Made by a program: the position numbers and the translations under genes. Below, piece by piece: positions 1 through 64,000 of a stretch of DNA of 64,000 nt. The notes under the pieces are model-generated. The model searched no databases. It was given only the letters and a program-made list of their open reading frames with translations, and was not told the origin of the DNA. Source of the stretch: Anaerolineales bacterium (GTDB taxonomy: Bacteria > Chloroflexota > Anaerolineae > Anaerolineales > UBA11579); contig JAGVCA010000016.1 of NCBI GenBank assembly GCA_020059485.1, forward strand, positions 51,890-115,889. Reading direction: 5' to 3'. Numbering within the stretch: the first letter of the stretch is position 1; every line of letters starts with the position of its first letter.

Positions 1-46
1 ATAACCAGAATTATGATGATTGCGGGAGACATGCGTTCACCTTACC

Positions 47-1045
47 TTAGACTTCAATATCAGCGATCTTGTTCATCGCCATCGTACCGGCAACGATCAA
101 CAGGCCGCTGCAACCCAGCATGGATCCGCCACACCAGATCGGATCCTCGAAAAAGCTCATAATATACTCGCGGTTCATCATATACAACGCACCGACCAGA
201 AAAACAGGCATCAACGACAGTAATCGCCCGGAGGCCGAAACCTGGGTCGTCAGCGTCTTGATCTCACCTTTCAGACGGATGCGCTCCCGGATCGTGTGCG
301 AGATCGTTTCCAGGACCTCAGCCAGGTTACCGCCGACCTCACGCTGCACGTTGATCGCCGTCACAACCAGGTCCAGGTCTTCGCTCGGGATCCGCACAAG
401 CAGGTTATCGAGCGCTCCTTCCATCGGGATGCCAAGCTGCATTTCCTGCACGACCCGGCGAAACTCGCTGCTGATCGGTGCCGGGAGTTCTTTTGAAACC
501 GATTCAAGCGCCTGCATGGTGGAGAAACCAGCCCGCAAACCGTTGACCATCAGGTTAAGCATATCCGGCAATTGGGCATTGAAATCTTTCAGCCGCTTGG
601 ATTGCAATCGCCCGACAAAGATCCCAGGAATGAATAAGCCGACCACTGCACCTAACAAGGCGAACACAGCACCTAGGATATTGCGCTCGAGCTTGCCAAA
701 CAGCAGCCACGAGATCCCGGCTGTGGCCACACTCGAGATCACCATCAGGGCCACATATTCGCCCGGTTTGAGCTTCAGGTCAGCGCGGGCCAGTTTTTCA
801 GAGATCCGGCCGCCAAAACTGGTGGTCGACACCTGACCATCCAGCCAGGCCGACAACCGGGACTGCTTTGGACTGCCGTCATCCTCCAGAGCTGCGTTGC
901 TATATTCAAGCCCGGTTTCGGAGACCTCCAGGTAACGCTCAAGCCGTTCCTCTACCAGTTCCTTCTCGCTGGTGATGGTCACAATCACCCCCGCCACCAC
1001 CAGGATGACAAAAAATGCGATCCCAATCCAGATTATGGGTGACAT
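47..1045 (-). CDS. Tad/Flp pilus platform protein, type II secretion system F family (TadB/TadC-like)
   Basis: 332-aa ORF with an N-terminal TM helix, a soluble middle domain and C-terminal TM helices. It lies directly downstream of the cpaF-like ATPase on the same strand. Confidence 0.75.
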   Translation of the reverse strand: MSPIIWIGIAFFVILVVAGVIVTITSEKELVEERLERYLEVSETGLEYSNAALEDDGSPKQSRLSAWLDGQVSTTSFGGRISEKLARADLKLKPGEYVALMVISSVATAGISWLLFGKLERNILGAVFALLGAVVGLFIPGIFVGRLQSKRLKDFNAQLPDMLNLMVNGLRAGFSTMQALESVSKELPAPISSEFRRVVQEMQLGIPMEGALDNLLVRIPSEDLDLVVTAINVQREVGGNLAEVLETISHTIRERIRLKGEIKTLTTQVSASGRLLSLMPVFLVGALYMMNREYIMSFFEDPIWCGGSMLGCSGLLIVAGTMAMNKIADIEV

Positions 1046-1097
1046 GCCTGTTTACTCCAAACCTTTTTATCCATCACAACGATAATACATCCCGCCA

Positions 1098-2489
1098 TTA
1101 GCGGCGGGCTCCAATCCCAAAGATCTGCGGCGGCAGATGGATGCCAGCCGCTTCGAGTTTGTCCATGAACTTGGGCCGCAGGCCGGTGGGGCGCAGCCGA
1201 CCGATCACCTTGCCGCTTTCATATCCGGTCTGCTCGAACACAAACAAGTCGGTCAATGTGACGACATCGCCTTCCATGCCGGCCACCTCGGTAATATTGA
1301 CGACCTTGCGGGAACCGTCCTTGAGCCGGTCGGCATGCACGATCAGGTCAATGGCGGAAGCGATCTGCTCGCGGATCGCGCGAATTGGCAGGTCATAACC
1401 AGCCATCAGCGTCATCGTTTCAATACGCGCAATCGTATCGCGCGGGCCGTTGGAGTGGGCAGTGGTCATGGAACCGTCGTGACCGGTGTTCATCGCTTGC
1501 AGCATGTCCAGGGCAGCGCCATCGCGGATCTCACCGACGATGATACGGTCCGGTCGCATACGCAGCGAGTTGACCACCAGATTCTGGATAGTGACCTCGC
1601 CCCGGCCTTCGATATTGGGTGGGCGGGATTCAAGCGTGACCACATGATCCTGGCGGAGTTGCAGCTCGGCCGCGTTTTCGATCGTCACGATGCGCTCATC
1701 CGAGGGGATAAAGCCCGACAGGATGTTCAGCATAGTAGTTTTACCAGAACCGGTGCTGCCAGAAACCACAACGTTTAATTTGGCTTCCACACAGGCTTTC
1801 AGGAACTGGATAGACTCAGCCGTGATCGAGCCGAAATTGATCAGGTCTTGCACGGTAAAAGGCGTTTTGGAGAACAGACGAATCGTAATGGTCGGACCAA
1901 CCAGCGAGATCGGCGGGATGACCGCATTCACACGCGAACCGTCCGGAAGACGGGCGTCGACGGTTGGGCTGGATTCGTCGATCCGGCGTCCGAGCGGCGC
2001 CACGATCCGGTCGATGATCCGCATGACATGCTCATCGCTCTCAAATGCGATCGGCACGCGGGTCAGCTTGCCTTTGCGTTCCACATAGATATTCTTCGGC
2101 CCATTCACCATCACCTCGGTGACAGACTCGTCATCCAACAAGGGCTGGAGCGGGCCAAAGCCGATGATCTCGGCCACGATCTGTTCAAACAGACGGTGCT
2201 TTTCCTGCCGGGAAAGCACGATACTGTCTTCAACCAGGATCTGCTCATACAACGCCTGGATATTCTTGCGTACCTCGGCCGTCCGGGAGATGTCCATTCC
2301 CGGGTCCAATTCGGCGATCAGGCGGTTCTGCACCCGGGTTTTCAGATCCAGGTAAGTATCCCGCTGCCCGCCTGGAACCGGGGGGGCTGCCCGGCGCGCC
2401 TGCGAGGAAGAAAACCGCGCGCCCTGTCCGGATTCGGACTTATTGGTATTGTCCTCTTTTCCTTGTTCCAGCCGTCTGAGTAATGACAT
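1098..2489 (-). CDS. cpaF: CpaF/TadA family pilus assembly ATPase
   Basis: 463 aa. Walker [10 protein letters not shown]. Other conserved secretion-ATPase blocks present ([34 protein letters not shown]). Confidence 0.92.
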
Positions 2490-2575
2490 ACTTATCTCCT
2501 GCTCGACCTATCCGGTCCCGAGACCAGCCTTGACGAGACAATACAAATTATTCAATCAGTGATACCTTTAATATA

Positions 2576-3829
2576 CTACGCTTCTTCGAGTTCCTTTTCA
2601 AACGCCGCGATGCGCGCCTTAATGCTGCCGGCCAGGTCATAGATCCCTTTTGAGATCGGGTGTGTCCGGTTGTTAATGATAAATGGCACACCGCGGTCCA
2701 TCGCCGGGATCACCAGCCGGTCATCGAATGGCAGCACCGCAACTACCTCAAGCTTCGAAATGTCCGCCAGACGTTCGGGCGTGACAGTTGTGCGGCGTTT
2801 GTCGTACATATTCAGGACCAACAGCACCTTGTTGGTCGGAAAGCCCAACGCAGTCAGCAGATCCAGAAACAGGCGAACGTTCTTGACGGAGGGGATATCC
2901 TGCGTGGTGATCAGAGAGATCAGGTCAGCCTCATCAATGGCGGCCTGGGTGATCTCATCCAGCGTGGAAGCAGTATCCACGATCACATACGCAAACATCC
3001 GCTTCAGAAACAGCAGGATCTTGGAAAACTGCTCCCCGGAGACTGGTTCGGCCTGCTCAGGCCGGGGTGGCGCTGCCAGGATCCGGACGCCGGTATCCTT
3101 GTGTTTGAGCAGTACATCTTCGATGAATTCGGGATCCAGTTCGTCCGCACGCGTGGCAACATCACTGAGGTTATTCTTGATCTGCTCATTGAAAAAGAAC
3201 GAAAGATCGCCGAACTGCACCCGGCCATCCACAACCACCACCGGCGCTTCTTCAGTATGGAGCGCCACGGCCAGGTTGGCGGTGATCGAGGTCGTCCCGA
3301 TCCCGCCCTTGGGGCCAAAAACTGTGATCACCTTGCCGTTGTGGCGGGGCGGGAAATAACCGCCGCTGGCGGTGCCCATGCCGCTGGCCTGGACCGCAGC
3401 CATAGTTTGCGCCGCTTTGCGCTTTTCCTGCTGGGCCATTTCTCCCGCCCGTTTGATCGCTGAGATCAATTCATCCAGATCAGGCGGTTTGGTCAGGAAG
3501 TCCCTGGCACCGGCCAGCATGGCCTTGCGCATGTAGTTCGGGTCACTTTGGACAGACAGGATCACGATCTGGACGCCCGGCATCTTGGATCGGATGCGTT
3601 CGGTCGCCGTGATCCCATCCATATCCGGCATGTTGATATCCATCAAAACCACATCCGGGTTGGTTTCACCGGATACCCGGATGGCTTCGGTCCCAGACCG
3701 GGCTACTCCGATCACCTCGATATTCGCCTCAAACTGGAGCAGCTTGCGGATGTTTTCGCGTGTTTCAGCGATATCGTCGACAATCAGGACATTGATCTTC
3801 TGTGGTTCTGACATTAAATCACTCACCAA
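2576..3829 (-). CDS. Response-regulator receiver domain fused to a CpaE/TadZ-like ParA/MinD ATPase
   Basis: N-terminal REC with DD, LMDINMPDMDG, ILSVQ and LTKP motifs. C-terminal deviant Walker A GPKGGIGTTS. The ORF begins with TTG at 3829; an ATG at 3814 is an alternative start. Confidence 0.85.
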   Translation of the reverse strand: MVSDLMSEPQKINVLIVDDIAETRENIRKLLQFEANIEVIGVARSGTEAIRVSGETNPDVVLMDINMPDMDGITATERIRSKMPGVQIVILSVQSDPNYMRKAMLAGARDFLTKPPDLDELISAIKRAGEMAQQEKRKAAQTMAAVQASGMGTASGGYFPPRHNGKVITVFGPKGGIGTTSITANLAVALHTEEAPVVVVDGRVQFGDLSFFFNEQIKNNLSDVATRADELDPEFIEDVLLKHKDTGVRILAAPPRPEQAEPVSGEQFSKILLFLKRMFAYVIVDTASTLDEITQAAIDEADLISLITTQDIPSVKNVRLFLDLLTALGFPTNKVLLVLNMYDKRRTTVTPERLADISKLEVVAVLPFDDRLVIPAMDRGVPFIINNRTHPISKGIYDLAGSIKARIAAFEKELEEA

Positions 3830-3836
3830 ATCCAGG

Positions 3837-5015
3837 TTACTGGAAGATTACACCATTGTCGGCATCGTTCTCCAATACAGGCGGAACGAGTATGTCAATC
3901 CGGGGGTTGGTACCGTAGGGCAGCCGGACCGGCAGCGGGATGCGGTAGACATCCATCAAATACTGCAGCGTGACGGCATCGGTATCGGTACGAGCCTCAT
4001 TGACAGAACCCGCCCCGCGCAGCGCCAGGGTGATCTCGGCACCGGTGTACAGCAGGTAGTTGAGCGTAACGGCGTCCTGCGGCCACATGATCAACGTGAC
4101 GATATCCGGCGGTAACGACGTGACTGTAGTCGCCGTTGTTACACCGCCTTCAGGCGTCGGTTGGCCGACGGGTGTTGGGGTCACCAACTGCACTTCCCTT
4201 CCCCTGTCATCATATACCGGGAAAGTCCCCACCTGCAGCACGGCCAGGTTCTGGAAGACGCGCTGGCTGACCACACGGGCACGCTGCGGTTCAGTGGGCA
4301 CATAATAGAACGGCAGGTCCAGCAAAGCATCCAGTTCCGCCCGGCCCTGAGGTGAAAGGTCGGAGCCGGTAACAGTCTGGGCGACGCCATTATTCAGGCC
4401 AAATTCGCCAAACACCAGAGAACCTGATGTTTCTTGCTGACCCATGAGCACATTCGCGCCGGGAGTCAGTACACCGGCAGTCTGGTTGGGGGTCATCGAC
4501 TGGAACTGGGTGTCCAGATCGACAAAAGCCATCGTGACGATCACATCAACATAGTCGCCGCGGGTCAGGCCATAAGCCACCGAGGAAAATCGGTTGATCG
4601 GCACAGGGAAAGCCACCATCCCCTCAGAGATCAGCCAGGAATGGTCCGAACCCTGGAAATCCTGTTGGATGCTTGAATCTCCCGAAGCCCCAACCAGCAT
4701 ACTGCTGTTCAGGAAGGTGCCAGCCACCAGATCGATCCGGGCAGTTTCACCGACCACTTGAGAGAAAGCGGTGAAATTAGATCCGGCCACTACCTGTTCT
4801 CTGGGCAGAAAGCGGATCTCAAGTTTTTCTTCCGAAAATACCTCGCCGCGCGAGACCGGAAGTTTCACCACCACGACGGGCACACTTGCCAGCGCCTGTT
4901 CGGTCGCGGCAATGTCTGCCTGAGAACCCCGGTTGCCCTGGTTCAGCAGGAACAATGCCACCAGTGCGACAGCAACCACCAGGGCCACCAACAAAAGTAA
5001 TCTTCCAAGGCGCAT
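3837..5015 (-). CDS. cpaB: Flp pilus assembly protein CpaB/RcpC-like (N-terminal anchor plus SAF-type domain)
   Basis: 392 aa. It has a single N-terminal TM helix (LLLLVALVVAVALVALFLL), and the following region resembles the CpaB SAF domain. Its position between flp and cpaE fits. Confidence 0.75.
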   Translation of the reverse strand: MRLGRLLLLVALVVAVALVALFLLNQGNRGSQADIAATEQALASVPVVVVKLPVSRGEVFSEEKLEIRFLPREQVVAGSNFTAFSQVVGETARIDLVAGTFLNSSMLVGASGDSSIQQDFQGSDHSWLISEGMVAFPVPINRFSSVAYGLTRGDYVDVIVTMAFVDLDTQFQSMTPNQTAGVLTPGANVLMGQQETSGSLVFGEFGLNNGVAQTVTGSDLSPQGRAELDALLDLPFYYVPTEPQRARVVSQRVFQNLAVLQVGTFPVYDDRGREVQLVTPTPVGQPTPEGGVTTATTVTSLPPDIVTLIMWPQDAVTLNYLLYTGAEITLALRGAGSVNEARTDTDAVTLQYLMDVYRIPLPVRLPYGTNPRIDILVPPVLENDADNGVIFQ

Positions 5016-5288
5016 ACTGCCTCCTATCCAATCCTGATTTTAGTTTATGATACCCCCCTCAACATCACTGTCAATCAGAGGTGGGTACTATGGAGAGAGA
5101 TCCTGGAAATTAGTCTACAAGAGTTTTATCTTCTCTGCCATTTAAATTATACGAGGAATTACGCCCGAATTATTGCCATTTGTTTACAGCTACATTACAA
5201 CCAGGCATGAAAGTTTTGCCATTAAGGAGTGAAGCCCCTCGAAAGGGGCCTCACCTGTCTTGCTTTTTCTGATTTGGTGGGTCTTCGA

Positions 5289-5447
5289 TCAGGAAACGTC
5301 AGCCAGGGTGTTTCCGATGTCGGTGAAGACGTTACCAATGGTGGGGGCCAGGAACCGCATCGCAACGATCACGACGATGGCGATGAGGACGATGATCAGA
5401 GCGTACTCTACCAGACCTTGGCCTTTTTCTTCAGGGGTAAAAAACAT
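5289..5447 (-). CDS. flp: Flp family type IVb prepilin (copy 1)
   Basis: Not in the ORF track (52 aa). My minus-strand translation is MFFTPEEKGQGLVEYALIIVLIAIVVIVAMRFLAPTIGNVFTDIGNTLADVS. It carries the Flp motif G/LVEYALI, an RBS GGAGA 7 nt upstream and stop TGA at 5289-5291. Confidence 0.9.
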   Translation of the reverse strand: MFFTPEEKGQGLVEYALIIVLIAIVVIVAMRFLAPTIGNVFTDIGNTLADVS

Positions 5448-5501
5448 GATAATTCTCCTTTCATAAATGGATCACCTCACGGTGATTGAACGATTGCCCA
5501 C

Positions 5502-5530
5502 ATTATAGGATATTAGTATCTTAATATCAA
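5502..5530 (-). promoter_or_regulatory. Sigma-70-type promoter of flp copy 1
   Basis: Minus strand reads TTGATA (5525-5530), a 17-nt spacer, then TATAAT (5502-5507). The predicted 5' UTR contains the hairpin ATCACC-gtga-GGTGAT. Confidence 0.7.
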
Positions 5531-5789
5531 TAGCTTCCGGTTTACAGAATTGATAGGGTGTGTTCTATTGGGACCCCTGGAAACCGGACCCGGGTTCTGA
5601 TCAAAAGTTGGCAGCCGATCGCGCTTTTATCCCTAGTTTCCTTAATTAGTGCTCAACAAACTCACAATCATCGTACCTTTCCAAGCCCATCTGGTCCTGT
5701 GACAACAGGCGCGGACAATCGGGATTAAATAATTGAAGCCCCTCGAAAGGAGCCTCAATTATTTCAGAACTGGATTGTTGGGTCTTCGA

Positions 5790-5948
5790 TCAGGAAACGT
5801 CAGACAGGGTGTTTCCGATGGAGGTGAAGACGTTACCAATGGTGGGGGCCAGGAACCGCATCGCAACGATCACGACGATGGCGATCAGGACGATGATCAG
5901 AGCGTACTCTACCAGACCTTGGCCTTTTTCTTCAGGGGTAAAAAACAT
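5790..5948 (-). CDS. flp: Flp family type IVb prepilin (copy 2)
   Basis: 52 aa. Identical to copy 1 except D43S and A49S (NVFTSIGNTLSDVS). Same RBS context. Confidence 0.9.
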   Translation of the reverse strand: MFFTPEEKGQGLVEYALIIVLIAIVVIVAMRFLAPTIGNVFTSIGNTLSDVS

Positions 5949-6002
5949 GATGATTCTCCTTTTATAAATAGATCACCGGACGGTGATTGAACGATTGCCC
6001 AC

Positions 6003-6030
6003 ATTATAGGGTACTAGAACCTTAAATCAA
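6003..6030 (-). promoter_or_regulatory. Sigma-70-type promoter of flp copy 2
   Basis: Minus strand reads TTGATT (6025-6030), a 16-nt spacer, then TATAAT (6003-6008). Confidence 0.65.
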
Positions 6031-6297
6031 ATACCTTCAGGCTTACAAATTTGATAGGGTGTGTTCTATTGGGACCCCTGGAAACCGAACCCGGGTGCTG
6101 ATCGAAAGTTGTCAGCCGATCGCACTTCTATTCTCGGCTTTCTTAATCGATAATCGATGACCTACACACTCACCATGACCGCACCTTTTCTAAGCCAGCT
6201 GGTCCTGTGACAGCAGGTGAGGACAATCGGGATTAAGAAATTGAAGCCCTTCGATAGGGGCCTCAATTATAAAAAATCTGGATTGTTGGGTCTTCGA

Positions 6298-6456
6298 TCA
6301 GGAAACGTCAGCCAGGGTGTTTCCGATGTCGGTGAAGACATTCCCGATGGTGGGGGCCAGGAACCGCATCGCAACGATTACGACGATAGCGATCAGGACG
6401 ATGATCAGAGCGTACTCTACCAGACCTTGGCCTTTTTCTTCAGGGGTAAAAAACAT
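6298..6456 (-). CDS. flp: Flp family type IVb prepilin (copy 3)
   Basis: 52 aa. The protein is identical to copy 1 but has synonymous nucleotide differences. Confidence 0.9.
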   Translation of the reverse strand: MFFTPEEKGQGLVEYALIIVLIAIVVIVAMRFLAPTIGNVFTDIGNTLADVS

Positions 6457-6511
6457 GGCGAATTCTCCTTTCAAAAATCGGTCACCTGACGGTGAATGAA
6501 CGAGTGTACTA

Positions 6512-6540
6512 ATTATAGAATATTAGTACCTCGATTTCAA
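6512..6540 (-). promoter_or_regulatory. Sigma-70-type promoter of flp copy 3
   Basis: Minus strand reads TTGAAA (6535-6540), a 17-nt spacer, then TATAAT (6512-6517). Confidence 0.65.
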
Positions 6541-6572
6541 TAGTTCTAAAATTTACAAATATGTCAGGGAAA

Positions 6573-7622
6573 CTAGCCGGGCAGCCCAAAAATTGGGATC
6601 TGGATCTGGATCCTGGCACCCTGACCGGGCACGCTGTCCATCGTCATTGTTCCGTTCAGCATCACCACGCGTTCGCGGATCACGTTGATGCCGAAGGCAT
6701 CTTCCTGATTTTCAAGCGCTTCGGGGACAAACCCGGAACCATTGTCTTCCACCCCAAGTTTGATCCCATCCATCATATCCAACTGCAGCTTGATCTGCGT
6801 AGCCTGGCTGACGGTGACAGCGTAGTTAAGCAGTTCCTGCACCGCCCGGAAGACAAGCACTTCCAAATAGCTTTCGAGCCGCCGCTCGGTCCCGCTCAGG
6901 CTGACAATCACCTCCACGCTGTGTTTTTCGCGGAAGGAGTTGCTGTACTGCTTGATGGTCGGTAGCAATCCGAGGTCATCCAGCATCATCGGGCGCAGGT
7001 CGAAGATGAAATCCCGAATGTGCTGGAAGGTGCGGGAGGCAGAGTTTTTCAAGGAATTGAGTTCTTCACGCGCCCGGGTCTGATCAACCTCGAACAGACG
7101 CATGGCGATCTCGGTCTGGAGGATGAAATTGGAGAGCGCCTGTGCCGGCCCATCGTGCATCTGGCGGGAGAGCCGCTTGCGCTCGGTCTCCTGCGCCTGG
7201 ATCAGCATTTCAGCCTTTGCCAGGTTGGTATTCTCCCCACCGTTGGCCCCCAGGCCAAGCCCGGCATCGCCGGAAAGCGAGGACATCACGCGGCGCAGCA
7301 TCCCGAGGTAACGATTCAGGTGGTTCTGGTCGCTTTGAAGTTTTTCCAATTGGCCGCGCATCCCCACCAGACGCTGCTGCGCATCCAGAGCGGCATCGTA
7401 GGCCGTCTTGATCTCATTAATTGGCAGCTCATTGATCTTTGAGCCAACCTGCTGCAGGTGCATATTGATGGTAGCATTGCGCTGCGATAGTTTATCCACT
7501 TCCACCTGACTCTGATCCAGCATCAATTTGATCTCCCGCAGTTCACGGGCAGCATCGTCTATTTCCTGCTGGATCAGGTCGTGCAAATTGGTGTTGGGAT
7601 CGATCGGCGGGCTGCTTTCCAT
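6573..7622 (-). CDS. Cytoplasmic sensor histidine kinase, HisKA_3/DegS-LiaS type
   Basis: 349 aa with no TM helix. It has a coiled-coil-like N-terminus, the H-box RLSRQMHDGPAQAL and the ATPase motif VEDNGSGF. Confidence 0.88.
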   Translation of the reverse strand: MESSPPIDPNTNLHDLIQQEIDDAARELREIKLMLDQSQVEVDKLSQRNATINMHLQQVGSKINELPINEIKTAYDAALDAQQRLVGMRGQLEKLQSDQNHLNRYLGMLRRVMSSLSGDAGLGLGANGGENTNLAKAEMLIQAQETERKRLSRQMHDGPAQALSNFILQTEIAMRLFEVDQTRAREELNSLKNSASRTFQHIRDFIFDLRPMMLDDLGLLPTIKQYSNSFREKHSVEVIVSLSGTERRLESYLEVLVFRAVQELLNYAVTVSQATQIKLQLDMMDGIKLGVEDNGSGFVPEALENQEDAFGINVIRERVVMLNGTMTMDSVPGQGARIQIQIPIFGLPG

Positions 7623-7631
7623 GGTCTACCC

Positions 7632-8333
7632 CTAATCCTCCGGATTGGATTCCTGGTCGTGCAGGCGCATCCAACCCCGCCGCAGCGCATAGACTGCAGC
7701 CTGGGTGCGATCTTCGACCCGCAGTTTGCGCAGAATGGCGGTCACATGGTTCTTGACAGTCTGATGGCTGATCCCCAGCCTGGTGGCAATCTCCTTATTG
7801 CTTAATCCCTGGGTAACACAACCCAGAACTTCCATCTCTCGCACTGATAAGGGCGAGAACGGTTCTCCCGGATCACTGTAAGCTTTCAGCGAGGATTCCG
7901 TGCGATCGTCCAGCCAGTCTGTCACGCCTTTAGCATCCAGTTTCTCTTCCCCCACAAAATAATAACCTTCGGCTACAGCCCTGATCATCTCCACCAATTG
8001 TTCTGGCATGATGTCCTTGGCGCTGAAAGCATGCGCACCAACCCGCATCGAATGGATCACCTGTTCGAGATCGTCATAAGCGGTCAGCAGGATCACCCTG
8101 GTGGACAGCTTGTCTGTGATGATCTGGCGGGTGATCTGTTGGCCGTTCAATTCGGGCAGATTGACATCCAGAAGGGCGATATCAGGTTTTAGGAAGCGGA
8201 TCACTTCCAGCGCTTTTTCGCCGGAATCCGCCTCACCGACCACTTCCAGATCTGGCTCCAAAGACAAGGAATCGATGACTCCCTGCCGGAAGAGTGGATG
8301 GTCATCCACGACCACGATCGTAATCTTTTCCAT
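7632..8333 (-). CDS. NarL/LuxR-family response regulator
   Basis: REC domain (VVVDDHPL, LLDVNLPELNG). C-terminal LuxR HTH (LSVREMEVLGCVTQGLSNKEIA). The ORF extends to 8369, but the ATG at 8333 (MEKITIVVVDD) fits the domain start. Confidence 0.88.
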   Translation of the reverse strand: MEKITIVVVDDHPLFRQGVIDSLSLEPDLEVVGEADSGEKALEVIRFLKPDIALLDVNLPELNGQQITRQIITDKLSTRVILLTAYDDLEQVIHSMRVGAHAFSAKDIMPEQLVEMIRAVAEGYYFVGEEKLDAKGVTDWLDDRTESSLKAYSDPGEPFSPLSVREMEVLGCVTQGLSNKEIATRLGISHQTVKNHVTAILRKLRVEDRTQAAVYALRRGWMRLHDQESNPED

Positions 8334-8463
8334 GAATTCAGTCCCTAGCCTTCGCAACACGGGCCCCAATACCCGCTATTATGGTTGAGTATAGCACAGG
8401 GTGATAGGCCTAGCAACAAACAATCACCTGGCAACAATTGACCTGAAATAGGCCGCAGCAGAA

Positions 8464-9978
8464 CTAATCCTGGCAATCTTCCCACGCATAGACAGCCATA
8501 TTCATCTGGCCGAAGTCACGGGTCACCCTGCTATCAGTCTGGTACAGCACATCAAGGCCGGAGACAAGCTCCGGATACCAATCCGGGAAGGTGACCAGCA
8601 CACTCGGACAGCGCTGCTGCAGGTATGCGGCCAGTTGGGCTTCATCCCGGATAAAGGGGATCACATCCGGCGAGATCAATCCCGCCAGATCAACAATTTC
8701 CCGCTTTGCAAAATAACCGATCGCGCCAATGTCGTGGGCTGCGACCAGGTCATCCGGGGCGGTGTTTTCCACCAACCAGGCAGAGACAGCCACCATTTCC
8801 CCATTGATGACCTGCACGTCCTTACGATAGGCGTCCGCCCCAAACCACCAAAAAACCGTCAGCAGCACAGCCAGCGCCGCCCACCAAACTCGCCTCAGCA
8901 ACCACCCCAGCCGGCTGCCGGCCCTTGACCCGGTCAATGCCGCCACACCGGCCAGCCCCCATAATGCCAGCACCGGGACCGCCGGCATGATGTACCGTCC
9001 ATGCTGGTAGGTGACCGGAAGGCGGACGGCATACAGTGCGATGAAACCGAACAGCCACAGCAAGCCAGAGAGCCGGGCCCAACGCCTCACCCGGACATCA
9101 ACGTACAACTGGAACAGCAGACCCGGCAGCAGCAGCACACCCACCCCGACCAGCAGCGGCACCGGCTGGGCCAGCAATCGCTCCCAGATCGGGAACTGCC
9201 GCAGCTCGGCATACTCAGCCTGTTTGGCGAAAAATGTGTTAGGCCACCAGGTTCCTGCCAGCCAGCGGTTGAAGGCCAGATACGGCAGAAAAGCCGCCAG
9301 CCCGCCTGCCAGAGCCGCCAATCCCAGGCCCGCCCGGCGGGAGAAACGCTGCCGGGCGTCCAGCAGGACGGTGAACAGTACCGGCCCGAACAGGGTAACC
9401 GCTTCCGGGCGCAGCCAGATCCCAGCCCCGACCAGCGCGCCGACCCCCAGCCAGCGCCAGTGATCGTTCTGCCGGGGAGAGCGGGATTCCAGGTACAGCA
9501 AGCTGAACAAAACCGCCGGCACCAGAACCGCCATCAGTAAAGTTTCCATTCCTGAGAGGGCAGCCCACAGCAAGTGCCATTCCAGGGACAGCAGTAATCC
9601 GGCCGCCAGCGGCCAGACACCGCTGTGCGCGCTCAGATACGGCCAGCATTTCCAGGCCAGCACCGCGATCCCCCAGATCCCGATCAGGCCCAGGAACAGG
9701 ACCCAACAAAACGGCGATCCTGCCAGCCAATAACCGGGGACCAGCAGCAGCACCCACAACGGGGCAGTCGCTCCCGCCGAGGACTGCGCGAGATAATATG
9801 ACCAGCCCTGCCCGGCCGCCAGGCTGCGGGCGTAGGTCTGGTGGATCCAGCCGTCATCCAGCGGGAAGCCAACCGCATCGTTGACCACAGCCAGGGCGAT
9901 CCAGCCGGTCACCGAGAGCACCGCCGCCAGGCTGATGATCCAGAACTGAATGCGGTTTGACCTCATGGCTGCTCCCAT
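8464..9978 (-). CDS. Polytopic membrane protein, GT-C-fold glycosyltransferase-like
   Basis: 504 aa with many predicted TM helices followed by a C-terminal soluble domain. It overlaps the upstream gene by 16 nt. Confidence 0.5.
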   Translation of the reverse strand: MGAAMRSNRIQFWIISLAAVLSVTGWIALAVVNDAVGFPLDDGWIHQTYARSLAAGQGWSYYLAQSSAGATAPLWVLLLVPGYWLAGSPFCWVLFLGLIGIWGIAVLAWKCWPYLSAHSGVWPLAAGLLLSLEWHLLWAALSGMETLLMAVLVPAVLFSLLYLESRSPRQNDHWRWLGVGALVGAGIWLRPEAVTLFGPVLFTVLLDARQRFSRRAGLGLAALAGGLAAFLPYLAFNRWLAGTWWPNTFFAKQAEYAELRQFPIWERLLAQPVPLLVGVGVLLLPGLLFQLYVDVRVRRWARLSGLLWLFGFIALYAVRLPVTYQHGRYIMPAVPVLALWGLAGVAALTGSRAGSRLGWLLRRVWWAALAVLLTVFWWFGADAYRKDVQVINGEMVAVSAWLVENTAPDDLVAAHDIGAIGYFAKREIVDLAGLISPDVIPFIRDEAQLAAYLQQRCPSVLVTFPDWYPELVSGLDVLYQTDSRVTRDFGQMNMAVYAWEDCQD

Positions 9979-11579
9979 CTCAGGATGTGGGTCCCGTCAA
10001 CCGTTTCCAGGTACACAAAGGGCGGGTGATCGGACGGGTTTTCCACAAAACTTTCCAACTCCGCCGGGTGGGAATCCGCCTCCACCAGCACCCAGCGGGC
10101 ATCCAGGTCTGCCGCCAACTCCGCCGTCACATCCAGCCCGCCATCCGGAATTCCGTAAGCCGGCCTGCGGTTGATGACCACATACGCCGGCGGGTTGGCA
10201 CACACCACCACGTCGTCGGGGTTAGCGCCATACGCCAGCAAGACGGCTTCAACTGCCTGGTAACGGTCTTTGAGTTCGTTCCAGGCCAGGCCGCCATCCT
10301 CGGTCCCGATGACGCTGCCAGCGTACTGGACCAGGCTGAACCCGATCACAAAGACCACCGTCACGCCGGTTAGGAAGGGGCGGATGCGGTTGTCCCGCCA
10401 GTGGCTGAAACGCTGCAGCAGCCAGCCCACCAGCACGTCGATCCCGGCCGGGGTGAACGCCAGGATCAGCGGGACGAAAGCCGCGCCGGCATGGAAATAA
10501 CTGCCGCGCGTCCCCGAAAACGGGAACACCAAAGACAGCGAAAGGTACAGCGCCAGCCAGCCCCAGAACGCCAGCCGGACAGTTTTCTGGCGGCGGGCGT
10601 GCCACAACCCGATGGCCGCCAGCATCCCCGGGAGCATCACACCCATGGCAGCCACCGTGCCTGTCAGGTTGACCCACAACGCTTCCACCCGCGCCGAGAG
10701 GATCGTCCGCAGGCCGTTGGACAGCCAATACTGTGCAGTCAGTTTGGTGGCTGGATAGGAAAACAACTCATCGTACTCGCGCACCCACAGCGTTCGGCTG
10801 CCGCCCGGAGCCAGCAGACTGCCCACCTGGCTGAGGTTGCGGGCATACCAGGGCGCCATCACCAGCAGATATCCGCCAACCACCGTCAGCCCGAGCCGGA
10901 GATAGCCCCAGGTGAATATTCGCCCGAAGCGCGCCCGGATCGACGCATCGCCGTGGATCTCATGCAGGTCGAACAGCATACCCAGCCCGGCGATCGCCAG
11001 CCACAACAGCCCGTCGACCCGGGTGAGGTGCATCAGCCCGGCCAGGACGCCCAGCCCCAGTGCCCGCCATCCGGGCGCGGCCTGCCACCTCAGATATACC
11101 AGGAAGAACACAGCGCCGAGCAGCATTACGATCCCGAACGAGTCGGTGGTGGTCAGAAAAGCCTGGTGATAGCCGGTAAAAAGGGCCAGCAACCCGGCCA
11201 GCCAGCAGAAGGCCCGCCGCCCGCTAAAAGAATAAGCCAGGGCGGCGGTCAGCGGCGGGATGCAGGCGGCGATCAGGACAAACACCAGCTGGGCAGCCTC
11301 AAAATCCGGCAGGCCGCCTGAGAACACGGCCATCCCTACCGCCGCCAGCAGTGAGGTGAGCGGCATCCAGTAAGTATGCGAGGGGTGCGGCAGCCCGGCG
11401 GGGTCATCCAGGTAGTTCCACAGCAGCATTTCCTGAAAGCCCTGGCCTTCAACCAGTTGGCGGCCGCCATAGAAATAGTAATAGGCATCCATGTAACCGG
11501 GGTTAGACTGCAGCAGGCTGCCGCCCCAGGCCACCACCAGCCCGATCACGAACAGCAGTAGATACACTCGTTTCGACAT
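9963..11579 (-). CDS. Polytopic membrane protein, GT-C-fold (family 39 / ArnT-PMT-like) glycosyltransferase
   Basis: 538 aa with more than 10 hydrophobic helices and a C-terminal soluble domain. The architecture resembles dolichyl/undecaprenyl-phosphate-sugar transferases. Confidence 0.5.
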   Translation of the reverse strand: MSKRVYLLLFVIGLVVAWGGSLLQSNPGYMDAYYYFYGGRQLVEGQGFQEMLLWNYLDDPAGLPHPSHTYWMPLTSLLAAVGMAVFSGGLPDFEAAQLVFVLIAACIPPLTAALAYSFSGRRAFCWLAGLLALFTGYHQAFLTTTDSFGIVMLLGAVFFLVYLRWQAAPGWRALGLGVLAGLMHLTRVDGLLWLAIAGLGMLFDLHEIHGDASIRARFGRIFTWGYLRLGLTVVGGYLLVMAPWYARNLSQVGSLLAPGGSRTLWVREYDELFSYPATKLTAQYWLSNGLRTILSARVEALWVNLTGTVAAMGVMLPGMLAAIGLWHARRQKTVRLAFWGWLALYLSLSLVFPFSGTRGSYFHAGAAFVPLILAFTPAGIDVLVGWLLQRFSHWRDNRIRPFLTGVTVVFVIGFSLVQYAGSVIGTEDGGLAWNELKDRYQAVEAVLLAYGANPDDVVVCANPPAYVVINRRPAYGIPDGGLDVTAELAADLDARWVLVEADSHPAELESFVENPSDHPPFVYLETVDGTHILRWEQP

Positions 11580-11588
11580 CCCCCCTCC

Positions 11589-12830
11589 CTACAGCCGGCG
11601 CAATGCCTCGAGGTGGCTGGCCTTCAGCCGCAAGGACTCCAGCGCCCAGTGGCGGACCCAATACAGCAGCACCAGCGCCGATACCGGCAGCCAGATCAGC
11701 AGCGCGCTGGATGGCGGTCCGGTCAGACTGCCCCGCATCGTCAGCCAGAACAGCGCCCATTCTCCCGCCAGCAGCCCGGCCATCAATACCACCGAGATCC
11801 GGGGACCGGCCTGGTGCCAGCGCTGCGTCAGTGTGGAAAAGACCAGCGCAAACGGGATCAGCAAAACGGTCTGGCTTGAGAGTGACACCGGGATGCCGAT
11901 CAGGTGGGTGATGGTCAGGGTCAGGGCAGCCGTCCACAGGAACCAGCGCGCGCCTTTGCCGAAAGCCTGCCACCAGGAGATCAGTAAAATGGCCAGGAAG
12001 AGCACAGCCACCACACCCATGGCCCGCGGACCAGCCGCCGGGAACCACGTCCACGCCACTGCCGCCAGTGAAGAGGGGAAGCTAGCCCTGAAATGAGCCA
12101 GCAACTCAAAGTAATGGAAAGCCGGCCACTGGGGGAGCAGATACAGCGACCCGCCGATCAGGACCGCCAACGTCCCCACCAGCCCCCACACCAGCCCCTT
12201 CCGCCTCTTGGAGACCCCCCAGATAAACACAAACGGCAGCAGCAGCACGACCATCGCCGGCTGGAGGGCGGTCAGGCCGAACAGGATCCCGGCGGTGGTG
12301 TAGCGCTCTCGGACCACCAGGAGCAGGGCGGCAGCGATCAGCACGGCGATCACCGGCGAGGGATTGCCGAGGAACGCCGCCCGGATGGAGTGCAAGCCGC
12401 CAAAAGCGAATAACACATAGATCAGCGTTCCCACCGGTCCCGGCCGCCAGCGGGTCAACATCACAGCCACAAACGCCAGCCCGACCAGTGAGATCATGCC
12501 GAGTGTCATCCACACAGCCCGGGAGAGAGAATATGGTGAGATGGCGGCAAACGGCCCGAACAATGCCAGGCTGTAATACGGATACAGGAAGCGCGGGGGG
12601 ATCGGTTCGTGCGCCAGCAGCACGGTCGAACGGGGGAGCGCCCCCGGGAGATAGGGGTTGGCGTCAGCCTGCTGACTGACGAGCCGGGCCGCCTCCCAGA
12701 TCGGGGCATACACCTGGTCGCCGCCCAGCGGGACGACAATTGCCCGGTTGAAGACCGTCAGCAGCGCCCCCATCACGGCCAGCACCAGCAAAATGATCAG
12801 GAAAAGGATCTCGGGTCTGGTACGCGTCAC
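11589..12830 (-). CDS. Polytopic membrane protein (DUF2029/GT87-like)
   Basis: 413 aa and almost entirely TM helices. It is the first gene of a three-gene same-strand cluster. Confidence 0.4.
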   Translation of the reverse strand: MTRTRPEILFLIILLVLAVMGALLTVFNRAIVVPLGGDQVYAPIWEAARLVSQQADANPYLPGALPRSTVLLAHEPIPPRFLYPYYSLALFGPFAAISPYSLSRAVWMTLGMISLVGLAFVAVMLTRWRPGPVGTLIYVLFAFGGLHSIRAAFLGNPSPVIAVLIAAALLLVVRERYTTAGILFGLTALQPAMVVLLLPFVFIWGVSKRRKGLVWGLVGTLAVLIGGSLYLLPQWPAFHYFELLAHFRASFPSSLAAVAWTWFPAAGPRAMGVVAVLFLAILLISWWQAFGKGARWFLWTAALTLTITHLIGIPVSLSSQTVLLIPFALVFSTLTQRWHQAGPRISVVLMAGLLAGEWALFWLTMRGSLTGPPSSALLIWLPVSALVLLYWVRHWALESLRLKASHLEALRRL

Positions 12831-12944
12831 GAATACTCCTCAATGCAGCGAGAATTGATGCAATAGTAACACAACCGGGCCTGGCACAGGGCGGCGTCAA
12901 TCCGGCAGTTCCGAGAGAGATTCGTGACAATCGGTCGAGGCGGG

Positions 12945-12979
12945 GCAAAAAAACAGGCTCTGCCGGAGCAAAGCCTGTT
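12945..12979 (-). terminator. Intrinsic terminator after rpoD
   Basis: Minus strand reads AACAGGCT-12 nt loop-AGCCTGTT followed by T7. Confidence 0.75.
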
Positions 12980-12994
12980 TATAACCAATCTTGC

Positions 12995-14239
12995 TTACTC
13001 GCCCAGGTATTCGCGCAGTTTCCGGCGGATGACCGGGTGCCGCAATCGGCTGAGGGCTTGCGCCTCGATCTGGCGGACGCGCTCGCGCGTCACGCCCATC
13101 TTGCGGCCGACCTCTTCCAGTGTGTAGGCCTGCCCGTCCAGCAGCCCGTAACGCAATTGCAGGATGCGGACTTCGCGCGGCGGGAGCGTATTCAGCACCT
13201 CTTCAAGGTGCTCCTTCAGCAGGTTATAAGTGGCCGATTCGTCCGGCGCCGGGGCTTCCCGGTCCTGGATGAAATCACCGAGCACCGAGTCTTCCTCGTC
13301 GTCGGTGGGCGTCTCCAGCGAGAGCGGGCGGCGTGCCACCTGGATCATATTCTCGACCTTCTTGGGCGGCACATCCAGCGCTTCGGCCAGTTCTTCCACC
13401 GAGGGGTCGCGCCCCAGGCGCTGGGTCAGCTGGTGCTGGACGCGCAGCAGTTTGTTGATCTGGTCGCCCATATGCACCGGCACGCGGATCGTGCGTCCTT
13501 GGTCGGCAATTGCGCGGGTAACCGCCTGGCGGATCCACCAGGTGGCGTACGTGCTGAATTTGTGGCCGCGGCGGTAATCAAACTTCTTGGCGGCCCGGAT
13601 CAGGCCAATATTGCCTTCCTGGATCAGGTCCTGGAAGGGCACGCCCCGGCCCATGTACTTCTTCGCCACGCTGATCACCAGCCGGGAGTTGGCTGTGATC
13701 AGGTGTTCGCGGGCGGCCCAGCCATCTTCAATATTGTAACGGTGGTCATCCCGGTCTTCCATCCCCAGGCTGGCGCCGGTCTTGGCCATCTCTTCACGCG
13801 AGATCCGGCCCTTCTCGATCCGTTTCGCCAGCGAGACTTCCTCATCAGCCGTCAGCAGTGGAACCCGGCCGACCTCTTTCAGGTACAGGCCGATCATATC
13901 GTCAGTATCGATGTTGGCCAGATAATTATCTTCCAGCGCTGCCCGGCTTTCTTCTTCAGCCTCGTCTTCGTCTTCATCCACCTCAGCGAGCAGGTTGGCC
14001 TCGGAGGGTTCGATACTGGTATCATCATCCACATAGGGGATACCGGCACTGAGCAGGGCGGCAAAAGCCTCCTCCAGCTTATCTACATCTCGTTCGGCTT
14101 CCGGAAAGATCGTCAGAATATCGTCGATGGTCACATAGGTCTTCTGCCGGCCCAGCGCGATCAAGCGGGCAACCGGAGAGTAGTCCCCATCGTCACCATC
14201 ATCAAATTCATTGAGGATATCTTTATCGATCATATTCAT
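12995..14239 (-). CDS. rpoD: Primary RNA polymerase sigma-70 factor
   Basis: 414 aa. It has an acidic N-terminal region, region 2 [27 protein letters not shown] and a region 4 HTH. Confidence 0.95.
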
Positions 14240-14651
14240 TCTTTACTTAACCTCTGATCTTCTTATAAATGTCTGGCTTCCCCATATTCAGAATAGCCAG
14301 TCTTTGTTAATCTTACATATACACAATATAAAATTGTTGTCGTAATCAAGCCGACGCCACCTGCCCGTCCTTGCCCTTGTTCATCGTTCAGGCACAGTTG
14401 TACTTACACTCCTGGGGCAGTTAAACACCAGGGGCCTGATTGGTTCAGACTGGCGTGTTATGTGGGCGATGGCAACAAAAACCCAGCAACCTGTTCTCGG
14501 TGCTGGAATTGGCGTGCTTCTGTGAAGTGTCGCTGTTTCACTATACAATAAAAGCAAGACCAAAGTCAAGTATGAAAATGGTCAGGGATATAAGAGTTTT
14601 TTTAATCAGGAACAGGAGCGACTACATGAGAGCGATGGGAGTAAAAAACGA

Positions 14652-14930
14652 TTAGTGCGTGTGTTTGTGGATGATCTCGTCGATCTTCTGACGGTCGTAC
14701 CTCGCCAATAAGGTGATCTGAGCATCCTTCCGGAATTCTGGCGGAAGCATCATCCGGACTTCGTCCTTGTCTGCCGCCTCGACGATCACCCAGGCTTTGT
14801 GGACATCGTCGTCGCAGCCCCATTCCGAATTGGCAATGAAGTGTGACGCAGAATGCATAAAGGCGTACATCGCCTGAACGCAAGCCTGCATACTGGATCC
14901 GTGGGGAACTTCCACATGGTACTTTGGCAT
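14652..14930 (-). CDS. Hypothetical small protein (92 aa)
   Basis: ORF with RBS GGAGG 6 nt upstream of the ATG. I recognise no family. Confidence 0.5.
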   Translation of the reverse strand: MPKYHVEVPHGSSMQACVQAMYAFMHSASHFIANSEWGCDDDVHKAWVIVEAADKDEVRMMLPPEFRKDAQITLLARYDRQKIDEIIHKHTH

Positions 14931-15124
14931 ATCTGATCCTCCAATTTTTACCTATTAAGGTAAATTTTATTCTAAATATCTGATATTGACCAGTATACCA
15001 GAGACTCATGCGGGAAAACATTTCACCCAGGATGGAGATTGTCAGATCCATAAAAATCTCCAAAGGGGACTGTCGTCTTCAGGCGACAGGGGAATTTGGA
15101 AGTGGCGGGAGCAACTCCCTGATT

Positions 15125-16320
15125 GTGGCAGGGTAATCGCATTTGAAAATATAGTAAGCTAGGGGGATGAAAAAAGAAGAGCAACTGACCTTGATGAGGT
15201 GTTTCGCAGAAGTAGAAGATCCGCGAATCGGACCGGCACAACTGCATAATCTGGAAGACATCCTGACGATTGCGATCTGCGGGGTGATCTGTGGCGCCAA
15301 TGACTGGGTCAATATCGAACTATTTGGGCAAGCGAAAGAAGCATGGCTGAAGACGATTTTAGAATTGCCCAATGGGATCCCGTCCCACGATACGTTTGGG
15401 CGAGTCTTCCGGGCAATTGACCCCGAGCAATTTGAGCAAGCCTTTATGAAATGGATCATGAGCATCCAAGAAGTCACTGAAGGCGAAGTTGTGGCGATCG
15501 ATGGGAAGAGCTTGAGACGATCCCATGATGGGCTGTTGGGAAAAGATGCGATCTGGATGGTAGATGCCTGGGTCAGTGAGAACCAGGTCACCCTGGGACA
15601 GTTGAAAGTAGCAGAGAAGTCGAATGAGATCACAGCGATCCCCAAACTGCTCGAACTTCTGATGATCAAGGGATGCATTGTGACCATCGATGCCATCGGC
15701 TGCCAGACAAAAATAACTGAAAAAATCATTGAAGCGGGAGCTGATTACGTCCTGGCTGTCAAAGAGAACCAGGGCATTTTGTTCCGAGAGATGGAATGGT
15801 TGTTTGAGCTCGCCAAGCAGGTGAAATTTGAGCAAGTGCCCCATGAACACATCAAAACGGTCAGCAAACATGGGCGCTTAGAAATCCGGGAATGCTGGAG
15901 CATCTCTGATGGTGATTACATTGATTATCTCCAAAACCATCAGGACTGGAAAGGGCTCAAAACAATTGCGGTGGTCGAAACCGAATTTAGAAGCAAGGAG
16001 AAAATCACCCGTCAAAGGCGCTATTAATTCTCCAGCTTGGAGGGAGATGCTGAAACCATTTTGCATACCGTCCGCACACATTGGCAAGTTGAAAATACCC
16101 TCAACTGGTCCTTAGATGTGACTTTCCGTGAAGATGACAGTCGCATCCGGAACGGAGCGGGCCCACAAAATATGGCCGTGCTGCGCAGGCTTGCTCTCAA
16201 TTTGCTCAAGAAAGAAACTTCCATCAAGAGAAGTATTCAAGGAAAACGCTTTCTGGCAGGTTGGGACAATGATTATCGCTAAAAATTCTTTTCAATCCCT
16301 AAATGCGATTACCCTGTCAC
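15125..16320 (+). mobile_element. ISAs1-family insertion sequence
   Basis: Perfect 16-bp terminal inverted repeats CAGGGTAATCGCATTT at 15129-15144 and 16301-16316 (reverse complement). They enclose one transposase reading frame. The element is visibly more AT-rich than its flanks. Confidence 0.85.
15167..16282 (+). pseudogene. ISAs1-family (H-repeat-associated) transposase interrupted by an in-frame TAA
   Basis: The N-terminal region CFAEVEDPRIGPAQLHNLEDILTIAICGVICGANDW is typical of the family. ORFs 15167-16027 and 16037-16282 are in the same frame. They are separated only by TAA at 16025-16027 (RRY*FSSLEGDAE). Confidence 0.85.
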
Positions 16321-16371
16321 GATCCTGTCCAGGCTCTGCCGTTCTGATTTTACGTTATAATTTTCCTCGCA

Positions 16372-17388
16372 ATGCCGATCTCATCAAACCACTTCTCTCG
16401 CAGGGATTTCCTTCGTCTGGCTGGCCTTTCGATCCTCGGACTCAGTCTGGAGAGCGTGCTTTCCGCTTGTGGCAGTCCAGCGGACACTCCACAGCCAACC
16501 GCCACTTCCCTGCCCCCGACCGCCACGCCCACGATTATCCCTCCCACACCTACCATAGCACCTTCTGCCACCTCCGCCCCCACAGAACTGCCAATCTCCC
16601 CGCGCGACCAGCGCCGTCTGGCACTGATCGAGCAATACGGCACGGCCACCAAAGCCTTGCCGCTCGAGTTTCACGGCGACCATTACTGGTTCTACGACGG
16701 CGCCTATTCGATGGACCCGCCCACCTTCGTCTGGATGATGGAATGGTTCCAGGCAAACGATGTCTGGGCTGTCAGCGGGCCGGAACTGCTCGGTTTTCTG
16801 GATGGCACGCTGCAGCTGCCCCAGCGGAGCGTGATCCTGACCACCGATTCCGGCGCCGCCTCGATGGATTCGATCCTCCGCATGATCCCTGTACTGGAAC
16901 GGACCGGGATGCACTTCATCAGCCTGATCTGGACGATGCAGATGCTGGCCGAAGAGACTGCGGCTTGCCCGGCCAACCTGTGCTGGGATACCTTCAATCA
17001 GGCCAACGAAACCGGACTGTTCTCCTTCGGCACGCACAGTGAATACCACCTCCCGCTGGCTGAAAAAGACCAGGACTTCGGCTTCCGCGACCTGTCGCAA
17101 TCGGTCGCCGAGATCCGCGCCAACATGGGGATCGAACCCGAGATCCTCTCCTGGCCGAACGAGTCGTGCCCGGTTTGGATGGATCAGCTCCCCGTCCTGG
17201 GGATCAAAGCCGCCTTTGGCGGCCGCTCCCGCCCTTTCGACCGCTGCGCAGTTTACCCGAACGATGACCTGCGTTACTGCCTGCCGCGCCTGTTCCCCCC
17301 CAACCGGCAGGACCGCCTTTCCGGCCGCCCGCCAGGGATGACCCTGGAAGAGATGGCAGCCATCTATATGGACGGCTTCGAGGAATGA
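16372..17388 (+). CDS. TAT-signal lipoprotein, polysaccharide deacetylase (CE4/NodB)-like
   Basis: Twin-arginine signal SRRDFLRLAG plus lipobox LSAC. Thr/Pro-rich linker. NodB-like motifs TTDSG and HSEYH. Confidence 0.55.
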   Translation: MPISSNHFSRRDFLRLAGLSILGLSLESVLSACGSPADTPQPTATSLPPTATPTIIPPTPTIAPSATSAPTELPISPRDQRRLALIEQYGTATKALPLEFHGDHYWFYDGAYSMDPPTFVWMMEWFQANDVWAVSGPELLGFLDGTLQLPQRSVILTTDSGAASMDSILRMIPVLERTGMHFISLIWTMQMLAEETAACPANLCWDTFNQANETGLFSFGTHSEYHLPLAEKDQDFGFRDLSQSVAEIRANMGIEPEILSWPNESCPVWMDQLPVLGIKAAFGGRSRPFDRCAVYPNDDLRYCLPRLFPPNRQDRLSGRPPGMTLEEMAAIYMDGFEE

Positions 17389-18224
17389 CCAACGTCCAGC
17401 CCAATTTCCTGATCATCGGCTCGCAAAAAGCCGGCACCACCTCGATCTACCACATCCTCCGCCAGCACCCCCAGATCTTCATGCCCGTGCGCAAGGAGAT
17501 CAATTTTTTCTTCCTGGATGCCGAGTATGAGCGCGGCTATCAGGCTTACCTAGCGCATTTTGCACCTGCCCCGCCCGAAGCAGCCGCAATCGGCGAAGCC
17601 TCTCCGGGATATATCTGCCACCCGTTGGCCCCCAGCCGCATCCACCAGCGGCTGCCGGAGGTTCGGCTGGTCCTGACCGTCCGCAATCCGATCGAGCGGG
17701 CTTACTCCCAATATTGGGACAACCGCCGCTCGCTCTCCGAATACCGCACTTTTGACCAGGTGATCGAAACAGCTCTGGAAGCCGATTATCACCCCGGCCG
17801 GTTGGGCTATTTCTCCCGCGGGACCTACATCCAGTACATCGAACGTTACCTCGAGTTCTTCCCCCGTCAAAACCTTCTCGTGCTGCCTTTCGACGACCTG
17901 CGCCAGGACGCGGCCGGCTTCTACCGTCGCCTGTTCGACTTCCTGGGTGTCGACCCGGAATTCACGGCCTCAGGGATGGACCGCAGCTACAATCCGGCCG
18001 CCGTGTGGAAAAACCCGTTTTTCCGCTGGTTCCTGCACCATCCAGGCGCAACCCGCTATCTCCCCGCCCGCCTGCGCCGCCTGACATTCTGGGGCCAGCA
18101 GACCCGCTGGCGCTATCCTGAGATGTCGCCGCAGGCTCGACAGAAATTGATGGACTTCTTCCGCCCGTGGAATGCCCGCCTGGCCGAGTTCCTCGGGCGC
18201 GACCTCTCTCACTGGGATCAATAA
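17385..18224 (+). CDS. Sulfotransferase family protein
   Basis: 5'-PSB motif GSQKAGTTS and 3'-PB motif RNPIERAYSQY. The ATGA overlap with the upstream gene indicates translational coupling. Confidence 0.85.
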   Translation: MTNVQPNFLIIGSQKAGTTSIYHILRQHPQIFMPVRKEINFFFLDAEYERGYQAYLAHFAPAPPEAAAIGEASPGYICHPLAPSRIHQRLPEVRLVLTVRNPIERAYSQYWDNRRSLSEYRTFDQVIETALEADYHPGRLGYFSRGTYIQYIERYLEFFPRQNLLVLPFDDLRQDAAGFYRRLFDFLGVDPEFTASGMDRSYNPAAVWKNPFFRWFLHHPGATRYLPARLRRLTFWGQQTRWRYPEMSPQARQKLMDFFRPWNARLAEFLGRDLSHWDQ

Positions 18225-18302
18225 CCCGAAACTTTTTACGCCCATCTCCGTATAGTGTTGTGAATTAGGATATTGTGAACAACTAACTCACGGAGGTATG
18301 AA

Positions 18303-18485
18303 ATGGGTATCATCGAAGCGATTGTCGGCCTGATCACCGGGATCATTGCATTGGTCGTCGGGATCGTCGGGGCAGTCCTCGGGATCGTCGGCGGGATCAT
18401 CGGGATCGTGATTGCGGGAGTGGTCTTGCTCCTGGTCATCGGTCTGATCCTGCTCCCGATCTGGATCCTGGCAGCGATCTTTTAG
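18303..18485 (+). CDS. Small Gly/Ile/Val-rich hydrophobic protein (60 aa)
   Basis: RBS GGAGG upstream and followed by an intrinsic terminator. The coding DNA carries reiterated GGGATCGTCGG units. Confidence 0.5.
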   Translation: MGIIEAIVGLITGIIALVVGIVGAVLGIVGGIIGIVIAGVVLLLVIGLILLPIWILAAIF

Positions 18486-18508
18486 TGGCAGCCGACACCA
18501 ACTGAAAT

Positions 18509-18541
18509 GGGCGAGAGATCAATCACTCTCGCCCGTTTTTG
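18509..18541 (+). terminator. Intrinsic terminator
   Basis: GGGCGAGAG-8 nt loop-CTCTCGCCC followed by a T-run. Confidence 0.8.
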
Positions 18542-18630
18542 TTGAGTAAGACCTTAAATTCTAATATCCTCTTTACACACCAAGCGAAAGACCCCCCACC
18601 GAAAAACCATCAGAACGTATAGAGGTTATC

Positions 18631-19122
18631 ATGCCGAAAGTATCACTAAACACACCTGCGCCACAGTTCTGCCTGAATGATTATCGCGGCAACCCGGTTT
18701 CTATTGACGATTTCAGGGATCGTCAGAACGTGCTGCTGGTCTTTAACCGCACCTTCACCTGACCATTCTGCCGCGCGCACATGGCGCAGTTGCGCCAGGA
18801 CCATCCCAAATTCGTCGCCCAGGACACCGTCGTTGTGATCGTTGGCCCGGAGAGCGCTAAAGGCTTCGAGAAGTACTTCACCGAGCACGACCTGCCCTTC
18901 ATTGGCTTGCCAGACCCGACCGCCAGCGTGCTGAAACTGTACGGGCAGGAAGTTAACATCTTCAAACTGGGGCGGATGCCGGCCATGGCGGTACTGGATA
19001 AAGCAGGGATCGTGCGGTTCATCCACTACGGGCACAGCATGAGCGATATCCCGGAGAATGAAGAAGTACTGGAGACCTTGCGGGAGTTAAACCGCGAGCG
19101 GCAATCGTCGGACTCGCGCTAA
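18631..19122 (+). CDS. Peroxiredoxin-like / AhpC-TSA thioredoxin-fold protein with predicted selenocysteine (UGA at 18760-18762)
   Basis: ATG at 18631 with RBS AGAGG. This frame is continuous with track ORF 18781-19122 except for one TGA. The translation reads ...NVLLVFNRTFT-U-PFCRAHM..., which places the TGA at the first position of the redox CxxC/UxxC motif. The read-through product is 163 aa, a typical family size. Confidence 0.6.
18782..18797 (+). promoter_or_regulatory. Candidate bacterial SECIS hairpin core
   Basis: T-GGCGC-AGTT-GCGCC-A begins 22 nt after the TGA. The apical loop contains GU. Confidence 0.4.
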
Positions 19123-19214
19123 AGCCAGGGACAGGGAAAATGTCCTGTCCCCGCAAAACAAGCCCCTCCTTCCCGCGATCCATCATGGGGAGGAGTTTTT
19201 TTCCTTCGCCCGGC

Positions 19215-19243
19215 TTGACATTCTCCCCGCAACCTCGTACACT
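19215..19243 (+). promoter_or_regulatory. Promoter of the leaderless mini-ORF upstream of metG
   Basis: TTGACA (19215-19220), a 17-nt spacer, then TACACT (19238-19243). The ATG lies 7 nt downstream, where the transcription start is expected. Confidence 0.6.
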
Positions 19244-19249
19244 AGTCAC

Positions 19250-19360
19250 ATGGAAACCACACTGTACCTGCTTAACCTGCCAACGATTGCCGCGTTGCTA
19301 CTCTTCAGCATGATGATGATGGGGATGGAAACACGCGTCCGGGCAGCCCGCCGCAGGTAG
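19250..19360 (+). CDS. 36-codon Met-rich mini-ORF (candidate leader peptide, or a small membrane protein)
   Basis: My translation is METTLYLLNLPTIAALLLFSMMMMGMETRVRAARRR. Five of the six codons at 19310-19327 are ATG. Stop TAG at 19358-19360. Not in the track (under 60 aa). Confidence 0.5.
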   Translation: METTLYLLNLPTIAALLLFSMMMMGMETRVRAARRR

Positions 19361-19383
19361 ATCCACCCGTCTGCAAACCAAAA

Positions 19384-19408
19384 CTGCCCGGCCGCCGGGC
19401 AGTTTTTT
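19384..19408 (+). terminator. Intrinsic terminator between the mini-ORF and metG (candidate attenuator)
   Basis: CTGCCCGG-ccg-CCGGGCAG followed by T6. The 3'-arm octamer is duplicated at 19339-19346 inside the mini-ORF. Confidence 0.8.
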
Positions 19409-19466
19409 GTTGTCGAAATCCGGCAACCCAACTACAATACACACGCCATTATCGAGGAGCAGAACC

Positions 19467-21260
19467 ATGACTGAATCCAAACCAAAACACATCCTGGTCG
19501 CCGTTGCCTGGCCGTATGCCAGTTCGGAGATCCATGTCGGCAATATCACCGGCTCGTACCTGCCGGCCGATATCTTCGCCCGCTACAACCGCCTGCAAGG
19601 CAACTATGTCCTGATGGTCTCCGGGTCCGACGCGCACGGGACGCCGATCACCGTAAAATCCGACGCCCTCGGCATCACGCCCGAAGAAGTTTACAAACTT
19701 TACCACGCCGGCTTTCTGGAACTGTTCCAGAAGCTCGGGCTGCATTATGACCTGTTCACCTCCACCCACACCGAGAACCACACCACAGTCGCCCAGAGCA
19801 TCTTCCTGGCGCTCAAGGAGGGCGGCTACCTGTACACCGAGACCCAGAACCAGTGGTTCTCAGAGAGCGAAGGCCGCTTCCTGCCAGACCGCTACGTGGA
19901 GGGGACATGCTACATCTGCGGCTACACGCAGGCGCGCGGCGATCAGTGCGACAATTGCGGCACACTGCTGGACGCCAACGAATTGATCGATCCGCGCTCC
20001 AAGAACGACGGCTCCACCCCGCTGCTCCGGGAAACCGAGCATTTTTACCTCGACCTGGCCAAACTGGAACCGGCTGTGGTCGAATTCCTGGAAGCGCGGC
20101 AGGACCGCATCCGTCAGAATGTGCTGCGCCAGTCGCTCGGTCAGATCAAGGCCAACCCGCTGCGCGGCCGGGCCATCACCCGCGACCTGGATTGGGGTAT
20201 CCCCGTCCCGGTGGAAGGCTGGGAGGGCAAGTGCCTGTATGTCTGGTTCGAGGCTGTCATCGGCTACCTCTCTGCGGCGGTCGAGTGGGCCGCGTTGCAT
20301 GATGACACGGAAGCCTGGCACAACTGGTGGTACAACCCGGAGGCTCGGGCATATTACTTCATCGGCAAGGACAACATCCCCTTCCACGCTGTCATGTGGC
20401 CGGCCCAACTGCACGGCGCGGGTGAATGGTTTGGCAAGATCTTAGAAGAGAAGGACAGCACCCAGCTGACCCTGCCCTACGACGTCCCGGCCAACGAGTT
20501 CCTCAACATGCAGGACCAGAAGATCTCCGGCAGCCGCAACTGGGCTGTCTGGGGGCTGGATTTCCTCTCCCGGTACCAGCCGGACGCCTTGCGCTTCTAC
20601 CTGACCATTAACATGCCCGAGACCAAAGATGCAAACTGGGACTGGGACGATTTCGTCACCCGCAACAACTCCCAACTGGTCGCCACCTGGGGCAACCTGG
20701 TCAATCGGGTGCTCTCTTTTGCCCACAAACACTGGGAGGGGCACATCCCCGTCCCCGGCGATCTGACCAAAGCGGATCAAGCCGTCCTCGCAACAGTCGA
20801 AAATGGCTTCGAATCCATCGGCGAACTTCTGGAGGCGGTCAAACTGCGCGCCGCCCTGATCGCCGTGATTGAACTGGCCTCGGAGGTCAACAAATACCTC
20901 GACGAGACCGCCCCCTGGACCGAGGTCAAGACCGACAAAGCCCGCGCCGGGACAATCATCTACACCGCCATGCAGGCTATCGACCACCTCAAGACGATGT
21001 TTGCGCCCTTCCTGCCGTTCTCCAGCGAGGAACTGCACACGTATCTGGGGTACGACCAGCCGCTGTTCGGCGAACAGTACACCCGGCCGGTCAGCGACGC
21101 CCAGGGCGAGCACACCACCCTGCTCTACCGGCCCGGACAGGCTTCCGGCCGCTGGGCACCAGAGAAATTAGAGCCAGGTAAGGCTTTCCGAAAACCGAGC
21201 CCACTCTACCAGAAACTGGAACCGACCGTGGCTGAGGAAGAACGAAACCGGCTCGGTTAA
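19467..21260 (+). CDS. metG: Methionine--tRNA ligase
   Basis: Class I HIGH-type motif (EIHVGN) and KMSKS-type motif (KISGSRN), with a MetRS zinc knuckle CYICG...CDNCG. The start at 19467 has RBS GAGGAG. The track start at 19407 runs through the terminator T-run. Confidence 0.95.
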   Translation: MTESKPKHILVAVAWPYASSEIHVGNITGSYLPADIFARYNRLQGNYVLMVSGSDAHGTPITVKSDALGITPEEVYKLYHAGFLELFQKLGLHYDLFTSTHTENHTTVAQSIFLALKEGGYLYTETQNQWFSESEGRFLPDRYVEGTCYICGYTQARGDQCDNCGTLLDANELIDPRSKNDGSTPLLRETEHFYLDLAKLEPAVVEFLEARQDRIRQNVLRQSLGQIKANPLRGRAITRDLDWGIPVPVEGWEGKCLYVWFEAVIGYLSAAVEWAALHDDTEAWHNWWYNPEARAYYFIGKDNIPFHAVMWPAQLHGAGEWFGKILEEKDSTQLTLPYDVPANEFLNMQDQKISGSRNWAVWGLDFLSRYQPDALRFYLTINMPETKDANWDWDDFVTRNNSQLVATWGNLVNRVLSFAHKHWEGHIPVPGDLTKADQAVLATVENGFESIGELLEAVKLRAALIAVIELASEVNKYLDETAPWTEVKTDKARAGTIIYTAMQAIDHLKTMFAPFLPFSSEELHTYLGYDQPLFGEQYTRPVSDAQGEHTTLLYRPGQASGRWAPEKLEPGKAFRKPSPLYQKLEPTVAEEERNRLG

Positions 21261-21323
21261 CCCGCAAAAAGATCTTAAGGACCGCAAACGCGGTCCTTTT
21301 TTTGATTTTCTATTACAATACCA

Positions 21324-21911
21324 ATGCACCCGTTTGGAGGATTAACGTTGGTACAACCTGAATTTGGATCTGACACGATCGCCCTGCGACCATTTGAGCC
21401 GGGTGATGCGCCAGGCCTGTACGCTTACCTGACCCATCCAGAGCTAGCCGGACGGCGCTACATCCCCTGGAAATTCGAACAAACCCTGCCTTTCCCGCTC
21501 AAAACTGCCGGAGATATCATCGAGGACTGGAACGGGATGGAGAACGGTTTCTGTTTGGCCGTGACGCTCAAGACCGATGGCAGCCTGATCGGGCACGCCC
21601 GTGCCGGCTGGGGCTGGGACGCCCTCATGCCGGAAGTCGCCGTCGTGATCGCCCCTCCGCACCAGCGGAAAGGTTTCGGCCGGCAGGTCCTCAGCTGGCT
21701 GCTCGACTATCTGTTCGATTTCACCGTCGCCCGCAACGTCTCCAACGGCATTGAGGAGTGGAACGCCCCTGCACTCGCGTTCGCCCAACGGCTGGGTTTC
21801 AGTCAGGCCGGCGTACTGCGCCGCGTTGCATACCGGGGCGGCTGGTTTTACGACGAGCATCTCTACGAGATCCTGAAACCCGAATGGAGGGAGCGCAATC
21901 ATGCCGCTTGA
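21324..21911 (+). CDS. GNAT family N-acetyltransferase
   Basis: 195 aa. It has a RimJ/RimL-like layout, with a QRKGFG acetyl-CoA-binding motif. Confidence 0.8.
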   Translation: MHPFGGLTLVQPEFGSDTIALRPFEPGDAPGLYAYLTHPELAGRRYIPWKFEQTLPFPLKTAGDIIEDWNGMENGFCLAVTLKTDGSLIGHARAGWGWDALMPEVAVVIAPPHQRKGFGRQVLSWLLDYLFDFTVARNVSNGIEEWNAPALAFAQRLGFSQAGVLRRVAYRGGWFYDEHLYEILKPEWRERNHAA

Positions 21912-22467
21912 AGGCCAGAAGATCCGTTTGCGAGAGGTGCGTGAGAGCGACCTGCCCCTGCTGCTGGCCCTGCGCAATGACCTTGAGACCCAGGGCTGGA
22001 GCCAGACCCTGCCCACCGATTACACCCTCAACATGGTCCGCAAGCAGTATGAAGAAGAGACCTTTTCCTTCCAGCGCAACCGGGCGCGTTTCGTGATCGA
22101 GACCATCGACTCCGAGGAAGTGGTCGGGAATATGACTTACTACAGCCTGCGCTCCCGCCACGAGGTTACCATCGGGATCGCCATCGCCCGTCAGTTCTGG
22201 TCCGCCGGGCTGGCCTACGACGCCCAGGAGACCCTGCTGCGCTTTCTGTTCGAGGAACTGGGGGTGCGCGTCGTCCGGCTGTGGACGACCGGGTCGAATG
22301 AGAAAGCCATCGCCCTGGCAGAACGTTCCGGTTTCCAGGTTTCTGCCCGTCTGCGAGAGGCAGTCTTCCGCCGCGGTCAGCTGGCCGACAACGTGATGAT
22401 GGATTTGCTGCGCGAGGAATACTACGCCAGCCATCCCGAAATGGAAGACCATCTGCCCCCGCTATGA
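21901..22467 (+). CDS. GNAT family N-acetyltransferase
   Basis: 188 aa, a paralogous layout to the upstream GNAT, overlapping it by 11 nt. Confidence 0.8.
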   Translation: MPLEGQKIRLREVRESDLPLLLALRNDLETQGWSQTLPTDYTLNMVRKQYEEETFSFQRNRARFVIETIDSEEVVGNMTYYSLRSRHEVTIGIAIARQFWSAGLAYDAQETLLRFLFEELGVRVVRLWTTGSNEKAIALAERSGFQVSARLREAVFRRGQLADNVMMDLLREEYYASHPEMEDHLPPL

Positions 22468-22486
22468 ACATCAGGAGACGGCCGGT

Positions 22487-23326
22487 ATGGATACCATGAA
22501 AAAAACATCCCCTCGGATAGGTAAACCGGACAGGTCTATTCCCGCGCCGCTGCGGATTGCCATGATCTACCTCATTATCGGCTTTTTGTGGATCATCATC
22601 TCGGATGTGGTCATCCTCTCGATCGCATCGGATACCATGGGTCTCACCGTGTACCAGACCGCGAAAGGCGTCGTGTACGTGCTGATCACCGCGCTGGTGC
22701 TTTACATGCTCATTTTCAGGGATTACTCGGATATTCAGGCCTCCCGCCAGGCCCTGGAAGAATCCTACGATGCTACCCTGCGCGGGTGGGTCTCGGCGCT
22801 GGATTTGCGCGACCATGAAACTGAAGGCCACACCACGCGAGTCGCTGAGTTAACCCTCAACCTGGCCCATTCGATGGGCATCTCCGAAGAGGATCTGATC
22901 CATATCCGGCGCGGCGCGCTGCTGCATGACATTGGCAAAATGGCCGTCCCGGACAACATCCTGTACAAGCCTGGGAAATTAACCGAAGAAGAATGGCAGG
23001 TCATCCGGCAGCATCCGGTCCATGCCTACCACTTCCTCTCCGGGATCGAACACCTGCAACAGGCGATCGTGATCCCGTACTGCCACCACGAAAAGTGGGA
23101 CGGCAGCGGCTACCCGCGCGGCTTGGCGGGTGAAGAGATCCCGCTGGCGGCTCGCATCTTTGCCGTGGTGGATGTCTGGGATGCCCTAAGTTCAGACCGG
23201 CCCTATCGGCCAGCCTGGCCGCAGGACCAGGTGATTGCCTATTTGCAGGCCGAAAAGGGCAAATACTTTCAGCCCGAGATCGTGGACCAGTTCCTGGCGT
23301 TGCTGGCAGAGGAACCGGATCGCTAG
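22487..23326 (+). CDS. Membrane-anchored HD-GYP domain phosphodiesterase
   Basis: Two N-terminal TM helices. HD motif LLHDIGK and HHEKWDGSGYP. Confidence 0.9.
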   Translation: MDTMKKTSPRIGKPDRSIPAPLRIAMIYLIIGFLWIIISDVVILSIASDTMGLTVYQTAKGVVYVLITALVLYMLIFRDYSDIQASRQALEESYDATLRGWVSALDLRDHETEGHTTRVAELTLNLAHSMGISEEDLIHIRRGALLHDIGKMAVPDNILYKPGKLTEEEWQVIRQHPVHAYHFLSGIEHLQQAIVIPYCHHEKWDGSGYPRGLAGEEIPLAARIFAVVDVWDALSSDRPYRPAWPQDQVIAYLQAEKGKYFQPEIVDQFLALLAEEPDR

Positions 23327-23330
23327 GTCG

Positions 23331-23771
23331 CTAAAATCCCTTTAGCAGGTTTCCCAGTAGCAGCGCCAGGTACGCCAAAACCATCAGCACATAGGCAGAC
23401 AGCGGCAGCCCCAGGTTGCCGTAATTGGACATCAGGGAAAGCACGGCCAGGATCACCGAAAGGACGAAGACCAGCCTGGTGGGGGGAGTCAGCCCGAACC
23501 AGCCGCGACGCGAAAACAGCGCAACGACCGCCAGGAACAGGATCGCGCCGATCAAAGACCACACCAGGTGAAAATCAACCCCGCCGATATTGAGTGTGAA
23601 GATCTCCGGCAGGCCCATGCGCTCTGCGAGCCAGGACCCAAAGACAGCCCCGATAAACCCGATCGCGATCGAGACCAGCACCCCGCCGCTCCTGTATCCG
23701 GTGACCCGCTCTGCGATGATGCCAACGATGGCAGCAATCACCAATAGAAGTAACAGTTCGATAATAGTCAT
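23331..23771 (-). CDS. GlsB/YeaQ/YmgE-family (transglycosylase-associated) membrane protein with extra C-terminal helices
   Basis: The N-terminal 80 aa match the family pattern (IVGIIAERVTG...GFIGAVFGSWL), and there are two further TM helices. Confidence 0.7.
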   Translation of the reverse strand: MTIIELLLLLVIAAIVGIIAERVTGYRSGGVLVSIAIGFIGAVFGSWLAERMGLPEIFTLNIGGVDFHLVWSLIGAILFLAVVALFSRRGWFGLTPPTRLVFVLSVILAVLSLMSNYGNLGLPLSAYVLMVLAYLALLLGNLLKGF

Positions 23772-23830
23772 CTTCTCTCCTTTTTTGAGTCTCAGTGTCT
23801 AATTATAACAACACACTCCGCCCGATAAAG

Positions 23831-24661
23831 TTAGTTCCCCCGAGTCTGCCTGCCTCCAGTCAATTGCATCCTCCCCGCCAAAACCGGTGGGATCTGCGGC
23901 AGGCTGTACCACGATAACGGTCGGGCCGCCTGCTCCTGATCCGGCTCGAAACCCGGTTCTTCCAATGCATCCAACACCAGGCCGGCGGCAAAGGCTGGCG
24001 TCAGCAGTGCGCTCAGTGGCCGGTGGAAGTAGGTATGCGGGTTGGGTTCCTCCCTCGCTCCCATGGCCAGGGCCGGGGGCAGATCCAAGTACGCAGCGAC
24101 CTTAAGGAAATGGGTGGTGACCAGCTGGCCATCAATATCGGCCATCTCGGCCCCAAATACCGGGTTATTGGAATTGAAGGCTGGGTGCGCCGTGGCAAAA
24201 ACAAACCGCCCGCCCGGTTTGAGCACGCGGACAACACCCCGGAACAGCCCTTCCAGTCCAGGGATATCCATCAAAGCCATCGAACAGGTCACGGCAGAAA
24301 AAGCAGCTTCGCCCAGGGCGGCCAGGGCAGCCTCATCGGTCACGTCCACTTGCCGGTACACCACCGGGTTGCCGCGCAGCTGCTCATGCGCTTGGGCGCG
24401 CTCAAGCATCCCCTGACTGTAGTCCACGGCGGTCACATCCGCACCGAGTGCGGCCATGCGGCGGGCCAGGATGCCGGTCCCACAGGCGACATCCAGGACG
24501 CGTTCACCGGGCCGCAGTGACAGCAGCCGTTCCACCACCGGGCTGACCAGTTCACGGTGGAACCGGTTGCCATCGGTTCCCATCAATTGGTCCCAAAATG
24601 CCGCTTTGGTATCCCATTGGGATTGCACATCCTGGCTGGTTTGCTTTTCGTTCGGTTCCAT
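23831..24661 (-). CDS. Class I SAM-dependent methyltransferase
   Basis: Motif I VLDVACGTG. The start at 24661 has RBS AGGAG 5 nt upstream; the ORF extends to 24682. Confidence 0.85.
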   Translation of the reverse strand: MEPNEKQTSQDVQSQWDTKAAFWDQLMGTDGNRFHRELVSPVVERLLSLRPGERVLDVACGTGILARRMAALGADVTAVDYSQGMLERAQAHEQLRGNPVVYRQVDVTDEAALAALGEAAFSAVTCSMALMDIPGLEGLFRGVVRVLKPGGRFVFATAHPAFNSNNPVFGAEMADIDGQLVTTHFLKVAAYLDLPPALAMGAREEPNPHTYFHRPLSALLTPAFAAGLVLDALEEPGFEPDQEQAARPLSWYSLPQIPPVLAGRMQLTGGRQTRGN

Positions 24662-24776
24662 ACCATCTCCTGAGGTTCTCATTCACGACCTCACTATTAT
24701 AAGTCTGCCTCCCGCCGGCTTGCCATCCGTTTTTCGTGCGGTTACAATCAGGTCAGCCCTGCAAGGAGGACTGGAT

Positions 24777-26447
24777 TTGAAATTCCGCCACATCCTGCTC
24801 TGGATCGTTGTGCTCGTCACGCTGGCCGTGCCCCGCTTTGATCGGATCGAACGCCCGGTTACGGTGGACGAACTCACCTGGCTGACCTTTTCCGCCGATT
24901 TCTACTACGGCGCAGTCCAGGGGGAATACGACCGCACTTACCAGGACCACCACCCCGGTGTCACAACCCTGCTGGCCGGGATGGGTGCCTACCTGCTCGA
25001 GTTCCCCGCTTACCGGGCTTATGGGCAGGGCTACATGGAGAACGACACTTTCAAGCTGATCGATTTCCTCGAGTTTCACGGCATTGATATCTACGATATC
25101 CTGATCACCGCCCGCCGGCTAATGGCCGGGGCCAGCATCCTCGGCCTGCTGCTGGCATTTTGGTTCCTGTGGCGGCTGCTTGGTGAGCTGCCGGCCTTCA
25201 CCGTGATGTTGTTCATCGTCCTGGACCCGTTCGTCCTCGGCCAGACCCGGCTGTATTCGCATGAAGGGCTGATGTCCGTCCTGGTGCTGCTGTCATGGGT
25301 TAGTTTCTTCTACTATTTGCGGTCCGATAAACACTGGCTGGCCCTGGCAATTTCCGGGCTGGCAGCCGGTGCGGCCGCCCTGACCAAGATCACCGCCCTG
25401 GCCTTGCTCCCCCTGATCGGGTTGGTCTGGCTGGCCGAGACCCGGCGCGGCTGGAATCAAACCGGCAAAGACCGATCCTGGCAATCATACCTCAAGGCAC
25501 TCAGGCCGCTGCTGATCTGGGGCGTGCTGCTGGTCGGGCTGTTCTGTCTCCTCTGGCCGGCCATGTGGGCTGATCCGCTCGGGCGGATTGCCTACCTGAT
25601 CGATCACACCCGGGGCTTTAGCGGCGCTACCCGTATGCTGATCCCGCTCTCCGTCCGCCTCACCGGGATCACAGATTACCTCGCCAGCATCTGGGCGCAC
25701 GCTACACCGGTCACCTGGCTGGGGGTGGTCCTATTCCTGATTGCAGCCGCGTTCCGAAAGCGGTTTAACCCCGACCGGAGCACCCTCGCGCTGGCGGGTT
25801 GGCCTCATCTCTACAACCTGGTGGTGCTGCTGGTCATCTCACTTGTAGTGACCGCCATCCGAGGGCCGCGCTATATGGCCTCAATCCACCTCTTCCTGGC
25901 CCTGACAGCCGGGATCGGCTTCGCTTTAACGCTGGCGTGGATCCGGCAGTGGTCCTGGACGCAGCGCCGCGCCTGGCTGCCGTCAGTCATCCTCGCCGTC
26001 CTACTGACGACCCAGGCAGCCCTGATCCTGCCCGCCGCGCCGTATTATTACACCTACAACCAACCACTAACCGTCGGACGCTGGTGGGATGTGCACGGCG
26101 CATTCCTCGACCAGGCTGGCGAATATCTCGCCGCGCAGCCGAATGCCGAGGATCTGACTGTGATGACCTTTTCGCCTGGTTCGCTGATGGATTTCTTTCC
26201 CGGTGAGATCCGCCTGGTATTCCCGATTCCCCGCTGGGAGGAGCGCGATGTCCGCCACCTGACTGAGTCCGATTATCTGGTGCTGGATTCCACCATCCGT
26301 TTGATCCGCAACCCGCCGCGCGTGATCGCCGATATTGACCAGGCGAATATCAGCCCCGTTTTCACCGCCGGATTTGATGGGCGCACGCTGGTGTGGGTGT
26401 ACCGTGTATCGGACCTGCCGCCTGAGGCTTTCATCCCCGACCCCTGA
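24777..26447 (+). CDS. Polytopic GT-C-fold (family 39-like) glycosyltransferase
   Basis: TTG start at 24777 preceded by AAGGAGGA. Many TM helices plus a C-terminal soluble domain. The track ORF start at 24456 overlaps the convergent methyltransferase and is rejected. Confidence 0.55.
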   Translation: MKFRHILLWIVVLVTLAVPRFDRIERPVTVDELTWLTFSADFYYGAVQGEYDRTYQDHHPGVTTLLAGMGAYLLEFPAYRAYGQGYMENDTFKLIDFLEFHGIDIYDILITARRLMAGASILGLLLAFWFLWRLLGELPAFTVMLFIVLDPFVLGQTRLYSHEGLMSVLVLLSWVSFFYYLRSDKHWLALAISGLAAGAAALTKITALALLPLIGLVWLAETRRGWNQTGKDRSWQSYLKALRPLLIWGVLLVGLFCLLWPAMWADPLGRIAYLIDHTRGFSGATRMLIPLSVRLTGITDYLASIWAHATPVTWLGVVLFLIAAAFRKRFNPDRSTLALAGWPHLYNLVVLLVISLVVTAIRGPRYMASIHLFLALTAGIGFALTLAWIRQWSWTQRRAWLPSVILAVLLTTQAALILPAAPYYYTYNQPLTVGRWWDVHGAFLDQAGEYLAAQPNAEDLTVMTFSPGSLMDFFPGEIRLVFPIPRWEERDVRHLTESDYLVLDSTIRLIRNPPRVIADIDQANISPVFTAGFDGRTLVWVYRVSDLPPEAFIPDP

Positions 26448-26491
26448 TCTGCTCTCAACCAAAAAGGGCTCAGGCTGTCTCAATCCGTGGA

Positions 26492-27748
26492 TCAGCCGTA
26501 GATAGAATAGCGTTCTTGCGCGTTGGATTTGATCGTGTACAGCGCTTTATCCGCACAGTCGATCAGGGTGGTCGAATCACTGCCATGATCCGGGTAGATA
26601 CTGATCCCGATGCTGACACTGAGCTTGATCTGATTGCCCTCCAGAAGATAAGGCTGCTCGAGGATTGCAGTTACCCGGCGGGCGGATTCCAGCGCGCTGG
26701 CTGTATCTCCGACTTCCTCCAGGACCAGGACAAATTCGTCTCCACCGATCCGGCCAACTGTATCAGATTCACGGATACAGGTTCGCAGCCTTTCCGTAAA
26801 GATGACCAACAATTGATCACCAAAAGAATGGCCAAAGGTGTCATTGACCTGTTTGAACTTGTCCATGTCCATGAACAAGACCGCGAATTTCCGTTGGTAA
26901 CGTTGGCCCAATTGGATAGCCTTATCGATCCGGTCATAAATGTGTAACCGGTTTGGCAGACCGGTCAGCGAATCATGTCTGCTGAGATAATGCAGCGTTT
27001 CTTCCACCTGTTTGCGCGCGCTGATATCCCGCGTGATCGACTGGACATACTGCGGGTTGCCCTCACGGTCCCGCACCAGCGTGATATTGATCTCCACCGG
27101 CACCGCTGTGCCATCCTTTCGACGCAGCAGGCGCTCGTAGATCGGGACCTTCTCACCCGCCAGAACCTTCTCGTGGATATGCTCGGTCCGGTGGACCTCC
27201 TCTTCCGCGCTGAACTCCTGCACCTGCCGGCCGATCATTTCCTCAACACCTACGCCCAGGATCTCTGCCGCCCGCAGGTTGGCATCAATGATCAACCCAT
27301 CCAGATCGAAAAGAGTCACGCCGTCATTGACCTGCTCGAACAGCGCCCGATAACGCGCCTCCCCATCTGCCAGTGCTTTCTTGTCCTCGATCCAGTGCGT
27401 AAAGTCGCGCACGATACTCTGGATATATTCCGGGCTGCCGTTCCGGTCCTGGACGACCGAAACGCTGATCTCTCCGACCACTTTCCGGCCATCTTTTCGG
27501 ATGAAAGTGCGGTGGTAGGTTCCTAACACATCTCCCCGCAGCATGGCCTGGTATTTTTGCTGCGTATCGCCGAATTCATCTGTTTCGATCAAATTGGAAA
27601 TCAGCATCCCGACCAGCTCATCCCGGCGATAGCCCAGGAACTCGGTGCATTTATCGTTGGCCGCAATGATCACAAGATCCAGATCCACAAGAAAGATCGA
27701 GTCGCTGGACCGTTCAAACAAGGCTTGATATCGCAGTTCGGCATCCAT
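26492..27748 (-). CDS. PAS-PAS-GGDEF diguanylate cyclase
   Basis: Two PAS modules. GGDEF active site RIGGDEF with I-site RESD. The start at 27748 (MDAELRYQ) avoids overlapping the upstream gene; the ORF extends to 27961. Confidence 0.88.
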   Translation of the reverse strand: MDAELRYQALFERSSDSIFLVDLDLVIIAANDKCTEFLGYRRDELVGMLISNLIETDEFGDTQQKYQAMLRGDVLGTYHRTFIRKDGRKVVGEISVSVVQDRNGSPEYIQSIVRDFTHWIEDKKALADGEARYRALFEQVNDGVTLFDLDGLIIDANLRAAEILGVGVEEMIGRQVQEFSAEEEVHRTEHIHEKVLAGEKVPIYERLLRRKDGTAVPVEINITLVRDREGNPQYVQSITRDISARKQVEETLHYLSRHDSLTGLPNRLHIYDRIDKAIQLGQRYQRKFAVLFMDMDKFKQVNDTFGHSFGDQLLVIFTERLRTCIRESDTVGRIGGDEFVLVLEEVGDTASALESARRVTAILEQPYLLEGNQIKLSVSIGISIYPDHGSDSTTLIDCADKALYTIKSNAQERYSIYG

Positions 27749-27770
27749 GATGGTAAATCCCTTCTCAAGA

Positions 27771-28751
27771 TTATCCTGCCGGATCTGCTCGGCGCTTGTT
27801 TGATAATAACGCATAAAACGTGATCCATTTGTTCGCTTCACCGCGCGGCCCGGGCTTGAGGATCGCCTGCCCCGGAGCGTAATCCAACCGATACCGGCCC
27901 AGATCAACCTGCCTTTCCTCCAGCACCCGCCAGGCACGCGCCAGCCGGGGATCGTCCCCATACCCCATCGTGCTGAAGGCGTACAGCAATTCGAGCGCAG
28001 TGATCGTCCAGGTGAACGGGAAACAGGTGAAAATAATATTCTTGTCCACCAACGCCTTCGGGTCGCTGGTTTTGAACAACACTTCCCGGTCCAGGAAGTA
28101 CGCCACCAGACCCTGCACCCGGGGATGGTCCCAGGTCTCGGGCATTTCTGCGAAGGCTACCAGCATTTTGCCGCTGCCCCGGATGCAGCTTTTCACCGCG
28201 CGAGTCTTGTATTTGCCCTCGTGCATATCGCACAGGTAGCCATTGTCGGATCGGGTGGTATTCAGCATCAGGTCGAGCGTGCGCTGGAAGCGCGGATCGT
28301 CCCGGTAACCCAGCCGGAGGAAGTTGCGCAGATTATAACCGTTCAGACATGAGATGTGGTTCCAGAAATCGCCATCCGGCTGCTGCAGACTGAGATATCG
28401 GTCCGCCGCCCAAGCCACCTCCGGGTGACTCCGGTCCAGTCCCAGTTCAGCCAGGTATGCCAGAGCGAAATGGGTGGTGGCATATGAACCGTATTCCACC
28501 CCGTCTCCGATCATCTCGCCGGTGGAAGGTTTCTTCTGCAGCCAGTAACCCTCCGGGTGCATCTTCCTGAAAATCTTGCGGACCGGTTCGGAGTCCGGGA
28601 TCTCGGCTTTGGCGGCTGCCGCTTCCGGGTCATCCGCCGGACGGTCGAGCAGTTCCGTCAATGTCCGGTAGCGGACTGAAGGGTTCTCCTCTTCCAGCAG
28701 CCAGTCGATCACCGCAGATCGCTGTCCAGCGATTGTAACGTTTTTCGCCAT
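27771..28751 (-). CDS. Hypothetical protein, possibly alpha/alpha-toroid (prenyltransferase/terpenoid-cyclase-like) repeat fold
   Basis: The ATG at 28751 is preceded by GGGAGGAGG. An alternative GTG at 28781 overlaps the upstream stop (GTGA). The family call is from pattern memory only. Confidence 0.35.
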   Translation of the reverse strand: MAKNVTIAGQRSAVIDWLLEEENPSVRYRTLTELLDRPADDPEAAAAKAEIPDSEPVRKIFRKMHPEGYWLQKKPSTGEMIGDGVEYGSYATTHFALAYLAELGLDRSHPEVAWAADRYLSLQQPDGDFWNHISCLNGYNLRNFLRLGYRDDPRFQRTLDLMLNTTRSDNGYLCDMHEGKYKTRAVKSCIRGSGKMLVAFAEMPETWDHPRVQGLVAYFLDREVLFKTSDPKALVDKNIIFTCFPFTWTITALELLYAFSTMGYGDDPRLARAWRVLEERQVDLGRYRLDYAPGQAILKPGPRGEANKWITFYALLSNKRRADPAG

Positions 28752-28777
28752 CGGTACTGCCTCCTCCCTGCCGGGAA

Positions 28778-29143
28778 TCACTTCCTGGCGAGGTTCTCCT
28801 GCACCCGGAAGGCCACGAACCGCTTCACAAGGTCCAGCGGCAGCGGCTGATTCAGCGGGAACTGCACTGCACCCTTCGATTGCTTATATCCGGTCAGCTC
28901 TGCCCGGAATTCCTCGATCACGGAAGGCGTCGGATAAAAGCCGATATGCTTTTTGTAGCCGGCAAAATGCACCAGGTTGCCGTTTAGCCGGAAGGTCGGC
29001 GTGCCGTAGGCAATCGCTTCCTCCGCCTCCGGTGCAGCTTCCCAGATCGCATCCCGCAACGCCCTGAGCATTTGCTGGACCTCCTCCGGGAACCCGGCAA
29101 TGTAGGCATCCACTTCACCAATTCGCTTCTGATCACTCATCAT
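28778..29143 (-). CDS. DUF1801 (YdhG-like) domain protein
   Basis: 121 aa. It has the pattern VDAYIAGFPEEVQ...YGTPTFRLNGNLVHFAGYKKHIGFYP. Confidence 0.75.
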   Translation of the reverse strand: MMSDQKRIGEVDAYIAGFPEEVQQMLRALRDAIWEAAPEAEEAIAYGTPTFRLNGNLVHFAGYKKHIGFYPTPSVIEEFRAELTGYKQSKGAVQFPLNQPLPLDLVKRFVAFRVQENLARK

Positions 29144-29192
29144 TCCTCCAACATTGTTAATCTCTGAATACTGACTATCGGAATGCCTTGAT

Positions 29193-29234
29193 CCTCGTTC
29201 CTCGTTACTCGTTACCCATTACTCGTTACTCGCC
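29193..29234. repeat. Six tandem heptamers (consensus ACTCGTT, minus strand AACGAGT)
   Basis: The sequence reads cctcgtt cctcgtt actcgtt acccatt actcgtt actcgcc. It lies between the uvrC stop and the next gene. Confidence 0.8.
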
Positions 29235-31096
29235 TACCCCAGATGACTCTGAACTGCGTGTGCCAGCGCTTCATTGATCCCCCTGACTGCGGTCAGTTCG
29301 TCCAGGCTCGCGCTGCGGATCCGGTCGAGCGAGCCAAAATGAGACATCAGGGCTTTGCGTTTGGCCGGGCCGATCCCCGGGATAGTATCCAGAATTGACG
29401 TGATCCCCTCGCGAGAGCGGCGGTTGCGGTGTGCGGTGATCGCGAACCGGTGAGCCTCATCCCGAATGCGCTGCAGCAGGTACAGCCCTTCTGATTTGCG
29501 CGGCAGCAGCAGCCCTTCTTCTCGACCGTGGAGGAACAACTCCTCGTGCTGTTTGGCCAGGCCGGCCACCGGGAATTGACCGATCAGCCCAAATTCTTCA
29601 AGCACAGCCACCGCTCGGCTGAGCTGCCCTTTGCCGCCATCCACCACCAGCAGGTCCGGCAGCCGCGAAAAGGAGGGATCCGGTTTCTTCCCCGGCACGT
29701 CGGCCTGCTCCTCGGCGCCCTGCCAGCGTTTGAAGCGGCGGCGCAGCATCTCTTCCATACTGGCAAAATCGTCCGGACCGGTCACATTGCGGATATTAAA
29801 GCGCCGGTAGTGCGCCTTGCTCGGGATGCCCTGCTCAAAGACCACCATGCTGCCGACGATCGCCATGCCCTGGGTATTGGAAATATCGTAGCACTCGATC
29901 CTGTTGGGCGGCTGGTCCATGCCGAGCGCTTGTTGCAGGTCGGCCAGCGAATCGCTCTGGCGGTGGCGGTCGGCCTGCCACTGCTCCTGCAGTGAGGTCA
30001 GCGTTTCGGCTGCATTCTCGGTTGCCATCCGGATCAGGTCGCGCTTCTTGCCCCGCTGCGGGATCTTGATCTCGACCTTCTGGTCCGAGCGTTGGGCCAG
30101 CCACTGTTTGATGATCCCGGCTTCCTCGATCTCGGCTGGCAGCAGCACTTCTTTGGGGACCGCCGCAGCCTGCTCGTAAAATTGCTTGATGAACTCGGCC
30201 AGCACTTCCTGGTCATTGGTCTCGGTGTCCGCCCCTTCCATCAGGAAGTACTCCCGCCCGATCATCTTGCCGCCCCGGATGAAGAAGATCTGGATGCAGG
30301 CCTCACGCTCGCTGCGGGCGATGGCAATCACATCCGAATCGATATACTCGGTATCGAAGACCCGCTGCCGCTTGACGATCTCCTCGATCGCCCGCAGCTG
30401 GTCGCGCTTGATGGCGGCCTGCTCGAACTGCATCTGCTCGGAGTGGGCTGCCATCTCGAGCTGCAGCCGGGCGGTGATCTCATCGGTGCGGCCATTGAGG
30501 AAGGCGCACAGGTCGTCGATCATCTGGCGGTATTCCTGCTGGTCCACCTTGCCAATACACGGCGCGTTGCACAACTTGATGTCGTAATACAGGCAGGCCC
30601 GGCTGTCCTGCCCGGTGATCTCGCGGTCGCAGGTCAGATACGGGAAGATCTTGCGCAGCACATCCAGGGTCTTGTGCACCGCCCACACGCTGTAATACGG
30701 CCCGAAGTAGCGCGAGCCGTCATTGTGCATCTGGCGGGTAACCGTCACCTTTGGGAACGGCTCAGCCCAATGCACCTTGATGTACGGGTAGCGCTTGTCA
30801 TCCTTCAGCCGGACGTTGTAGCGCGGCCGGTGCTGCTTGATCAGGTTCATCTCCAGGATCAGGGCTTCCAGTTCCGAGCCGGTGATGATCCACTCAATAT
30901 CGGCGATCCGTTTGACCAGTTCAACTGTTTTGTGGGAATGCTGGGCGCTGTGATGGAAGTACGACCGCACCCGGGCGCGCAGGTTAACTGCCTTGCCGAC
31001 ATAGATGACCATGCCGCTTTCGTCCTTCATGATATAGCAGCCGGGTTTATCAGGCAGGGTGTCGAGGATCAGGGCGAGATGATCTGAGGCGGACAT
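29234..31096 (-). CDS. uvrC: Excinuclease ABC subunit C
   Basis: 620 aa. GIY-YIG N-terminus (GCYIMKDESGMVIYVGKAVNLRARV), a UVR domain and a C-terminal HhH. Confidence 0.95.
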   Translation of the reverse strand: MSASDHLALILDTLPDKPGCYIMKDESGMVIYVGKAVNLRARVRSYFHHSAQHSHKTVELVKRIADIEWIITGSELEALILEMNLIKQHRPRYNVRLKDDKRYPYIKVHWAEPFPKVTVTRQMHNDGSRYFGPYYSVWAVHKTLDVLRKIFPYLTCDREITGQDSRACLYYDIKLCNAPCIGKVDQQEYRQMIDDLCAFLNGRTDEITARLQLEMAAHSEQMQFEQAAIKRDQLRAIEEIVKRQRVFDTEYIDSDVIAIARSEREACIQIFFIRGGKMIGREYFLMEGADTETNDQEVLAEFIKQFYEQAAAVPKEVLLPAEIEEAGIIKQWLAQRSDQKVEIKIPQRGKKRDLIRMATENAAETLTSLQEQWQADRHRQSDSLADLQQALGMDQPPNRIECYDISNTQGMAIVGSMVVFEQGIPSKAHYRRFNIRNVTGPDDFASMEEMLRRRFKRWQGAEEQADVPGKKPDPSFSRLPDLLVVDGGKGQLSRAVAVLEEFGLIGQFPVAGLAKQHEELFLHGREEGLLLPRKSEGLYLLQRIRDEAHRFAITAHRNRRSREGITSILDTIPGIGPAKRKALMSHFGSLDRIRSASLDELTAVRGINEALAHAVQSHLG

Positions 31097-31140
31097 AAGG
31101 GAATTTTAACATAAGGAGCAGTCAACGAGGTTGACAGAAA

Positions 31141-31168
31141 ATGCCCCGGAGTGATCCGGGGCATTTTC
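31141..31168 (-). terminator. Intrinsic terminator after secreted-protein paralogue 1
   Basis: The hairpin contains GCCCCGGAGTGATCCGGGGC (31143-31162), with a T-run on the minus strand. Confidence 0.7.
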
Positions 31169-31205
31169 AAAAATCCAGTTCAGGAAGAAAGTTGGTTAAC
31201 AGGTG

Positions 31206-31787
31206 CTAATAATAACAAAACCCATAGTACCAGCCCAGACCGTATCCATTAACACCCGGACACGAGCCGTTCGGCATGAAGATATAGGTCCAGGTGCCGG
31301 GATAATATCCGGTTAAGATTGCCGTATCGCCGAAATTTGGTGGCGAAGGCGTACAATAGTCGCCGTAATACTCCCAAGACTCAGGCATCGGGCTGCCGTA
31401 GCCGGCATCATCGTATACCGGGTTGCAGAGCGGAATTGAAGGACTGATCTCCTCGATCGCGGTGACATACGTATCGAAGGAGAATCCGTTCACCACTACC
31501 TGGACGAACTTCCCGGCCAGTTCCTGATGCCCGCGACACAGCAGCACATCCGGTTTGTTACCCTTCGGTTTACAGTCCAGATCGAAGGCCTGCCCACTCC
31601 AGAATGCTTTTCCGTTGAAGGATTTGAATTCCCCGTAAATGATGAAGGTAAAGACTGTTTGGTCACCCCCACGAGAAACCGCATTGACCAGGGCCAATCT
31701 CTTTGATTCTGCCCCAGCCGCGGTGGTGGAAATTAACATGATCATCAAAGCCAGTAAAACCGCTACGAAAACACTTCGTTTTTTCAT
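31206..31787 (-). CDS. Secreted Cys/aromatic-rich protein of unknown family, paralogue 1
   Basis: The start at 31787 (MKKRSVFVAV) has RBS GGGAGGAAG and is followed by a signal peptide. It shares the N-domain and four conserved Cys with the two neighbouring genes. The track ORF start at 31988 is rejected. Confidence 0.7.
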   Translation of the reverse strand: MKKRSVFVAVLLALMIMLISTTAAGAESKRLALVNAVSRGGDQTVFTFIIYGEFKSFNGKAFWSGQAFDLDCKPKGNKPDVLLCRGHQELAGKFVQVVVNGFSFDTYVTAIEEISPSIPLCNPVYDDAGYGSPMPESWEYYGDYCTPSPPNFGDTAILTGYYPGTWTYIFMPNGSCPGVNGYGLGWYYGFCYY

Positions 31788-32017
31788 TTTCTTCCTCCCA
31801 ACTCTATAAATGGAAATATAGGTGATCCGTGCGGGTTCAAAATCCTGCAGACGGTCCTTTCCAGCCCGATCACCTCGTCGTTCACCATACGCGGGAGCCG
31901 GATGGTTACCCCGCTGTACAGTGTGTTGGCGGCAGTACCGCGATGAAATCAGATCAATCTTACCCAAATTATACAGTACCCTGGTCATAGTGTCTATCTA
32001 CCTTGACCTGAAGATTT

Positions 32018-32043
32018 AAAAAAGCCCCGGAGTGATCCGGGGC
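32018..32043 (-). terminator. Intrinsic terminator after paralogue 2
   Basis: The same 20-nt hairpin GCCCCGGAGTGATCCGGGGC (32024-32043), with a T6 run on the minus strand. Confidence 0.75.
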
Positions 32044-32081
32044 TGACTGAACTATTCGTTTTTCAGCGGTGAGTGATCGGG

Positions 32082-32636
32082 CTAATTTATGTAATACCAC
32101 CCAACCCCATACATGTTATAGGGCGGATAGTTACCATTAGGAAGGAACTCGTACCAATATGAGCTTCCCTCAGAATAATAGTCCGCCAGGTACGCAGTTG
32201 CTCCATATGCCGGTTGTGTCGGGGTGCAGTAGTCGCCGTAATATACCCAGGGATAATCTGCTGACCCACCACCCCAATCATACACCGGATTGCAGTAGCC
32301 CTCGTTGAGCCCGACAAAAGTGATGAAGCTGAATCCGTTGACCACCACCTGGACGGTCTTGCCGCCCAGCGTAGCCGCCCCCCGGCACAGCAGCACATCC
32401 GGTTTCTCACCACGCGGCGCGCAGCGCAGGTCATAGGCCTGACCGTTATAGTAAGCCGTCCCGTCGAAGTGATTAAACTCGCCGAAGATCATAAAAGTGA
32501 AGACCGCGTCACCGCCTGCCTTCGAGACTGCGCTGATGAATGCAAGTTTCTGCGTTTCCGCGCTGACTGCCGGAACCAGCATGGTTGCCAGGATCGCAAC
32601 CACCAGGATTGCCAATACAACAGATCTTGTCTTCAT
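32082..32636 (-). CDS. Secreted Cys/aromatic-rich protein of unknown family, paralogue 2
   Basis: 184 aa. Signal peptide ending VSA/ETQ. RBS GAGGAGG. Confidence 0.75.
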   Translation of the reverse strand: MKTRSVVLAILVVAILATMLVPAVSAETQKLAFISAVSKAGGDAVFTFMIFGEFNHFDGTAYYNGQAYDLRCAPRGEKPDVLLCRGAATLGGKTVQVVVNGFSFITFVGLNEGYCNPVYDWGGGSADYPWVYYGDYCTPTQPAYGATAYLADYYSEGSSYWYEFLPNGNYPPYNMYGVGWYYIN

Positions 32637-32724
32637 GAAAAACCTCCTCAGGTAGTTTGTAGGATGGTGACCAGGTACCGGGCAACCTGGTGCGCAGATA
32701 CCTTGTCGTTAATTTTTCCTTCTT

Positions 32725-33303
32725 TCAATTCGCTAAATCTGAGTGCCAATACCAACCTGAGCCAAATTGGTTAATGCCAGGAAGCATGCCATCCAGGAGA
32801 AACATATATGGCCTGACGATTGGACCCAAATAATAACCGGCAAGCCAGGCCATGTCACCATACTCTGGTTGGGTGGGTGTGCAGTAATCTCCGTGATCAA
32901 ACCACACATTCGGACTTAAAAAGTTGATATCATAAACCGGATAGCAGTAGCTCAGGCTTGGGGGACTCTCTGTGATCTCTACATAAGTGACGAAGCTGAA
33001 GCCGCTCACCACTACCTGGACGGTCTTCCCACCCAGCGCAGCCGCCCCCCGGCACAGCAGCACATCCGGTTTCTCACCGCGCGGCGCACAGCGCAGGTCA
33101 TACGCCTGGCCGTTATGGTAGGCGGTCCCGTCAAAGTTGTTTAACTCGCCGTAGATCAAAAAGGTGAAGACCGTCTCACCGCTTGCCTTCGAGACTGCGC
33201 TCATCAATGCAAGTTTCTGCGTTTCAGCGCTGACCGCGGGTACCGCCAGGGTCGCCAGCAACGCTACAACGAAAAACGCCAACACGACATTTTTCAATTT
33301 CAC
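32725..33303 (-). CDS. Secreted Cys/aromatic-rich protein of unknown family, paralogue 3
   Basis: 192 aa. GTG start with RBS AAGGAG. Signal peptide ending VSA/ETQ. Confidence 0.75.
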   Translation of the reverse strand: MKLKNVVLAFFVVALLATLAVPAVSAETQKLALMSAVSKASGETVFTFLIYGELNNFDGTAYHNGQAYDLRCAPRGEKPDVLLCRGAAALGGKTVQVVVSGFSFVTYVEITESPPSLSYCYPVYDINFLSPNVWFDHGDYCTPTQPEYGDMAWLAGYYLGPIVRPYMFLLDGMLPGINQFGSGWYWHSDLAN

Positions 33304-33715
33304 GTCTTTTCTCCTTAAACCAATCGGCCTGATAGATGTAGAAAACTTTTACTTATTCTGTACAGTGCAAGATCGCAGTCAATTTGCACCTCCTCCGGCA
33401 AGGCGGTCTCGAACACCGCCGTCCATGCCCAACTCCGTTACTTATAGCCCCGTTCCGATTAAGAATTTGGAAACTATACCTGAGACCAGCATAGCACAAT
33501 CTGAGCTTGAAGACTAGTACCAAAGTCCTATCAACCTTGATGGTTCGCTCACTAGCTTGAGAACTTGGCAGGGATTACCCCGGTCTTCCTGGCAGAGGAT
33601 AGGATCTTCATGAATCAAATAAGTCACCAGAAGCATCGGGATAACCAATCCTGCAACCCGGAGCGAGGATATCCGTATATACTGATAAAGTAGCAATTCC
33701 AAGGAGAATAGATCT

Positions 33716-34513
33716 ATGGAAACAAAAAGCAATAAACGAGATATCGGTTGGGGCGTGCTCATGATCACCTTCGGGGTGGCAGCACTGTTCAATATCTTTG
33801 GCAGCCTGACCGAATGGGCCATGGTTGGTCTGCTGGCACTCGGCGGCCTGGTCTGCCTGGTGATCTTCCTGACCGATCGCAAAGACTGGGTGCTGCTAAT
33901 CCCGGCGTACATCCTGCTGGCGATTGCCCTGATTGCCACACTGGCGATCACCAACCTGCTGCAGGGCGATATCCTGGCCTCAGGCGTTCTGGCGATCGTT
34001 GGGACCCCCTTCCTGGTCGTGTATCTTTTCAACCGGGCAGAAAATTGGTGGGCGCTGATCCCGGCTTGGGTACTGTTCTCGGTCGGTATCATGATCCTCG
34101 GGATTGGGCTGGGCATCTTGCAAGGCGGCATCCTCCCTCTGTACGTGCTGGCCGCCATCGGCTTGCCCTTCCTGGTGGTGTACTTCACCAACCGGGCCGA
34201 GAACTGGTGGGCGCTGATCCCGGCCTGGGTGATGATCTCGATTGGTTTCATGATCGCCCTGATCGATCTGCGCATCCTGAATGATCTGGCGATCCCGGCC
34301 TACGTGATGTTCGCCATCGCCCTGCCCTTCCTGGTGGTCTACTTCACCAACCGCAAGGGAAACCGCTGGGCACTGATCCCGGCCGGCGTCACCGGCGCGA
34401 TCGGGATCGGCTTCTTTGCCGGCACAAACCTGGCCCAATATGTTATCCCCCTGGTCCTGATTGGGGTCGGCGCACTGGTGCTGTTCGGCTCGTTCGCCCG
34501 CCGCGGCGCGTAA
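33716..34513 (+). CDS. Integral membrane protein built from four internal ~55-aa two-helix repeats
   Basis: The motif PFLVVYFTNR(A/K)(E/G)N(W/R)WALIPA recurs three times, with a degenerate first copy (LVIFLTDRKDWVLLIPA). Confidence 0.7.
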   Translation: METKSNKRDIGWGVLMITFGVAALFNIFGSLTEWAMVGLLALGGLVCLVIFLTDRKDWVLLIPAYILLAIALIATLAITNLLQGDILASGVLAIVGTPFLVVYLFNRAENWWALIPAWVLFSVGIMILGIGLGILQGGILPLYVLAAIGLPFLVVYFTNRAENWWALIPAWVMISIGFMIALIDLRILNDLAIPAYVMFAIALPFLVVYFTNRKGNRWALIPAGVTGAIGIGFFAGTNLAQYVIPLVLIGVGALVLFGSFARRGA

Positions 34514-34520
34514 TATCGCC

Positions 34521-35003
34521 GTGGACAAGACACTCGAAGCCCGCGTTGGAGAGCTCTTGCGCCAACGCGGGCTGACGCTGACCGCCGCTGAGTCTTGCAC
34601 CGGCGGTTTGGTCGGCCACCGGATCACCAATATCCCCGGCTCATCGGAATATTATCTAGGCTCGGTGACGGCTTATGCCTACGAAGCCAAGGTGCGCCTG
34701 CTCGGTGTCTCCTGGGAGACCCTCGAGAGCCATGGCGCGGTCAGCGATGCCACCGTGCTGGAGATGGCCCGCGGCGTCTGGACCGCGCTCGGTGCGGATA
34801 TCGGCATCGCCATCAGCGGCATCGCCGGCCCCGGCGGCGGCACCCCGGAAAAGCCGGTCGGCCTGGTACACTTTGGGCTGAGCACCGAACAGGGGCATCA
34901 GTCTGCCACCCACCGCATATTCCAGGGAGACCGCCTGGCTGTTAAGGAACAGTCCGCTGACTTTGTCCTTGGCTATCTGCTCGACTATCTCAAATCTGCC
35001 TGA
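34521..35003 (+). CDS. pncC: Nicotinamide-nucleotide amidohydrolase, CinA C-terminal (PncC) domain protein
   Basis: Motif LTLTAAESCTGGLVGHRITNIPGSS. The in-frame GTG at 34521 avoids overlapping the upstream gene; the track ATG at 34461 overlaps it. Confidence 0.85.
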   Translation: MDKTLEARVGELLRQRGLTLTAAESCTGGLVGHRITNIPGSSEYYLGSVTAYAYEAKVRLLGVSWETLESHGAVSDATVLEMARGVWTALGADIGIAISGIAGPGGGTPEKPVGLVHFGLSTEQGHQSATHRIFQGDRLAVKEQSADFVLGYLLDYLKSA

Positions 35004-35076
35004 TCCCGGCAGCCATTGTCCAACCGTCCAACATCCGCTATAATTCTGTCTCTCATGCCATCATGAAAGGTCACAA

Positions 35077-35598
35077 ATGAACCCAACTCCAGAAGAACTC
35101 CGCCGCGCCATGATCGCAGAGATGGACGCCAGTTTCGAACAGGTGCGCGCCTATCTCTCCACCCTCAGCGACCAGGAATGGCAGGGGCCAACCGACGACG
35201 AAGGCTGGACCATCCAGGACCATGTCATTCATATGGCTGTCTGGGCCGGTTCGATGGTCGCCGTGGCGGAGAAACAGCCGCGCTGGGAGGCGCTCGGCGT
35301 TGACCGCGACACCTGGAAGACCATCAAGCACGATTATGACCGCATCAACGCCGCCGTCCAGCGCAGATTCCAGGGATGGTCACGCAGTCAGGTATGGGCA
35401 GAATTCGAGCGCTCGCATCAAGCGCTGGTGGAAAAGGCCAGCACGATGACCATCGCGAACCTCGAACGGCCCTACTCCGAGTATCAGGACCTGGCGGAGA
35501 ACCAGAACGAGCCGCTGTATGCCTACATGAGCGGCAACAGCATCGGTCACTACGACGAACATCTCGGCTATATCCGCGCCATTCTTGGCGATCTTTGA
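35077..35598 (+). CDS. ClbS/DfsB-like or DinB-superfamily four-helix-bundle protein
   Basis: 173 aa. It has the pattern WTIQDHVIHMAVW ... SIGHYDEHLGYIR. The family assignment is tentative. Confidence 0.5.
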   Translation: MNPTPEELRRAMIAEMDASFEQVRAYLSTLSDQEWQGPTDDEGWTIQDHVIHMAVWAGSMVAVAEKQPRWEALGVDRDTWKTIKHDYDRINAAVQRRFQGWSRSQVWAEFERSHQALVEKASTMTIANLERPYSEYQDLAENQNEPLYAYMSGNSIGHYDEHLGYIRAILGDL

Positions 35599-35660
35599 AG
35601 GCCAGCCGGGTTTCGTTTGGTATAATAGTTGGGTTATTCCACTTCTCGAGGAGAAATCAT

Positions 35661-35810
35661 ATGGCTAAATCCAAGAAAAAAGGGCCGACACCGGTCAAGA
35701 AGGTCGAAACGAAACCGCGCAAATCCACCAGCCAGGTCATTTTCGCGGTTTTCGCAGTATTTATGGTCCTGTTGATGGTTGTGCCCTTGATCCTGAGCTT
35801 CTTCCAATAA
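35661..35810 (+). CDS. Small tail-anchored membrane protein (49 aa)
   Basis: ATG with RBS GAGGAG 6 nt upstream. Lys-rich N-terminus followed by one TM helix. It is embedded in a longer spurious track ORF (35376-35810). Confidence 0.5.
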   Translation: MAKSKKKGPTPVKKVETKPRKSTSQVIFAVFAVFMVLLMVVPLILSFFQ

Positions 35811-35866
35811 GCCAGACCGCAGTCCTGTCTTGTCCTAACAGGAGTGTTGGTAAACAAGACCACCTG

Positions 35867-36118
35867 ATGGATCAGCGGGGCACCAACCGGACGCTGATGA
35901 ACATGTCTTACGGCAACGCCTGGGGATTCTGCTTTGCCAATCGACCCAAATATCTCTTCACCGAATAGACTTTCGACCCTTCCGGAGATATTATCGTCTA
36001 CCAGCGCATCCCGCTGGAGACCGCCTTCGCCCGGCCCGAAATTTTGATGTATCATATTGATACGCAGGAGATTGTCTTCCTGACGGATAATGCCTCCCAG
36101 CCGACTTGGGTGCCCTAA
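35867..36118 (+). pseudogene. Remnant of a PD40/TolB-like beta-propeller protein with an in-frame TAG
   Basis: A single frame reads ...RPKYLFTE*TFDPSGDIIVYQRIPLETAFARPEILMYHIDTQEIVFLTDNASQPTWVP*. The TAG is at 35966-35968. The C-terminal part resembles a PD40 repeat. Confidence 0.35.
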
Positions 36119-36130
36119 CGGATCGGGACT

Positions 36131-36574
36131 ATGAGCAAACCAGCAGATCACCAGCAGCTCTTCGAAAACGCACTTGATCGTCTCCGTACATCCGGTTACA
36201 AGGTTACCGCCGCCCGGAGAGACCTCCTGAAGATCCTTTGCCAGACAGGTGACCATCTGACCTCTACCGATGTAATCGAAAAAGCCGCTCAAGCGAAACG
36301 CCCAATCGGTCGAGCCAGCGTATTCCGCACCCTGGACCTGCTGACCGAGTTGGGGATCATCCGCCCGACCTACCTGCACCGGGGCGCGCCAAACTACATC
36401 GTCATGCCTGAGAACGGCCACCATGCCCATATTATCTGCCGGGATTGCAGTCAGGTGATCGAGATCAATGAATGCAGCATTGATGAAATGATTGATGCGC
36501 TTGAAGTCCGGCACAATATAGAGATCACCGGTCACCTGCTTGAGCTGTATGGCAAATGTAAGGACTGTGAGTAA
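36131..36574 (+). CDS. zur: Fur-family metalloregulator, probably Zur
   Basis: 147 aa. It has a winged-helix N-terminus, HHAH, and CxxC...CxxC (CRDC, CKDC). It sits immediately upstream of the znuA-like gene. Confidence 0.75.
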   Translation: MSKPADHQQLFENALDRLRTSGYKVTAARRDLLKILCQTGDHLTSTDVIEKAAQAKRPIGRASVFRTLDLLTELGIIRPTYLHRGAPNYIVMPENGHHAHIICRDCSQVIEINECSIDEMIDALEVRHNIEITGHLLELYGKCKDCE

Positions 36575-36599
36575 GATTCCCGGCCCGTTCCCACTCTAT

Positions 36600-36677
36600 A
36601 ATTGAGACTCAGTATCGTTTACCTTGACAGTTCAGACTGATCCGGGTACACTATCTTATTGATACTTAATCTCAATT
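36600..36677 (+). promoter_or_regulatory. znuA promoter bracketed by inverted 17-mers (candidate Zur operators)
   Basis: TTGACA (36624-36629), a 17-nt spacer, then TACACT (36647-36652). AATTGAGACTCAGTATC at 36600-36616 matches the reverse complement of 36661-36677 (AATTGAGATTAAGTATC) at 15 of 17 positions. Confidence 0.5.
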
Positions 36678-36689
36678 GGAGTGATTGTG

Positions 36690-37697
36690 ATGACCTTCAG
36701 AAAATTACTCATCCTGACCATACTGGCAACACTGCTGGCGGCATGCAGCCCGGCTGATCACATCAATCCGCCAGGCGATTTGGCCCTGCCCGAGAACGGC
36801 GCGGTTTCCCTGGCATCTGGCGAAAAACTCACTGTCGTCGCCACCACCAGTTTCATCGGCGATGTCGCCGCCCAGGTTGCCGGGGACGCCATCAACCTGA
36901 CCACCCTGATCGGCGTTGGCCAAGATCCTCACGGCTTTGAACCCACCCCGCAGGACCTGGCCGCCATCGAGCGCGCCGATCTGATCCTGGTCAACGGCCT
37001 CGGCCTGGAAGAGGTTCTGCTGGAGGCGATTGGTGAGACCGCCGCCGCGCCGGTCGTCCCGGTTTCCGCCGGGATCGAACCCCTCGGGCATAACGATGAA
37101 CATGAAGAAAAAGAAGAAGACCACGAAGAAGGCGAGGACCACGGACACACAGCTGGCGATCCCCACTTTTGGGTAGACCCGAACAATGTCATCATCTGGG
37201 TAGAAAATATCCGCCAGGCTCTCTCGGTGGCTGACCCCAACAATGCCGAGCTGTACGCGGCCAATGCTGCCGCTTACCGCCAGCAGTTGGAAGAACTGGA
37301 TGCCTACATCCGGCAGCAGGTCGAAACCATCCCGCCCGCCAACCGCGAACTGATCACCGACCATGGCACCTTTTCCTATTTCGCGGAGGAGTATGGCTTC
37401 GAGATGATCGGCACGGTCATCCCGGGCTTTACCACCACTGCCGGCCCTTCCGCTGGTGATCTGGCTGACCTGCTGGCTTTGATCGCAGAGCACCAGGTCC
37501 CAGCCATTTTCGTCGGCGAGACCGCCCCGGAGAGCACCCGCAAACTGGCGGCTACCCTGGCCGTGGAATCCGGCACCGAGATCCAGGTCCTGACCTTGCT
37601 GACCGGGTCACTCGCCCCCGCAGGCCAGCCCGGCGACACCTACCTGGGCTACATGCGGTACAATATCGAGAAGATTGCCGCCGGGCTGTCTGAATAA
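36690..37697 (+). CDS. znuA: Metal ABC transporter substrate-binding lipoprotein, ZnuA-like
   Basis: Lipobox LLAAC. TroA-fold pattern. The His/acidic loop HNDEHEEKEEDHEEGEDHGH is typical of zinc-specific ZnuA. Confidence 0.85.
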   Translation: MTFRKLLILTILATLLAACSPADHINPPGDLALPENGAVSLASGEKLTVVATTSFIGDVAAQVAGDAINLTTLIGVGQDPHGFEPTPQDLAAIERADLILVNGLGLEEVLLEAIGETAAAPVVPVSAGIEPLGHNDEHEEKEEDHEEGEDHGHTAGDPHFWVDPNNVIIWVENIRQALSVADPNNAELYAANAAAYRQQLEELDAYIRQQVETIPPANRELITDHGTFSYFAEEYGFEMIGTVIPGFTTTAGPSAGDLADLLALIAEHQVPAIFVGETAPESTRKLAATLAVESGTEIQVLTLLTGSLAPAGQPGDTYLGYMRYNIEKIAAGLSE

Positions 37698-37756
37698 TCT
37701 CCCTAACTTCAACCACGCGGCAACAGGCGTAAATCCGTTGCCATTTATGAGGCCAG

Positions 37757-38554
37757 ATGGTCACCAGGATCTTTGATTACGGTAAACCGTGTACGACGCC
37801 CCCCATCGAGGATACCCCTGCCCTGCAAGTGGAGGGACTGACTTTCCGTTACCCGGATCTGGACCTGCCGGTACTGGACCAGATCAACCTGACGATCCAC
37901 CCTGGGGAACGGGTGGCGATGGTTGGACCGAACGGGGCCGGTAAGTCCACGCTGATCAAACTGGTCGCCGGGCTGGAGAAGATCCAGTCAGGCCGCATCC
38001 AGGTCTACGGCCACCCGGCCCACGAGTGCAAACACCGCGTAGCGCTTGTTCCGCAGCGCTCGGAGGTGGACTGGCGCTTCCCGGTCACTGCCCGTGAGGT
38101 AGTGATGATGGGACGCTACGCCAACCTCGGTTGGGTAAAACGCCCCCGTCCGATCGATCACCAGAAAGTCGCTGAAGCCCTCGAACGGCTCCAGATCACC
38201 CGCCTGGCCGACCGCCGTGTCGGGGACCTCTCCGGCGGGCAGCAGCAGCGCGTCATGCTGGCGCGCGCTCTGGCTCATGATGCCGATCTGCTGCTGCTGG
38301 ACGAACCACTCAACCATGTCGATTTTTCCACCCAGGAACTGATCTTCCACCTGCTGGAAGACCTGTGCAACCTAGGCAAAGCCGCCATCGTCAGTACCCA
38401 TGACCTGGGGATCCTCCCGGTGCACTTTTGCCGGGCGGTCTTTCTCGACCGCCATATTATCGCGGACGGCGAAGTCAGCGATGTGCTGACCGCAGAAAAC
38501 ATCGCCCGGGCTTATGGTTTTGAGTTCCACGGGGAGGAGAACACCAGCAAGTGA
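37757..38554 (+). CDS. znuC: Metal ABC transporter ATP-binding protein
   Basis: Walker A GPNGAGKST, signature LSGGQQQR and Walker B LLLLDEP. Confidence 0.9.
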   Translation: MVTRIFDYGKPCTTPPIEDTPALQVEGLTFRYPDLDLPVLDQINLTIHPGERVAMVGPNGAGKSTLIKLVAGLEKIQSGRIQVYGHPAHECKHRVALVPQRSEVDWRFPVTAREVVMMGRYANLGWVKRPRPIDHQKVAEALERLQITRLADRRVGDLSGGQQQRVMLARALAHDADLLLLDEPLNHVDFSTQELIFHLLEDLCNLGKAAIVSTHDLGILPVHFCRAVFLDRHIIADGEVSDVLTAENIARAYGFEFHGEENTSK

Positions 38555-38583
38555 CGACTCTATCGCCTGAAGGCGACAGCTTC

Positions 38584-39765
38584 TCAAGACACGCTCGGCG
38601 CAGCCGCCCACGTTAGGTCTTGATCGCTCCGTCCGAGCGAGCTGAATGCACTTGCCAACACATTCCGGGCAGCATTCACATCCCGGTCCAATACCAGTCC
38701 ACATTCAGGACAATCATGAACACGCACAGACAAACGCTTTTCGACCCTCTCTCCACACCGGCTGCACCGCTGGCTGGTGCGGGCCGGGTTCACCACAACC
38801 AGTCGGCAACCAGTCTCTTCCACTTTGTATGCCAACATTTGGGTGAACATCCCCAGGCCCGCATCGTGCGAGGACAGCGCGAGATGCCGGTTCGTGTTGA
38901 GGAACTTGAGGTTGAGGTCTTCGATCGCAATCAGGGCATGCCTTTCAGCCAGTTCCCGGGTGAGCTTGTGCCAGTAGTCATGACGTTGGTTGGCGATCTG
39001 CTCATGCAGACGGGCCACCTGCCGGACCGCTTTGCGCCGGCGATTGCTGCCCTGCTTCCGTCTGGACACCCGGCGCTGGGCCACCCGCAGCCTGGACAGC
39101 GAGCCTCTCAGCCAGCGGGGGTTGTCAATCAGCTCGCCTTCGCTGGTCGCCAGCAGGGAGCGCAGGCCCATGTCAATCCCAATCGGGCCGATCTCGATCG
39201 GACTGCCTTTTTGCTGTGGCTTTTGCTCCTGATCGGGCAGTTCCAGCATCAGGCAGAGATACCATTTGTCGTTGACCCGTTTGACGACCACATGCTTGAT
39301 GACCGCTCGCTCCGGGATCGGGCGGTGGAAGATCAGCTTGATCTCGCCGACATGCTGCAGGTAGAAGCGTTTCTGTCCGTTGTCCTTCTCCCGCAGCTTG
39401 CAGCCGTCACCGTAGCGGTACTCGACGCTCTTGAAGCGGTGATCGCCTTTGTAGCGCGGGAAGCCGGGAGTTTCTCCAGCTTTGACCCGGCGGAAGAAGG
39501 CCGCGAAGGCTTTGTCCAGCCGGCGCAGCAGCTGCTGCACGCTGCTGGCATTCAGCAGGCCGTATTCCTCCGGGCATTTGTTGCGCTGATCGCGGAAGTG
39601 CACCCATTGGGCAGGATAGCGGATCCCTTCACCGCTCTCCTGGTAGGCGGTGATGCGCTGTTCCAGGGCGGCGTTGTACAGCCGGCGCGCCTGGCAGAAC
39701 AGGCTGTCGAGGGCAGCGGTTTGCGCTCTGTTGGGACGCAGGCGGTACTTGTAGGTCCGGATCAT
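38584..39765 (-). CDS. tnpB: TnpB (OrfB_IS605) RNA-guided-endonuclease-family protein
   Basis: 393 aa. N-terminus MIRTYKYRLRPN. RuvC motifs GIDMG, IAIEDL and DRDVNAARN. Zinc ribbon CSRCG...CPECG. Confidence 0.92.
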   Translation of the reverse strand: MIRTYKYRLRPNRAQTAALDSLFCQARRLYNAALEQRITAYQESGEGIRYPAQWVHFRDQRNKCPEEYGLLNASSVQQLLRRLDKAFAAFFRRVKAGETPGFPRYKGDHRFKSVEYRYGDGCKLREKDNGQKRFYLQHVGEIKLIFHRPIPERAVIKHVVVKRVNDKWYLCLMLELPDQEQKPQQKGSPIEIGPIGIDMGLRSLLATSEGELIDNPRWLRGSLSRLRVAQRRVSRRKQGSNRRRKAVRQVARLHEQIANQRHDYWHKLTRELAERHALIAIEDLNLKFLNTNRHLALSSHDAGLGMFTQMLAYKVEETGCRLVVVNPARTSQRCSRCGERVEKRLSVRVHDCPECGLVLDRDVNAARNVLASAFSSLGRSDQDLTWAAAPSVS

Positions 39766-40113
39766 TCAGCTGCGGTTCTCTTGTGTTTCGATGGATTTCC
39801 TGACCGTTTCTTCGGAGACGTGCCGACGCTGCCCACATCACCCAATCTGCTCCACAGTACAGCTATCCTGGTTTGCCATCTGCTGTGGCGCTGTGGTTGG
39901 ATCGCCAGCCTCAAACTGGCGACTGTGATCAGATCCGCTCTCCAAGACCTCAATGTCCATCTTGGGTTGGCTTGCTTTGTTCTGAAGCAGTTCTTTCAGA
40001 CGCACAGCCGCACTCCCCACAAGAACTTTCCGCCTGTACTTTGGGCACCAGACCAGATGATATTTGAGAGAAAACACACTGCCTGCGTTGGTTTTGGATT
40101 GAGTGCCAGACAT
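39766..40113 (-). pseudogene. tnpA: Decayed IS200-type Y1 transposase (tnpA)
   Basis: The N-terminus YHLVWCPKYRRKVL is intact. The expected HUH region reads SDHSRQ. There is an in-frame TGA at 39838-39840. The middle part is missing or frameshifted (LWSR in another frame). The C-terminal HVSEETVRKSIETQENRS is back in frame 1. Confidence 0.8.
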
Positions 40114-40216
40114 AGAACAATTGTACTACAAATGTGTCGAAACGACAATTGCGACAAAACAATCAGGGAGTGCCGTTTGCCACTGCCAATTTCCTCGGCT
40201 CCCTTTGGAGTATTTT

Positions 40217-41038
40217 ATGATTGAATGGTTGACCGAACCCCTGACCTACGGCTTCATCGTGCGCGGGCTGGCGGCCGCCATCCTGACCGGCATCGCCTGC
40301 GCCGTGTTGAGCGCTTTCGTGGTCTGGCGCGGGATGGCCTTTGTTGGCGATGCCATCGCCCACGCCATACTGCCCGGGATCGTACTGGCCTTCATCGCCG
40401 GCGTGAGCCTGTTTGCCGGCGCGCTGGTCACGGCGGTGCTGGTAGCGGCCTTGATCGGCTGGCTCTCACGCCACGGGGATATTCGCGAGGACACTGCCAT
40501 CGGCGTGGTCTTTACCGGATTCTTTGCCCTGGGTATCCTGCTGATGAGCATTGTGACCAGCTACCAGGATCTGACCCACATCCTGTTCGGCGATATCCTG
40601 GGGGTCAGCCGCTCCGACCTGGGCATCATGGTGGCGATCATGGCCATTGTGCTGGTGGCGGTCTTTCTGTTCTATAAGGAGCTGGTCGTGACCTCCTTTG
40701 ATCCGGGTCATTCGGTGGCGATCGGACTATCGCCTGAACTGGTGCGCTATGGCCTGCTGCTGCTGATCGCCCTGACCGTAGTGGCCGCTATCCAGGTCGT
40801 TGGTGTCGTTCTGGTGTTGGCGTTGTTGATCACTCCGGCGGCGGCAGCCTCCCAGTTGGCCAAACGACTGCCAGCCATCATGGGGCTTGGTGTGGTCTTC
40901 TCTGTGCTCTCCGCCCTGGTTGGATTCTATGCTTCGTATTATGCCAATGTTGCTTCCGGCCCGGCGGTCGTGCTGACCCTGACGGTGATCTTCCTCCTGA
41001 CGCTGCTGGCCCGCACCATCCGCCACCGGCTGGCCTGA
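40217..41038 (+). CDS. znuB: Metal ABC transporter permease
   Basis: Start at 40217 with RBS GGAG. About 8 TM helices with the ZnuB/TroC pattern (FMxxALxxG..., LVLALLITPAAAA). The track ORF start at 40103 lies inside the IS end. Confidence 0.88.
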   Translation: MIEWLTEPLTYGFIVRGLAAAILTGIACAVLSAFVVWRGMAFVGDAIAHAILPGIVLAFIAGVSLFAGALVTAVLVAALIGWLSRHGDIREDTAIGVVFTGFFALGILLMSIVTSYQDLTHILFGDILGVSRSDLGIMVAIMAIVLVAVFLFYKELVVTSFDPGHSVAIGLSPELVRYGLLLLIALTVVAAIQVVGVVLVLALLITPAAAASQLAKRLPAIMGLGVVFSVLSALVGFYASYYANVASGPAVVLTLTVIFLLTLLARTIRHRLA

Positions 41039-41156
41039 CCGCACCACTCCCGAACCGATACACACCTGAGTGCTTAATCTACATGCCCTGAATGGTTTTC
41101 ATCCCTGGTTGGATGCCGTACAATCACAGCATCTCAAAGTATAAGGAGCAGTGACA

Positions 41157-42818
41157 ATGACGGAATCCACCTCTTCCGAGACCCTAATCCTGAAAAACAA
41201 ATCGGTCCTCATTTGGGCCGTCCTGGCCGCCGGCTGGCTGTTCGACTTCCTGTTTTGGGACAAAACGGCCGGCATCTCCATGGCGATCTATCTGCTGGTG
41301 CTGGCCGCAGTCGGTTTTGTGCTGGCACGCTACCAGGGCATCACCCCGGCCCGCAGCATATACTGGTTGCTGATCCCGCTGACCTTCTTCAGCATCATGA
41401 CCTTCATTCGCGCCGAGCCGATGACCACTTTCCTCAATATTGCCGCCTCGCTCTTCCTGTTGGGCGTGATCGCCCACTCTTTCACAGGCGGCCGCTGGTG
41501 GCAGTACCGCTTTAAGGATTATCTCACCGGGGCCTTCTCCGTGACGCTGGATACCCTCTTCCGCCAGATCTCGATCTTCGCCGGGCAGCCCAAAGCGGCG
41601 GAAGCGCCGAACACCCGCAAGCAGGGCATGCGGACCTCACTCTCGATCCTGCGCGGGGTCCTGATCGCTCTGCCGGTAGTCCTGATCTTTGCCGCCATGC
41701 TCTCCGAAGCCGACCCGATCTTCGGCCAGGCCTTTGAGAAGTTCGTCGATTTCTTCGATATCGAGAACCTGGGCGAGTACATCTTCCGCGCGGTGCTGAT
41801 CTGTTTTCTGGGCTATCTGCTGCTGGGCGTTTATCTGCATGCCTACTACAAGGACCATGACACCGCCATCACCGACGAGGAACAGCGCGTCGTGCCGCGC
41901 TTCCTCGGCATCACCGAGGCGGCCATCGTGCTCGGTGCGGTCAACCTGCTGTTCCTGGCATTTGTCAGCATCCAGTTTCAGTACTTTTTCGGCGGGCAGA
42001 CCAATATCAACCTCGAAGGCTATACCTATGCCGAATATGCCCGGCGCGGCTTTGGCGAGCTGGTGGCTGTGGCGGTCTTCAGCCTGCTTTTGTTCCTCGG
42101 GCTGTCATTTGTGACCAAAAAAGAACACCAGACCGCCCGCCGGGTATTCTCCGGGATGGGTGTGCTGCTGTTTGCCCTGGTCAGCGTGATCCTGGTTTCG
42201 TCCTTCCAGCGGTTGCTGCTGTATGAGGCCGTCTACGGCTTTACCCAACTGCGCACCTATACGCATGTCTTCATCATCTGGCTGGGCGCGCTGCTGCTGG
42301 CTGTCAGTGCGCTGGAGGTGCTGCAAAAGCAGCGCTACTTCGCCCTGGCCGGATTGGTTGCCGCAATCGGGTTCGTTGCCACGCTGAATATCCTGAATGT
42401 GGATGCCTTCATCGTCCGGCAGAACGTCGAGCGGATGGTCGAGGGCGAACCGCTGGATGTCGGCTACCTGTCCTCGCTGACCGAGGATGCCGTCCCGGTC
42501 ATGTCCGACCTGTACAATCAGGCCGAGGATCCCGCCGTGCAGGAGGCCCTGGCCGGTGCGCTGGCCTGCCACGCCGTGGTCAATGAGTTTTATGATTATG
42601 CCAATCGCCCCTACCAGAACTACACCTGGCAGTCCTTCCACCTGGCCCGTCACCAGGCCCAGCAGGACTGGCAGGACCGCCAATCCACTGCTGACGCAGA
42701 CCGATTCTCGGTGCAATACTATGACGATGAGTACAGCGAGCCGGAATCGTGGTGGAATGCCTACGTGATCGTGGGCGGTGAAGAAGTCGGCTGCGGCGGG
42801 TACTACGGCTGGGATTAA
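41157..42818 (+). CDS. Large polytopic membrane protein (DUF4153/DUF4173-like)
   Basis: ATG at 41157 with RBS AAGGAG. About 12 TM helices and a C-terminal soluble region. Confidence 0.5.
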   Translation: MTESTSSETLILKNKSVLIWAVLAAGWLFDFLFWDKTAGISMAIYLLVLAAVGFVLARYQGITPARSIYWLLIPLTFFSIMTFIRAEPMTTFLNIAASLFLLGVIAHSFTGGRWWQYRFKDYLTGAFSVTLDTLFRQISIFAGQPKAAEAPNTRKQGMRTSLSILRGVLIALPVVLIFAAMLSEADPIFGQAFEKFVDFFDIENLGEYIFRAVLICFLGYLLLGVYLHAYYKDHDTAITDEEQRVVPRFLGITEAAIVLGAVNLLFLAFVSIQFQYFFGGQTNINLEGYTYAEYARRGFGELVAVAVFSLLLFLGLSFVTKKEHQTARRVFSGMGVLLFALVSVILVSSFQRLLLYEAVYGFTQLRTYTHVFIIWLGALLLAVSALEVLQKQRYFALAGLVAAIGFVATLNILNVDAFIVRQNVERMVEGEPLDVGYLSSLTEDAVPVMSDLYNQAEDPAVQEALAGALACHAVVNEFYDYANRPYQNYTWQSFHLARHQAQQDWQDRQSTADADRFSVQYYDDEYSEPESWWNAYVIVGGEEVGCGGYYGWD

Positions 42819-42852
42819 CATCCACATCTCTGGCTTTGTGATCAAACAAAAC

Positions 42853-42896
42853 GAGAGGAGCGATCCCGGTTTTCAACCAACGGGATCGCTCCTCTC
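42853..42896. terminator. Strong bidirectional hairpin between convergent genes
   Basis: Perfect 16-bp inverted repeat GAGAGGAGCGATCCCG / CGGGATCGCTCCTCTC with a 12-nt loop. Confidence 0.7.
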
Positions 42897-42916
42897 AGCG
42901 TATTCCAGGCTTACTG

Positions 42917-43750
42917 TTATTTAGATTTCTCTAAAAACCACTCGTAAAGAGCGGGGTCAGCGTAGGCAATTGGCCAGGTACCCGAGTGATCGACATCAGG
43001 ATACAAGGTGAATTTAATGTCAGCCCCGCAATTTTCCAACTCTGACACCGTTGCTTGATTCAATTCAGATGAAATATCGTCAGCATCTCCATGAAAAACC
43101 CAGATAGAAAGATTACTTAACGTGCAAATATTCTCTGGAACTGTTGAGCCTGAAAAGGACGGGCTCCCGGCAACAGGAGCAATTGCTGCAAAACGGTCGG
43201 GGTATTCCAGAGCATACTGCCAGGTACCAAGAGCACCTAAGCTTAAACCAGTCAGATAAAGGCGGTTGGTATCGACCGTAAGTATGCTGGATAAATGAAG
43301 GATTAGTTCATCAACAATCCCAATATATTTTCCCCAACGTCCAGAGGGCAACTGGGGAGAAAGAACGATGAATGCAAAATCCGGATCATCTTCCACGAAT
43401 GCCGGTAAACCGCCTTGTCCGATGAGCAGATCAAGATTTCCGCCATAGGAGCCAGCGCCATGCAAGAATACGATCATCGGCCAGGAGTCGTGTTGCTGAT
43501 AATCTTCCGGGAGATATAACAGGTATGGCACCTCTTCCCCCGTGGTCGCGATATAGGAATACGGGTTCTGGCCAGGCATTAAATTGTCTGCAGATAATTC
43601 TGAAAACAGCGTCGGCGTTATGGAGGCAAGTTCCTCGTTTTCGGCTATGGAGGTATTTTCTTCTGGTTCAGCCACTTGTGAAGCGCACGAGGCAAGTAGG
43701 ATTGCGGACAAAAGGAACATCAAGAAACCGAGTTTTTCGAATTTCATCAT
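42917..43750 (-). CDS. Secreted/lipoprotein alpha/beta hydrolase (esterase/depolymerase-like)
   Basis: Start MMKFEKLGF with RBS GGGAGGG. Lipobox LLASC. Nucleophile elbow GLSLG. The region is visibly AT-richer. The track start at 43888 is rejected. Confidence 0.75.
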   Translation of the reverse strand: MMKFEKLGFLMFLLSAILLASCASQVAEPEENTSIAENEELASITPTLFSELSADNLMPGQNPYSYIATTGEEVPYLLYLPEDYQQHDSWPMIVFLHGAGSYGGNLDLLIGQGGLPAFVEDDPDFAFIVLSPQLPSGRWGKYIGIVDELILHLSSILTVDTNRLYLTGLSLGALGTWQYALEYPDRFAAIAPVAGSPSFSGSTVPENICTLSNLSIWVFHGDADDISSELNQATVSELENCGADIKFTLYPDVDHSGTWPIAYADPALYEWFLEKSK

Positions 43751-43826
43751 GGTTGGTCCCTCCCATGAGACACTAAGCCAATCCTTTGCTGTGATTGTGA
43801 TATTATCACAATTTTCATCTATATGA

Positions 43827-44183
43827 TCTAATATCTCTAGGCTGCATGTCATCCAGCCAATCGATCCCCGCATCCACATTGCACTCAACTGCGCTTCGGT
43901 CTCCTGTCCGCCAATCTCCTTCTATGACCCGGATTGACTGGACAACCAGCTGGACCTTGCCACCCGCAGCTACCTCCACAATGAGACTGAATTGCGCGAG
44001 GGCTAGTTGTTCGTTTCCCGGCTGTTCCAATGGTACCGGCGGGACTTCGGCGGCCGCCGCGGGGTGGCTGATTTCCTGATCCACTATTTGCCCGAGGATG
44101 AACGCACGGAGTGGTTGACCGAGCGCGCCCGCCCGCGTTTCCGTTACCTGCCCTATCACTGGAGCTTGAATAATGTCACCTAA
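43827..44183 (+). pseudogene. 5'-truncated DUF547-family remnant with two in-frame stops
   Basis: A single frame reads ...RIHIALNCASVSCPPISFYDPD*LDNQLDLATRSYLHNETELREG*LFVSRLFQWYRRDFGG...YLPYHWSLNNVT*. TGA at 43935-43937 and TAG at 44004-44006. Confidence 0.65.
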
Positions 44184-44278
44184 GAAACCTCAAAAAAATC
44201 AGCCTCCAGCCTAACCCACAGCTGTTAAAAAAGTGCTACCATAAGGGGAGAAAACCAATAACCCTCAGGAGCCATCCC

Positions 44279-46087
44279 ATGTCCCAACCGATCAAACGCG
44301 CTGATTTCCCCCCTGCCAGCAAATGGAAGCCCGAAGCAGTATACCCCGACTGGAAGGCCTTCGAAACCGATTTTGAGGCCCTCAAAGCCCGGCTGCCCGA
44401 AATCGCCAAATTCAAAGGCCGGTTGAAGGAAGGCCCCGGTGTCATCGCCGATTATTTCGAAACGCTGGAACAGCACCTGCCGCGCGGTATGAAACTGGCC
44501 ATGTTCGCTCAGTTTGCCATGGCGGTGGACAACGCTGACCAGCAGCCCAAGGCACATGTCGGTCAGGTGATGGGGCTGATGGGTCAATTCCAGGCTCTGA
44601 CCGCCTTCGCCGAACCGGAACTGCTCGAGATAGGCGCCCAGCTCCTTGAGTGGGCGGACAAAGAACCGCGCCTCAAGATCTACAAGCACTACTTCGATAA
44701 CCTGCTGCGGATGAAAACCCACACCCGTTCCACCGAAGTGGAAGAGGTGATGGGCATGATGCAGGAGCCGATCGGCCAGATGCAGCAGACCGCCTCCGAA
44801 CTCTCGGAAGCGGACATCAAGTTCCAGGACGCGCTGGACGAAAAAGGCCAGAAGTTCCCGGTCACCCAGGGCCTGCTGATGAAGAATGCCACCCACACCG
44901 ACCGGATGGTGCGCCGCACCGCCTGGGAGAACTTTTGCGACGGCTACGCCAGCCACATCAACACCTTCGCCAGCAACTACCTGGCCTACGTCAAGACCCA
45001 GGTGGTCGAGATGCGTGTCCGGGGATTTAATTCGGTGCTCGAATCCCAGCTCAAGCCCTTTAATGTGCCGCTGGATGTCTTCCACAACCTGATCGACACC
45101 TTCAAGGCCAATCTGCCCACCTGGCATCGCTATTGGGACGTCAAACGGCGCGCCCTGGGCTACGACGAGATCCATCCTTACGACATCTGGGCGCCGCTCG
45201 GTAAAGGTTCGCCCAAAGTGACCTTCGAAGAAGCGGTCGAAATGATCGCCGAAGGCAACGCCGAACTTGGCGAGGAATACACTTCCGTGCTGCGGCGCGG
45301 CTGTCTGGAAGAGAACTGGGTCGACTGGGCACCCAACGACACCAAGAGCCAGGGCGCATTCTCAATGCCCGGCAAGGAGAACCTGCCGCCCCTGATCAAA
45401 ATGTCCTTCACCAACGATGTGCCGGCCATGAGCACGCTCTCGCACGAACTCGGCCACTCGATGCATGCCTACTTCACCAACCACAACCAGCCCGAGATCT
45501 ATGCTGGCTTTGGCCTCTCGATGACCCTGGCCGAGACCGCCTCCAACACCAACCAGGCCATGACCCGGGCCTACCTGCGCGAGTCCCGCCGCGAGGACAG
45601 TGAATTCCAGCTGGCGCTGCTGGAAGAAGCGATGTCCAACTACCACCGCTACCTGTTCCAGATGCTTAACCTGGCGACTTTCGAGTTGGAGGTCTTCACC
45701 CGCGCCGAGCAGAACAAACCGCTCTCCGCCGGCATCCTCCAGGACATCATGAAGGACATCTACAAGGCCGGCTACGGCGAGACGATGACCGATGACCCCG
45801 ACCGCACCGCCACCACCTGGGCGCAGTTCGGGCACCTGTACATCCCGTTCTACACCTTCCAGTACTCGGTTGGCATCTCCGCCGCTGACATGCTGACCGC
45901 CAGGGTCCGCGCTGGCGAGCCGAATGCCGCCGATAACTATCTGGCGTTCATCTCCAAAGGATCTTCCATGTATACCATGGACCAGTTCCGCCTGGCCGGG
46001 GTGGACATGACCTCGCCCGAGCCGGTCAAAGCCGCCTTTGGCGTGCTGGCTAGCATGGTCGACCAGATCGAGGAGTTGACAAGTTAG
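44279..46087 (+). CDS. pepF: Oligoendopeptidase F family (M3B) metallopeptidase
   Basis: 602 aa with the zinc motif HELGHSMH. Confidence 0.9.
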   Translation: MSQPIKRADFPPASKWKPEAVYPDWKAFETDFEALKARLPEIAKFKGRLKEGPGVIADYFETLEQHLPRGMKLAMFAQFAMAVDNADQQPKAHVGQVMGLMGQFQALTAFAEPELLEIGAQLLEWADKEPRLKIYKHYFDNLLRMKTHTRSTEVEEVMGMMQEPIGQMQQTASELSEADIKFQDALDEKGQKFPVTQGLLMKNATHTDRMVRRTAWENFCDGYASHINTFASNYLAYVKTQVVEMRVRGFNSVLESQLKPFNVPLDVFHNLIDTFKANLPTWHRYWDVKRRALGYDEIHPYDIWAPLGKGSPKVTFEEAVEMIAEGNAELGEEYTSVLRRGCLEENWVDWAPNDTKSQGAFSMPGKENLPPLIKMSFTNDVPAMSTLSHELGHSMHAYFTNHNQPEIYAGFGLSMTLAETASNTNQAMTRAYLRESRREDSEFQLALLEEAMSNYHRYLFQMLNLATFELEVFTRAEQNKPLSAGILQDIMKDIYKAGYGETMTDDPDRTATTWAQFGHLYIPFYTFQYSVGISAADMLTARVRAGEPNAADNYLAFISKGSSMYTMDQFRLAGVDMTSPEPVKAAFGVLASMVDQIEELTS

Positions 46088-46139
46088 GATTTACCTGCCA
46101 AAACAAAAGGACTGCCCGCACACACACCTTTTGATCAGC

Positions 46140-46619
46140 TCAGCCAGCCGAGCCGATACTGCCCAGGATCATGAGCAGGATCACACAAGCCGCCAGGGTC
46201 AGCCCGAACGCCCCGCAAAGGATCCCGGCCCACGCCTGCCCCTTGCCAGCCAGCGGCGTAGGCGACTCTTTGATCTCGCGCAGGGCGAGCACCCCCATGA
46301 TGATCGCCGGGATGCCAGCAAAGATGCCTCCACCGCACAGGCTGACGAATGCCAGCACCCCGGCAATCACAGCTTTGTTGTTCTTGGGCAGATTTGGCCT
46401 GACCGGCGCAGAACGCCTCGACAGGTCCTCCTGGGAAGACCCGGGGATCTCAACATGAGTATTGCACCTCGGGCAGCGGTTGATGTTTTTGATGAATTCG
46501 GACTTTGTGCCAGTGTAATTGCACGCCTCGCACACTACCCCCAGAATGATCGCCCCGCATACCGGACAATTTTCCTGTGGCACGGACATTGAGCCGCCGC
46601 AGTTGGAACAGCGATACAT
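46140..46619 (-). CDS. Zinc-ribbon protein with a C-terminal DUF4190-like membrane domain
   Basis: Three CxxC pairs in the N-terminal 60 aa and two C-terminal TM helices. Confidence 0.6.
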   Translation of the reverse strand: MYRCSNCGGSMSVPQENCPVCGAIILGVVCEACNYTGTKSEFIKNINRCPRCNTHVEIPGSSQEDLSRRSAPVRPNLPKNNKAVIAGVLAFVSLCGGGIFAGIPAIIMGVLALREIKESPTPLAGKGQAWAGILCGAFGLTLAACVILLMILGSIGSAG

Positions 46620-46828
46620 GGTTGTTCTCCTCCTCTACGTACACAACAAAGCTCGCGCAACCACCGGCGTTGCGCCTGTTCCATCATACAGCCATTTTGA
46701 TCCCAAAGCAATCTGCAGTTGTCAGTTCATCCCGCGGAGGCGGATTTGGCTCACCCCCCTGCAGCCCCATACCCAAATCCTGCCTGACCTGCTAGAATCT
46801 GGCTCAATTCCACATCAGGAGCAGCACC

Positions 46829-48532
46829 ATGACCGACCTCAAATGGTGGCAGACCGCCATCTTCTACCAGATCTACCCCCGCTCATTCGCCGATGGCAAC
46901 GGCGACGGGTCCGGCGATTTCCCCGGCATGATCGCCAAACTGGATTACCTGCAAGCCCTGGGCGTGAACGCCATCTGGCTCTCGCCACATTTCCCCTCCC
47001 CCAACTGGGACTGCGGCTACGACATCTCCGACTACTGCGGCGTCGCCCCGGAGTACGGTACCCTGGCCGACTTCCGCCGCTTCCTGGACGGGCTGCACCA
47101 GCGCGGCATGCGCCTGATCCTCGACCTGGTGCTCAACCACACCTCGGACGAGCATCCCTGGTTCCTGGAATCAAAGTCCAGCCGCGACAACCCCAAAGCG
47201 GACTGGTATGTGTGGGCCGACACACCGCCCAATAACTGGCAGTCGTGCTTCGACGGCGAGGCCTGGACCTACACCCCCGAGCGCGGCCAGTATTACTACC
47301 ACTACTTCATGCAGCAGCAGCCCGACCTCAACTGGCACAGCCCGGCGGTCAAGCAAGCCATGTGGGACGCGGCCCGCTTCTGGCTGGAGCTGGGCGTGGA
47401 CGGTTTCCGGCTGGACGCCATCGGCACGATCTACGAAGACCCCGACCTGACCCCGCACGATGCCCCGGTCAACCTGGCGGAACTGCGCCGCCTCTCTGAG
47501 ACCGCCAGCACACCTGCCGAGATCCAGCGCAAGGATAAATACTGGGAGGATCTGTTCCGCCACCAGATCGGCCAGCCCGGTTTGCATGCCCTGATGAAGG
47601 AACTGCGCGCCGTTGTGGACGAATACCCCGGCGACCGCATGTTGGTCGGAGAGGACGAGGATATCGCCTATCTGGGCGAGGGCGAGGACGAATTGAACAT
47701 CGTCTTCAACTTCCCGCTGATGCGCGCCGACCGGATCACACCCGACCACATCCGGCGCAACCAGCGCGAGCGCCTGGCTCTCCTCGACGAACTGCCAGTG
47801 CGCGGCTGGCCGTGCAACACGCTCGGCAACCATGACTCCTCCCGCATCAGCACCCGCTTCGGCGACCGGGAACACGAGGTCGAACTGGCCCGCCTGAACG
47901 CCGCCCTGGTGCTGACGCTGCGCGGCACGCCCTTTCTCTACAACGGCGAGGAAATCGGAATGACCGACCTGATCATCACCGAACCGGGCCAACTGCGGGA
48001 CACGATGGCGGTCTGGTACCACCAGCAGATGATCGCTGACCTGGGCGTGGACCCCGCCGAGGCTGCTCTGCGCGCCGGGGAAATGACCCGCGACAAGAAC
48101 CGCACCCCCTTCCAATGGGCGGACGCGCCAAACGGCGGTTTCTGCCCGCCCGGCGTGCAGCCATGGCTGCCGGTCAACCCGGATTTCTCCGCGGGCGTCA
48201 ACGCCGCCGATCAGGAGACCGACCCGGATTCCTTCCTGAATTACTACCGCCGCCTGATCGCCGTCCGCAAAGCCAGCCCGGCCCTGACCGGCGGCGAATA
48301 CCAGCCGCTGGACGAACACGCCAAGGACTATTTCGCCTTCCTGCGCACAACGGACGACCAGACCGTGCTGGTGGCCCTCAACTATGCCAGCAAACCCGTG
48401 CAGAACACCGCCCCCCTGCCAGGCAGCATCCTCCGCAAGTTGTTCTCCTCCCACCACAGGCCGGCAGACACCGCCGCCGGAGATCTAAGCCTGGCCCCGT
48501 TCGAGGTGTATATCGCCGAGGTGGGCCGCTGA
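46829..48532 (+). CDS. GH13 alpha-glucosidase / oligo-1,6-glucosidase family enzyme
   Basis: N-terminus WWQTAIFYQIYPRSFADGNGDGSGD. Conserved regions DLVLNHTSDEH, GFRLDAIG and GNHDSSR. Confidence 0.9.
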   Translation: MTDLKWWQTAIFYQIYPRSFADGNGDGSGDFPGMIAKLDYLQALGVNAIWLSPHFPSPNWDCGYDISDYCGVAPEYGTLADFRRFLDGLHQRGMRLILDLVLNHTSDEHPWFLESKSSRDNPKADWYVWADTPPNNWQSCFDGEAWTYTPERGQYYYHYFMQQQPDLNWHSPAVKQAMWDAARFWLELGVDGFRLDAIGTIYEDPDLTPHDAPVNLAELRRLSETASTPAEIQRKDKYWEDLFRHQIGQPGLHALMKELRAVVDEYPGDRMLVGEDEDIAYLGEGEDELNIVFNFPLMRADRITPDHIRRNQRERLALLDELPVRGWPCNTLGNHDSSRISTRFGDREHEVELARLNAALVLTLRGTPFLYNGEEIGMTDLIITEPGQLRDTMAVWYHQQMIADLGVDPAEAALRAGEMTRDKNRTPFQWADAPNGGFCPPGVQPWLPVNPDFSAGVNAADQETDPDSFLNYYRRLIAVRKASPALTGGEYQPLDEHAKDYFAFLRTTDDQTVLVALNYASKPVQNTAPLPGSILRKLFSSHHRPADTAAGDLSLAPFEVYIAEVGR

Positions 48533-48565
48533 TCGTGTGACAAATGGACCGGCATGCCCGTTCAG

Positions 48566-48590
48566 CCCTCGCCGCGTGCGGGGGTTTTTT
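48566..48590 (+). terminator. Intrinsic terminator after the GH13 gene
   Basis: CCCTCGC-cgcgt-GCGGGGG followed by T6. Confidence 0.7.
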
Positions 48591-48686
48591 GTTCTCCCCA
48601 ACCGTTTCGATCATCACTGTTTGGTCATGATACTGATTTGAACACCCCTGCCATTCTGGTTGATAATGAGCCAAAGTGAGGTAATC

Positions 48687-50294
48687 ATGACCAACCTGCA
48701 TTCACGCACGAGAGTGCTGTTTCTTGTTGGGGGTTTTTTAGGAGGTCTGGCGGCACCCGCCCTAGCCTGGCTGATCCTGACGCTGGAAGCGGGACGTTTC
48801 CTCCAATTTCCGGAATTGGTTGCCCAACTGAGGGATCAACCACTGCTGTGGGTCATCGCGGTCATCCCGCTCTTCATGGGCTTTGCCGGCTGGCTGATCG
48901 GCATCCAGACCAAACGTTACCAGGCCGTTTCGCGGCAGCTCACCGCCCACTTTGAAGAACAAGCCAAAAGCCTGGAGAACGAATACCAATTCTTCCAGGC
49001 TCTGATCACCAACGCGCCGTTTGCCGTCGTCCAGCTGGATGCCGACCACTGCATTGTTAATTTTAACCCGGCCTTTCAAGCGCTGTTTGGCTTTTCCGGG
49101 CAGGAAATTATCGGCCATCCCGTGGACGAGATCGTCGCCTCCGGCGATCTGTTTGACGAAGCGAGTACTATCAGCAGTCAAGTCACCTCGGGGAAAATCG
49201 TCCGGCAGGTCAGCCGCCGCAGGCGCAAGGACGGCGTCCTGCTGGATGTCGAGATCTTCGGCGTCCCGGTGATTGTCGGCGGCGAGAAGATCGGCGCGCT
49301 GGGGATGTATCTCGACATCAGCAGCCAGCTGGCCACCGAACGCGCCATCCAGGACAGCGAGGCCCGCTTCCGCAGCCTGTTCGACAATTCCCCCATCGCC
49401 CTGTGGGAAGAGGATTTCTCACAGGTCAAAGCACTTTTGGATCAGGTTGCCCAGGAAGGCGGCCTGATCGAATCCCTGCAGACCGATGACGCCCTGATCA
49501 GGCAGTGCATCGAGCGGGTGCAGGTACTGAACGTTAACCAGGCCACCCTCGACCTGTATCACGCCGCCTCAAAATCAGACTTGCTGACCGGGCTGGGAGA
49601 GATCCTGGCGGAGGAAGCGATTGGATCCTTCCGCAACGAAATGCTGGCCATGACCCAGGGCGACACCTTTTTCGAGACCGAGATCGCCCAGCGCAAACTG
49701 AACGGTGAGATCATCCACGGCCTGCTGCGCCTGTCGATCGCCCCCGGCTACGAAGAGACCTGGGAAAAGATCTTCATCTCGATCCTCGACATCACCGACC
49801 GCAAACAGGTCGAGGACGAGCTGCGCTATCTGAGCTTCCACGACTCGCTCAGCGGGCTGTATAACCGGGCCTACTTTGAGGAGGAACTCCACCGCCTGGA
49901 GCGCAGCCGGCAGTTCCCGGTCAGCGTGATCAACTGCGACCTGGACGGCCTGAAGCAGATCAACGACACCTTCGGCCATGCCGCCGGCGATACCGCCATC
50001 ACCGGCGCGGCCGAGATCCTGCGGCACGTATTCCGCGCCGAGGACGTGGTCGCCCGCATCGGCGGCGACGAGTTTGCCATCATCCTGCCGAATACCGATA
50101 TCGAGAACACCCCCAACATCATCCACCGCCTGGAAAGCGCCATCGCGGCCCACAATGCCACCCTGCCGGACGGGCAGGCCCGCCCACTCTCGCTCTCCTA
50201 CGGCTATGTGACCGTCCCGGTCGGGGAGTCGCTGATCGACGGACACAAGCTGGCCGATACGCGCATGTATGAGGCCAAGGCGAAGAAAAAGTGA
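48687..50294 (+). CDS. Membrane-anchored PAS-PAS-GGDEF diguanylate cyclase
   Basis: The ATG at 48687 follows GAGG. Two N-terminal TM helices and two PAS modules. RIGGDEF with I-site RAED. Confidence 0.88.
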   Translation: MTNLHSRTRVLFLVGGFLGGLAAPALAWLILTLEAGRFLQFPELVAQLRDQPLLWVIAVIPLFMGFAGWLIGIQTKRYQAVSRQLTAHFEEQAKSLENEYQFFQALITNAPFAVVQLDADHCIVNFNPAFQALFGFSGQEIIGHPVDEIVASGDLFDEASTISSQVTSGKIVRQVSRRRRKDGVLLDVEIFGVPVIVGGEKIGALGMYLDISSQLATERAIQDSEARFRSLFDNSPIALWEEDFSQVKALLDQVAQEGGLIESLQTDDALIRQCIERVQVLNVNQATLDLYHAASKSDLLTGLGEILAEEAIGSFRNEMLAMTQGDTFFETEIAQRKLNGEIIHGLLRLSIAPGYEETWEKIFISILDITDRKQVEDELRYLSFHDSLSGLYNRAYFEEELHRLERSRQFPVSVINCDLDGLKQINDTFGHAAGDTAITGAAEILRHVFRAEDVVARIGGDEFAIILPNTDIENTPNIIHRLESAIAAHNATLPDGQARPLSLSYGYVTVPVGESLIDGHKLADTRMYEAKAKKK

Positions 50295-50453
50295 TTGGGG
50301 ATGATTAAGGAAGGCGAAACCCAACAAAGGCGGAAACAACCTCATCAGCGCCATCACGGTCTGGACGTTTGGCCGATGGCCAAACTCCTGGATTGAACTG
50401 AAAGTTCGATCATCCTACGCCTGGATCAGGAGAAGGGTCGGGGATGAGGTCAG

Positions 50454-50996
50454 TTAACCCATTCTTTCTAATTCTATCTCTTCCTCAGCCCGAGGCAGCA
50501 GCGCCGCGATCTGAGCCTGGTCGAAGCGCGCCTCCTCGTACAGGAAGAGCTGCAGCGCTTCGGAGGTGAGATTATCGTTGCACTTCGCCATCAGTTTATC
50601 CACCAGTTCTCCCAGGCTGACCCAGGAGTCCGGATCGTACTTGCGGGCCTCAAGAATGTAAGGCTGGGACACCAGGTAATAGCGGATCATCCAGTATTCT
50701 TGCAGGTCCAGGACCAGCTGGCGGTCGATCGCCCGGCGCTTGAGCAGTGAAGTCATCGTGGCGTGGAAATCGAGGACTTCGGACAGTTCGTGATTGAATG
50801 CATCGCCATCGATCAGCTTTCGGGCGGCGCTCTGACGGGTGGCGATCATCTCAGGCGAGTAGAAGCGTTCTTCCAGCCGCAGGGCGGTCTCGGTCATCAG
50901 CGCCACCCGGGAGCGGCGCAGTTCGACCCACAGCCCAATGACGGCCAGCAGCGAGGCAATCCCGCTGATTAGGGCTGCCAGGGTGGCAAGGTCCAT
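50454..50996 (-). CDS. Hypothetical N-terminally anchored protein (180 aa)
   Basis: The ATG at 50996 lies 4 nt after the upstream stop, with AAGGAGGA inside the upstream gene end. One N-terminal TM helix. The longer 340-aa track ORF overlaps the upstream kinase gene out of frame. Confidence 0.6.
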   Translation of the reverse strand: MDLATLAALISGIASLLAVIGLWVELRRSRVALMTETALRLEERFYSPEMIATRQSAARKLIDGDAFNHELSEVLDFHATMTSLLKRRAIDRQLVLDLQEYWMIRYYLVSQPYILEARKYDPDSWVSLGELVDKLMAKCNDNLTSEALQLFLYEEARFDQAQIAALLPRAEEEIELERMG

Positions 50997-51000
50997 CGGC

Positions 51001-51579
51001 TTATCCTCCTTGATCCCGCAGACGGCGCAGTGCCTGGGGCGGGCCGGATTCCATCCGGGCGATGATCCAGGCGGCACATGCCTCCGGATCGAGCAGAGAG
51101 GTATCCACTTCCAGATCGTACACGCCGTGAGCATGCACGAGCGGAAATTGGGCTCGGGCTTGGCCGAGGGTGCGGTCTTTGCGGGATCGCTCCCTATCCT
51201 CCAGCACCTCCAGCGGGCAGCGCACGCCGACCAGGTAGGCCGGCAGGCCGTCCAGCGCTTCGGCCAGGTCCAGCACCCAGGCCGGCTCGACCAGAACATG
51301 GTCGGCCACCAGCGGGATACCCGCCCGGGAGAGGGCGGCCATCGCCTGGTGCATGCCGCACACCAGGGTGTGCCCGGTCTCCCCGGCCTCGACCGCCCGG
51401 CCGAGCACATCATCCCACAACGGCAGGTCGAGGTAGCGTCCGGGCAGCATCCACAGGAACTTGTCCAGCCCGGCATCCAGCCACGGGCCGGGCAGGATTT
51501 GCTGTAAAACCTTGAGCAGGGTGCTTTTGCCTGAACTGGATGTCCCGTTCAGGATCACGATCGGGGCGGGTGCGGTCAT
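51001..51579 (-). CDS. Chloramphenicol-phosphotransferase-like (CPT family) P-loop kinase
   Basis: 192 aa. N-terminus IVILNGTSSSGKSTL followed by LDAGLDKF. Confidence 0.75.
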   Translation of the reverse strand: MTAPAPIVILNGTSSSGKSTLLKVLQQILPGPWLDAGLDKFLWMLPGRYLDLPLWDDVLGRAVEAGETGHTLVCGMHQAMAALSRAGIPLVADHVLVEPAWVLDLAEALDGLPAYLVGVRCPLEVLEDRERSRKDRTLGQARAQFPLVHAHGVYDLEVDTSLLDPEACAAWIIARMESGPPQALRRLRDQGG

Positions 51580-51629
51580 GGGCGGTTTCCTCCTGAGGAG
51601 GGATTATACTACCGGAGGGGAGGCCGGTT

Positions 51630-51785
51630 GGGGGGAATTAACCCAATCCGCACTCCGCGGTGAATCATTTCACTCCTAGAGAAACGAAGTCCACCCTAAG
51701 GTGGACTGAAAGACCATCTCGTAACCTGCGAAGGCAGGTTGAACCAGCACGCTGGTTTCAATAGCCTGGGAATTAATTCCCCGGC
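51630..51785. other. Densely structured about 150-nt element in the divergent intergenic region upstream of the AOR gene (candidate riboswitch, sRNA or operator array)
   Basis: Four consecutive hairpins: GTGAA-tcat-TTCAC (51659-51672), AGTCCACC-ctaa-GGTGGACT (51688-51707), AACCTGC-gaag-GCAGGTT (51723-51740) and AACCAG-cacg-CTGGTT (51743-51758). They are enclosed by GGGGAATTAA (51632-51641) and TTAATTCCCC (51772-51781). There is a 14-bp palindrome GGGAATTAATTCCC at 51767-51780. Confidence 0.4.
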
Positions 51786-51860
51786 ACAAACCAATCACCC
51801 CCCCGATCCCATAGTATAATCTTTCACACACTCACCCACCCCCGCACAAGGATTATCCCG

Positions 51861-54026
51861 ATGACCGACCTGACCAAAACCCACCTCAACATCCTGGCCG
51901 AGTTCGACTACGACCTCCAGCCGGTCGACAAAGGCTACACCAACCGCTCGCTGTACGTCAACGTCTCCGACAACACCATCCAATCCAAACCCGTCACCCA
52001 GCACATGAAAGACATCTTCATCGGCGGGCGCGGCTTCGGCCTCAAACTCCTCTGGGACGCCGTCACCGGCGCCACTAAATGGGACGACCCCGAAAACGAG
52101 ATCGTCATCTCCTCCGGCCCGATTGGCGGCATCACCCAATACCCCGGCACCGGCAAATCGATCGTCGTCAGCCTCTCCCCCACCACCAACATCGTCGTCG
52201 ACAGCAACGTCGGCGGCTACTACGGCCCCTACCTCAAGTTCGCCGGCTGGGACGCCATCGAGCTGCAGGGCATCGCCGACCGTGAAGTGATCGTCTTTGT
52301 CGATGGCGAGCGCGGCAAGGTCCAGATCATCGAAGCCCCGATGGACACCGTCGACACCCACCTGCTGACCGAAGAACTGCTCGAGCTGTTCGCCGACCCG
52401 AAGAAACCTAATTTGGTCTCTTCCGTCACCGCCGGCACCGGCGCCGATCACACTCTGATCGGCTGCCTGAATGTCTCCTATTTCGACCTGCCCCGCCGGC
52501 TGATCAAGGTCAAACAGGCCGGGCGCGGCGGCACCGGCACGGTCTTCCGCCATAAAAACCTCAAAGCCCTCGTCGTCAGGATCCCCAAGATGTCCGGCAC
52601 GCTCAACAACGCCGACGACCAGTCCCTGCTCAACGAGACCGGCCGGCGCATGAACAAAGAGATGCACGAGAACGACCCGGTCCAGAACTCGATGGCTACC
52701 AAGGGCACCCCGGTGCTGGTCGAGATCATGGACAAGTTCGACCTCCTCCCGACCCATAACTTCAAGTTCGGCGCCCACCCCGACGCCCACAAGATCGCCA
52801 GCACCGTCTGGGAGAGCCTGTTCGATCTCTCCGCCCCGGATGGCTGCTGGTACGGCTGCACCATGGCCTGCGCCCACGGCGTCCAGGATCTGGAACTCCA
52901 GACCGGTCCCTACCAGGGCCAGCCGGTCTTCGTAGACGGCCCAGAATACGAGACCGTCGGCGGGGTTGGCTCCAACCTCGGCATCTTCGATCCGCTCCAG
53001 ATCCTCGAACTCAATTTCTACTGCGACACCTACGGCCTGGACGTCATCTCCTACGGCACCTTGACCGCCTTCCTGATGGAATGCTACGAAAAAGACATCC
53101 TGAACCTGGAACGCACCGGTGGGCTGGACCTCACCTGGGGCAAATTCGAGGCTGCCGCCGAACTGCTCCACCAGATGGGTTCCGGCACCGGTTTCGGCAA
53201 GATCGCCGGGCTGGGCATCCGCCGGATGAAGCAGTACTTCGCCGAGGAATTCGGCGCTGACCCGCAGCTGGTGCAGGATATCGGCATGGAAGCCAAGGGG
53301 ATGGAATACTCCGAATACATGACCAAGGAATCCCTCGCCATGCAGGGCGGCTACGGCCTGGCCAACAAGGGCGCTCAGCATGACGAGGCCTGGCTGATCT
53401 TCATGGACCAGGTGCTCAAGCTGATCCCGACCTTTGAGGACAAAGCCGAGGCCCTGCACTACTTCCCCATGTTCCGCACCTGGTTCGGCCTCAACGGGCT
53501 GTGTAAGCTGCCCTGGAATGACGTCGAGCCAACCGACAACCGCACCAAATACAAGGGCATCGAGGCCGCCAAGGTCCCCGAGCACGTCCAGAACTACGTC
53601 AACCTGTTCGTCGGCGTCACCGGGCGCATGGATGTGCAGCGCGGCGAGGACCTGATCGAGATGTCCGAAGCGGTCTACAACTTCCAACGAGTTTTCAACC
53701 TGCGGATGGGCTACGGCCGCCGCGAACATGATGCCATCCCCTACCGCTCGGCCGGCCCGGTCACAGTGGAGGAATACGAATCCCGCCAGGAACGCTACGA
53801 TACCCAGATGAAGGAACTGGTCGGGGTGGATCCGGAAGGCAAGACCACCGAAGATAAGGTGGCGATCATGCGCCAGTATCGCGAGGACCAGTATCAGCGC
53901 CTGTGCGATGCAGTCTATAAGCGGCGCGGCTGGACGCAGGACGGCATCCCCACCCTGGAGACGCTCAAACGCCTGCGGATCGACTTCCCCGAAGTAGTGG
54001 ACGTCGTCACAGCGGCGCAGAACTGA
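51861..54026 (+). CDS. Aldehyde:ferredoxin oxidoreductase family (tungstopterin) enzyme
   Basis: 721 aa with an AOR N-terminal domain pattern (GYTNRSLYVNVSDN...IGGRGFGLKLLWD). It is longer than my recollection of classical AORs. Confidence 0.85.
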   Translation: MTDLTKTHLNILAEFDYDLQPVDKGYTNRSLYVNVSDNTIQSKPVTQHMKDIFIGGRGFGLKLLWDAVTGATKWDDPENEIVISSGPIGGITQYPGTGKSIVVSLSPTTNIVVDSNVGGYYGPYLKFAGWDAIELQGIADREVIVFVDGERGKVQIIEAPMDTVDTHLLTEELLELFADPKKPNLVSSVTAGTGADHTLIGCLNVSYFDLPRRLIKVKQAGRGGTGTVFRHKNLKALVVRIPKMSGTLNNADDQSLLNETGRRMNKEMHENDPVQNSMATKGTPVLVEIMDKFDLLPTHNFKFGAHPDAHKIASTVWESLFDLSAPDGCWYGCTMACAHGVQDLELQTGPYQGQPVFVDGPEYETVGGVGSNLGIFDPLQILELNFYCDTYGLDVISYGTLTAFLMECYEKDILNLERTGGLDLTWGKFEAAAELLHQMGSGTGFGKIAGLGIRRMKQYFAEEFGADPQLVQDIGMEAKGMEYSEYMTKESLAMQGGYGLANKGAQHDEAWLIFMDQVLKLIPTFEDKAEALHYFPMFRTWFGLNGLCKLPWNDVEPTDNRTKYKGIEAAKVPEHVQNYVNLFVGVTGRMDVQRGEDLIEMSEAVYNFQRVFNLRMGYGRREHDAIPYRSAGPVTVEEYESRQERYDTQMKELVGVDPEGKTTEDKVAIMRQYREDQYQRLCDAVYKRRGWTQDGIPTLETLKRLRIDFPEVVDVVTAAQN

Positions 54027-54041
54027 GCCAACACACCAACC

Positions 54042-54070
54042 AAAAGCCCCGGGAATCCGGGGCTTTTTTT
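54042..54070. terminator. Bidirectional intrinsic terminator
   Basis: A4-GCCCCGG-gaat-CCGGGGC-T7, between convergent genes. Confidence 0.85.
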
Positions 54071-54073
54071 CTT

Positions 54074-55783
54074 CTAGTGCCGTTTCCTGCGTTTCTTCCA
54101 GGCCGCCCCCAGCGGCAGCAGTAAGATTCCCAATGGCAGGGATGGGCAGATCGTGAATCCTCCGGGTTGTGCTGCTGCATCGCCCTCCTCGGCACGCCCT
54201 TCCACTGCATCCGCCGCGGTTTCTGAGTTGGCATCCTCCTCAACCACCGGGGGCGTTTCTGTCATTTCCTGCCCGGATCCCTCGGCCGGGGCTGCTTCTT
54301 CCGGCATCTCCGGAAGGTGCGGCACTTCCAGTTCGAGGGGCAGGCGGGTCTCCAGGGTCGCCCGGCCGCCAGTCGCCCAATAGAACGGGGCCAACGAGGT
54401 CTCGTATTCGGAAACAGGCTGACGGCTGGTGAGCTGGTAGGAGATCAGCGAGAAGAAGGCATACGCGGCGTCATCATACGGCCGGTCCTGGGTGACGATG
54501 AAAGCCATGCTGAAGTCTTTCGGCGAGTCCACATGAGACGGCACCCGCGGTCCGCCTTCGGAGGCCATGATCTCCTCGATCGTCACCGTGCGGTAGGATG
54601 CTGGTTTGATCATCTCGGTGTTGGCGGTATCCGGGCTAGAGAGAATATGGATCGGCGGGACCTCCTCAGGCGGGATCAGTCCCATGACGTACAGTTCCAA
54701 CGGAGAATACGGCTCGGCCACATAGTTCGGGATCAGCCGCCAGATCTCATCACCGTTGTAGCCGAAATGCCCGACCGCCCCGGAATTATCAAAGTAGTAA
54801 TTCCCCAGCTGCCCCTCCATATCGGCGTTCGGATTCCAGTGCCCCTGGTTGACATCCCAGGTATATTGGTCGCCCAGCAGCCCGAGGTTCTGCCCGATGG
54901 CTGCGCCCCAGGTATGGGCGATCTCGTGGTCGAAGATCGCGATCGTGCCGAAAGACTGGTAAGTGACCGACTTTAATTTGCCGGCTGACCCAAAGGCAGC
55001 TGTATTATCGAAGATATCAATCCCGATATGCTGAACCTCATTTTTTACCAGTACGTTGTACGGCACATTCTCGGCAAGGTCCTGCGGCCGGAAGATGACC
55101 ATCCCGGGCATCAGGGCAGCGAAGTCAAACACATCCGGGAACACTGAGTACAACTTTTGGAAGGCAACAAAGTTGCTTGTGCCGCAGTACACCGTTGCCA
55201 CGGGGTAGTCATCGATCACCTCATGGGCAGTATCTTCGATAAAAAATGAGTAAGCCGTTGCAGTCAGGCCAGGCCCCAGCTCTACCACTTCAAAGGCGTC
55301 CTTATATTTGGGGTCCACCGTCCCCACCAGCAGCCCGTAATTGTTTCCCGTCGCGCGCCCATCTACCAGCTCGACTCGTAAAAATCCAAGCCAGTTTGCC
55401 CAACCGTGAAACATGAAATTGCTCACACGACAAGGGAGGACGACATCGCTCAGCGTGAAGATATTATCTCCAGCGATCTGGTCCCCGTGGGTACCATCGT
55501 CGAACAACTCACCTCGCCCTTCCTCCTCGCTGGTCCCCAGGTCGGTCATCCACACCCGGGCAACATCCTCACGCCCTACGATATGCACCTCAAGAGTTGT
55601 CGTGGATTGAGCATCCCCGCACCATACGACCGATGGAGTTGCCTGATACCAGGCATTCCGTTGAGGAAATTCCTCTTCCTGTGCAGCGACCGGAATAGCC
55701 AACCCGATACACGCCAGAAAAAAACACCCTGCCAGTATCCGTACCAACTTCAGAAATATATCCATCATCGCCCTCCAAGCCAT
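54074..55783 (-). CDS. Secreted HExxH zinc metalloprotease-like protein with a C-terminal sorting-type tail
   Basis: N-terminal signal peptide and FDHEIAHTWG. An acidic Pro/Glu/Ala linker is followed by PGGFTICPSLPLGILLLPLGAAWKKRRKRH at the extreme C-terminus. Confidence 0.6.
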   Translation of the reverse strand: MAWRAMMDIFLKLVRILAGCFFLACIGLAIPVAAQEEEFPQRNAWYQATPSVVWCGDAQSTTTLEVHIVGREDVARVWMTDLGTSEEEGRGELFDDGTHGDQIAGDNIFTLSDVVLPCRVSNFMFHGWANWLGFLRVELVDGRATGNNYGLLVGTVDPKYKDAFEVVELGPGLTATAYSFFIEDTAHEVIDDYPVATVYCGTSNFVAFQKLYSVFPDVFDFAALMPGMVIFRPQDLAENVPYNVLVKNEVQHIGIDIFDNTAAFGSAGKLKSVTYQSFGTIAIFDHEIAHTWGAAIGQNLGLLGDQYTWDVNQGHWNPNADMEGQLGNYYFDNSGAVGHFGYNGDEIWRLIPNYVAEPYSPLELYVMGLIPPEEVPPIHILSSPDTANTEMIKPASYRTVTIEEIMASEGGPRVPSHVDSPKDFSMAFIVTQDRPYDDAAYAFFSLISYQLTSRQPVSEYETSLAPFYWATGGRATLETRLPLELEVPHLPEMPEEAAPAEGSGQEMTETPPVVEEDANSETAADAVEGRAEEGDAAAQPGGFTICPSLPLGILLLPLGAAWKKRRKRH

Positions 55784-55967
55784 TTAATTCATTATTGATG
55801 ATTAAAATCCCACTGTCAATCCCTCATCACAGATTCCATGCAGGAAAAACCCAGATCAAGACAGCCATTCTTCATGGTTAACAAATCATCCCCTGGATTA
55901 ATCTTTGCCTAATCCTCATAGACTATACTGATAGAGATCAAACACTGCAGGATTCAAAGGACACGCC

Positions 55968-58900
55968 ATGCAGGAACCCAACCGCGTACGCGCTAATGAT
56001 GAAGATAGCGGCCTGTTTGTGCCCAAAGTGCCCAGCGCGATTCGCCGGGTAGCCTCCTTTGCTGCCGTCCGTCTGCTAACTATCGGCGCGACCATCATAG
56101 TCGGTGTGTTCATCGCCATCGTCGTCGCTAATAAGGGCGACGGGATCGATGTCAGCATGCAGGATAAGCTCCAGGATCAGGCCCGGCGCGAATCTTTCCT
56201 TTATATTGTTCCAGAAAATTATGATGAACGTGAGCGCATCATCCAGGAGCGCTATCAGGAACTCGCCGAGGAATACGGCCTGTACGATCCCTTCATCAAG
56301 AAGCATATCCGCTGGACGGCTCGCGCCTTGACGCTCGATTTCGGCGACGCCGTTTTTACCAATATCCGCTCAGCCTGGAACCGGCAGCAAGACCGGGACG
56401 ACCTCCGCAGCATCCTGCTCGAACGCATGCCCAACACAATGGCACTGGTTGGCCTGGCCGACTTTCTGGTGTTTGTGGTCGGCATCCCTTTGGCGCTCAA
56501 CCTCTCGCGCAACTACGGCGGCTGGTTCGATAAGCTCCTCAACATCCTCTCACCGCTCTCATCCGTGCCCAGTTGGGTGCACGGCGTCCTGCTGATCCTG
56601 ATCTTCGCGGTCACCTTCAGGCTGCTGCCTCCCGGCGGCATGATCGAATCGCCCATGCCCGAAACGCGCCAGGAGATCCTGGCCAGCCGGCTGGAGCACA
56701 TGATCCTCCCCACCCTGGCGATCTTCCTCAGCTTGCTGTTCCAGCTAGTCTATACCTGGCGCAACTACTTCATGATCTACGCCAATGAGGATTATGTCGA
56801 TCTGGCCGTTGCCAAGGGGTTGTCTTCCAGAGTGATCGAGAACAAATACATCCTGCGGCCCGCAATGCCGTATGTCCTGACCAGCTTCGCTCTCACCCTG
56901 GTCAGCTTCTGGCAGATGGCCACCGCGCTGGAAGTCGTATTTAATTGGGACGGTATAGGCCGGCTGTATATCCTCTCTTTGCCGCACTTCTTTGGCGAAA
57001 GCATGTTCCCGGGCGAGGTTGGGCTGACCATCGGTATCGTGGTGATCTTTGCCTACATCCTCGGATTGGTAGTCTTCCTGCTAGATATCGCCTACGCCCT
57101 GGTGGACCCGCGCATCCGGATCGGCGGTCAGCAGCAGCGTCTCCGGCCCACCCGAGCCACCCACCGCCGCCGCTGGAAGCTCAAACCGCTCCGCACCATT
57201 CTGCCGCTGCTCATCGTTGGGATCCTGCTCGGGTTGGGAGCCGGCTGGTGGCTGTGGCCGGCGAAGGCTGTCAGCATTACCCCGGCCGACCTGCGCCCCG
57301 ATCACCAGCTCGAATACACCCGCATGCTGGTCGATTCCTATGCCGTCAATGGCGATAACAGCCTGGCCGCGGCCCGGCTGAACGCCCTCGGCGAGGATGC
57401 CGCCACCTGTCTCGCGACCCTGGCTGAGGTTTCCGCCGAGGACCCCGAAGCCTGGAGCGGTCTGCAGACCTTTGCCATCAATTTTGTCCCCGACGATTCC
57501 GCCTCCCTGCTCGCGCCGCCACCCGCCGACCCGCTGCCCGTGATCCTGAGGCGTTTGGGCGGAGTGCTGGCCCTGGCCGCCGGTGCCGCCCTGCTGATCG
57601 GTGGCGGGTTGTGGCTGGTCTCGCGGGTCATGGACGGCGGCAGCACCCGGCCGGTCAAAGCCCAACGGAAAGTCCGACAGCCAAAGGAGCCAACCGCGCA
57701 CAGTTCGTCCCGGGCTGCCGTCGCCCGTGTGGCTGCCGTCATCAGAGAAATGGCTCGCTATCCCTCGGCGGTTGTCGGGATGGTCATCCTCGGCATCATG
57801 CTCGCCGGGTCGCTGTTTGCCGTCATCCGTTACCCTTACAAGGAGATCGGAGTCAGCTGGTCTGCCGACGCCTCAGAAAACAGCGCCTATGTCCCCCGAA
57901 CCGCGCTACCGACCTGGATCAACTTTTTCCGCCGGAACGACCTGCCTGAAACCATCCGGATCAACAGCGAGATGACGCCCGGGATCAAATCCGTCCAGAT
58001 GCTGGAGAACGGTAACCCAGACTACACTTTCCTGTTTGAGATCGATTACCCCTACGCCGGCTTTCCGACTGAAGGCGTGATTTACGTCAAAACCCGCAAC
58101 ACCATCAAAGAGCCGTTCGCCTCGTTCACCTGGACCACGCCTAGCGGCGAGGTCTACACCTTGAAGAGTGCCGGCTTATCGGATGGCGAACGCTATGCGC
58201 TGGATGACTATATCGACCGCAGGCAGTTTGCCAGCCATCAAGTCGATTACCGTCTGCAGTCAAACGACCTTGATCGTTCAACCCTGTTACAAGGTCTGTT
58301 CATGGACCCGGACGAAGCAGAACCCGGCGCGGTCCCCGGCCGCTACCTGTTGGAAGTCAGGGTGCTGGGATTTGAGCCGGGCACCGACCTGGACCTCGAA
58401 TTGGTGCTGCTCGGACAACTGCATGGCTGGGCCGGGACTGATTTCTACCGCCGTGACCTGTCCGTGCCGCTATTATGGGGGATGCCATTCGCCCTCGGGA
58501 TCGGCTTGTTTGGTGCGTTGCTGACCACAATCGTCTCAATGATGTTCGCTGCCTTCGGTGTCTGGTTCGGCGGCTGGGCCGACAGCCTTGTCCAGCGCAT
58601 CACCGAGGCCAATATGATCCTGCCAGTAGTGGCGATCGCAGTGCTGTTTTATGCCTTTTACGGTGCCAGCCTGTGGGCGATCCTGACCGTGATCGTCGTG
58701 CTGAACGCTTTCGGCAGCCCGACCAAGACTTTCCGGGCAGCCTTCCTGCAGATCAAAGATGCCAGCTATATCGAAGCCGCCCAGGCCTACGGTGCGCCGA
58801 ACCACCGGATTATTATGCGCTATATGATCCCGCGCATCCTCCCTGTGCTGATCCCGCAGCTGGTCACCCTGATCCCTGGATTCATCTTCCTGGAAGCCAC

Positions 58901-59102
58901 CCTGGGGATGTTCAATGTCCATTCCACCCTGCCCACCTGGGGCAAGGTGATCTACGAAGCCCTGTACCATGGCGCAGCCTGGGGCTCCAAATTCTGGGTG
59001 CTTGAGCCGATCGCCCTGCTGCTGCTGACCGGCTTTGCCTTTTCGATGATGGGCTTCGCCCTGGATCGCGTCCTCAACCCGCGCTTGCGGGAGGGGGCGT
59101 GA
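55968..59102 (+). CDS. Fused OppB/DppB-like plus OppC/DppC-like ABC transporter permease (1044 aa)
   Basis: The N-half ends with the LDIAYALVDPRIRIGG signature. The C-half has GTDFYRRDLSVPLLWG, the EAA-loop YIEAAQAYGAPNHRII and an LNPRLR end. About 430 aa of linker carries extra TM helices. Confidence 0.8.
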   Translation: MQEPNRVRANDEDSGLFVPKVPSAIRRVASFAAVRLLTIGATIIVGVFIAIVVANKGDGIDVSMQDKLQDQARRESFLYIVPENYDERERIIQERYQELAEEYGLYDPFIKKHIRWTARALTLDFGDAVFTNIRSAWNRQQDRDDLRSILLERMPNTMALVGLADFLVFVVGIPLALNLSRNYGGWFDKLLNILSPLSSVPSWVHGVLLILIFAVTFRLLPPGGMIESPMPETRQEILASRLEHMILPTLAIFLSLLFQLVYTWRNYFMIYANEDYVDLAVAKGLSSRVIENKYILRPAMPYVLTSFALTLVSFWQMATALEVVFNWDGIGRLYILSLPHFFGESMFPGEVGLTIGIVVIFAYILGLVVFLLDIAYALVDPRIRIGGQQQRLRPTRATHRRRWKLKPLRTILPLLIVGILLGLGAGWWLWPAKAVSITPADLRPDHQLEYTRMLVDSYAVNGDNSLAAARLNALGEDAATCLATLAEVSAEDPEAWSGLQTFAINFVPDDSASLLAPPPADPLPVILRRLGGVLALAAGAALLIGGGLWLVSRVMDGGSTRPVKAQRKVRQPKEPTAHSSSRAAVARVAAVIREMARYPSAVVGMVILGIMLAGSLFAVIRYPYKEIGVSWSADASENSAYVPRTALPTWINFFRRNDLPETIRINSEMTPGIKSVQMLENGNPDYTFLFEIDYPYAGFPTEGVIYVKTRNTIKEPFASFTWTTPSGEVYTLKSAGLSDGERYALDDYIDRRQFASHQVDYRLQSNDLDRSTLLQGLFMDPDEAEPGAVPGRYLLEVRVLGFEPGTDLDLELVLLGQLHGWAGTDFYRRDLSVPLLWGMPFALGIGLFGALLTTIVSMMFAAFGVWFGGWADSLVQRITEANMILPVVAIAVLFYAFYGASLWAILTVIVVLNAFGSPTKTFRAAFLQIKDASYIEAAQAYGAPNHRIIMRYMIPRILPVLIPQLVTLIPGFIFLEATLGMFNVHSTLPTWGKVIYEALYHGAAWGSKFWVLEPIALLLLTGFAFSMMGFALDRVLNPRLREGA

Positions 59103-59176
59103 TCTACAATCGTCATAAAAATGGTAAGATAGCGTTGTCTGATCGACCCATCAATCCCGATTAGAACGAGTCTGCC

Positions 59177-59931
59177 ATGCCAAACCGGTTATCACGCTTT
59201 TTCTCCAGAAAAGATGTGCCTGAAACGCCCGATATTGAGGTTAGTCTGCCACAGGACAGTATGAGAGGAGTAAATAACTATTGGCGGCAGCTCACTCCTG
59301 ACGAGATTGATGCCAACGTTCACCGACACCGGGTTGGCGCAATGTGGGACGAGTTAGGTGAAATCCAATTTCAGTTCATGCTGGCCCAGGGGCTCAAGCC
59401 CGAACACAAATTACTTGATATTGGCTGCGGTTCACTCAGGGGTGAGGTCAGGTTTGTTGAATATTTGTCTCCGGGGAATTACTATGGCCTGGATATCAAC
59501 GCCTCCCTGATCAAGGCGGGGTGGATCGAAATCGACAGGCTAGATGCGCGGGACAAGCATCCAAATCTTCTGTTAAATGACCAATTCCAGTTCTCCGAAT
59601 TTGACGCCCAATTCGATTACGCCCTAGCTTTCTCAGTCTTCACACACCTTTTTAACAATCAAATCCAGCGTTGTCTGGTCGAGTTAAAAAAGGCACTCAA
59701 GCCGGGCGGACAATTCTTCGCCACCTTTTTCGAAGCCCCCAACGTCTCACATCTCGCTCCGCTCAGCCATGATCCCGGGGGATTGTTACCCATTTCGATA
59801 AAGTCCCCTTCCATTACCATCCGGAAAAGATCGATGCTATCGCAAAGTTTGCCGGATTTCAGGTGACGGCTGTGAATGGTTTCGATCACCCCCTGGCACA
59901 AAAGATGTTGACCATCCAACACCGGAACTGA
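59177..59931 (+). pseudogene. Class I SAM-dependent methyltransferase with an apparent frameshift at a C3G5 run
   Basis: Motif I LLDIGCGS. After HDPGG (59768-59782) the frame degenerates. The other frame reads on as IVTHFDKVPFHYHPEKIDAIAKFAGFQVTAVNGFDHPLAQKMLTIQHRN* to 59931. The track ORF ends at 59866. Confidence 0.65.
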
Positions 59932-59967
59932 CCACCATCTCTCTGATTCAATCTGGAGGATCCCACC

Positions 59968-60483
59968 ATGATCGACCTGCTGCGAGACACACTTCCCATC
60001 CTTCAGATCACCCCCGCCCGCTGGACCACCCTGACCGCCATATTGTCCCCCGACCTGCTCGACCGAAAACCCGCTCCGGGTGAGTGGTCCGCCCTGGACT
60101 GCCTGCAGCACCTGGTGGATACCGAGCGCTGGGTCTTCCCGGTGCGGGTGCGCTGCTTCCTGGCCGGGGAGAACTTCCCCGCCTTCGACCCCGACGCCCA
60201 GGGCGAGATCTCGTCCCGGACGAAAACCAGCCACGAACTGGCCACCGAGTTCGCCGCCATGCGGGTGGAGAGCGTCGCCTTGCTGAAAACCCTCACCCCC
60301 GCCGACCTGGAGCGCACCGCCGTGCACGGCGAACTGGGTCCGGTCACCCTGGCCGAGATGCTGGCGGAGTGGGCTGCCCACGACCTGATGCACACCGTCC
60401 AGGCCGAGCGCGCCCTGATGCAGCCTTTCATTCCCGCCAGCGGGCCGTGGGAGGTGTATTTCGAGGACCATCGCCATGCATAA
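59968..60483 (+). CDS. DinB family protein
   Basis: 171 aa with the pattern WSALDCLQHLVDTE...AAHDLMH. Confidence 0.75.
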   Translation: MIDLLRDTLPILQITPARWTTLTAILSPDLLDRKPAPGEWSALDCLQHLVDTERWVFPVRVRCFLAGENFPAFDPDAQGEISSRTKTSHELATEFAAMRVESVALLKTLTPADLERTAVHGELGPVTLAEMLAEWAAHDLMHTVQAERALMQPFIPASGPWEVYFEDHRHA

Positions 60484-61066
60484 ACTCGGTCCGGAACTTG
60501 GTTATCGAAGGCCTGACCTAAGATCAGGCAGAGAGACTTTTCATCAAAAAGGTCATACCCTGGATTTCGACATTCAGTCCTTCTGGCAGTGGGGGTTTTC
60601 CGATCTCCTCAGCAATAGTTTGCGAGGGGTGTTGGCCGAATTTTTGGTTGCCCAGGCATTGGGGCTTGATTTGGCAATGCCGCGGGACGAATGGGGTAGT
60701 TACGACCTGGTTTTACCAGACGGCAGAAAGATCGAAGTCAAAGCTTCAGGTTATTTGCAGAGCTGGCATCAGGACCAATTATCAAAAGTGGTCTTTGATA
60801 TTAAACCAACCCTTGCCTGGGACCCCGCGACGAACAAATTCGAGAAGCGCAAAAAACGGCAATCGGATATCTACATTTTCGCGTTGCTTCAATCCAAAGA
60901 TAAAACCCGCGTTGACCCGATGGATCTTGACCAATGGGCTTTCTATATTCTCCCAACCCAGATATTAGATCAGAAAATGGGCGAGAAAAAATCGGTTTCT
61001 TTGAAGCAGCTTGAAGCACTCACCAGTCCAGTACAATTCGGACATTTGAGAGACCAAATCATTTAA
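60476..61066 (+). CDS. Hypothetical protein with a PD-(D/E)xK nuclease-like core
   Basis: 196 aa. YDLVLPDGRKIEVKAS supplies a D...ExK motif. It overlaps the DinB gene (ATGCATAA). It is visibly AT-richer than its surroundings. Confidence 0.45.
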   Translation: MHKLGPELGYRRPDLRSGRETFHQKGHTLDFDIQSFWQWGFSDLLSNSLRGVLAEFLVAQALGLDLAMPRDEWGSYDLVLPDGRKIEVKASGYLQSWHQDQLSKVVFDIKPTLAWDPATNKFEKRKKRQSDIYIFALLQSKDKTRVDPMDLDQWAFYILPTQILDQKMGEKKSVSLKQLEALTSPVQFGHLRDQII

Positions 61067-61067
61067 A

Positions 61068-61110
61068 CAAAAAAAGCCCCCCGCTGATTTCCCTCTCTTC
61101 AGCGGGGGGC
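61068..61110 (-). terminator. Intrinsic terminator after rsgA
   Basis: Perfect 12-bp stem GCCCCCCGCTGA / TCAGCGGGGGGC with an 11-nt loop and a T-run on the minus strand. Confidence 0.85.
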
Positions 61111-61118
61111 GATTTGGC

Positions 61119-62330
61119 TCATCCCGGCAGGTCTGCCCGTATCTTGAGATACGACTCGTACCGCAGCGGCGAAATCTCCCCCCGCTCCACCGCTGCCTTG
61201 ACGGCACAGTCCGGTTCGTGTTCGTGTGTGCAATCGGAAAAGGCACATTGTCCGAGCAGTTCAGCGAACTCCGGGTAGTAAGCCGAGAGTTCCCTTTTCT
61301 CGAGGAACGCCAGCCCAAACCCCCGGATGCCGGGCGTATCGATCACGGCGCCGCCCTGCGCCAGCGGGTAGAGCGTCGCCAGCGTAGTGGTGTGGCGGCC
61401 CTGGTTGCGGTTGCTGCCGCGCTCGCCCACAGTCAGGGCACGCAGTGCCAATCCGGGCTGGACCTGCGAGAGAAGTGAGGATTTCCCCACCCCCGAAAGC
61501 CCGGCAAACACGGTCACGGCATCCCCCAGCAGTTCCCGCAGCGCGTCGATCCCGACACCGCTCTCGGCGCTGGTCAGCAGCACCTGGTAACCGGCATCTC
61601 GGTATGGCTGCGCCACTTCTTCCAGTTCGGCTGGGTCTTCCACCAGGTCGATCTTGTTGATACAGATGACCGCCTCCAGGCTGCTGCGGGCAGCCGCGAT
61701 CAGATAGCGGTCGATCAGTTCCGGCCAAACGGCCGGCTTGCGCCATGAAGCCACCACCAGCACCCGGTCGACATTCGCCGCCATGATCTGGCGCAGCCCT
61801 TTAGCGCCCTCGTGATGCCGGCGCGCCAGGACGGTTTTACGGGGGAGCACTTTTTCCACCACGCCCTCTCCGGTCCCGGTCCGGGTCACGGCAGCCTGGT
61901 CTCCGGCCACCACCACACTGGTGAATGTGGTCTCCTCGACCAGCAGCGAACGGCGCACCGTGCACTCGATCTCTTCCCCGTCCAGCAGCACGGCGCAGCG
62001 CTCCCCGGCCGCTTCGATCACCAGCGCCTGAGATGTGCCCTCAGGCAGGTCGCTTTCATCCACCGCAGTTGTGTCGCTCGCCTTTTCGATCGACTGGCGG
62101 GCCATCGCTTCCACCACCTTGTGGCGCGATTGGCTCCCCAGCGGCATAACGCGTTCATCCTGGATGAAGCCGGGGGAAGCCCATTCCTCATCCGCCAATT
62201 CTTCCCAGTCGCGCTGGCGCGGTTTGCGCCTGGCCGCGTTGGGCCGCATCCCGCCTTTGCGGGCTTTTTTCAGGCGGTCCTTGCGCTCCTGGATCTGTTG
62301 TCCTTTGTGATATTTTTCCAAGTCAGGCAT
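61119..62330 (-). CDS. rsgA: Ribosome small-subunit-dependent GTPase A with a roughly 100-aa basic N-terminal extension
   Basis: G-motifs NKIDL and GLSGVGKSSL. Zinc knuckle CAFSDCTHEHEPDC. Confidence 0.9.
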   Translation of the reverse strand: MPDLEKYHKGQQIQERKDRLKKARKGGMRPNAARRKPRQRDWEELADEEWASPGFIQDERVMPLGSQSRHKVVEAMARQSIEKASDTTAVDESDLPEGTSQALVIEAAGERCAVLLDGEEIECTVRRSLLVEETTFTSVVVAGDQAAVTRTGTGEGVVEKVLPRKTVLARRHHEGAKGLRQIMAANVDRVLVVASWRKPAVWPELIDRYLIAAARSSLEAVICINKIDLVEDPAELEEVAQPYRDAGYQVLLTSAESGVGIDALRELLGDAVTVFAGLSGVGKSSLLSQVQPGLALRALTVGERGSNRNQGRHTTTLATLYPLAQGGAVIDTPGIRGFGLAFLEKRELSAYYPEFAELLGQCAFSDCTHEHEPDCAVKAAVERGEISPLRYESYLKIRADLPG

Positions 62331-62350
62331 TGTCCTGGTCCTTAATTTAA

Positions 62351-62374
62351 AGTCGTCAGTCTACAGTCGTCAGT
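62351..62374. repeat. Direct repeat AGTCGTCAGT-ctac-AGTCGTCAGT just upstream of the rsgA start
   Basis: Exact 10-bp units at 62351-62360 and 62365-62374. Confidence 0.85.
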
Positions 62375-62468
62375 AAATTCCTTAAGATCACTCTCACCAC
62401 ACTCATCATTCACCTCCTGAGAATCAAAACGGCCCAGCAAGTTTCTCCAGGCCGTTTCCACGATTAAT

Positions 62469-62500
62469 AAAAAAACGGCCGCGGGGTGTGCCCACGGCCG
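62469..62500 (-). terminator. Intrinsic terminator in the gatB-rsgA spacer
   Basis: Minus strand reads CGGCCGTGGG-cacac-CCCGCGGCCG (one G-U pair) followed by T7. Confidence 0.8.
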
Positions 62501-62523
62501 ATAGGTACGCGCTTTCGTTTGCG

Positions 62524-62583
62524 TTATCCTGCCAGCAGGCACACTTCAACAAGGTCCAATGCAATTTCTTTTCGATTTTCCAT
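62524..62583 (-). CDS. Possible 19-codon small ORF
   Basis: Minus strand has AAGGAGG, 10 nt, then ATG. Translation MENRKEIALDLVEVCLLAG*. A candidate promoter TTGCGT-17-TATAGT lies upstream and the terminator lies downstream. It may be coincidental. Confidence 0.25.
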   Translation of the reverse strand: MENRKEIALDLVEVCLLAG

Positions 62584-62701
62584 TAGAAGCGTGCCTCCTT
62601 TCGTTCAGATGGGCAAACTATACCACCATCAATTTCAAAACGCAAGCCGAGAAACTTCTTTCTCAACCTGTTTTAATCGTCAACCGTCTTCTGCCAACTC
62701 C

Positions 62702-64000
62702 TTACCCCTTCAGCAACTCCTCTAGCACCTCGCGCGCCAGGTTCGGATCGGCCTTGCCCTTCGACTCGCGCATCACCTGACCGACGAACCAGCCCATCAG
62801 CCCTTCCTTCCCGCCGCGGAACTTCTCCACGCTGTCCGGATTCTCGGCCACGATCCGCGCCGCGATCTCCCGGATCAGCCCGGTGTCGCTGACCTGCGCC
62901 AGCCCTTCAGCCTCGACGATCTCTTTCGGCGGCTGGCCGGTCTGCTGGACCTTCTCCAGCAGCGCCTTCCCGGTCGGGGTATTGATCGTGTTGGCGTCCA
63001 CCAGTTTGATGATCTCTGCCAGGTAACCAGGCGTGACCTTCAGATCCTTCGCCTCCAGCCCCTGCTCGTTCAGCAGGCGCAGCACATCGTTCATCAGCCA
63101 GTTCGAGACCCGCTTCGGATCCCCGCCGTAGGCCTGGTTGACGCTCTCAAAATAATCCGACAGGCTGCGCTCGCTGGTCAGGATATCGGCGTCATATTCC
63201 GGCAGCCCATACTCGCGGACAAAACGCTCCCGCCGCGCCAGCGGTAGTTCCGGGAAATCTGCCAGGATCGCGGACTCCCAGGCCTCATCCAGGCGCACCA
63301 CCAGCAGGTCCGGCTCCTTGAAATAGCGGTAATCGGCCATCGTCTCTTTCGAGCGCATCTTGCTCAGGCTCTGGGTGTCCTCGTCCCAGTCCAGCGTCCA
63401 GGCCTCGATGGCGTTGCCGGCTTCCACCTCCCTGATCTGCCGGGCGATCTCCTTTTCCACCGCCGTCCGCAGCGACTCGATCGAATTGACATTCTTGATC
63501 TCGGTCTTCTCGTTCAGCCCGGTCTCGCCCTTCAGCCGGATCGAGACATTCGCATCCGCCCGCAGGTGACCTTTTTCCATGTCCGCCTCAGAAATATCCA
63601 GCCAGCGCAGCAACTGCCGCAGGCGGATCAGGTAAGCGGCCACCTCGTCGGCGCTTCGCAGGTCGGGAGCCGTGACCATCTCGATCAGCGGCACCCCGCA
63701 GCGGTTGAAGTCCACCAGCCGGCGGCCGTGCTCGTGTTTGGTCTTGCCGGCGTCCTCTTCCATATGCAGTTTGGTGATCCCCACTTTGCGGGTACCGCCA
63801 TCCGGCAGCGGCAGGTCCATATAGCCACCCAGTGCGATCGGGTGGTCGTTCTGGGTGATCTGGTAGCCCTTCGGCAAGTCGGGATAGAAATAGTTCTTGC
63901 GGTCAAAATACGAATCGCTCTGCACCTCGGCATGCATCGCCTTGGCCAGCAGCACGGCTTTCTCGACCACCGCCCGATTGAGCACCGGCAGCACGCCCGG
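62702..64000 (-). CDS. gatB: Asp/Glu-tRNA amidotransferase subunit B (5' end outside the window)
   Basis: It has DRKNYFYPDLPKGYQITQ and the C-terminal GatB/YqeY domain. The reading frame is open to the window edge. Confidence 0.93.
   Translation of the reverse strand, partial: PGVLPVLNRAVVEKAVLLAKAMHAEVQSDSYFDRKNYFYPDLPKGYQITQNDHPIALGGYMDLPLPDGGTRKVGITKLHMEEDAGKTKHEHGRRLVDFNRCGVPLIEMVTAPDLRSADEVAAYLIRLRQLLRWLDISEADMEKGHLRADANVSIRLKGETGLNEKTEIKNVNSIESLRTAVEKEIARQIREVEAGNAIEAWTLDWDEDTQSLSKMRSKETMADYRYFKEPDLLVVRLDEAWESAILADFPELPLARRERFVREYGLPEYDADILTSERSLSDYFESVNQAYGGDPKRVSNWLMNDVLRLLNEQGLEAKDLKVTPGYLAEIIKLVDANTINTPTGKALLEKVQQTGQPPKEIVEAEGLAQVSDTGLIREIAARIVAENPDSVEKFRGGKEGLMGWFVGQVMRESKGKADPNLAREVLEELLKG

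Follow-up and report, generated by a model that had tools for sequence, protein, structure and literature searches.

A zinc-uptake operon in an Anaerolineales bacterium is interrupted, on the opposite strand, by an IS200/IS605-family element in which a ruined transposase gene lies beside an open tnpB. The locus thus raises two questions: whether the nuclease gene has outlived its transposase for a reason or is itself a relic, and what the insertion has done to the genes around it. We analyzed the 64,000-nt stretch of DNA that holds this locus (the window). Pfam calls on the flanking plus-strand genes bear out the zur-znuA-znuC-znuB operon with an antisense element that had been read from the letters in a first-pass annotation.

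36131-36574, + strand: Fur-family gene (zur; Pfam)
36681-37697, + strand: ZnuA gene (Pfam)
37757-38554, + strand: znuC, ABC ATPase of 265 aa, without C-terminal WLNG (Pfam)
38551-40216, - strand: whole decayed IS200/IS605-family element, right end 38551, left end 40216
40217-41038, + strand: znuB, ABC-3 permease of 273 aa, intact (Pfam ABC-3, 6.6e-75)
41151-42818, + strand: DUF4153 gene (Pfam)

Ends of the element and the znuC/znuB junction

The ends were placed at 38551 and 40216, where homology to 12 other copies of the family stops. The left end agrees with the first-pass annotation; the right end does not, since it had been put at 38555 and homology at that end terminates at ...TCGTCAC, which is window position 38551. 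Because homology ends there, the TGA at 38552-38554 that now terminates znuC is element sequence; it lies within GTGA, the plus-strand complement of the terminal TCAC. Removing 38551-40216 recreates, to the base, the znuC/znuB junction of the uninterrupted relatives L079 and L081, in which the empty site reads ...AGCCA|ATGGTTGAATGG..., the operon order is zur-znuA-znuC-znuB-DUF4153 and ZnuC ends in SQWLNG*; the reconstructed element-free junction carries ...ACCAGCAAATGATTGAATGG.... Once joined, the two flanks read as in the relatives and no base is present twice, so that there is no target-site duplication, and the comparison with relatives suggested at first pass defines both the ends and a YCAT target. 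CCAT lies 5' of the left end at 12 sites (L016, L064, L066, L068, L069, L070, L071, L072, L018, L082, L092 and a solo left end at 15051), whereas TCAT replaces this family-usual motif only in the window element and L001. Looking for extra independent insertion sites via P0096, P0035 and P0055 returned mostly the same loci from different samples. In all, more than 100 relatives at 60-90% identity were recovered. As a separate observation on the family, roughly every second independent insertion has its left end against a genuine start codon.

The features within the element, and the predicted guide segment beside it, are as follows.

38531-38550, - strand: predicted guide segment of 16-20 nt, 5'-UUGCUGGUGUUCUCCUCCCC, antisense to the last znuC codons
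38551-38554, - strand: right-end cleavage motif TCAC, the final conserved bases in all copies
38551-38702, - strand: omega-RNA (reRNA) scaffold, predicted, extending over the right end and into 3'-terminal tnpB
38560-38579, - strand: right-end subterminal palindrome IP_R, CTGTCGCC-TTCA-GGCGATAG
38584-39765, - strand: tnpB, 393 aa, intact (Pfam, phmmer, Foldseek, alignment)
39172-39174, 38920-38922 and 38680-38682, - strand: codons of TnpB catalytic residues D198, E282 and D362, aligned to ISDra2 D191/E278/D361
39187-39201, - strand: in-frame 15-nt insertion, residues 189-193 (PIEIG), 5 residues before the RuvC-I Asp
39766-40113, - strand: tnpA pseudogene (DNA alignment to intact L064/L065/L066; translations; Pfam)
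40114-40216, - strand: left end, defective; palindrome CTGTCGTCTTCAGGCGACAG absent, about 17 nt deleted near 40194-40200
40120-40148, - strand: promoter-like site TTGTCG-17-TACAAT, family-conserved, which would drive tnpA and tnpB
40207-40210, + strand: left-end GGAG, 6 nt ahead of the znuB ATG (40217-40219)

The order left end, tnpA, tnpB, right end is that of IS608 and ISDra2. Family copies carry subterminal palindromes at both ends, of which the window copy has kept the right and deleted the left, the loss being evident against L064, L066, L068, L070, L071 and L016. The hairpin at 38560-38579 singled out at first pass is real, being the right-end palindrome common to all family copies. In the family, the left cleavage site and the left hairpin are separated by about 18-19 nt, the site being 5' of the hairpin; at the other end the cleavage site follows the right hairpin, on its 3' side, at about 9-10 nt. 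Guide boxes of 4 nt, GGGA and GAAG, are located 5' of the left and right hairpins, respectively. Judged from sequence, this end architecture matches the rules of IS608 from Helicobacter pylori (PMC3201880), with which the family shares the common orientation of tnpA and tnpB, imperfect subterminal palindromes at both ends, the cleavage-to-hairpin spacings, guide boxes of 4 nt 5' of the hairpins and insertion without target duplication. In IS608 the right palindrome is followed, 10 nt away on its 3' side, by TCAA (PMC3201880), a placement paralleled by the TCAC of the window element. IS608 differs in its target, TTAC as against CCAT in the family described here, and the window copy further lacks the left palindrome and an active Y1 transposase. 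Barabas et al. reportedly described in 2008 the IS608 pair TCAA/GAAT, which the right-end pair TCAC/GAAG of the window element mirrors. By tblastn and blastn the window contains no second full copy of the element; two weak blastn matches lead to the solo left end (15051-15127), which is intact and has its palindrome.

The znuC and znuB genes of relatives share 16 nt, and it is within this overlap that the element has inserted, immediately ahead of the znuB ATG. The earlier description of an element antisense within the operon is thus correct, but "between znuC and znuB" is too simple. Window ZnuC is 4 aa shorter than its relatives, its stop codon being supplied by the right end of the element; the missing C-terminal WLNG is found in 10 of 11 aligned relatives. 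ZnuB begins MIEW... in the window and MVEW... in relatives. As to the polarity on znuB expected at first pass, no outward promoter toward znuB was found at the tool's threshold, but the left end places GGAG ahead of the znuB start, where by its position it probably substitutes for the Shine-Dalgarno sequence, and the same GGAG-to-start arrangement is found beside an hpt start (L016) and a coxS-like start (L071). Terminator-like matches number 4 against 2.1 +/- 1.6 expected, which is not above chance. If read-through transcription occurs, translation initiation of znuB is probably rescued by this GGAG; since transcripts must read through an antisense element of 1.67 kb to reach znuB, the gene is probably expressed at a lower level, not silenced.

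Read on the other strand, the target (T)CCAT gives ATGG(A); the left-end GGAG lies at Shine-Dalgarno distance from an abutting ATG; and translation that enters the right end, in any of the three frames, meets a stop within 21 codons. One might read these features as a subfamily adapted to sit at operon start codons, sparing both neighbors, whose TnpA-less copy persists through homing or addiction driven by TnpB; insertions such as that at znuC/znuB would then be translationally almost scarless. We regard this proposal as doubtful. The idea that the left end has evolved to carry a portable ribosome-binding site was weakened when the CTCCAAA box proved to be an arm of an outer stem; this left-end stem covaries between subclades, and the GGAG is therefore specific to the subclade of the window element.

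Decay of tnpA and integrity of tnpB

The tnpA remnant is alignable to the intact tnpA of L064-L066 at 80-85% of its DNA. Its open reading frame (39838-40113, - strand) matches the Pfam Y1_Tnp profile over positions 1-70 of 121 (3e-13). The HUH motif, PDHVHLF in intact copies, reads SDHSRQF at 39916-39930, so that HSR stands in place of HVH; Ser replaces the catalytic Tyr of RKYIE (codon 39793-39795); and, relative to L064/L065/L066, 56 bp are deleted at 39871|39870 and 1 bp at 39825|39824, the internal TGA (39838-39840) arising because of the 56-bp frameshift. The lost HUH motif, internal TGA and frameshifted middle agree with the degraded tnpA of the first-pass annotation, and with HUH, Tyr and frame all gone tnpA is, by alignment, catalytically dead. 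Immobility comes out more strongly than had been claimed: because the catalytic Tyr is gone and the 17-nt core of the left hairpin is deleted, mobilization in trans is excluded as well, and these alignments show an element that should be unable to move, having a dead tnpA and no TnpA-bound left hairpin.

TnpB, called intact at first pass, is confirmed as such by its Pfam matches (HTH_OrfB_IS605, 7e-10; OrfB_IS605, 1.5e-25; Cas12f1-like_TNB, 9e-24) and by alignment of the RuvC triad and zinc ribbon to ISDra2. A phmmer comparison with ISDra2 TnpB (8bf8/8h1j) gave an E value of 2.4e-51 over residues 4-381, and an AlphaFold2 model of pLDDT 86 has 8h1j as its best Foldseek match (E 2e-26). The triad D198/E282/D362 and the zinc-finger residues C334, C337, C352 and C355 are present and are invariant in a 63-sequence alignment; 157 of the 158 columns conserved at >=90% are kept, and no stop or frameshift occurs across the 1182 nt. 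The one indel in window tnpB is the in-frame PIEIG insertion, unique to window TnpB among 120 homologues. In the model it falls at the end of a low-confidence loop (182-190), just ahead of the strand formed by residues 195-199, and at five residues from the catalytic Asp it could impair the nuclease.

Expression of tnpB may also have suffered. In intact copies the tnpA stop is followed directly by the tnpB ATG (TGAATG), with GGAG upstream of tnpB; the GGAG is AGAG in the window copy, and TnpB may therefore be poorly translated. Translational coupling of tnpA and tnpB, if it depends on TGAATG, would be lost here. The promoter-like site in the left end is the only sigma-70-like match within 38300-40400, and TAGTACAATTGTTCT stands immediately 5' of the first ATG in all copies. 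A 534-aa frame antisense to tnpB (38620-40224, + strand) was considered as a real gene and rejected as a codon-aligned shadow frame; TTA, CTA and TCA make up only 0.9% in window host genes, and the window case is not significant. The family as a whole shows a depletion of TTA, CTA and TCA codons, which we record as a separate observation.

Pairwise dN/dS of tnpB to close relatives is 0.21-0.26. By three-taxon arithmetic on pairwise values, the window branch of tnpB has dN of about 0.043, dS of about 0.145 and omega of about 0.30, a value that blends time before and after immobilization and is compatible with a recent loss of constraint; the sister branches, at 0.18-0.20, lie below it. The corresponding branch of the tnpA remnant has dN 0.130, dS 0.245 and omega of about 0.53. 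Over about 450 nt of tnpA plus left end there are three deletions, two of them frame-breaking, as against one in-frame insertion in the 1182 nt of tnpB (Poisson P of about 3e-4, assuming a uniform indel rate). Together with the branch dN/dS of about 0.3, these comparisons indicate purifying selection on tnpB during the decay of tnpA.

Predicted omega-RNA and guide

A consensus structure over 12 family copies, covering the 3' part of tnpB together with the right end, comprises 40 pairs with 97.5% of cells paired. Two-sided changes occur in 15 of the 40 pairs, compared with 4.2 +/- 1.6 in shuffles and <=2 in slid controls, and the window copy forms 40/40 pairs. The approximately 150-nt scaffold has an MFE of -63.5 kcal/mol (z -2.96). 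IP_R doubles as its terminal hairpin (helix 7), with compensatory changes across the family and one G-U in place of G-C in the window copy. The covarying, omega-RNA-like structure ends at the right-end boundary. In silico, then, the predicted omega-RNA has the position forecast at first pass, over the tnpB 3' end and the hairpin, and the structure's end point likewise supports a guide drawn from the znuC 3' end. The covariance-model search proposed alongside came back empty: a permissive Rfam scan of 37500-41000 gave no family match, just a chance snoRNA-like one (E 0.3), and hence no curated omega-RNA family covers the element. Taking full-length tnpB with its triad and zinc finger, the left-end promoter and the scaffold together, alignment and structure comparison show the nuclease half to be preserved.

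In ISDra2 from Deinococcus radiodurans, the last ~16 nt of the reRNA derive from DNA flanking the right end (PMC8612924), and it is by this rule that the guide is assigned to 38531-38550; within the window its only perfect match is its own site. The ISDra2 TAM equals the transposon target site (PMC8612924), and the same is expected of window TnpB, for which the predicted TAM is a short YCAT and the predicted target YCAT followed by TTGCTGGTGTTCTCCT. The two systems are alike in TnpB family and fold, in the D-E-D triad and zinc finger and, by analogy, in a structured RNA across the tnpB 3' end and right end with a flank-derived guide. They differ in that identity is only about 25-31%, the ISDra2 target and TAM is TTGAT against a predicted (T)CCAT or TCAT in the family of the window element, the TnpA and left end of the window copy are dead, and the activity of window TnpB is a predicted one.

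Proposed maintenance of tnpB and competing readings

The locus is, very probably, a fossil IS200/IS605 copy of IS608/ISDra2 layout that is immobile and has kept its nuclease half, for which we propose homing-type upkeep. From its junctions, the element would have inserted by single-strand "peel-and-paste" 3' of (T)CCAT/TCAT, the target being the complement of the znuB start codon within the 16-nt overlap. TnpB made from the left-end promoter would process its own message at the 3' end, yielding an omega-RNA of about 150 nt whose 16-20-nt guide is antisense to the znuC 3' end. Cutting by this complex would be confined to a znuC/znuB junction that lacks the element, YCAT then TTGCTGGTG..., and the complex would be idle in its own genome because no such junction exists there; alleles without the element could, however, be subject to homing or killing by it, which would give a copy-level reason for purifying selection on tnpB after the death of tnpA. 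Cleavage of the donor joint by TnpB, with retention, has been described (PMC10055086).

The most serious rival holds that the whole element is a dead relic, with TnpB and omega-RNA now inactive and tnpB open merely because little time has passed since disabling. Transposition is indeed impossible, the window branch evolves at a somewhat higher dN/dS than its sisters, the unique five-residue insertion lies near the active site, and tnpA coupling and the Shine-Dalgarno-like GGAG before tnpB are lost. Yet along that same branch tnpA changed at all three catalytic positions, took frame-breaking deletions and lost the left hairpin, while tnpB kept its conserved columns and its frame, and the omega-RNA all its pairs; we consider this reading rather unlikely.

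Domestication of the TldR type, into an RNA-guided regulator of the zinc ABC-transporter operon, was rejected as highly improbable. The resemblance is that of an immobile TnpB-derived gene beside ABC-transporter genes, with a predicted guide complementary to operon sequence, and TldR clades of ABC-transporter operons exist, for example oppF-associated ones (bioRxiv 10.1101/2023.11.30.569447). TldR active sites are decayed and their C-termini often truncated (bioRxiv 10.1101/2023.11.30.569447), whereas window TnpB is full length with its RuvC D-E-D and zinc finger intact, the locus retains a right end and a tnpA remnant, and where a TAM would precede the DNA matched by the guide, there is element sequence instead. 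Nor is the gene association conserved: the znu operons of relatives have no element, and close relatives of the TnpB are found in unrelated surroundings. An assembly chimera of an IS contig with the znu operon is scarcely credible, even though the window seems to come from a metagenome-type assembly, its proteins being recorded on one contig of 212,661 nt from NCBI/JGI sources, IS copies often break assemblies, many relatives lie on 1.3-2.5 kb contigs and L092 begins exactly at CCAT|left end, given that both junctions are exact, excision restores the relatives' sequence to the base, the deletions and PIEIG are private to this copy and element GC (58%) equals that of the window.

As an immobile copy with a preserved nuclease half, the element leaves current understanding unchanged: a tnpB kept without a working transposase is a well-known pattern for the IS200/IS605 family. 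The vast majority of tnpB genes lack tnpA, with nearly 50 copies in Geobacillus stearothermophilus (Meers et al., PMC10055086), and the close relatives L016, L068, L070, L071, L018 and L001 are themselves tnpB-only copies. Like tnpB-only IS605/IS1341-type elements such as ISGst, the window copy has kept tnpB and omega-RNA and lost a working tnpA; those elements, however, keep both ends and are movable in trans, whereas the window copy is fixed, its left hairpin lost, and still has a tnpA remnant that records the path of decay. It is thus a clean natural example of the order of IS605-type decay, transposase and left end first, nuclease and scaffold retained, and fits TnpB as a homing-type selfish nuclease with tnpB-only copies as the usual end state. 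It also adds a new pair of TnpB and omega-RNA, with a predicted YCAT TAM, from a genome of the Chloroflexi that is Anaerolineae-like; its defined scaffold, and the dozen or so variants found in nature, may be of interest for compact genome-editor mining. For the host, an operon of overlapping genes tolerates a 1.67-kb antisense insertion, the ends of the element donating a stop codon to one gene and, probably, a ribosome-binding site to the next.

Boundaries and target site of the element

The zinc-uptake operon carries a decayed IS200/IS605-family copy on the minus strand (38551–40216), with the following features and neighbors.

37757–38554, plus strand: znuC (ABC ATPase), neighbor of the element
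38584–39765, minus strand: tnpB ORF, 393 aa, with Pfam domains HTH_OrfB_IS605, OrfB_IS605 and Cas12f1-like_TNB
39838–40113, minus strand: tnpA remnant ORF, upstream of tnpB, covering only positions 1–70 of 121 of the Y1 transposase model
40217–41038, plus strand: znuB (ABC-3 permease), neighbor of the element

Further plus-strand neighbors encode a Fur-family regulator, ZnuA and a DUF4153 protein, and the Pfam domains of these ORFs bear out the first-pass annotation of a zinc-uptake operon with an antisense TnpB and a degraded TnpA. Searches among proteins and contigs yielded many relatives at 60 to 91% identity; no second full copy was found within the window, and no Rfam family matched across the element region.

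An alignment of 12 copies reveals that right-end homology terminates at ...GAAG-CTGTCGCC-TTCA-GGCGACAG-AG(T)CGTCAC, with unrelated flanks beyond. Its final base is 38551 in the window, and the TGA that terminates znuC (38552–38554) is therefore element sequence; of the bounds first proposed (38555–40216), 40216 stands and 38555 gives way to 38551. The left end of every copy reads AAAA(N)CTCCAAAGGGGA-CTGTCGTC-TTYA-GGCGACAG-GGGAATTTGG... and lies immediately 3' of the target, which is CCAT at 12 sites and TCAT in the window element and in the L001 copy. This geometry is that of IS608 (PMC3201880): the family's target precedes the left palindrome by ≈18 nt, its right cleavage site follows the right palindrome by 9 nt, and a 4-nt guide box lies 5' of each palindrome.

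Two relatives, L079 (an Anaerolineales MAG; ZnuC 75% identical) and L081, have the same gene order without the insertion, and these uninterrupted znuCB junctions, a comparison called for in the first-pass annotation, define the empty site and a TCAT/CCAT target. In both, ZnuC ends in SQWLNG, and there is a 16-nt overlap between znuC and znuB (...AGCCA followed, across the insertion point, by ATGGTTGAATGG(A/C)T(A/G)A). Removal of 38551–40216 from the window yields ...AGCAA followed by ATGATTGAATGGTTGA, which matches the relatives' junction except that ATGG is replaced by ATGA. The element thus entered precisely 5' of the znuB ATG and lies on the strand opposite znuB. It is antisense in the operon as first described, but its site is inside this 16-nt overlap rather than between separate genes. 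The window ZnuC ends in TSK and is 4 aa shorter, without the WLNG tail of 10 of the 11 aligned relatives. Two histories are considered: either the G-to-A change came first, with ZnuC already short and TCAT as target, or it came later, with CCAT as target and ZnuC truncated by the element.

Decay of the transposition machinery

Compared with the intact tnpA genes of copies L064 to L066, the window tnpA reads SDHSRQF for PDHVHLF, carries one 56-bp and one 1-bp deletion, and has Ser in place of Tyr in the RKYIE motif near the C-terminus, which confirms the earlier reading of a TnpA with a lost HUH motif and a damaged middle part. This Tyr corresponds to Y127 in the IS608 TnpA sequence. The role of Y127 is documented for IS608 (PMC3201880). 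Relative to other loci and to a solo left end at 15051–15127, ≈17 nt of the left end are also gone, comprising the core of the palindrome. With both tnpA and the left hairpin damaged, the copy is therefore not excisable by its own or a trans-supplied transposase, and is immobile, as had been proposed from tnpA.

In intact L064, L065 and L066, tnpA and tnpB share a reading frame, one TGA apart (...GCTGAATG...). The two deletions in the window tnpA (39766–40113) sum to 57 nt, which restores the original frame in the C-terminal remnant. The window tnpB is nearest L064 (dS 0.22, versus 0.44 to L065), whereas the tnpA remnant is nearer L065 (dS 0.46, versus 0.61 to L064), which suggests recombination between element copies.

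The left palindrome is flanked by complementary sequences that covary between subclades, which implies a putative outer stem enclosing the TnpA-binding hairpin. The flanking pairs are CTCCAAA...TTTGGAAG in L064 and L066, GGCGGT...ACCGCC in L092, GGGCGG...CCGCCC in L082 and CGCAAA...TTTGCG in L072; in the window copy, the outer stem is disrupted together with the hairpin.

The solo left end (15051–15127, plus strand; GATCCAT followed by AAAAATCTCCAAAGGGGACTGTCGTCTTCAGGCGACAGGGGAATTTGG...) belongs to the same IS family and has an intact hairpin; the family was therefore active in this genome. After ≈77 nt it gives way to an ISAs1-like transposase gene (DDE_Tnp_1_assoc and DDE_Tnp_1; 15167–16282, plus strand), itself split into ORFs 15167–16027 and 16037–16282, and no tnpA, tnpB or right end was found downstream. 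Elsewhere in the family, the L070 copy (≈2202–2369) lies inside the C-terminal part of a likely IS110-family transposase gene (no Pfam match), the L090 left end (≈1–1100) is truncated beside an IS66 transposase gene, and L082 (≈1000–1150) breaks a same-strand gene at codon 9.

Conservation of TnpB and its predicted omega-RNA

TnpB residues 4 to 381 align to ISDra2 TnpB (phmmer, E 2.4e-51), also the top PDB match of the TnpB model, and D198, E282 and D362 stand opposite ISDra2 D191, E278 and D361 in the phmmer alignment; the role of ISDra2 D191 is confirmed (PMC8612924). The four zinc-finger cysteines are invariant, and 157 of the 158 columns conserved at ≥90% among 119 relatives are retained, the sole exception being F105Y. 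TnpB thus keeps the RuvC motifs and zinc ribbon noted in the first reading; its one peculiarity is an in-frame 15-nt insertion (39187–39201; PIEIG, residues 189–193). In an AlphaFold2 model (pLDDT 86), PIEIG closes a low-confidence loop, right before the RuvC-I strand. The inserted sequence (CCGATCGAGATCGGC) is a near-perfect palindrome. It agrees with the next 15 nt at 11 positions and could be an ancient tandem duplication that has since diverged.

Pairwise dN/dS of tnpB against the nearest copies is 0.21 to 0.26. A three-taxon decomposition of pairwise values assigns the window branch 0.043/0.145 (dN/dS ≈0.30) for tnpB and 0.130/0.245 (0.53) for the tnpA remnant, and indels are unevenly spread, with three deletions in ≈450 nt of tnpA and left end versus a single in-frame insertion across the 1182 nt of tnpB. 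Branch dN/dS and indel spread argue that tnpB was probably under purifying selection during tnpA decay.

A 534-codon plus-strand ORF (38620–40224) spans tnpB, the tnpA remnant and the left end in antisense and in codon register, and ends 8 nt into znuB. Most family members have 0 to 3 antisense-stop codons (TTA, CTA and TCA) in tnpB, and nine tnpB genes have 0 to 2 versus 6 to 12 expected by composition; genes with few include those of L016, L064, L065, L068, L070, L071, L001 and L017, the last (GC3 0.37) having three, all past codon 351. L072 matches expectation (15 versus 15.9), and L018 has 14. The window ORF is unremarkable given host codon usage alone.

The final 150 to 160 nt up to the right-end boundary adopt a consensus fold of 40 pairs in seven helices, with 97.5% of cells paired. 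Both-sided changes occur at 15 pairs versus 4.2 ± 1.6 in shuffles, none of 500 reaching 15, and at most at 2 pairs in slid controls. All 40 pairs form in the window copy, whose own MFE fold recovers the consensus helices (z −2.96). This covariation supports the predicted position of the omega-RNA, at the tnpB 3' end and right end. In ISDra2, the guide is taken from the flank past the right end (PMC8612924); by that rule, the guide would be the 16 to 20 nt past 38551 (minus strand), antisense to the znuC 3' end, consistent with the origin first suggested. Its sole perfect match in the window is its own znuC 3' site, which is preceded by element sequence, not a TAM. The region has a single sigma-70-like promoter, TTGTCG-17-TACAAT, which lies within the left end in minus-strand orientation and is conserved in the family.

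The left end, znuB and related insertions

A promoter scan found no outward promoter toward znuB in the element region, and terminator-like matches there are at chance level; most likely, znuB relies on transcripts that start at the znu promoter and read through the antisense element. Within 21 codons the right end brings a stop into each of the three incoming frames, at once in the znuC frame. The original znuC/znuB translational coupling would have been lost; in its stead, the left end sets GGAG (40207–40210) 6 nt before the znuB ATG.

The left end adjoins the ATG of an outward-facing gene in five of 10 evaluable independent insertions, a count that excludes the solo left end at 15051, likewise without a clear adjoining gene start.

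Insertions at start codons, with support for the gene
znuB, window 40217: homologue support
hpt, L016 ≈644: Pfam support at the N-terminus
coxS-like gene, L071 2385 (insertion between coxM and coxS): Pfam support at the N-terminus
long ORF, L018 2388: no Pfam match
long ORF, L001 587: no Pfam match

If targets were drawn at random from the 1036 YCAT sites in the 64-kb window, this excess would have P of 6e-6 to 2e-4, and its simplest explanation is survivorship of harmless insertions. GGAG lies inside the left end 5 to 8 nt upstream of the ATG in four of the five; since it is part of the outer stem covarying between subclades, it is probably a fortunate by-product and not an adaptation.

A TldR assignment fails on the defining features, with the active site and zinc finger intact here and the relatives' znu operons uninterrupted. 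Persistence of tnpB beyond tnpA is the usual state (PMC10055086), and tnpB-only copies occur in the element's own family (L016, L068, L070, L071, L018 and L001). The element is a well-resolved new example of this already known pattern, in which tnpB survives tnpA.
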